From positions 1 to 27,832 of the IMG/VR virus record IMGVR_UViG_3300017747_004591: DNA of 27,832 bases; one strand, given 5' to 3'. This document shows positions 1-27,832 of the stretch, in pieces. Position numbers and translations under genes: made by a program. The number at the start of each line of letters is the position of its first letter. The stretch's first letter is position 1. Source of the DNA: a virus (lineage: Duplodnaviria > Caudoviricetes). Under the pieces are notes generated by a model. The model searched no databases. It was not told the origin of the DNA and saw nothing but the letters and a program-made list of their open reading frames with translations.

Positions 1-986
1 AGACCGATGGTTACTGAGTGGGCAATCGCATTTGTACCTATGTTTAGTGCGCCTGTACCACAGTCTAACACTACCGAGGTAGCACCTGTGCTATTTCCTA
101 CGGTAATCGTTCTGGCTGCAGATCCAGTACCTATATTGATATTGTTCGCATCTGCGTCATTTCCGATTCCGATAACTCCGGCCGATGAGTTCAATTCAAG
201 TACCCCGTCGGCATCTAACAGCATCGTATCATCAGAATTTAGGATAATGTCCCCTGACCCTGTTGTCGAAACCGTAAAGTGGCCGGTACCAGTATTGACA
301 GCAACAGCAGTAGCTCCGGTGACGTTACCGATGGTAATCGTTCTAGCACCGGCACCAGTTCCGATGTTAACAGCTCCTGTAGACGCGTCAGAAGCAAGGT
401 TAAGGGCAGTAGCACCAGTGGTGATCGTTGCACTAGCAGACAGGCTTGCAAGGCCACTGGCGGCCAAAGTTGTAAATGATCCAGCCGCAGGTGTCCCAGA
501 TCCAATGGCTGGGGGTGTAGCAAGAACTGCAGCCACTTTAAGGGGAGTCATCGCCGTGGTGTCGTTAGTCCCTGTTAATGCTTCCGCATTGGTGCTGAGC
601 TGCCCAATTCCTGAAACTGCTTCGCTCCATGCAGGCGCTCCGGCGATAGCAAGGTTGTCGGCATAGGTCTTGGTGGCCAAAGAAGTTGGTACCGTGGTGT
701 CGTCAGCTCCGGCCAGTGTTACGTCGGTTTTGATTTTGACAATACCAGCAGTTGTAGTCGTTGCAAGAGCATTTCCGCCCTGATCCCAGGTTCCATTTCC
801 AATATGGGTGTACAAAGCAGCAGGCGATGCGCTTTCATCAAGCCACATTTGGCCTTTTGAATATTCAGTATCTGAAGAGGCCGGTGCACGATTTGCGACG
901 ATCGGAGCAGGGACGACGCTTACGTAGGGCGCATTTCGGCCTACAACTTGCTGAAGATGGGGATTGTTTGATTTAAAGAGTGCCAT
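1..986 (-). CDS. Tail fibre/tailspike-like protein (3' end beyond window edge; absent from ORF track)
   Basis: Translated by hand from ATG at 986 with no stop to position 1: MALFKSNNPHLQQVVGRNAPYVSVVPAPIVANRAPASSDTEYSKGQMWLD... Gly/Thr/Ala-rich with repeats VNIGTGAGARTITIGNVTGATAV / INIGTGSAARTITVGNSTGATSV. Lies after the ejection genes, as in P22-like phages. Confidence 0.75.
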   Translation of the reverse strand, partial: MALFKSNNPHLQQVVGRNAPYVSVVPAPIVANRAPASSDTEYSKGQMWLDESASPAALYTHIGNGTWDQGGNALATTTTAGIVKIKTDVTLAGADDTTVPTSLATKTYADNLAIAGAPAWSEAVSGIGQLSTNAEALTGTNDTTAMTPLKVAAVLATPPAIGSGTPAAGSFTTLAASGLASLSASATITTGATALNLASDASTGAVNIGTGAGARTITIGNVTGATAVAVNTGTGHFTVSTTGSGDIILNSDDTMLLDADGVLELNSSAGVIGIGNDADANNINIGTGSAARTITVGNSTGATSVVLDCGTGALNIGTNAIAHSVTIG

Positions 987-1032
987 AAGATAGTCCTGGT
1001 TAGGGTTTTTCTCTACATTAAATTTTTAACTG

Positions 1033-1060
1033 ATATTTGTCAAAGATTTGTGACAAATAT
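1033..1060. promoter_or_regulatory. 10-bp perfect inverted repeat, candidate operator between divergent genes
   Basis: ATATTTGTCA-N8-TGACAAATAT. The left arm overlaps a minus-strand TTGACA facing the tail fibre gene. Confidence 0.5.
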
Positions 1061-1069
1061 ATTTTTGTG

Positions 1070-1098
1070 TTGCAATCAAATGTAATGCGTGGTATATT
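1070..1098 (+). promoter_or_regulatory. Sigma70-type promoter for HTH gene
   Basis: TTGCAA-17 nt-TATATT with TGn extended -10. Confidence 0.6.
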
Positions 1099-1124
1099 GA
1101 GGTTATTAAAGGAACAGGTGGCGC

Positions 1125-1331
1125 ATGGAATCGGATTACATCACTGTTCAACAGTTGGCATTTAAATTTGATGTATGCTATCGCACCATCCTAAACTCAA
1201 TTGCAAAAGGCAACATAAGAGCCTTCCGGGTAGGCCCAGGAAAGCGTAGTACATGGCGCATACACAAGTCGGAAATCGACCGCCTGGAAGCTACAGGAAT
1301 AATAGAAATTAAAACAGACACGGAGGAATGA
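1125..1331 (+). CDS. Excisionase-family helix-turn-helix DNA-binding protein (HTH_17-like)
   Basis: YITVQQLAFKFDVCYRTILNSIAKGNIRAFRVG...WRIHKSEIDR fits the MerR/Xis-like wHTH pattern. Confidence 0.85.
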   Translation: MESDYITVQQLAFKFDVCYRTILNSIAKGNIRAFRVGPGKRSTWRIHKSEIDRLEATGIIEIKTDTEE

Positions 1332-1332
1332 G

Positions 1333-1404
1333 ATGATTATTATTGGTTTTGCAGCACTTGTGATATATGGAATTTACTTAAATTTGTATGAAACTAGTCC
1401 TTAG
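1333..1404 (+). CDS. Putative 23-aa membrane peptide MIIIGFAALVIYGIYLNLYETSP
   Basis: GGAGG (1322-1326) 6 nt before ATG; hydrophobic; directly follows the HTH gene; below the ORF-track cutoff. Confidence 0.4.
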   Translation: MIIIGFAALVIYGIYLNLYETSP

Positions 1405-2767
1405 GTTCTTCTAACCCCGAACTTTTTAGCTCCTTTTCCATACGATTTAGGTTTGACAGGACGGCAGGCCAATTTTCCTTTGAGGACTCTTTTATAACAT
1501 TTAAATAATGCTGTCTCAATGTGGGTGATTTTGCCATTCTCTTAAGAATTCTTCCTGCGAAATAAGATGTTGTTCCTGCTCCTACTGCGGTCATACCTGA
1601 AGTTCCTAAAAAGAATTTTATCGCCATACCTGTTGCAAGATGGCCAGGAAGCGACTTCGCGTGTGATTTTAGGAAATTTTTTATCCCTTCACTTTGCATC
1701 AATATTGATTTTGCTTCATTGGCATTCAACCACTGATCGATGGCTTCAGGATACTGCGATTTCAAGCTAAGTATTGGTTTTTTTAACTCATCTTTCAAAA
1801 TCCCATAACGATATTTGAGAAGGTCTCTATCTGATTTAGAGAAGGTGTCAAAAAGATTTTTTGCGTTCATGTGCTCGTTGATATCTCTATAAGATTGAAA
1901 CAACTCCTCTGCTGGCATAGCTCCACCCGATGCTTTTGCTTTTAACTCGGAAAGAGGTTTAAGAACTTCTGTTTTTGTGCCTGTCGTTAATCCTTTAGAG
2001 AATTCTTGTTCGATATTCCCAAGGTCATTTGCCAAACCAGTGGTATTAACCATTGTCTGTTGAGGGATTTTCTTCTTTACTTGCTCATATTGTTCCTTCA
2101 CGTATGCATCAGGCGCCCTTTTTCCCAGTTGTCCCATCAAAAATAATGTCCCAATTTCAGTAACTGCTTTTGCTTTTGGAGACGCTCCATATAATTCTGC
2201 AACTTTTCCCGTTCCTTTTGCCGCTGCTGCCTTGAAGACATTTTTTCCTATCGTGTTTAGTAAATTGTAAAAGGTTTTAGGGTTTTCTGCTCCCACAGCA
2301 AGGTCGCCAAATAATCCAGCCACTTCATCACCAAACTCTTCTTGTGCTGATTGTGGATCAGTAAATCCGGATGTAAATTCGCTCGATAATTTCTTTAAGT
2401 CATCTGAAGACGGAAGTTTTTCTAAGGCCTTTCTTCCATACTTTTGAATTGGACTTCCCCCACCAACACCACTTTCAAGCGCTTCTGGCAATTTTGGAAG
2501 CGCTTTGGTTAAATATTTGGCAAATCCAACCAAATTTCCTCCTGTACCCGCAACCGACTCAGCTATTCTTGCTCCCGTCCTAACAACATGTCTTCCTGTT
2601 TCCTCTAATACCGTAGGCTCCTTCTTGTCATGATACTTTGAGAAATCAAAAGGAACAGGTGGTTTTTGTATTCCAGGAGGTTCGCTAATTTGTGGCTGTT
2701 CCTCAGGGCCTTGCTCCTGTTGCTTCCCGGGCTCATCATCGTAATATTTGGAGAAATCAAAGCTCAT
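1394..2767 (-). CDS. Probable DNA ejection / internal virion protein
   Basis: 457 aa; N-terminal duplicated FDFSKY motif; Ala/Gly-rich amphipathic helices; last of three genes at the P22 gp7/gp20/gp16 position. Confidence 0.6.
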   Translation of the reverse strand: MSFDFSKYYDDEPGKQQEQGPEEQPQISEPPGIQKPPVPFDFSKYHDKKEPTVLEETGRHVVRTGARIAESVAGTGGNLVGFAKYLTKALPKLPEALESGVGGGSPIQKYGRKALEKLPSSDDLKKLSSEFTSGFTDPQSAQEEFGDEVAGLFGDLAVGAENPKTFYNLLNTIGKNVFKAAAAKGTGKVAELYGASPKAKAVTEIGTLFLMGQLGKRAPDAYVKEQYEQVKKKIPQQTMVNTTGLANDLGNIEQEFSKGLTTGTKTEVLKPLSELKAKASGGAMPAEELFQSYRDINEHMNAKNLFDTFSKSDRDLLKYRYGILKDELKKPILSLKSQYPEAIDQWLNANEAKSILMQSEGIKNFLKSHAKSLPGHLATGMAIKFFLGTSGMTAVGAGTTSYFAGRILKRMAKSPTLRQHYLNVIKESSKENWPAVLSNLNRMEKELKSSGLEEPKD

Positions 2768-3795
2768 GGAAATCTTGCTCCAGCTTTTATAGCCGATTCC
2801 AGTTCATTTGCAGGTATACTCACCGATCTTCCATCTGGCGCAATCATTTTGATTTTAGTTTGAAATTTATCAGCTTCCTTTGACATTCCATCTCTAAGTT
2901 CTTCTCCGATGGCGTTCATGCGGTGCTTTATTCGATCATTAAGCATTTGTCCCATATTTCTTGGCTTCGTTCCACCATTTTCTTTTATGATATCTTTCAT
3001 TGCATCGTAGCGTAATTTTTTTGCTTCATTTAATAACCTACGATTTTTTATGATAATCTTTTTTCCCGCATCTGAGTTTACCAAACTAGGGATCGTTTTC
3101 ATGTATGCCTGGATTTCATACACTCTAATTTGTCCTGGGAAAACTTTAGAAACATCTCTTACATAGTCGGCTTCGACTTTGGCATATTCTTCAGCATCTG
3201 GATTTGACAAAACAGCCAATGGTATACCAAAAGAGTCCAACGTTTTTACCATCATTGGGGTTGGCAAAGTACCCTTTTCTGCCAACTGCTCCTGTCTTCC
3301 TAAACGCATATCCTCCATATTAGCAGAATCATAGTCCTTTTCTATCTCTGTGGCTAGATTACTTACTCGTTCGGCCTCTAACTTTGCTTCTGTTGGTTCG
3401 AATGTAGGCTTTTCTAGATTTATCAACGTTCGAAGACTGGTCGGAGAGAGTTCGGCCCTTTCTTCTTGGGTAAGCTCTTGACCACTTTGATGCTTTGCTA
3501 AAAGTTCGGATTCTCTCCGTGCATTTAAAGCCTTTTGATTTTCCATTTCAGCTTTAGTTCTTGAACTCGCCCTTGTCTGCTGTAATTCGTATGCCTTTAA
3601 CTGCTGCTCTGCCGGCAACTGGGAAAATTGGTCCGACTGTTCTCCAAAGAGCATCTTTGCAAGCTGCCCCTGCTGCTTTAGTCTGTCCTGGTTGGCCAGA
3701 TGCTGTCCTATCCCGCTACCAAATGCCTGCCCCATGTATTCCGCCGTTCTCGCCTTAGTCGATTGCGGAAGTATCGTCACCTGTACCATTACCAC
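2764..3795 (-). CDS. Probable DNA ejection protein
   Basis: 343 aa (start possibly 3789); GQAFGSGIGQ N-terminus then helical Glu/Gln-rich body; synteny. Confidence 0.6.
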   Translation of the reverse strand: MVMVQVTILPQSTKARTAEYMGQAFGSGIGQHLANQDRLKQQGQLAKMLFGEQSDQFSQLPAEQQLKAYELQQTRASSRTKAEMENQKALNARRESELLAKHQSGQELTQEERAELSPTSLRTLINLEKPTFEPTEAKLEAERVSNLATEIEKDYDSANMEDMRLGRQEQLAEKGTLPTPMMVKTLDSFGIPLAVLSNPDAEEYAKVEADYVRDVSKVFPGQIRVYEIQAYMKTIPSLVNSDAGKKIIIKNRRLLNEAKKLRYDAMKDIIKENGGTKPRNMGQMLNDRIKHRMNAIGEELRDGMSKEADKFQTKIKMIAPDGRSVSIPANELESAIKAGARFP

Positions 3796-4466
3796 CCTCC
3801 ACCCATTATTGGTCCATAATCGCCCCAGGCATCGCCGGCCTGGTTCATCAAATTGCTCATTCCAGGCATTCCTTTATTCATCCAACCGCCGAAAGCTGCT
3901 TGACCAGCTCCCATCCCACCGGGTTGGTAGCTATATTGGAACGGCTGTGCACCAAGTGCCTGGCCCATCATCCCTGAATATTGACCCATTAGGCCCTGCC
4001 CAGCCTGCATTCCTAGTTGTGCCTTAAGTTGTGCCAGGGTAGCTTGCAAGTTGCCTCCTGCGGCCCCTAAAGACTGCCCAAAACCAGAAGAAGACAAGCC
4101 CCCGCCCATTGCTCCAGCACCTGCAAATCGTTCTGCAAGGCCCGGTATCGTCTGCTGATTGAATTCATTCATATAGGGCTGTGTAAATTGACTTACCGCC
4201 TCAGAAGAGGGATCAAGCAATTGCCGGTAAAGATCGATAGATTCTTTATTGCCTTGCCCTAATCCCCCCTGTGGCCCCAATTGCTGGATAAGCCCTTGAA
4301 GCATCTTTTGCTGTTCGGGGGTCATCGTAGGCAACTGTTTCATCTTGTCTTTGGTGCCCTTTCCTCCCAAAAACCCGCCAAGCACACCACCGGCCAATGC
4401 TCCCCATGGTCCTGCTGCACTTCCACCTGCTGCTCCTGAAGCTGCTCCCCCTAAATTAAATCTCAT
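3789..4466 (-). CDS. Gly/Gln-rich DNA transfer (pilot/gp7-like) protein
   Basis: N-terminal glycine zipper GAASGAAGGSAAGPWGALAGGVLGGFLGG; low-complexity G/Q/A/M composition typical of podovirus ejection proteins. Confidence 0.7.
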   Translation of the reverse strand: MRFNLGGAASGAAGGSAAGPWGALAGGVLGGFLGGKGTKDKMKQLPTMTPEQQKMLQGLIQQLGPQGGLGQGNKESIDLYRQLLDPSSEAVSQFTQPYMNEFNQQTIPGLAERFAGAGAMGGGLSSSGFGQSLGAAGGNLQATLAQLKAQLGMQAGQGLMGQYSGMMGQALGAQPFQYSYQPGGMGAGQAAFGGWMNKGMPGMSNLMNQAGDAWGDYGPIMGGGW

Positions 4467-4475
4467 GGCATCACC

Positions 4476-4982
4476 TTAATTTTTCGTGTACTCTGCGGTT
4501 ACAAGGCATTTGTCTAATGGCCCTATCCCTGCACCTGTTGTAATATAAACATTCGTTGAACTCAATCTAATTTCTATATTTCTGTTTAATGTAGGACTTG
4601 AGAACGGCAACGGGATATATTCCCCACCACTTGTCAGCGCCGATCCACTCATTTCCGTTAGTTCTGTCAATCCTGTTATCCCATGTGCCCAATTTAATGC
4701 AGTCCCAGCAGCAATGGACCCCCCGTTTAGATCCACCAAATCAAAAGTCTTCCTATATACGTTTCTCTGTGTCTGCGGGTTGCTCCTGGTGAAAAACTGC
4801 TTGAAAGAACTCTTTTCCTCAGGATTATATAACCCCCCGATCTTTGTGTTGACCGTCGTCAGCACCTTTTTAATCTCACGCTGAAGAATATCCTTAAACT
4901 CTGAACCCTTGTCAACTTCCGGTAAGTCTATCGTCTCCGGTAATTGATTGACTTCTCCTGATTGGTTGCTGCTGAAACTCAT
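4476..4982 (-). CDS. Probable virion structural protein
   Basis: 168 aa; beta-rich C-terminus (VYRKTF...WAHGITG...VTAEYTK); coupled to the nozzle gene. Confidence 0.55.
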   Translation of the reverse strand: MSFSSNQSGEVNQLPETIDLPEVDKGSEFKDILQREIKKVLTTVNTKIGGLYNPEEKSSFKQFFTRSNPQTQRNVYRKTFDLVDLNGGSIAAGTALNWAHGITGLTELTEMSGSALTSGGEYIPLPFSSPTLNRNIEIRLSSTNVYITTGAGIGPLDKCLVTAEYTKN

Positions 4983-7546
4983 ATGTTCTTACCTCCGGCT
5001 CTCCCCCAAACAGTCATGGCATTCATCTCAAATGCCTGCTTGTGTGTGTCCGGGTCGTTCATCAGCGCATCAGAGTACGAAATATCCACTGCTAAATATT
5101 GCCCATGCCCAGGGCTGTAGAACCTGTGCCACGCATAATTTGATCCTGCAACATAAAGATTAGAATCGGTCTGCTCCCAGCTACCACCAGACACGTAAGC
5201 CGTATAAGCCGACGTATCTAAATCTATCCTAAAGTGATCTGTATCTACAAAAGTTACCGTACGTATATTAGCTTCGATGGGAGGCACCCCTACCATACCT
5301 ACAACGTTCTGTATATTGATTTGCGCCCCAGTCAACAAACCGTGATTTTTGCTCGTTACAAGGCACACCGTCGCATTTGTCATCGCGCTGATTCGCCCGT
5401 ATGCATTCAGCGAGTTTTCACTACGATCATTGACTATAACCACGTTCTCGGTTTGTCCACGCACGGAATTTACAAATAAACTTGCTGTCACCGCCGATCT
5501 TGGTGTAGCATCCACCATCATATCTATGTAAGAAACCGCGAACTCCTTACCTTGGCCCTGGAATGGGTTAAAATCCTTCGTCCTGATTTCCATTTTCGGC
5601 AGCAACGTTACCAGGCCACCACCGATATAGGTTCCTGTTCCTGTTGCCGGTGTAAAGTTTATTGTGTCCCCTTCAGTCGACTTATAATGGTTGGTCTCAA
5701 AGTCAAAGACATATAGATCTAAAAGATCGTTCGTATTTGGGGTAACAATATAAAACTTATCATTCAGATCAGTAGTTATCGGCAATTGCGTCGCAGAATC
5801 CACAAATAGCATTCCTGTGATGAAAATGATCTCGTCGTGTTTTAAATTGTGATTGATCACCTGTATCTGCAATGGGCTCGTGGCGCTCCTGGTGATAGCT
5901 CTAATCGATAAAGATTCATTTTCAATAAAAGGCACTGTAGAATCAGCGCTTACCTCCGCATCCATAGGCGTTTGATACCAATGAATAAACCCTTGCTGGT
6001 TACCAGAGATAATCGCAGGATATTGCTCCGGATAAATCTCGTCCCATGATGTTGCCGAATCCCATTGTATAGAACTATCCCAACTATCCCCTTCCGGGGT
6101 TTGCAAAATACCAAATGCTGTTACATTATCTCGGAAAAGCGCCCACGTATCTTTGTCGTAGTCGTATACAAGAACCCTATTGGGATATTTACTGGATTCT
6201 CCTGCGCTTGGGAAAGACCAGAAAACAACCTGCTTTTTAAAGTCCCTAGCTACTTGTATGCGTTCTTTTCCCCCATCCCTGTTGTTAAAGGAAAAGACCG
6301 CATCGGGTATTTCAACGTCAATACGCGACACACTAGATCCGCTGCTTGCAACAATGGCCTTGTCACCTATCGCAAGAACGCCATCATCGAATAAAACTGT
6401 TGAGAAGGTTGATTCAGAACCAAAGTCCGAAGAGATCCTTTCCCATTTGAACGGCATCCCATACTCACCAACATAAATCAATTCCCATGTGGATCTTTCA
6501 AATGTCACGATTAAAGTATTTTTGAAAAACCTGGCTGAGGTTATAACTTCGGCGGTAGGCGCATCAATAAATCCTCCCTTGCCGAAAACATTTTCTAGCC
6601 AGCTTCCCAATAAAGGGTCGTTGGTCTGATTCGTCGGGTCTCCAATCTGTGAAAATCGACATCTGTTGAAATATTGCGCTCCGGTATCTGGTGCCGTACC
6701 TTCATATGTATTTAGGGCCAGCAACCGCCCATAATACGGCAAAATAATCCTTGCCTGGATGAGTTTAATTGTAGTGTTAACAAACGGTGCAAAATCGTTC
6801 CACGTGGAACCATCATAATAACGAATGGGATCGTAAAGGGTCAGACTGGCGGGTGTAAAATAGAAATTCGTCGCGAAAAATAGCCTCAAATCGGCCGTTG
6901 CACCCCTGTAATTAGTCGTCCAGAAGAAATTAGAATCTGATCCCGTCCACTGTGAAGTCCCAAACTGGCTGAAGTTGTCGCCATCATAGGAATAGGCATA
7001 CTTCGTATCAAAGATGACCGCGCTTTCATCGTTAATAGCTGAATTCTCCAGCGTAGTGTTTCCCATGCACGGCAGCCCGGGGAAATAGCCGAAATCTATC
7101 GTGGCTGGTACCGCCCCTGCAGTATGCGTGATAGTCACCACATAAGTGAGATAATTTATCACCCCACTACATCCAGGCGTTACACTTGTCAGCGTACCAT
7201 CTCCTTGGTCTTGTAGTACAACAGCCCCGATTACAATCCGTACGCTGCCCGGCTCAATCTCTGCTGTGGTTTCCAATGACTGAGGTGCTACGAATAACGG
7301 AACAGTCAACGTTGAAAAAATGGTATTTATCGTCCACGAACCCGCTACAGCATTTCCAAGCGCCAACGCTGTAAAGTACCTTCTCAGCCTGGCAACCAGC
7401 TTAATCCCTTCCCTCTTCTTTACCCGACCACGCCAAACATACGCGTTGTAAAGATCCGGAAACGCAGAATCCCCTAGCAAAAAAGCCTTCTTGTTGGTCT
7501 CAAGTCCTTTGTCGTAGCCTAAAATGTGAAACGGTTTTAGCGACAT
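4979..7546 (-). CDS. Tail nozzle / packaged-DNA stabilisation protein (P22 gp10 / tubular protein B-like) with inserted FCCH-like domains
   Basis: 855 aa; beta-propeller-like segments (RCRFSQIGDP, RVLVYDYDKDTWALF); WDSSIQWDSATSWD motif; position after the adaptor. Confidence 0.7.
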   Translation of the reverse strand: MSLKPFHILGYDKGLETNKKAFLLGDSAFPDLYNAYVWRGRVKKREGIKLVARLRRYFTALALGNAVAGSWTINTIFSTLTVPLFVAPQSLETTAEIEPGSVRIVIGAVVLQDQGDGTLTSVTPGCSGVINYLTYVVTITHTAGAVPATIDFGYFPGLPCMGNTTLENSAINDESAVIFDTKYAYSYDGDNFSQFGTSQWTGSDSNFFWTTNYRGATADLRLFFATNFYFTPASLTLYDPIRYYDGSTWNDFAPFVNTTIKLIQARIILPYYGRLLALNTYEGTAPDTGAQYFNRCRFSQIGDPTNQTNDPLLGSWLENVFGKGGFIDAPTAEVITSARFFKNTLIVTFERSTWELIYVGEYGMPFKWERISSDFGSESTFSTVLFDDGVLAIGDKAIVASSGSSVSRIDVEIPDAVFSFNNRDGGKERIQVARDFKKQVVFWSFPSAGESSKYPNRVLVYDYDKDTWALFRDNVTAFGILQTPEGDSWDSSIQWDSATSWDEIYPEQYPAIISGNQQGFIHWYQTPMDAEVSADSTVPFIENESLSIRAITRSATSPLQIQVINHNLKHDEIIFITGMLFVDSATQLPITTDLNDKFYIVTPNTNDLLDLYVFDFETNHYKSTEGDTINFTPATGTGTYIGGGLVTLLPKMEIRTKDFNPFQGQGKEFAVSYIDMMVDATPRSAVTASLFVNSVRGQTENVVIVNDRSENSLNAYGRISAMTNATVCLVTSKNHGLLTGAQINIQNVVGMVGVPPIEANIRTVTFVDTDHFRIDLDTSAYTAYVSGGSWEQTDSNLYVAGSNYAWHRFYSPGHGQYLAVDISYSDALMNDPDTHKQAFEMNAMTVWGRAGGKNI

Positions 7547-8160
7547 TATTTACCTACTGCAAACCAGCTAATAGAAGCCCCAGTTGTTGAACTTCCACAA
7601 ACAAAATTAGTGGCTGTTATCGAACTCGGGTTACTGGAGGCATTATTCATAACAACATATACATCTGCAGCAGATGCATAAGCTTTTGGGAATATTACCG
7701 TTCTGCTCGCCGCTAGATTTCCTGGAAATGCAATTACAATTGTCCCGTAATTGTAAATTACACCACCTGGCAAAAACGTCCAACCGCCTTTAAGCTCTGG
7801 TACACCTGCCGCTGCTGCCTGATAAATTGTATTGGTACCAAATTTTGCATACTCCGCTTCGTCGACACGTGTAAGCTGGTATAGCTGCCCACCCGTTCCC
7901 GCGCTATCATCGGAACGGTACCATAGATTTGATTCGGCCGGACCCGTACCAAGTTTTACGAATAACGCTCCCTCATTTGCAGCAGTTGCAGGATCCGACC
8001 CCTGGTCAGGCATTTGCATAAACTTGTGCTTGCCCAGACCATTCACCGACAAGTGATTGGCTTCGATATTCGTTCGAAGAAGATTAAAATTAGTTCTTAT
8101 CGCATCCCTACTCGATACAAGAGTGTCATTGCTTGCAGCTGGTCTTGGGTCGTATGTCAT
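7546..8160 (-). CDS. Small tail/fibre-associated protein with gp53-like C-terminal domain
   Basis: GWTFLPGGVIYNYG...VIFPKAY...ISWFAVGK matches the common phage tail-fibre C-terminal pattern. Confidence 0.65.
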   Translation of the reverse strand: MTYDPRPAASNDTLVSSRDAIRTNFNLLRTNIEANHLSVNGLGKHKFMQMPDQGSDPATAANEGALFVKLGTGPAESNLWYRSDDSAGTGGQLYQLTRVDEAEYAKFGTNTIYQAAAAGVPELKGGWTFLPGGVIYNYGTIVIAFPGNLAASRTVIFPKAYASAADVYVVMNNASSNPSSITATNFVCGSSTTGASISWFAVGK

Positions 8161-8161
8161 A

Positions 8162-9211
8162 TTATCCCTCGAAATTTAATTGGTTTAAAGCGTCACGGTA
8201 CATCGTAGGAATCTGCCTTGATCCCAGTTGTCCATATGTTTTACTTCTGATGTTGCTTAGTTGCTCTTCGATGAACACCTGCATCATCTGCACCCCTTCC
8301 ATATCCAACCGCTCCTGGTAAAGCTTCTTGGATACTCCATAGACAATAAGCTCCCACCAGCTAAATTCCTCCGGCCTTCCGCTCTCGTTAAAGGCCGTTG
8401 TGCTTGTCGTTCCCAATAGCGCCTTGGACGGCTGCCTAAAGGCCTCCATCTCCACTGCGTACGCTTGATCTGGTACCGCTGAAAGGACAAATTGATTGTG
8501 TTGAAACAAGATCGCCGTCGGCTTGCCGAATGTGGTCTTTATGTACTGTACGCGGATCTCATTATCCGTAGGTACAGAGACAGAAAACGAAAGGTTCGTA
8601 ATAACTCCCGTCAAATAGTCTATAGTCCCACTAGTGCAATTCCCTATCAGATTTCCCGCTCCATCATCCGTCACATGCAGCGTGCTCGACGCCGTATTAG
8701 CCGATATCAAAATGTTCTGAATCCTCGTGATGTTCGGATTGCCAAAATTCGGTGGATAGCCAGCAGGCGAGACACCAGTAGGTGCTGTCTGCGTTACCAC
8801 CATCGGGTTATTATACACGCTGCGCCGCATCGGAGACCCTACAGTCGATCCTGAGTATGGGCCTACCGTACCATCACCATAGTCAAAGATCTCGCTCGTA
8901 GAGGCGTTAAAATTGCGTCCATAGAAAGAATTCCAATCCTGAAACAATGGTACTTGGATCTTGGCGATGAACGCCGGTGCGCTCACCCCCATCCAGTTGT
9001 CAAAGTCAAAAGGGTACACGTCCACACCTTGGATCGTGTTGAACGTGTAAATATCCTTTAACTTGAGAATCCTCAGATCGCTAGGAAAATCATTGATGTA
9101 GTACGCGTTTATGTACTTGATGATCTTCTCATCCGTCAACTGGCTGCTACGCCCCGTTGCCGATACGATTCTTATCCTCTCAATGATGTCTCCTAGTAAT
9201 CCTACGGTCAT
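8162..9211 (-). CDS. Head-tail adaptor (tubular protein A-like)
   Basis: Helical N-terminus (IIKYINAYY), FNTIQGVDVYPF, PTAILF...VPDQAYAVEMEAF, WWELIVYGVSKK; synteny. Confidence 0.7.
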   Translation of the reverse strand: MTVGLLGDIIERIRIVSATGRSSQLTDEKIIKYINAYYINDFPSDLRILKLKDIYTFNTIQGVDVYPFDFDNWMGVSAPAFIAKIQVPLFQDWNSFYGRNFNASTSEIFDYGDGTVGPYSGSTVGSPMRRSVYNNPMVVTQTAPTGVSPAGYPPNFGNPNITRIQNILISANTASSTLHVTDDGAGNLIGNCTSGTIDYLTGVITNLSFSVSVPTDNEIRVQYIKTTFGKPTAILFQHNQFVLSAVPDQAYAVEMEAFRQPSKALLGTTSTTAFNESGRPEEFSWWELIVYGVSKKLYQERLDMEGVQMMQVFIEEQLSNIRSKTYGQLGSRQIPTMYRDALNQLNFEG

Positions 9212-9579
9212 TAGATGTAATCCTGTGGTATGAAACGCACCCTAGAGGCCGTTTCAAAGGTTCTCGGTGTTTTTACAGCCCCTGTTGCCGGCTGCTCTAC
9301 GTCCATGTATCTCCTAATCTTTTTCCTAGTCCCATTCAAGTGTTTTACCAGGCCCATGGGTATTTCGCAAACCTCCCCGTGTACCAACTGATAGGTCTGT
9401 ATCGTGTCGCCGGGATAGACCCTATAGCTAAACTCAAAAAAACCACCCTCGGCTTCAACAAATTCAAAAGTTCCCTTAACAAGTTTCTCGTCTTCCTTCT
9501 TCATCGTCTTGATCATAGCCTCGACCTCAGTCTTAGGCTTCTTGTTCGTGACCTTCTTGTTTAACTCTATTACTCGCAT
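9211..9579 (-). CDS. Hypothetical phage protein (morphogenesis module)
   Basis: 122-aa ORF coupled to its neighbours. Confidence 0.7.
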   Translation of the reverse strand: MRVIELNKKVTNKKPKTEVEAMIKTMKKEDEKLVKGTFEFVEAEGGFFEFSYRVYPGDTIQTYQLVHGEVCEIPMGLVKHLNGTRKKIRRYMDVEQPATGAVKTPRTFETASRVRFIPQDYI

Positions 9580-9580
9580 G

Positions 9581-10150
9581 TTATTCTTTCCTTTCTTTTA
9601 AAGATTTGTGTAACGCACTGTGGCAAAATGTGCAAACCCATACTACTTCAAGCGGATTAGAATAGTCCATATGATGTCCTTGTATTGGATATTTTTCTGA
9701 ACCGCAAATACTGCATGCCTTAGGTCTAATCAAATCTCCCCTCCTTACCGCCGCAACATATATTTTGTATGCATCAGCTTTTTTCTGATCGCGTTTTTTG
9801 TTGTATTCCTTTTGCCATAAATTTATTCTTTCTTTCTGCTCTTTTCTTTTCTCTATTTGCGCTTCCCGATTTTTCTTATACCACGCTTTTAAATATTTTT
9901 TTCTTTCTTCTTTTTGTTCCGGATCTCGTTTGTCAAACCACTCTTTTGCCGACCGTATATATTTTTTTCTATTTGCCTTGTAGTATTTCTTTTGTCTATC
10001 CCTTACCCTTGTGATATTTGCATTATAGTATGATCTTCTGTTTTCATTCGTGCATTCCTTGCATATTCTGTGAATCCCACATTTTCTGTCCTTACGGACC
10101 AGAAAACCATCTAGATTCTTCTCTACTCCACACTTTGAACAAGTATTCAT
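9581..10150 (-). CDS. Free-standing HNH/His-Cys-type homing endonuclease-like protein
   Basis: N-terminal CxxC...CxxC zinc finger, Lys/Arg-rich linker, C-terminal RPKACSICG...GHHMDYSNPLEVVWVCTFCH; AT-rich relative to its flanks. Confidence 0.8.
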   Translation of the reverse strand: MNTCSKCGVEKNLDGFLVRKDRKCGIHRICKECTNENRRSYYNANITRVRDRQKKYYKANRKKYIRSAKEWFDKRDPEQKEERKKYLKAWYKKNREAQIEKRKEQKERINLWQKEYNKKRDQKKADAYKIYVAAVRRGDLIRPKACSICGSEKYPIQGHHMDYSNPLEVVWVCTFCHSALHKSLKERKE

Positions 10151-10207
10151 GATAACCCCTCTTGTTTAAGGAGGGGTTATCATATATCAGGTATGCGTTT
10201 AAATCAA
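10149..10207 (-). promoter_or_regulatory. Promoter plus RBS-sequestering hairpin of the HNH gene
   Basis: TTGATT(10207-10202)-17-TATGAT(10184-10179); perfect 13-bp stem ATGATAACCCCTC / GAGGGGTTATCAT covering the SD and start codon. Confidence 0.75.
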
Positions 10208-10209
10208 CG

Positions 10210-11226
10210 CTATTCCTGAACGTGTCTATCGTACTTAATCGCGTACCAGTCGTAAACAGCTGAGGAACTAGTCACTACACTAGTACCCAATTGCATCACG
10301 TACCTGTTGCGTGAGTCAAACGCATCACTTAAATTGTTCCCCTCTGGGATAGCAGGCACCGAAGCACTGCCACTCAACGGAACAACGCCCGAAGACGACG
10401 GCACCGCCATCGCAGGGCTTACACCAGCGGCTGCTACTGCACTTGTCGGGAATGCAAAGGTCGTGTAACCAGTGGTATCCAGATCAAGAGTGATAGAAGA
10501 AACCGTGGAGCTGTTGGTCACGCTAAGGACGCGGGCTTGCTTCTTGTCCATCTCAAGCATTCCGTAGTCACTAGTGACGCGGAAAGAAACAATTTCACCA
10601 GGTGTGAAATCATTCTTTGCTGTGAAATAAACAACGCCTTGCGCTGCCTGGGTGATATTTGCAATGAAGGCCTGTCTTGGGTACATCAAACTTGGTATGT
10701 ACTTCTTGACTTGCCCAGCGGTTGCATCAGCAGCGAAGGTTATACCACTCGAAGCCATGTAACCTAGCGTGATGCTCACGTTAGCAGTTACAGCAGTAAC
10801 TTGGAAAGAATATCCAGCGATCTGGAGCTCCCCAGTTGTTGCGTACAGTCTAACATAATCACCCACCGCAATAGATCCCGTGCTCGCCATGGTACAAACG
10901 AATGTGCCCGCGCTCCCGGTGATTGCTGTTGTAGCAAGTGCTGCAAAAGTAGGAGGATTAGCAGTATCAATAAAGATAAAGCCCCCACTTGTCCCAGCTT
11001 CTGATGTCAAAGCTCCCGTCGCATTGTCTTGGTCCATAGAAGCAAATGCATCACTTGCCATTCCCTTCTTCCACCATGACCGCACGGAAGTCTCTGCGGC
11101 ATCATCGCCCCAAGCTGTCCTGTTTTCCAGCACAAACATGTCAGGCTGATCACTAAGAACAACCTGCTTCATCAGCGCAGCAGTGGAGGTAAAAGAACCG
11201 CCGTCAATAACTTGATATGGCAACAT
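10210..11226 (-). CDS. Virion structural protein with FCCH-like (ubiquitin-activating E1 FCCH) beta domains
   Basis: 338 aa, Ala/Thr/Ser-rich; IANITQAAQGVVYFTAKNDFTPGEIVSFRV; strong SD TAAGGAGG overlapping the spliced MCP stop. Confidence 0.7.
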   Translation of the reverse strand: MLPYQVIDGGSFTSTAALMKQVVLSDQPDMFVLENRTAWGDDAAETSVRSWWKKGMASDAFASMDQDNATGALTSEAGTSGGFIFIDTANPPTFAALATTAITGSAGTFVCTMASTGSIAVGDYVRLYATTGELQIAGYSFQVTAVTANVSITLGYMASSGITFAADATAGQVKKYIPSLMYPRQAFIANITQAAQGVVYFTAKNDFTPGEIVSFRVTSDYGMLEMDKKQARVLSVTNSSTVSSITLDLDTTGYTTFAFPTSAVAAAGVSPAMAVPSSSGVVPLSGSASVPAIPEGNNLSDAFDSRNRYVMQLGTSVVTSSSAVYDWYAIKYDRHVQE

Positions 11227-11237
11227 ATAATACCTCC

Positions 11238-11283
11238 TTATATTCCGGTTGATCTGAGTTTCTGCACCCAGAGGTCGTTGTTA
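11238..11283 (-). CDS. Major capsid protein, exon 2
   Basis: After the omega-G at 11284: T AAC AAC GAC CTC TGG GTG CAG AAA CTC AGA TCA ACC GGA ATA TAA. In frame with exon 1, giving ...GQCVNNDLWVQKLRSTGI*. Confidence 0.85.
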
Positions 11284-11386
11284 CATTTCTATTACTTTCA
11301 CCTCTCGGCTACTGACCAATTTGATAAACTTATCAGATTGGCGGGGGCGATTCTTCGATCTCCCCTCACAAGGTTTCCTCTTGTGT

Positions 11387-11974
11387 TTAGACTATCACAT
11401 CTTCCTTTTCGGAAGCCGTCTCGTTTAGTCGTTCAGCGCGAAACTTATTTCCATGATGATGGTTATAATGGCAATCATTGCAAAGCCAAATAATATCTAA
11501 GTGTTTTGAATAATCTTCGTGATGCGCATGAGGTTTGCAGTTCTTTTGGCATTTCGAGCAAATTTTAGGCCTAATCAATAAACCTTTTTTTATTGCTCTT
11601 CTTGTCGATTGCTGTGCTTCAATTTTTTCAGGATTCTTTTCCCTAAATTCCTTTGAATTATTTTTATGAGCCAGCTTCCCTTTTTGTGTCTGCAAATATT
11701 CCTTCTGCTTTATCTTAAGATATTCTCTTCGCTTTTCAATATTATTTAAATAGTATTGTTTACACCTTTCGTTTAGCATCGGTCTTCGTTCTTTTTGCCA
11801 TTGTAGTCTATAAATTCTAGACTTTTTTAAGGCAGATTCTGATCTTACCGATATTTTTGCGCGTGCCTTACAACAATCTTTACACTTTTGATTTAGTCCA
11901 TCAAAAGCTTTCTTATCTTTACCAAATTCATCAAAAAACTTTTCAACCTTGCAGCCTGTACATACTTTTTTCAT
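11387..11974 (-). CDS. Intron-encoded HNH-type homing endonuclease
   Basis: SD GAGGA before ATG 11974; MKKVCTGCK...KCKDCCK zinc finger; RPKICSKCQ...HAHHEDYSKHLDIIWLCNDCH; C-terminus (RAERLNE...DVIV*) reads through the intron core. Confidence 0.85.
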   Translation of the reverse strand: MKKVCTGCKVEKFFDEFGKDKKAFDGLNQKCKDCCKARAKISVRSESALKKSRIYRLQWQKERRPMLNERCKQYYLNNIEKRREYLKIKQKEYLQTQKGKLAHKNNSKEFREKNPEKIEAQQSTRRAIKKGLLIRPKICSKCQKNCKPHAHHEDYSKHLDIIWLCNDCHYNHHHGNKFRAERLNETASEKEDVIV

Positions 11975-12001
11975 ATAATATCCTCTATTTGGATATATAT
12001 A

Positions 12002-12030
12002 ATGATATATGGTTGCTTGGTTTACTTCAA
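12002..12030 (-). promoter_or_regulatory. Intron-internal promoter for the endonuclease
   Basis: TTGAAG-17 nt-TATCAT just upstream of the SD. Confidence 0.5.
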
Positions 12031-12150
12031 TCATTTCTTCGCCCTTGTTGCCATGACTACGCAGCCTCTGCATAGTTGTAGGTTTCCAAGTCAATTAGAG
12101 TCGGTTTTAAATGCGCTAACGTCTGTAAGTCGTTGGTTTTAAACCACTTA

Positions 12151-13055
12151 ACGCATTGCCCTTGATAGAACGAGCATGCAGCAGAATGACGCAAATGGCA
12201 CGGGTCATTAAAGAAACCCGGGGGAGTATAAATATACTTCGCCCTTCCACCGCGCTGGAATACAACTTTGTACCCTTCTTGGGCAGTGACAAAGCAGTTA
12301 GCAACGTCATTGCCAAGTAGAGAAGCAGTAGGAGTAATCGACCCTTGCGAAGACTGGAACACACGAATGTTGTTCACCCCGCCCCACTCGGACGATAGCG
12401 TATTGATAGCTCCTGTCCCATACTCAAACTTACGTCGGAAGCCTGTGATAGCATTCAGCACAGGAATCATGCGCGAATGAACCATCATCGCGTATGCATC
12501 GCCCAAAGGTGATGTCCCGATCTTGTCTGAAGCATCAATCATATTGGTGATGTAATCCCCGTCATTAGTTTGAAGGGTAGCAACCACATCGTCTAGGTCG
12601 CTAAGCGCCATTTCTGTAGGAAGGTCTCCATTGGAACCCCCTACGCAGTTGACTAGAGAAGCTGAGGATTCTAGGTTGTCTCTTTGCAGAACATCACTAG
12701 TTTCTTTATAAGCCTGCCCAAGTCTTGCTGCAGCGGCATTTAATATAGGGTCTTGATTGGTCATAGTTACTTGTTTAGTTAGTACTAAATAAGTAGCGTA
12801 GTTTCGCACTCTGCAATCCACGTCTACACGGCTCAAAAGCTGTGATGGAGGATTCATTTGTGCGTTGTCTAGAGGCACTTCGAAAGTGTCTAAGCGGTCA
12901 TAGCGTGACTGACGATTGATAAATCCATCGTTGTCATTTACCTCAACAACAGACGCAAACAGATTATGAATGCAGTTTTTTTCCGGAGTGGAAAGAAGCT
13001 TCTGCGTATAATTCTGCTGAATCTGTGGAGGCATGTTGTTCAGGTTAACAGACAT
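12151..13055 (-). CDS. Major capsid protein (N4-gp56 family-like), exon 1; spliced product 316 aa
   Basis: NQDPILNAAAARLGQAYKETSDVLQRD, SEWGGVNNIRVFQSS, YIYTPPG...DP; follows the scaffold gene; exon length 905 = 301 codons + 2 nt. Confidence 0.88.
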
Positions 13056-13067
13056 GTTACCTCGGGG

Positions 13068-13823
13068 TTATAGACCCGTGGCTTGACTCGCGTATGACAT
13101 CATTTCCTCGTACAACCGCTTTTTGTCGGCTGCCGTAGATTTAAACGCCTGGGCCATCGGTCGCTTGTCGTAAGCCATCGGAGACGCTACGCTTTTTGCG
13201 TTCTTCTCCAACTTCTTTTCGACTTCCTTTACCCGACGGGATTCAGGAAGCGACGTATGTAGCCCCAGCGCCTTGATGTACTTGTAGGACTGAATCCCCA
13301 TTTTGTAATGGTCCTTCAGCTCTGCAATCGTTTGCGCAAGCTCGGGTTCCTTTTTTTCCAATATTTCTAACGTCTCAACATTTACGACATCATCAAAATC
13401 TGGATACTGAACCCTTAGCGATTGCACAAGCTTCTGCTGCTCTTGCTGAGCAATTTTAGCCTCTAACGCCTGTATCTTCTGTTCTAGGGGTTGGACCGCT
13501 TTCCGCGCTATCCCCTTAACCCCCCCTGCTGACGGGTAATCGTCGTCGGGTATTTCAGCTTCTTCAGGTCCACGTGCCGGCTGAGGTGCTTGCCCTTTCT
13601 GCATTTGCAGGAAGTTTGCGAGCATCTCATCCTTTTGCTTGAGTTGCCACTCCATCTCTTTCTGACGCTGTCGCATAGCTGCCCAGTTGCGCTCCTGTGC
13701 ATCGTCGGCCTTCTTTACGGCCTCCTCTGCTGGTGCTTCCTGTGTAGCCTCAATCGATTCGTTGACTTCTGTCTCGAGAGGTGCGGCCTCCTGTTCTGCG
13801 CTATTTTCGATCTCTTCGGTCAT
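13068..13823 (-). CDS. Capsid scaffolding protein
   Basis: Acidic disordered N-terminus, coiled coil (ERNWAAMRQRQKEME), YPDFDDVV; directly upstream of the MCP. Start at ATG 13823 preferred (AAGGAAG SD). Confidence 0.75.
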   Translation of the reverse strand: MTEEIENSAEQEAAPLETEVNESIEATQEAPAEEAVKKADDAQERNWAAMRQRQKEMEWQLKQKDEMLANFLQMQKGQAPQPARGPEEAEIPDDDYPSAGGVKGIARKAVQPLEQKIQALEAKIAQQEQQKLVQSLRVQYPDFDDVVNVETLEILEKKEPELAQTIAELKDHYKMGIQSYKYIKALGLHTSLPESRRVKEVEKKLEKNAKSVASPMAYDKRPMAQAFKSTAADKKRLYEEMMSYASQATGL

Positions 13824-13931
13824 AAATCTTCCTTTGCAGCTGTGAACCTGCTTACACTGTGCGGTGATGAACCCGCGTAACATCTATAATTTAGAATTTA
13901 AGTTATAATGACAATATAGTCCATTAAAACT

Positions 13932-14285
13932 TTACGTGCTTCGTTTATCAAACGCATCTTGAATATTTGTCCCTGGGATATCGGCATTTGGGATTGCTCC
14001 AGATGCGGAGGGTATACAGGTAGGCGGCGTCGTGCCCGCTGTATCTAACAATGCTACAGTAAATGGTGTCCACGTTGTCGTGTCGATGTCAATTGTAATT
14101 GTATTGCTACTAATACTTAGAACCTTCGCCCTCCGATTGTTTATCTCCCTCATACCAAAGTCTTTAGTAACACGAAAGGAAACTATCTCACCGATAGTAA
14201 AATCATGATCGTCTACAAATGTAACGGTGGGTTGCACCGCGTTTGTGATGTCACTGATTTCAATACTCGTCGGGTAGTAGCTCAT
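13932..14285 (-). CDS. Stand-alone FCCH-like domain protein
   Basis: ISDITNAVQPTVTFVDDHDFTIGEIVSFRVTKDFGMREIN; paralogous to the C-terminal half of 10210-11226. Confidence 0.75.
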   Translation of the reverse strand: MSYYPTSIEISDITNAVQPTVTFVDDHDFTIGEIVSFRVTKDFGMREINNRRAKVLSISSNTITIDIDTTTWTPFTVALLDTAGTTPPTCIPSASGAIPNADIPGTNIQDAFDKRST

Positions 14286-14824
14286 AACTTAAACTTTATA
14301 ACAGTTTTCTCTTTCCCCATCTTCCGGTCCTTGAACCCTGGTATCGCGATGATGATAGGCGTCTTGTCTAGGTTGGTGCCTACCTGCCGAAAGCCAAAGT
14401 AAGGAAGATCCTCAGCAAGGTATGCTTTTATGTCCTCGATCTGCTCCGCAACGTAGTAGTCTGGATTGAAGATGTAGTTGTTAAACACAGACTGATGCGG
14501 AAGCGACCAGCAGAACAATGTTTCATTGCTCTTTGGGTCCGTCCAAAATACTTCAGTATTTGGCTCAGGGTACGGCCTGCGCTCACTTGTAATCATCCGA
14601 CGAAGCAACGTATTTGTAAGCTGCGCATCCTTCTTCTCGTGGATTGTTATATAAAAAGGGCGGCCATCATAAGGATTGCTTGCTATTGTGTTGTTGAGAT
14701 CATCAACAAGCGAGGGCATGAGCTCGTGGCCCAAGTCCCCCGCCACTGGAATGTCTGTCGACATCATAGCCTCAACGGCCATCGTCCCTACTGTGTCGCG
14801 ATCGCCGTAGAGTGATCTACTCAT
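14282..14824 (-). CDS. Hypothetical phage protein
   Basis: 180-aa ORF overlapping both neighbours. Confidence 0.7.
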   Translation of the reverse strand: MSRSLYGDRDTVGTMAVEAMMSTDIPVAGDLGHELMPSLVDDLNNTIASNPYDGRPFYITIHEKKDAQLTNTLLRRMITSERRPYPEPNTEVFWTDPKSNETLFCWSLPHQSVFNNYIFNPDYYVAEQIEDIKAYLAEDLPYFGFRQVGTNLDKTPIIIAIPGFKDRKMGKEKTVIKFKL

Positions 14825-14999
14825 ATCGACCCTTGTATGCTTTGCTTTTGATTTTGGACGCTTCGGAATTCATTTGCTTGTCCTTGCGTGCCATGTACTC
14901 ATTAGCCTTTCCAGCCATCTTTCCAGCAAACTGGGCTTCCCCAGGCTGGTAGTCTTTCACTTTTACCGACATATCGCCGGTTTTTGGTGCTTTTTCCAT
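14817..14999 (-). CDS. Small basic hypothetical protein
   Basis: 60 aa, immediately after the portal gene. Confidence 0.6.
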   Translation of the reverse strand: MEKAPKTGDMSVKVKDYQPGEAQFAGKMAGKANEYMARKDKQMNSEASKIKSKAYKGRYE

Positions 15000-15007
15000 C
15001 TTGTTAC

Positions 15008-17029
15008 CTATAGGTTGTTTGTATTTTGTCCTACTACCGTAGGTGTTTGCATAACTTCCGGTTGTAGAGTTTGCAATAGTGCGAACTGCTGCGCGAGATG
15101 GTCTAAATCCATCCCTTGAAGTTCCTTGATTGCCTTTATCGCATTGAGCAACGCCGCTGTGTCTTCGGTGTGAGCGCGTTTTAACTTGTCTTCGGCTATT
15201 GCTATGTCGGTATGTATTTTGGCAGAACGCTCTTCGGCCAGGCTGTGCTGACTATGGGCATAAGCTATCTTCGTCTCGCTGTCGACCTGCATTTGCTGCA
15301 TCTGCATTTGCTGCATTGCCTGTGCTTGTTGTGCTTGTTCTTGCTGAGCTTTCTGGATCTTCTCGATGATTCGGTCCTTGTTCTGGATCGTCATCGCCTC
15401 GATTATTTCATCCGGCGGGAATACCTCACCGAATCGGGTCTGTAGCTCGAAGAGCTGCGATAGCTCAAGCTGCTGCTGTGTCTCTGTTAATACGCCCTGT
15501 ATTACCTTTGCTCCGTAGGAGAAAAATGCCTTATTGTCGAACTCAGGAGTCGGCTCCTCGCCTATCACGCTACGAATCTTTCCATATGTCCATTGCGTCT
15601 GTATAAGCTCTATGATGATCTCACCACAACGCTTTTGCGATTCTTCCATCTGATCGAAATACTTCTGCAAAGTCGTAAGCCCTGCACCCTGGCGAAGCAT
15701 CGAGAGAACGCCCGCTTTGTCGTCCATAGCAGCGCCAAGAAGCTCCTCATTGATGCCGGAGATTTCACGCATCGCCTGCTTTAGCATGTCTTCCATCTGC
15801 AGCATGACAGGTGACGGCGGAACAATCTGCATCGGCTGCACGTCGTCCATCTGATTTTTGTCGTTGATGACAAGGACCCGGCCATTACCACGGTTCATAC
15901 TATCATCTGGGGTTAAAAGCGCCCCCTTCTTTACCTTCAGCCCCTGCTGCTGGCTCGATAGGATATCAAGGTCGGTGAGCTTGCGCACGTTGTACAAGTA
16001 CTGCGCATCACGCATGTCGCGGACAATGCCCTTGAACTTGTAGTTGAAATAGATCGTGTCAGGGTTGAAGTTACCATAAAATCCCACGAAAGGATATCTG
16101 TCGAGGCCCCAAGGGCTTTCCTCGTCGACAAGCACACGGCCATTGATAAGCACCGCGCGGCGCACAGTCCGCTTTGGCATCTTGACGATCTTAAGCTTGT
16201 CTTTAAGCGCCATCATTACCACGCGAATATCTTCCTCATCGCCGATTAGTTCCTTTGTCTCTTGCGTCTGCATATCGACCGCATATGTGGCCTCACGCGT
16301 GCTCAGGTACCAATATTCATCGAAAGCAAGCAGGTCTTTTTGATTGAGACCGAAGTTCTCCGGCATGTAATAAAACTTCTCGTCTTTCAGCGTGCCACCG
16401 TACGGTGTATTCTCAATCTCGTCGGCCTGGTCTTTGTAAAGCAACTTAGCTTCGGTCTTACTGAAATATTGCCGTGTCCAGATGTAGCGGCAGTCTGAGA
16501 GGTCTTTGTTGCGAAAGTAGGGGTCGATCATCACAGACTTAAAGTCGATGTAACGCAACTTGATATCGGGGGAAACAGGATCAGCAGCGAAGTCCGGGTA
16601 AATGCCTACAAGCCCGAAACCCTGGACTAATGCGCCTTGCTCGAACGCATCGCTGTAGACCTCATAGCCTCCCGCTTTATGCACGTGATAAAGGCACTTG
16701 GTCAGCTGGTCCGCTGTCTTTTGTACTGGACTTGTGACAGGGACGGCAATCGTACACTTGCGGTTACGCCTCTGGTGTCCCGTCACCATCATTATGCTAG
16801 CATGTGTGAGGTTGAAGTTGAACATTTTCTTTCGCGTGTTAAACTGATTTGGAAATAGCACATTCCATAGTTCAGGATCGCCCAGGTACGTCCTTTGATC
16901 GTAATCCGCCTCCCACCACTGAGTTTGCAAGTGAGTAATCGAATCGTTGTAGTTAGCTTGCATCATCTGCTTGATAGACGTGTCAACGTCAGTACCCGGC
17001 CAAAATGTAGGATCGTTATTCTTCGGCAT
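15008..17029 (-). CDS. Portal protein (P22-like)
   Basis: 673 aa; FNFNLTHASIMMVTGHQRRNR, VMIDPYFRNKDLSDCRY, GIVRDMRDAQYLYN; Gln-rich C-terminal barrel; follows TerL. Confidence 0.9.
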   Translation of the reverse strand: MPKNNDPTFWPGTDVDTSIKQMMQANYNDSITHLQTQWWEADYDQRTYLGDPELWNVLFPNQFNTRKKMFNFNLTHASIMMVTGHQRRNRKCTIAVPVTSPVQKTADQLTKCLYHVHKAGGYEVYSDAFEQGALVQGFGLVGIYPDFAADPVSPDIKLRYIDFKSVMIDPYFRNKDLSDCRYIWTRQYFSKTEAKLLYKDQADEIENTPYGGTLKDEKFYYMPENFGLNQKDLLAFDEYWYLSTREATYAVDMQTQETKELIGDEEDIRVVMMALKDKLKIVKMPKRTVRRAVLINGRVLVDEESPWGLDRYPFVGFYGNFNPDTIYFNYKFKGIVRDMRDAQYLYNVRKLTDLDILSSQQQGLKVKKGALLTPDDSMNRGNGRVLVINDKNQMDDVQPMQIVPPSPVMLQMEDMLKQAMREISGINEELLGAAMDDKAGVLSMLRQGAGLTTLQKYFDQMEESQKRCGEIIIELIQTQWTYGKIRSVIGEEPTPEFDNKAFFSYGAKVIQGVLTETQQQLELSQLFELQTRFGEVFPPDEIIEAMTIQNKDRIIEKIQKAQQEQAQQAQAMQQMQMQQMQVDSETKIAYAHSQHSLAEERSAKIHTDIAIAEDKLKRAHTEDTAALLNAIKAIKELQGMDLDHLAQQFALLQTLQPEVMQTPTVVGQNTNNL

Positions 17030-17081
17030 ACCACACCTTTGTAAAACTTAAACCTATCATTTCAAAATTTAATACTCAATA

Positions 17082-18383
17082 TCAATAACCCATATATTTA
17101 TTTAACACCGAAATTTCATCGTCGGGCGTAGCATTAGCCAAGTGTATGCCGCGCAGCCCTTCCGCGAGGTAGCGCATGGCATCGCACATATGAGAGGACC
17201 AGTTATGTAACGGCTTATTTCCGTATACTTTGCGCTTGTCGTCCCACTCACGATGATAGTTCTCCAACGACTTGGTCAGCACTGCGCATTTATCGCTATT
17301 GATAAGCACCCGGGAAGACAATAGGACCTTCACCGCTTCAATTCCGTCCACTATGAAGCTCTTTTTAACGACAGTCACAGGTATTTTTAGGTCCTCAAGA
17401 ATCTCCTTACGGGTCAATCCTGTAGATAGCCCGTCTACATGCTCTACGTCATGAGGAAACAAGTGTGAGCCGTAGCGGTAGCCTTTATCTGTGAGTAACT
17501 GCTTATACCAATGCAGAGTCTTGTTGCTATGCTCTTCACAATCTATGATCTTTATACGCTCGCCGTCGAGCTGAAAGAAGATAATTGAAGTGCAATCGTC
17601 CCAACCTAAGTCCCAGGCAGTGTGCACTTGTTTGTACGGATCGTAAGGTATCTTTGTTATGCGCTCCTCATCGTACATTTTTGTTACCAGTTTCGCGTAG
17701 AACGCCCCATCAATACCTCGGTCAAAGCTACAACTATATTCCTGCTGTGCCAGCTCCTCACTCATCCCCTCCGCGATCTCTTTCTTGATATCTTCATCTG
17801 TCAAGATGCCTGTGTCCTTGTAAGTGAGCTTCTCCACGAACCAGTCTGGCTGGTTTTGGCCCATCTGGAAGAGGTCGAAAAAATGGTTTCGGCCCCGGGG
17901 CGTACTAATGAAAATGGCCGTCCCGCCATTAACTTTTAGGATGGGCCGGATAAAATCCCATGCGTCCGTTGTCTGTAGTGCATATTCCGAGAATACTACG
18001 ATTTTGGGGTTAGTCCCCATTAGGCTATCAATGTTGTCCGAACCGATAAGTTGAAAGAGTGACCCGTTCTTCAGCCGAATCTTCATCTCTTGCTGATTCT
18101 TTTGGGCGACAAACTCCGCCGGAAAATAGTCTATGATCCGAAAGCCATCGTTAGTGCTAGAGTCCCATATGACCTTTTTGGCCTGCGAATAAGTAGGCAT
18201 GACGTAGAAACACGTTGTGTTTCGATCGCGCACTAGCTGCTCGATGCACCAGTTGAAGATAGTAATGTCCTTGCCTGCCCGCCGATGACAGCACCAAATA
18301 GCGCGCTTTGACCCTTTATTGAGTGAGTTAAGAATTGGAAGCTGGTACGCTCTCGGGAAGAACTTCGACAGTATTTCCGGCAT
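17082..18383 (-). CDS. terL: Terminase large subunit
   Basis: PRAYQ, Walker A HRRAGKD, Walker B VVFSEYA, motif III ISTPRGRNHF, nuclease WDLGWDD...SHMCDAMRY. Start at 18383 preferred over TTG 18428. Confidence 0.95.
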   Translation of the reverse strand: MPEILSKFFPRAYQLPILNSLNKGSKRAIWCCHRRAGKDITIFNWCIEQLVRDRNTTCFYVMPTYSQAKKVIWDSSTNDGFRIIDYFPAEFVAQKNQQEMKIRLKNGSLFQLIGSDNIDSLMGTNPKIVVFSEYALQTTDAWDFIRPILKVNGGTAIFISTPRGRNHFFDLFQMGQNQPDWFVEKLTYKDTGILTDEDIKKEIAEGMSEELAQQEYSCSFDRGIDGAFYAKLVTKMYDEERITKIPYDPYKQVHTAWDLGWDDCTSIIFFQLDGERIKIIDCEEHSNKTLHWYKQLLTDKGYRYGSHLFPHDVEHVDGLSTGLTRKEILEDLKIPVTVVKKSFIVDGIEAVKVLLSSRVLINSDKCAVLTKSLENYHREWDDKRKVYGNKPLHNWSSHMCDAMRYLAEGLRGIHLANATPDDEISVLNKYMGY

Positions 18384-18780
18384 TGTTGTAGTTGACCTTA
18401 AACGTGAAATTGTTTTCTTTTGGAGCAACGTTTTCTTTTCTTATTGCGTCCTTGTCGGCTTTTTCGTCCTCGAAGTGATATAAATCACGTTCATAAAGTC
18501 CAACATAACGATGAGCCATCCCTTTTTCAAGCACATTAGAATGAGTCTTTTGCGCTAAAGCAGCACGAGCAATTTCGTAATACGGTCTAAACTCTTCATA
18601 CTTTTTGAGTGCTTTCCAATGCTTTTCCTGCATGCCGTGAACAAGGGCATACCAGAAACTCCATGCGGTGCGAGGCGGTTCGGTTGGATCAGTCGGTTCG
18701 GTTGCCCATTTCACCAGGTCTTCCCCGAGCGCCGGGACCTCTAGTTCAGTAGGGTAATCCATTCTGGGTCTAACCATCAT
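18328..18780 (-). CDS. Probable terminase small subunit
   Basis: Helical 150-aa protein starting MMVRPR and overlapping the TerL start; ends in an FTFKVNY beta-strand. Confidence 0.6.
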   Translation of the reverse strand: MMVRPRMDYPTELEVPALGEDLVKWATEPTDPTEPPRTAWSFWYALVHGMQEKHWKALKKYEEFRPYYEIARAALAQKTHSNVLEKGMAHRYVGLYERDLYHFEDEKADKDAIRKENVAPKENNFTFKVNYNNAGNTVEVLPESVPASNS

Positions 18781-18983
18781 TGGACCTTCATTGTGGTTTT
18801 GATTGTTATAGTATCTACTGTTATTTTTGCTGCTGCCGTTGCATCCTGGAGGCATTTTTTGATGATAGGGTCGTCGTTGTTTAGTGTGATGGGGTCGTAG
18901 ATGAGAAATTTTTGTTTGTAGGTGCTACCATCGCCGTTTGGAGTTTCGCCCGTTAATGTAACCGTTAGCTCTATCAAGTTCAT
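18777..18983 (-). CDS. Hypothetical protein
   Basis: 68 aa, ATGA-coupled to the putative TerS. Confidence 0.65.
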   Translation of the reverse strand: MNLIELTVTLTGETPNGDGSTYKQKFLIYDPITLNNDDPIIKKCLQDATAAAKITVDTITIKTTMKVQ

Positions 18984-19052
18984 AATTTATATATAGGATA
19001 TTGTGCGAAATTATGACAAGGGAATATTTTTTTCGTTGGGCGATTATTTTTG

Positions 19053-19081
19053 TTGACACGGCACGTGTGTTGTGGTATATT
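19053..19081 (+). promoter_or_regulatory. Strong sigma70-type promoter, copy 1
   Basis: TTGACA-17-TATATT with TGn extension, followed by GACGCATATTA. Confidence 0.8.
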
Positions 19082-19207
19082 AGACGCATATTAGGACTGG
19101 ATCCCTGGAGCCCTTATCGTAGTAAAAAGGCAGGTTGAGCCATCGAGGTATGACAAGCAAAGTTAGAAGTTAGAATAGACAAACGAAAGGAGAAAAGGAG
19201 CAAGAAA

Positions 19208-19429
19208 ATGAGATATAATTTTGGTTTTGACGAGTACTTAGAGCGACAGGAGGAAAATTATATTGCGAGGGAGGATGTGATGGCTACAGACGCTGTGGAG
19301 TATGACGAGATCGCCTACTGGATGCAAGCGCTACAAGAGGCGATAAATGCTGACAAGATGGAGGACATAAAGATGGCGATGGACGAGTTATGCGGGTATT
19401 TAGATTGTAAATATATTTTGAACAAATAG
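19208..19429 (+). CDS. Small acidic hypothetical protein
   Basis: Double AAGGAG SD; 73 aa, very Asp/Glu-rich. Confidence 0.75.
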   Translation: MRYNFGFDEYLERQEENYIAREDVMATDAVEYDEIAYWMQALQEAINADKMEDIKMAMDELCGYLDCKYILNK

Positions 19430-19436
19430 GGGGCAT

Positions 19437-19646
19437 ATGGAATTGGAAGTTGTTTTAGTGAAATTTGCGGGGAATGTGCGGTATTATCCGGTAAACTCAG
19501 CGGCAAAACATTTACTATTGTTTGCTAAGCAGATGAGTTTTACAGAAAAACAGCTGCTAGACTTGCTGGATGACTTTGAGATTTGCGTTGGGACGGATGA
19601 AAAAGGAAAGAAAATTTATTTAGAAAGGGGAAGTGATTTATCTTGA
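19437..19646 (+). CDS. Hypothetical protein
   Basis: GGGGG SD; 69 aa with VRYYPVNSAAK. Confidence 0.7.
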   Translation: MELEVVLVKFAGNVRYYPVNSAAKHLLLFAKQMSFTEKQLLDLLDDFEICVGTDEKGKKIYLERGSDLS

Positions 19647-19671
19647 CAGGTGTGTTGTGTTATGATATATT
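19643..19671 (+). promoter_or_regulatory. Strong sigma70-type promoter, copy 2
   Basis: TTGACA-17-TATATT with TGn extension, followed by GACGCATATTA. Confidence 0.8.
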
Positions 19672-19787
19672 GGACGCATATTAAAACAGTCTATATTGTG
19701 AGGCTGTTGTAGGGAAAAATGCGGTTTGGCTATCGCTTGGAGACGGGCGAGGCTGGACCTAAAGCTAGACAAAAAAGGAGAAAAGTA

Positions 19788-20087
19788 ATGGGAAATATTG
19801 TAGAAGCAGACGTATTTAGTTGTGATTATTATAAGGAGCTGTGCGAGCGTATGGCTCTTATTTTGCAGCAGGAGAAGGAGCTAGCGGCGGAGAAGGAGAC
19901 AGTCAGGGAGGAGCTACTAGCGTACGCCGGCGGGGAGCGTATGGAGCATGGGATAAAAGTATCTTTTGTGCCAGGCTCTGATCGTGTGGACTATAAAGCA
20001 ATTGTTGAGTCCCTTGAAGTGCCGGGTTTTGTGATAGCTAGACACAGCAAGGTGGGCGATGGGCATTGGCGTGTAACAAAATATTAA
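19788..20087 (+). CDS. Hypothetical protein resembling the C-terminal region of YqaJ-type phage nucleases
   Basis: AAGGAG SD before ATG 19788; coiled coil then GIKVSF...RVDYKAI...WRVT. Confidence 0.6.
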   Translation: MGNIVEADVFSCDYYKELCERMALILQQEKELAAEKETVREELLAYAGGERMEHGIKVSFVPGSDRVDYKAIVESLEVPGFVIARHSKVGDGHWRVTKY

Positions 20088-20115
20088 CAAAAAGGCGCCC
20101 CGTGGAAGGGACGCC
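20086..20115 (-). terminator. Intrinsic terminator-like hairpin (minus strand)
   Basis: Minus strand GGCGTCCC-TTCCACG-GGGCGCC followed by TTTTTGTT. Confidence 0.5.
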
Positions 20116-20138
20116 AAACTAGAGGAAGGAAACTACAA

Positions 20139-20468
20139 GTGTACAACTCAAAAGATATCATTTTAAACGATTTTACGGATAGTGTGAACAAGCGTGAGAC
20201 GAAAAAAAGGATTTTGGGGCTCCAGCTCGAGTACCTGAAAGATCTTTTTTATTACGTGGATGACTGTAATGATTTCCGGCTGATGGCGGCTACCATGCAC
20301 TTTGTCACAGAGTGGGGGTATGATCCTAAGGATTTGCCAATAAATTTACGGGAGAGAGTGAAGGAGTACCACGACAGCCGGAAGGAATGCGAGAGGGTAC
20401 GCGAGGGATTTTGCGATGACTGGGCTAAGTACTGGGATCAGCTTGATGAGCAGGTAAACTCTCAGTAG
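20139..20468 (+). CDS. Hypothetical protein
   Basis: GAGGAAGG SD, GTG start, 109 aa. Confidence 0.6.
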   Translation: MYNSKDIILNDFTDSVNKRETKKRILGLQLEYLKDLFYYVDDCNDFRLMAATMHFVTEWGYDPKDLPINLRERVKEYHDSRKECERVREGFCDDWAKYWDQLDEQVNSQ

Positions 20469-20832
20469 TAGTTAGGTGTATTTCTAGGGCGTACTCTTTT
20501 GGTGCGCCCTTTTTTTGTTTTATTATCCATGATATTCTTGGGTCGGAGTCGGCGCGACCTTTGGCGAGACCTGGTATTAGGATGTCGGCGATGGTGTCTA
20601 TCACTTTTTTCATGGCGATAGGTAGATTATCGTGTGCGTCGAGGGATCTAGGAGCGATACGGGTCAGGGTGATGGTGACGGGTAGTGGTATGGTTGAAGG
20701 GCAGTGCTTGCGCCAAAATATTTTTATGATGTCGCGTTGCATGGTACGGCGCTTTGCTGCTTTGAGCCAGTGTTCGCGGAGGTTACTTTCGCTCTGAATC
20801 TTGACTGGGGCGGTGAAGCAGAGGTTAATCAT
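20425..20832 (-). CDS. RusA-like Holliday junction resolvase
   Basis: SESNLREHW...VTITLTRIAPRSLDAHDNLPIAMKKVIDTIAD...ADSD fits the RusA D-x-DN..K..D catalytic pattern. Confidence 0.7.
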   Translation of the reverse strand: MINLCFTAPVKIQSESNLREHWLKAAKRRTMQRDIIKIFWRKHCPSTIPLPVTITLTRIAPRSLDAHDNLPIAMKKVIDTIADILIPGLAKGRADSDPRISWIIKQKKGAPKEYALEIHLTTTESLPAHQADPST

Positions 20833-21011
20833 GCGTTTCTCTTTAAGTATAATGGTTTAGGTTTTTCCGGTGGTTTTTTCATGGGAATTTTGTAGGTATC
20901 ACCGTAGGCTTCGATGATGACGAGGGAGGGGTCGGCGTAGAGGAGAGAGACTTCTGGGTCTGGGCCTGGGGAGCAGGCGGTGAGGAGTAGTAGGAGGGGT
21001 AGGTATTTCAA
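20829..21011 (-). CDS. Small lipoprotein
   Basis: MKYLPLLLLLTAC: signal peptide with lipobox LTAC; Pro-rich mature part. Confidence 0.7.
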   Translation of the reverse strand: MKYLPLLLLLTACSPGPDPEVSLLYADPSLVIIEAYGDTYKIPMKKPPEKPKPLYLKRNA

Positions 21012-21364
21012 AATGGTAGTGGCTCTTGCTCGTAGTTTTGGGGCTTTGCGGTTCCTCTGGCGGCTTCGTTCGAGACGGCGGGCGGAGGCGCATTGTTTTG
21101 GAAGCGTTCGATAGCTTCCCTCGCCTGGATTTGGAAGCGGACGTATTTTTCTTTGTCGGGTATGGGGATGATGGAGGCATATTTTTTTACACCTTCGGCC
21201 ATGTACTCACGCTGTGGGAGGTTGACCCACGTCTTCCCGTCCTTCCGGTTGTAGGTGCATCCGGTGTATGTCATACCGGAGTCGCTGTCGGCGTCGGTGA
21301 GGTCACAGAAGCCCAAGAGGCAGCCTTTTTCAAAGGTTTTGAAGGCTACGCATTCAATTTTCAT
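21008..21364 (-). CDS. SpoVG-like nucleic-acid-binding protein with SSB-like tail
   Basis: LLGFCDL...GCTYNRKDGKTWVNLPQREY...KKYASII; ends EQEPLPF. Confidence 0.65.
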   Translation of the reverse strand: MKIECVAFKTFEKGCLLGFCDLTDADSDSGMTYTGCTYNRKDGKTWVNLPQREYMAEGVKKYASIIPIPDKEKYVRFQIQAREAIERFQNNAPPPAVSNEAARGTAKPQNYEQEPLPF

Positions 21365-21400
21365 TTTGTTCTCTTTTTCCTTCGTTGTGGGGTTATTTCG

Positions 21401-21571
21401 TTATTCGTGGTGGAGTGGTAGCTCCCACTCATCGATCTTTGCTTCTGGGGCCTTTAAACGGCCTTCGTGATGATGTCCTATCACTCCCGTTGCAAGCAAG
21501 CCAATGATTATCACGAGAATTCCCATGATGATAAAAATGATGTTGTCGAACATTTCAAATTTTTCTTGCAT
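21401..21571 (-). CDS. 56-aa single-pass membrane protein (not in ORF track)
   Basis: MQEKFEMFDNIIFIIMGILVIIIGLLATGVIGHHHEGRLKAPEAKIDEWELPLHHE; TAATG coupling to the upstream ORF. Confidence 0.65.
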   Translation of the reverse strand: MQEKFEMFDNIIFIIMGILVIIIGLLATGVIGHHHEGRLKAPEAKIDEWELPLHHE

Positions 21572-21705
21572 TAGCTACAAGCAATCCTCCACACCAAGAT
21601 TCCAAGGCCGCAAACCAGGAAAAATTTAGCTCCACACATTCCTGCATAGAACATAGCATCGATACTCATGTACAAGTCGCACTTATCACATCTTTTGTCT
21701 TCCAT
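21571..21705 (-). CDS. 44-aa membrane protein
   Basis: GAGGA SD before ATG 21705; MEDKRCDKCDLYMSIDAMFYAGMCGAKFFLVCGLGILVWRIACS. Confidence 0.55.
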   Translation of the reverse strand: MEDKRCDKCDLYMSIDAMFYAGMCGAKFFLVCGLGILVWRIACS

Positions 21706-21712
21706 ATCGTCC

Positions 21713-21844
21713 TCAAGTAAATAATACCAACTTCCAGATATAGCACACGATTCCGGCGGATGCAAGGATTACAAGCAGCCCGAAGACTTTTGCAAGGTTG
21801 ACTTCTCCAATGATTCTGTCTTCTTCGTTGATGGGGTGGTGCAT
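21713..21844 (-). CDS. 43-aa single-pass membrane protein (not in ORF track)
   Basis: MHHPINEEDRIIGEVNLAKVFGLLVILASAGIVCYIWKLVLFT; AAGGAAG upstream; overlaps the tail of the RHH ORF; stop abuts the next SD. Confidence 0.55.
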   Translation of the reverse strand: MHHPINEEDRIIGEVNLAKVFGLLVILASAGIVCYIWKLVLFT

Positions 21845-21993
21845 TTTTTTTCTTCCTTTTTCAAAAACTTGTTTATCAACATGAGCATGAGGGTATTTTT
21901 GCTGAGGCCTTGGGTATCCTTGGCGATAAAGGCATTGAGCCGCTTTAGGAGTGGGCCTGGTATACGTATCCTAAACTCAAGGTCTCTTTGCAT
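21769..21993 (-). CDS. Ribbon-helix-helix (Arc-like) DNA-binding protein
   Basis: FRIRIPGPLLKRLNAF...LSKNTLMLMLINKFL. Confidence 0.65.
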   Translation of the reverse strand: MQRDLEFRIRIPGPLLKRLNAFIAKDTQGLSKNTLMLMLINKFLKKEEKKCTTPSTKKTESLEKSTLQKSSGCL

Positions 21994-21995
21994 GG

Positions 21996-22436
21996 TTAGA
22001 GTAGGGTTTCACAATTTAAGTACTTTGTCGTCTCCTCGTCTGACACGCAGTCCGTAGGGCAGCCGTGAAACTGACAAAAATGTTCTTTTAAGGTCGCCTC
22101 GACTTGCAAGAGGTGGCTTTCCTCATCTTCTTCGGGCGCTCGGCTGCTGATGCTGAGGACGTGCGAGATAAAGTTGTCCCTTGTGCACAGTCCAGCTCTC
22201 TTCGCTATGCACGCGAAACGAAGCTGGTGCTCGAGGATCTCGTCAAGTGAGCAGGTAGAAGGAAAATTTTCGACGTACTCCTCTGTGATCCTGTCGACTA
22301 GTGCGTGGTGGTATTTTATGAAGATATTGTCGGGGTTTTCTTCATCTCCTAGATGAGGTGGGCATTTTGCCAATAATTCTTCGTGTTTGTCTGTCATATT
22401 ACCTTTTTCCTTGGGGTGGGAACGAAATGTCCCCAT
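21996..22436 (-). CDS. Hypothetical protein (start possibly 22397)
   Basis: Acidic, Cys/His-rich ORF filling the operon gap. Confidence 0.6.
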   Translation of the reverse strand: MGTFRSHPKEKGNMTDKHEELLAKCPPHLGDEENPDNIFIKYHHALVDRITEEYVENFPSTCSLDEILEHQLRFACIAKRAGLCTRDNFISHVLSISSRAPEEDEESHLLQVEATLKEHFCQFHGCPTDCVSDEETTKYLNCETLL

Positions 22437-22472
22437 CCTTTTTACGGCTATGATAGCCTATCGGCGGTTTTT

Positions 22473-22874
22473 TCACAAGGGGTTTTTAACCTTCGAAAAT
22501 TTCTTGTCAAGGATCTCGGTGAATAAATCAATCCTTTTTGATGCTTCATCATGGCTATAAAATACGCCAAGAATAAAATATTGAGGAAATTCTCTCCCTT
22601 CAAATATTGCATCCCAATTTCCTTTGATTGCCTCCTGGAGAGTTCCAATATGTCTGGCATATTCCTTTTTTTGATAATCCACCAAGAGCTCAGCTGTCCA
22701 GAGCGTTTTATTATCGTTGATCTCTGAATTGACATCTCTTCTTTCAATTTTTTCCTTGATCGACGTTAAGATGAAAGCGTTTTGGCTGTAATATGGCTTT
22801 ACCTCCTCCATTTTTTCATTTAACATCGCCCTAAGTTCGGGCGGCATTCTTATCGTTAGATGCGTATCTTCCAT
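22473..22874 (-). CDS. Protein with N-terminal Arc/RHH-like domain
   Basis: LTIRMPPELRAMLNEK...YSQNAFILTSIKEKI. Confidence 0.65.
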   Translation of the reverse strand: MEDTHLTIRMPPELRAMLNEKMEEVKPYYSQNAFILTSIKEKIERRDVNSEINDNKTLWTAELLVDYQKKEYARHIGTLQEAIKGNWDAIFEGREFPQYFILGVFYSHDEASKRIDLFTEILDKKFSKVKNPL

Positions 22875-22876
22875 TT

Positions 22877-24352
22877 TTAATATCCTCTAGGTTGCCATTC
22901 TTTTGTTTCTTCTTTTTTCACGGCTATGACTTCGTCTGGCCTCATTTTTTCTATGTCTGGAAATTCTATTAAACGTCCCTTATCATATCTATAAATGCAT
23001 TTTCCTAAATAACCTTGCATCCTATTTTTAGCCACTATGATTTCTGTATGATCCGGCAAATTATCGGCATACTGTGCGGGTCTATGCATTAACAAAATGG
23101 TATCGGCATCTTCCTCGATAGATCCTGATTCCCTTAAATCTGTTGTGACTGGTCGCTTGTCCGTTCTCGCTGCAGCACTTCGATTTAGCTGAGCTAGCGT
23201 GACAAATGGGATATTTAGCTCCTTTGCCAAGGTTTGAAGCATCTTGGAAATTTGATCAATCTCCATGTGTTTGTTTTGTAGATTTTTATCCGCTCTTACC
23301 AATGTTAGATAATCTGTCATAATGAAGTTAAGTCCTTGATCCATTATCGCTCTCTTAATTGATCGTTCCATAGATGAAGCGGTTACTCTTGCATGGTTAT
23401 GTAGGTAAATAGGCCATTCTTGTATGTCCCTGCATACTCTATAAATTTCTTGGTATTGCTCCTGACTAGGTTTCCTTCCTTTAACAATGTCATAGGGTAC
23501 ATTAGCTACCGTACTAATAAGTTTATCCCAAATCATTGTTTTACTCATCTCTAGAGAGAAAAACCCCACCTTTATTTTATCGGGATATCTAGCTGTTAGA
23601 TTCATAATAAGATTAATTAAGAATGTGGTTTTTCCTGATGATGATCTTGCCCCTATAATGTTGGTTGTCCCATTTTGAAACCCACCTATGAGCTCATCAA
23701 GTTTCCTATACCCTGTACGGAAGCCATCAAAGACGTCTACTCCCGATGCTACCAGCTCCATATCTTCGTCGAAAACCTCCATAAAGGACTTTCCTTTATT
23801 GTAGTTTTCGCAAATCTCCTTTAGCGAAACAAAATCCTTTCCGCTCTTCACGTCGATTTTATCCAAATTTGTTTTCATGTCCTGAATGAGCAAATGAGGC
23901 TCGTCGACTACATCCAATTGCTTCGCTGTAGATACAAGCATCTCATAGGCTTTTGAACGAAATCCATTGCTCTTTAGTCTATCTAAATAATAATTTACAT
24001 CGGCTGATGATCCATTATCATAAATAGCAAAAATCTCTGGCATTGGTATATCAATACCGCTGACTTTTAGATATTTTCCAATGGCCTCACAAACGCCTTC
24101 CAACTTATCGCCTTTGTAAGAGTCGTAAAGGGTACGCATAGCCATGAAAATGTGGCGATGCTCGTGGAAAAAAAACTCATTAGGCTCCAAGCTATCAAGC
24201 ATCACGCGCAGGGCATAGGTACCGTTCATCGCGGCGCCTAGAATGTAGGACTCTATCAACTGTTGCTTTTCTTCTTTGTCTTGCATGTCAATTAATCTAC
24301 CTTTTCTGGTTTTGAAACAACCACCACAACACAACTGGTCATTTAAGATCAA
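22877..24352 (-). CDS. dnaB: Replicative DNA helicase (DnaB family)
   Basis: TGYRKLD, Walker A GARSSSGKTT, FFSLEMS, DYLTLV, LAQLNR, DLRESGSIEEDADTILLMHR, VAKNR; start may be 24286. Confidence 0.97.
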   Translation of the reverse strand: MILNDQLCCGGCFKTRKGRLIDMQDKEEKQQLIESYILGAAMNGTYALRVMLDSLEPNEFFFHEHRHIFMAMRTLYDSYKGDKLEGVCEAIGKYLKVSGIDIPMPEIFAIYDNGSSADVNYYLDRLKSNGFRSKAYEMLVSTAKQLDVVDEPHLLIQDMKTNLDKIDVKSGKDFVSLKEICENYNKGKSFMEVFDEDMELVASGVDVFDGFRTGYRKLDELIGGFQNGTTNIIGARSSSGKTTFLINLIMNLTARYPDKIKVGFFSLEMSKTMIWDKLISTVANVPYDIVKGRKPSQEQYQEIYRVCRDIQEWPIYLHNHARVTASSMERSIKRAIMDQGLNFIMTDYLTLVRADKNLQNKHMEIDQISKMLQTLAKELNIPFVTLAQLNRSAAARTDKRPVTTDLRESGSIEEDADTILLMHRPAQYADNLPDHTEIIVAKNRMQGYLGKCIYRYDKGRLIEFPDIEKMRPDEVIAVKKEETKEWQPRGY

Positions 24353-25092
24353 TCTTTTTTCTCTTCTTTATCTATCTGCTTGATCTTGTTGATGTTAGAC
24401 TTAAATAACGCCATGGGACATTCGATTTTTGATGGTTCATTTCTCATGAGATTTTTATTACTATACATTGTTTTTTTAAGAGCTCTAGCGATAATTTCGG
24501 CCTCATTATTGCGTAGCATTAATTTTAACTCCAAGGGGTCGATCCAGGGAAGATTAGGATCTTTGACTATTTTTTCGTACAGCGCCTCCTTTTCGACGTT
24601 CATGTCTTTCTTTAGGGGGGATTTTTTTTCTTTTGGTTTTACCTCGTCTCTCTCTTCCTCATTTTTAGAGAGAGAGGGTTTGGGAGAGAGAGAAGAAGAT
24701 ATATTAAGTTTAGTATGTGGTATAGGTCTGGCAGATTTGCCAGTCGAGCTGGCAGATTTGCCAATCGTAAACATTTCTTGATTTTTGAAGGCATACCAGA
24801 TGGTTTTGTCTAGGGCGAGGTCGTTAAAATTTCCTTTTATCAAGACACCTTGCTCAACTAGGCTGTCGGTAAGCCTCCTCACCTGGTCAGCTGTAAAATA
24901 AATGTAATGGGAAGCTATTTCTTCGCGTGTTTGAAAAGTCCATGTTCGACCCTCATGGAAATTTATGCCTTGATTTATGTTGCTTTGTATCCAAAATTGA
25001 AAATGAGCGATTAGAATGGCTTCAGGCAGTCCATATTTTTGTGCAAATAGGGGGTTGAAAGCGTGGGCGGCGATCTGATTTTTGAGTTCCAT
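24349..25092 (-). CDS. Phage replication initiator protein
   Basis: wHTH-type N-terminus (AQKYGLPEAIL...HEGRTWTFQT...DKTIWY), low-complexity linker holding direct repeats, upstream of DnaB; SD AAGGAG 6 nt before ATG 25092. Confidence 0.8.
   Translation of the reverse strand: MELKNQIAAHAFNPLFAQKYGLPEAILIAHFQFWIQSNINQGINFHEGRTWTFQTREEIASHYIYFTADQVRRLTDSLVEQGVLIKGNFNDLALDKTIWYAFKNQEMFTIGKSASSTGKSARPIPHTKLNISSSLSPKPSLSKNEEERDEVKPKEKKSPLKKDMNVEKEALYEKIVKDPNLPWIDPLELKLMLRNNEAEIIARALKKTMYSNKNLMRNEPSKIECPMALFKSNINKIKQIDKEEKKD
24728..24763. repeat. Two iteron-like repeats, candidate replication origin
   Basis: CTGGCAGATTTGCCA at 24728 and 24749 (21-bp period), each a TGGCA-N4-TGCCA palindrome, next to a purine tract and AT-rich DNA. 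Confidence 0.65.
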
Positions 25093-25114
25093 ATAGGTCT
25101 CCTTGAGATTTTTC

Positions 25115-25175
25115 TTGCAAAACCAAGGAGGAAACAGTATGATCACTTGCGTAATTTTCTGGAATATCGTATGAT
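25115..25175 (+). promoter_or_regulatory. Two tandem antisense promoters
   Basis: TTGCAA(25115)-17-TATGAT(25138) and TTGCGT(25147)-17-TATGAT(25170). Confidence 0.7.
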
Positions 25176-25273
25176 TGCGATATTGTTATTCAGCAAGTGA
25201 TCAAGGCTCGTATCCTTGGTTAGTTAAGCCCTAGTACTTTAAGCATCCAGCTATTACTGGATGCTTTTTTTTT
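25150..25273 (+). ncRNA. Putative counter-transcribed antisense RNA to the initiator leader (about 90-125 nt)
   Basis: Bounded by plus-strand promoters and a plus-strand terminator, with no credible ORF between them. Confidence 0.6.
25241..25273 (+). terminator. Rho-independent terminator
   Basis: AAGCATCCAG-CTATTA-CTGGATGCTT followed by a T run. Confidence 0.85.
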
Positions 25274-25305
25274 CGCTCGGGCCGATTGGCGAAATCTCAC
25301 GCATT

Positions 25306-25773
25306 CTAAATCTGCTTAGCACTTTTTGTCACAGCATTTTTCGAATTTTTGGTTTTTTTGGGTTTTACATCCTGAAAAATGAGATTTTTTGGATTCCGAA
25401 TAGGTTCTTTTTTTTTCTCTACAATTTTTTTATTTTTTTTAATTCCATGTTCTTCGCAGTATTTTTTTACATATTCTGATGCTTCATTTTTCAAATACTT
25501 CCATAAAAATTCATTTATTTTTTGATCTATAAAAGACAATAGCGGATATCTGATTCTTTCGCCGTTTTCTTCACCAAATTGCTCATTCATGCGCACATTA
25601 TACCGCGTACCATTTTTAAAAACGCGCAGCCCTCGCAGGTCAAAACGCAATCCATCTATATCTAGATAAATATGTAGTGTACCCAAAAAGTGTTGGTTTT
25701 TGGTTGTTCCTGGGTAAAATTGCTGGATCTCTATAAGTATATTTCTATTTTTCTGTGATTGCTCATTTAACAT
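25306..25773 (-). CDS. Second SpoVG-like protein with basic C-terminal tail
   Basis: FLGTLHIYL...DLRGLRVFKNGTRYNVRM...GERIRYPLLSF. Confidence 0.5.
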   Translation of the reverse strand: MLNEQSQKNRNILIEIQQFYPGTTKNQHFLGTLHIYLDIDGLRFDLRGLRVFKNGTRYNVRMNEQFGEENGERIRYPLLSFIDQKINEFLWKYLKNEASEYVKKYCEEHGIKKNKKIVEKKKEPIRNPKNLIFQDVKPKKTKNSKNAVTKSAKQI

Positions 25774-26408
25774 TTGACTATTCCTTTTTTTAAACCATCT
25801 TCCATAATCTTGCTCGTTCCGCTTGCAGCAGCATTAGCAAGGCTTCTTTTGTACAAGTGTACATAGTTATAAAGCGTGGCCCTACTTATGTGCAGCGTCC
25901 GGCAGATTTCATCGATGGGGATGCTCTTGTCGGCGTGCATTTTTCCGGCTGTCAGTACTCTAGGGTCTTTTGGCGACATCGGCTTTCGGCCGCCCATTTT
26001 TCCGCGGGCTCGTGCCATCGCGATTCCGGCGTTTACTCTCTCGCGGGTTAGAGACGCTTCGAATTGCGCCAAGGCAGAAAAAAGGTGAAAGATCAATTCG
26101 CCTGTTGCTGTCGTCGTATCAAAGGAACCATCGGAGATAGATTTGAAGCCGATGCCCTTGGCCTTGAGGTCTTCGACTAGCTGCACAAGGTGTTTCATTG
26201 TGCGGCCTAGCCTATCCAGTCGCCATACAACCAATACGTCGCCAGTTTCAAGCCTCGCAAGGGCCTGGTCTAGCCCTGGCCGGCTAGTTTTTACCCCTGT
26301 TGCGGTGTCGGTGTAAATTTCCTCGCACCCTTCTTTTTTCAATCCATCTATCTGCATTTCGAGATTTTGGTATTCCGTGCTGATTCTTGCGTATCCTACT
26401 TTTTTCAT
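25767..26408 (-). CDS. Small serine recombinase (resolvase/invertase family)
   Basis: GYARIST (catalytic Ser), RPGL, GDVLVVWRLDRLGR, GGRKP arm, C-terminal HTH ISRATLYNY; start 26408 with AGAGGA SD. Confidence 0.95.
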   Translation of the reverse strand: MKKVGYARISTEYQNLEMQIDGLKKEGCEEIYTDTATGVKTSRPGLDQALARLETGDVLVVWRLDRLGRTMKHLVQLVEDLKAKGIGFKSISDGSFDTTTATGELIFHLFSALAQFEASLTRERVNAGIAMARARGKMGGRKPMSPKDPRVLTAGKMHADKSIPIDEICRTLHISRATLYNYVHLYKRSLANAAASGTSKIMEDGLKKGIVKC

Positions 26409-26632
26409 TTTTTCCTCTTGTCTAGGGTTTATAGTAATTTCTTTGTTAAATAGTTTATCAAATCTTGGCATACTAATCTAGATAAACCGGTAGTGGAGGA
26501 GGTTTTTTTTCGAATGAATTTATTTATAGGCAGCCATACAGGTGTTTGTTTGGATGGTTTTTTTAAAGTAATTGCTGTGTTTCTAGGTAGGTGACAGTTT
26601 CCCCGAATTAGCATTCGCAAGCGTCACTTTTT

Positions 26633-26827
26633 CTATGGGTTCTTGTCTTTCTTCCACTTTACGATCTCTCCCCATCGTTGTGACTCGAGGCCTTCCCACG
26701 CTACCCCCGTCCACCAGCCATGGTATCGACAGCCTGCGCTGTTCTCGAGAACACACAAGCAGAAAGGAGTGGGCAGTTTGTCCGTGACTGGGATAAACCG
26801 TCGGTTTGGTAATAGAGGTCTTGTCAT
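26633..26827 (-). CDS. Small DUF551-like phage protein
   Basis: FIPVTDKLP...HGWWTG...EIVKWK. Confidence 0.55.
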   Translation of the reverse strand: MTRPLLPNRRFIPVTDKLPTPFCLCVLENSAGCRYHGWWTGVAWEGLESQRWGEIVKWKKDKNP

Positions 26828-26838
26828 ATCCTATAGAT

Positions 26839-27246
26839 TTAATTTGAACTAGAGGTGGGCGAAGGTGTTGCGTTGCGCATCTCTTGCAAGATTGAAACAA
26901 TTTTTTCCAATTTTTCGGAAGTAATAGGGTCTTCGCGAAAGTCATGGTTGACTCTTTGCCTTAATTCCTCAAATTTTGCGTTATCTCCTATAGGGTCATC
27001 TTTCAGTTTGCTTTGCAAAATTTCAGCGAGTCTTTGGTTTGCCCTTATTCTAGACTCGACTTGCTGTTCTGTAAGTCTAAAGCGCTCGAACGTGTGGTTG
27101 CTGTTTACATAATATTCTTGCGGTTTAGCCGATCGGGATCTCCAAAAGCAGCAACAGCCACCGGAATTGGTATCTTCAGCAAAAGTAAACTCTTGGTGTA
27201 AGTGTGGTTCTAGTGATAGCGTAGGCTGTAAAGTCGGAGCAACCAT
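26839..27246 (-). CDS. Hypothetical protein with CCC motif
   Basis: 135 aa, AAGGA SD, GGCCCFWRSR. Confidence 0.75.
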   Translation of the reverse strand: MVAPTLQPTLSLEPHLHQEFTFAEDTNSGGCCCFWRSRSAKPQEYYVNSNHTFERFRLTEQQVESRIRANQRLAEILQSKLKDDPIGDNAKFEELRQRVNHDFREDPITSEKLEKIVSILQEMRNATPSPTSSSN

Positions 27247-27322
27247 GTAAGTCCTTTTTAGGATAGATTGAAGGCGGTTCCTAACTTTAACATTGGTTAA
27301 TGTTCTCCGCCCTCAAAATTCA

Positions 27323-27408
27323 AGTATCCACACGTCACAATTTTCGTGCAAAAAAAATCATCAGGGCGTACGTTTGAGATTGCACAAAAAGGAAAAAAAG
27401 ACTATGAT
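27323..27408. promoter_or_regulatory. Divergent promoter pair
   Basis: Minus: TTGCAC(27351-27346)-17-GATACT(27328-27323). Plus: TTGCAC(27380)-17 nt A-rich-TATGAT(27403). Confidence 0.6.
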
Positions 27409-27571
27409 GTATCACAAGAAAATCCTCAAAAAACACTCCAGGATATACGAAGAGAACCGATTGCAAGCCATTGCAGCTATGCTGTTTGTAATGATTCTTC
27501 TGTTGCTTTTTCGATTTCTCTTTCCTTAAATTTGGCCATAGGCTATAATAGCCTACGTTAAAGGAGATACC

Positions 27572-27832
27572 ATGACAGAAATAGACCGATCAGACTACAC
27601 CAGGGTTACTAGTGTAATCGGAGCGTTTACCGACTGGAGCTTTATTTCTCCAGAGATTCTGGATGCAAAGGCCGAGATCGGCACATTGACGCACAAGTAC
27701 ATTGAACTCATTCTGAAAGACGAGGAGGCTTATATTGTGCCGGAAGAAATACAAGGCTACCTTGCCTCTTTTAAGGTCTTCTGGGCGGGGCACAGTCACG
27801 CCTGGGACCTGGGTACCCTTCAGACCGAAACG
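27572..27832 (+). CDS. PD-(D/E)XK / Cas4-like phage exonuclease, N-terminal part (truncated; absent from ORF track)
   Basis: AAGGAG SD; MTEIDRSDYTRVTSVIGAF...KAEIGTLTHKYIE...IQGYLASFKVFW; open to the window end. Confidence 0.7.
   Translation, partial: MTEIDRSDYTRVTSVIGAFTDWSFISPEILDAKAEIGTLTHKYIELILKDEEAYIVPEEIQGYLASFKVFWAGHSHAWDLGTLQTET

Follow-up and report, generated by a model that had tools for sequence, protein, structure and literature searches.

A putative antisense-RNA-controlled translational switch on the replication initiator of a tailed phage

How is the output of a phage replication initiator controlled when the gene is preceded by a non-coding leader that can fold in two ways? 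The question is raised by a virus record of 27,832 nt, estimated to be 74% complete and carrying terminase, portal and major head (capsid) genes, which we analysed over its full length and refer to as the window. A first-pass annotation of this DNA had proposed that the leader of the initiator mRNA alternates between a fold with an open and a fold with a closed ribosome binding site, and that a short antisense RNA flips it into the closed one. This logic is supported by folding of the leader and by divergent relatives, in which an antisense promoter, an antisense terminator and a three-way pairing specific to each locus recur. We therefore consider an antisense-RNA-controlled translational switch on the phage initiator the probable reading of the locus, with a probability of roughly 0.7 on the basis of sequence comparison and modelling.

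The initiator gene occupies 25092-24349 on the minus strand and encodes 247 aa, starting with the ATG at 25092, to which the N-termini of 44 homologues align. The protein matches phrog_11233 (replication initiation protein) with an E-value of 1.9e-25, while a profile search yielded zero Pfam matches, and its relatives in cultured phages carry the annotation 'replication initiation O-like'. The stop codon of this gene, which the proposed switch would regulate, is overlapped by the gene of a DnaB-like helicase in the same operon (22877..24352, minus strand; PF03796, E 3.8e-67). Two 19-nt palindromic direct repeats at 24728-24767, within the initiator gene, are iteron-like and may mark the origin, by analogy with lambda O, for which the replication origin is described as located within the O gene (PMC3985674). 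Homologues of the initiator carry 2-4 copies of a peptide motif that matches these repeats, which suggests an internal origin with a variable number of iterons.

Several other features of the window were recorded. An orphan protein of 135 aa with a GGCCC motif and 4 homologues is encoded at 26839-27246 on the minus strand; searches gave neither a family nor a fold for it. Two near-identical 48-nt repeats on the plus strand (19046-19093 and 19636-19683), each with a strong TTGACA-17-TATATT promoter and a shared downstream start sequence, are likely to be early promoters. Between 9581 and 13055 on the minus strand, two phrog_2340 endonuclease ORFs (9581-10150 and 11387-12094) lie on either side of the head genes. 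The second of them shares 38 nt with the major head ORF, the match of which ends at profile position 296 of 356; the major head gene may be interrupted by a mobile intron.

The Shine-Dalgarno sequence (SD), its complement, the 9-bp partner, the hairpin arms and the promoter boxes on which the proposal had been built can all be read in the window at the positions claimed for them. The initiator SD lies at 25105-25099 on the minus strand. Upstream of it, an anti-SD arm (25119..25132, minus strand) alternates between two partners: it can bind the SD through 25130-25124 (OFF), or pair over 9 bp, through 25129-25121, with an anti-anti-SD or pre-emptor at 25213-25221 on the same strand (ON). A long inner hairpin at 25140..25203 of the minus strand, with 11-bp arms at 25140-25150 and 25193-25203 and inner arms at 25163 and 25178, would draw the anti-SD and the anti-anti-SD together.

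Tandem promoters had been described on the plus strand, and both TTGC-17-TATGAT arrangements are indeed present. The upstream one, P1 (25115..25143; TTGCAA-17-TATGAT, TATGAT at 25138), the spacer of which is the complement of the anti-SD, passes a consensus scan with 9/12, but the weaker P2 (25147..25175; TTGCGT-17-TATGAT, TATGAT at 25170) reaches 8/12 and stays below the threshold. The scan also recovered the terminator attributed to this transcript, a 10-pair stem at 25241-25266 followed by a T run (25241..25273, plus strand). From promoter and terminator we infer an antisense RNA at 25150..25273 on the plus strand, ~124 nt long when started at P1 and 92 nt when started at P2 (start 25182). 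The predicted RNA spans the anti-anti-SD but neither the anti-SD nor the SD, and ends at least 45 nt upstream of the latter. The region scanned contains 3 promoter-like matches versus 4.9 +/- 2.4 in shuffles, i.e. no excess, and the numbers of promoters and terminators over the 2.5-kb region by itself are close to those of shuffles. As the matches are at shuffle level, the promoter evidence from the single window is weak and its support rests on the relatives. A candidate promoter for the initiator mRNA, overlooked in the first pass, lies at 25332-25303 on the minus strand (GTGACA-18-TAGAAT, 10/12) and would place the mRNA start near 25296, upstream of the entire switch. Both the mRNA leader and the antisense RNA are presumably made.

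The leader DNA is found with 0 differences in contigs of three DNA runs (X1 24818-25498, X2 24980-25157, X3 25061-25275), one of which may be the source sample; given this identity, it is not an assembly artefact. An exact-DNA pattern search with the leader in viral contigs gave 0 matches, and comparison with 168 loci returned zero alignable relatives.

The folding of the minus-strand leader (25275-25085) was analysed in silico with a model that excludes pseudoknots. The leader folds with z = -6.27 and 0/200 shuffles are equally stable. Ensembles forced into the ON and OFF states are near-equal in energy (-68.5 and -68.7 kcal/mol), and in folds of the growing transcript the ON helix has already formed in full by the time the SD is synthesized. 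Opening of the SD in the free leader costs 2.4-3.2 kcal/mol across four choices of ends. For the same number of end choices, the cost is 8.0-8.7 kcal/mol when the span of the P1 RNA is blocked and 6.8-8.3 kcal/mol when that of the P2 RNA is blocked, and blocking of the 9-nt anti-anti-SD alone brings it to 6.6-8.0 kcal/mol. Blocking of the terminator hairpin alone leaves the cost unchanged (1.9-3.2 kcal/mol), blocking of the anti-SD makes the SD more open (1.4-2.6 kcal/mol), and blocking of the long inner hairpin raises the cost from 2.4-3.2 to 4.6-5.3 kcal/mol. The flip proposed in the first pass is thus reproduced by folding and cofolding with and without the antisense, as either RNA (P1 or P2) gives the SD-closed hairpin. 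The probability of the ON helix in the free leader ranges from 0.27 to 0.99 depending on the ends chosen, and the model depicts the free window leader as poised, not clearly ON. An mRNA that begins at 25210 folds OFF, with an SD:anti-SD probability of 0.9. Outside its own locus, the longest complementarity of the predicted antisense RNA to other phage mRNAs is 10 nt, which corresponds to the chance level, and an action on multiple targets among these mRNAs was rejected for this reason.

These features would combine into a simple two-step mechanism. As the mRNA leader emerges, it would fold first with the 9-nt upstream segment holding the anti-SD, so that the ribosome site is open. Binding of the predicted 92-124-nt counter-transcript to this upstream segment would then free the anti-SD and thereby close the ribosome site. 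Repression would act on translation and not on termination. In a dose-dependent manner, the antisense RNA would set the output of the initiator and of the coupled DnaB and thus provide negative feedback on genome copy number; it would probably also block a superinfecting identical phage. The initiator/DnaB pair may accordingly be subject to copy-number control of the plasmid style. The same switch logic is described as demonstrated for pSK41 RNAI (PMC5703833).

Does the arrangement recur in related phages? Five scans with the initiator gave at least 170 loci, two of the scans contributing the best 80 of 252 and the best 80 of 202. A start was found in 168/170 loci, and clustering at 85% identity resulted in 109 clusters. 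In 55 of these the initiator is preceded by a non-coding leader of at least 120 nt with an SD (leadered relatives, which include the window as L089); in 31 it is coupled to an upstream gene, and 23 were set aside owing to a short flank, an intermediate gap or no SD. As controls we used 57 leaders belonging to other genes at the same loci. An antisense promoter was defined as TTG-16/18-TAnnnT with a -35 box that precedes the initiator start by 15-75 nt; this interval (-75..-15) and the geometry of the block used in folding were picked after examples had been seen, and the histogram of promoter positions peaks within the interval.

So defined, an antisense promoter is present in 27/55 leadered relatives compared with 10/57 controls (shuffles 3.8 +/- 1.6, maximum 8 of 100) and in 2/31 coupled initiators. 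The equivalent of the antisense terminator is found in 40/55 leadered relatives and 4/57 controls (shuffles 3.1), whereas terminators in the sense direction are not enriched (9/55 versus 10/57). A sense promoter just upstream of the terminator shows modest enrichment (17/39 relatives, shuffles 9.2 +/- 2.4), and the SD:anti-SD duplex, with a mean of -8.8 kcal/mol, is more stable than in controls (-6.5) and local shuffles (-6.8 +/- 0.24). Promoter and terminator occur together in 21/55 relatives and predict RNAs of 63-269 nt (median 109), which lie well upstream of the SD and not over it, the same geometry as in the window; in the other 34/55, the promoter, the terminator or both were undetected. 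The initiators of these 21 loci are 39-57% identical to that of the window, and in a quick, unfinished tree of the 109 initiators, based on few columns, the loci that combine the two elements are dispersed (20 changes versus 19 when shuffled). The upstream ORF of the window ends at 25306 and the antisense RNA at 25273; among relatives, the antisense unit overlaps the upstream ORF by at least 15 nt in 2/37.

The predicted switching behaviour is likewise found in the relatives. With the RNA span blocked in the 21 loci, the mean cost of SD opening rises from 3.6 to 7.35 kcal/mol: 15 of them close by at least 1 kcal/mol, 4 barely shift and 2 open. A fixed block at -180..-65 changes the cost by +3.5 kcal/mol in leadered relatives (at least +2 in 33/55) versus -0.5 in controls (6/57; p 7e-11). 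In 15 loci with 4 replicates each, shuffling of the covered part closes the free state (from 3.2 to 6.5-7.5 kcal/mol), and shuffling of the uncovered part opens the bound state (from 7.95 to 4.0-4.3 kcal/mol). The pairings are specific to the locus. The SD region pairs with its own anti-SD window at -8.8 and with those of other loci at -6.9 (controls -6.5 versus -6.2); for the anti-SD window and the upstream region the corresponding values are -23.5 and -15.9 (controls -16.5 versus -15.3), and the own upstream region is the best partner of the anti-SD window in 23/55 loci versus 2/57 controls. In the minimum-energy fold of the free leader, the anti-SD arm has its partner within the RNA span by at least 5 nt in 13/21 loci, marginally in 2 and not at all in 6. 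Pair counting was limited to the alignable pair L032/L139, the alignments of L074/L164 and L028/L117/L119 being too poor. All 14 counted pairs are kept in this pair, 3 of them with compensatory changes, a result that 58/500 shuffles reach, so that the changes point to conserved pairing in a suggestive manner only. Among distant initiator relatives it is the layout that is conserved, without sequence likeness.

Some relatives are organized differently. In the coupled relatives L073, L100, L103 and L108 (4/29), an antisense promoter and terminator precede the upstream small gene, as if this gene had been inserted between switch and initiator. A general rule that the switch has moved to the upstream gene in coupled relatives was rejected, with 4/29 cases only and a mean effect of +0.2 kcal/mol. 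Seven loci (L018, L132, L136, L006, L051, L097, L170) have tandem repeats in the leader, in the 260 nt that precede the initiator, often repeated units of SD plus start codon that create strings of tiny ORFs; these may be another tuning device or scars of duplication. A further group (L024, L031, L033, L041-L059) is without an SD and has a strong hairpin and a T run directly before the start codon, possibly a different form of control.

Could the same observations arise without an antisense-controlled switch? The antisense unit might work chiefly through colliding promoters, or through duplex formation that exposes the initiator mRNA to double-strand-triggered decay, as in lambda pO/OOP or the P1 lytic replicon, with the folds secondary. 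Its position matches that of lambda pO-oop just upstream of O, the leader is flanked by convergent sense and antisense promoter-like sites, and pO activity is described as lowering pR-driven transcription (PMC3985674). However, such a mode of action leaves unexplained why the three-way pairing is locus-specific and why the switch effect needs both the covered and the uncovered part, and the rarity of overlap with the upstream ORF (just 2/37 relatives by at least 15 nt) is unlike oop/cII. We regard it as an unlikely main mechanism; the switch effect may be reinforced by promoter collision or duplex decay. Still less probable is a switch operating in cis only, in which the mRNA start, processing of the long hairpin, a protein or temperature sets the state of the leader and the antisense RNA is incidental. 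The isoenergetic ON and OFF folds would agree with this, as would the OFF fold of an mRNA from 25210 and the 34/55 leadered relatives without a detectable promoter, terminator or both. Against it stand the strand specificity of the terminator (40/55 antisense versus 9 sense), the strong enrichment of the positioned antisense promoter (27/55) and the location of the anti-SD partner inside the predicted RNA span in 13/21 loci. Antisense-induced transcription attenuation in the style of pT181, pIP501 or repABC, with the SD hairpin as terminator, would share the pre-emptor logic described for pT181 (PMC5703833) and repABC (PMC3155836). We consider it very improbable, as the SD helix is not followed by a U-tract (the 9 nt behind it contain 3 T in the window and no more than 4 in 20/21 loci) and sense terminators are as frequent in controls as in leadered relatives. 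Rho-dependent polarity that follows the block in translation is possible.

The plus strand itself invites another reading. Here the anti-SD reads as a perfect SD (25125-25131), behind which lies an 11-codon hydrophobic ORF (25139..25174) that was overlooked in the first pass, together with an overlapping 9-codon ORF within the long hairpin ahead of the terminator. With an anti-SD on both sides, this could resemble a type I toxin-antitoxin-like module. Antisense mini-ORFs with SD and start are, however, not enriched in relatives (21/55 versus 23/57 controls), a hydrophobic antisense ORF of 15-60 aa occurs in 1/55, all three DNA runs confirm the stop that follows codon 11, and the SD sits within P1. 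The toxin-antitoxin reading is thus largely refuted and hardly credible, and we judge the 11-codon ORF to be a by-product outside the system, since it is not conserved and its SD, being inside P1, would be absent from the P1 transcript. Chance complementarity in an AT-rich spacer next to an ordinary terminator would be compatible with a 2.5-kb region that is near shuffle level for promoters as well as terminators, but not with the z-score of the leader or with the enrichment of all parts in relatives over control leaders and shuffles. At the family level it is refuted, and we assign it next to no weight.

What an antisense-controlled initiator would mean for the phage depends on its lifestyle. 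Gene content was surveyed in 24 leadered virus records, 16 of which are at least 90% complete. Of these 16, 1 encodes a tyrosine integrase, 3 a serine resolvase, and 0 an S24 repressor domain or a ParA-type ATPase. With ParA absent from 16/16 near-complete relatives, a low-copy plasmid state is unsupported. In the window record (74% complete), integrase and ParA were not found. A serine resolvase/invertase gene, also present in 4/24 relatives, lies two genes upstream of the initiator (25767-26471, minus strand) and could resolve multimers of a plasmid form. Scans of prokaryote genomes gave only 3 distant relatives of the initiator among the matches listed. The gene content fits either a lytic phage that times its replication or a multicopy plasmid prophage without partition genes, and mycobacteriophage-derived replicons without parABS are described as better kept at higher copy number (PMC7157519). 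Host searches with the portal, the resolvase, DnaB and a small unknown protein returned no informative named host, and a suspected likeness between the small protein and proteins of environmental Chlamydiae found no confirmation. Rather speculatively, an extensive group of uncultured phages, 35-41 kb in size, which have P22-like portals and for the most part no integrase, ParA or cleavable CI, might live as multicopy plasmid prophages, the lambdoid lytic initiator doubling as replicon. The fast-evolving antisense RNA would then be both a copy-number meter and a sequence-specific immunity, with each lineage forming its own incompatibility group; we hold this picture to be doubtful.

In plasmids such as pSK41, control of an initiator by an antisense RNA through sequestration of the SD is established. 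In the literature that we searched, no such control was found described for a lambdoid-type phage initiator. If real, the switch would give phages without integrase, partition genes and a classical repressor a means to limit replication and to persist, and it would hint at how other phages may use the slot of lambda's puzzling pO/OOP. Dozens of naturally occurring RNA switches are predicted across the family, mutually orthogonal and built on a single architecture from unrelated sequences; they are testable in E. coli reporters without phage culture. Alignment-based RNA screens would miss this switch family because its letters are not conserved. The RNA had not been recognized as a described family in the first pass, and Rfam gave 0 gathering-level matches in the whole window, and chance-level matches only for 24900-25500 of the window and 12 relative loci.

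How does the proposed switch compare with known systems? In lambda, the self-terminating antisense RNA OOP is described with its promoter at the start of an initiator gene that has internal iterons; in these accounts OOP overlaps and targets cII and leaves the O-P mRNA unaltered (PMC3985674, PMC3349717, PMC12197685). That this similarly placed RNA does not act on O mRNA (PMC3985674) counts against our reading. Our locus shares with lambda an antisense promoter placed where the initiator gene begins and a terminator belonging to the RNA itself. Here, however, the RNA lies in the non-coding leader, where it covers the initiator's own anti-anti-SD, and an overlap of the cII kind is absent in the window. 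A phage initiator under antisense control, RepL of the P1 lytic replicon, was reportedly described by Heinrich et al. in 1995 (cited in PMC9948254). The P1 antisense RNA lies within kilA and acts at the transcriptional level. To our knowledge no SD refolding switch has been assigned to that replicon. The two phage precedents thus work otherwise or on other targets.

Among plasmids, R1, ColIb-P9 and pT181 had been named as precedents in the first pass. The closest precedent is pSK41 RNAI, which sequesters the SD without termination. In R1 (CopA/tap) and ColIb-P9 (Inc/repY), a counter-transcript is described as limiting initiator translation, with a leader peptide or an activator pseudoknot required (PMC5415839). 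Sense upstream leader ORFs with an SD are not enriched in our relatives (18/55 versus 19/57 controls) and, at the threshold used, are absent from the window; leader-peptide coupling of the R1/ColIb-P9 type was therefore rejected. For pT181 RNAI/repC and the repABC ctRNA, a pre-emptor is described that occupies the 5' arm of the inhibitory hairpin and gives it up upon antisense binding (PMC5703833, PMC3155836). The upstream pre-emptor is common to these systems and ours, but theirs terminate transcription and the U-tract is missing here. As neither the leader peptides of R1/ColIb-P9 nor the U-tract of pT181 is conserved, pSK41 RNAI is the right precedent. It is described for staphylococcal RepA_N plasmids as a ~83-nt counter-transcript with its leader target ~100 nt upstream of the start (PMC5703833). 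In our model, too, a short RNA (92-124 nt in the window, relatives' median 109) would induce an SD-sequestering stem-loop, and termination and a leader peptide would be as absent from it as they are from pSK41. The differences are that a tailed phage with a phrog_11233 initiator and DnaB takes the place of a RepA_N plasmid, and that here even members of the family do not have a common RNA sequence, while the function of the RNA is predicted. Because initiator, replicon and RNA family differ, the proposed switch would work like pSK41 RNAI without being a member of its family.
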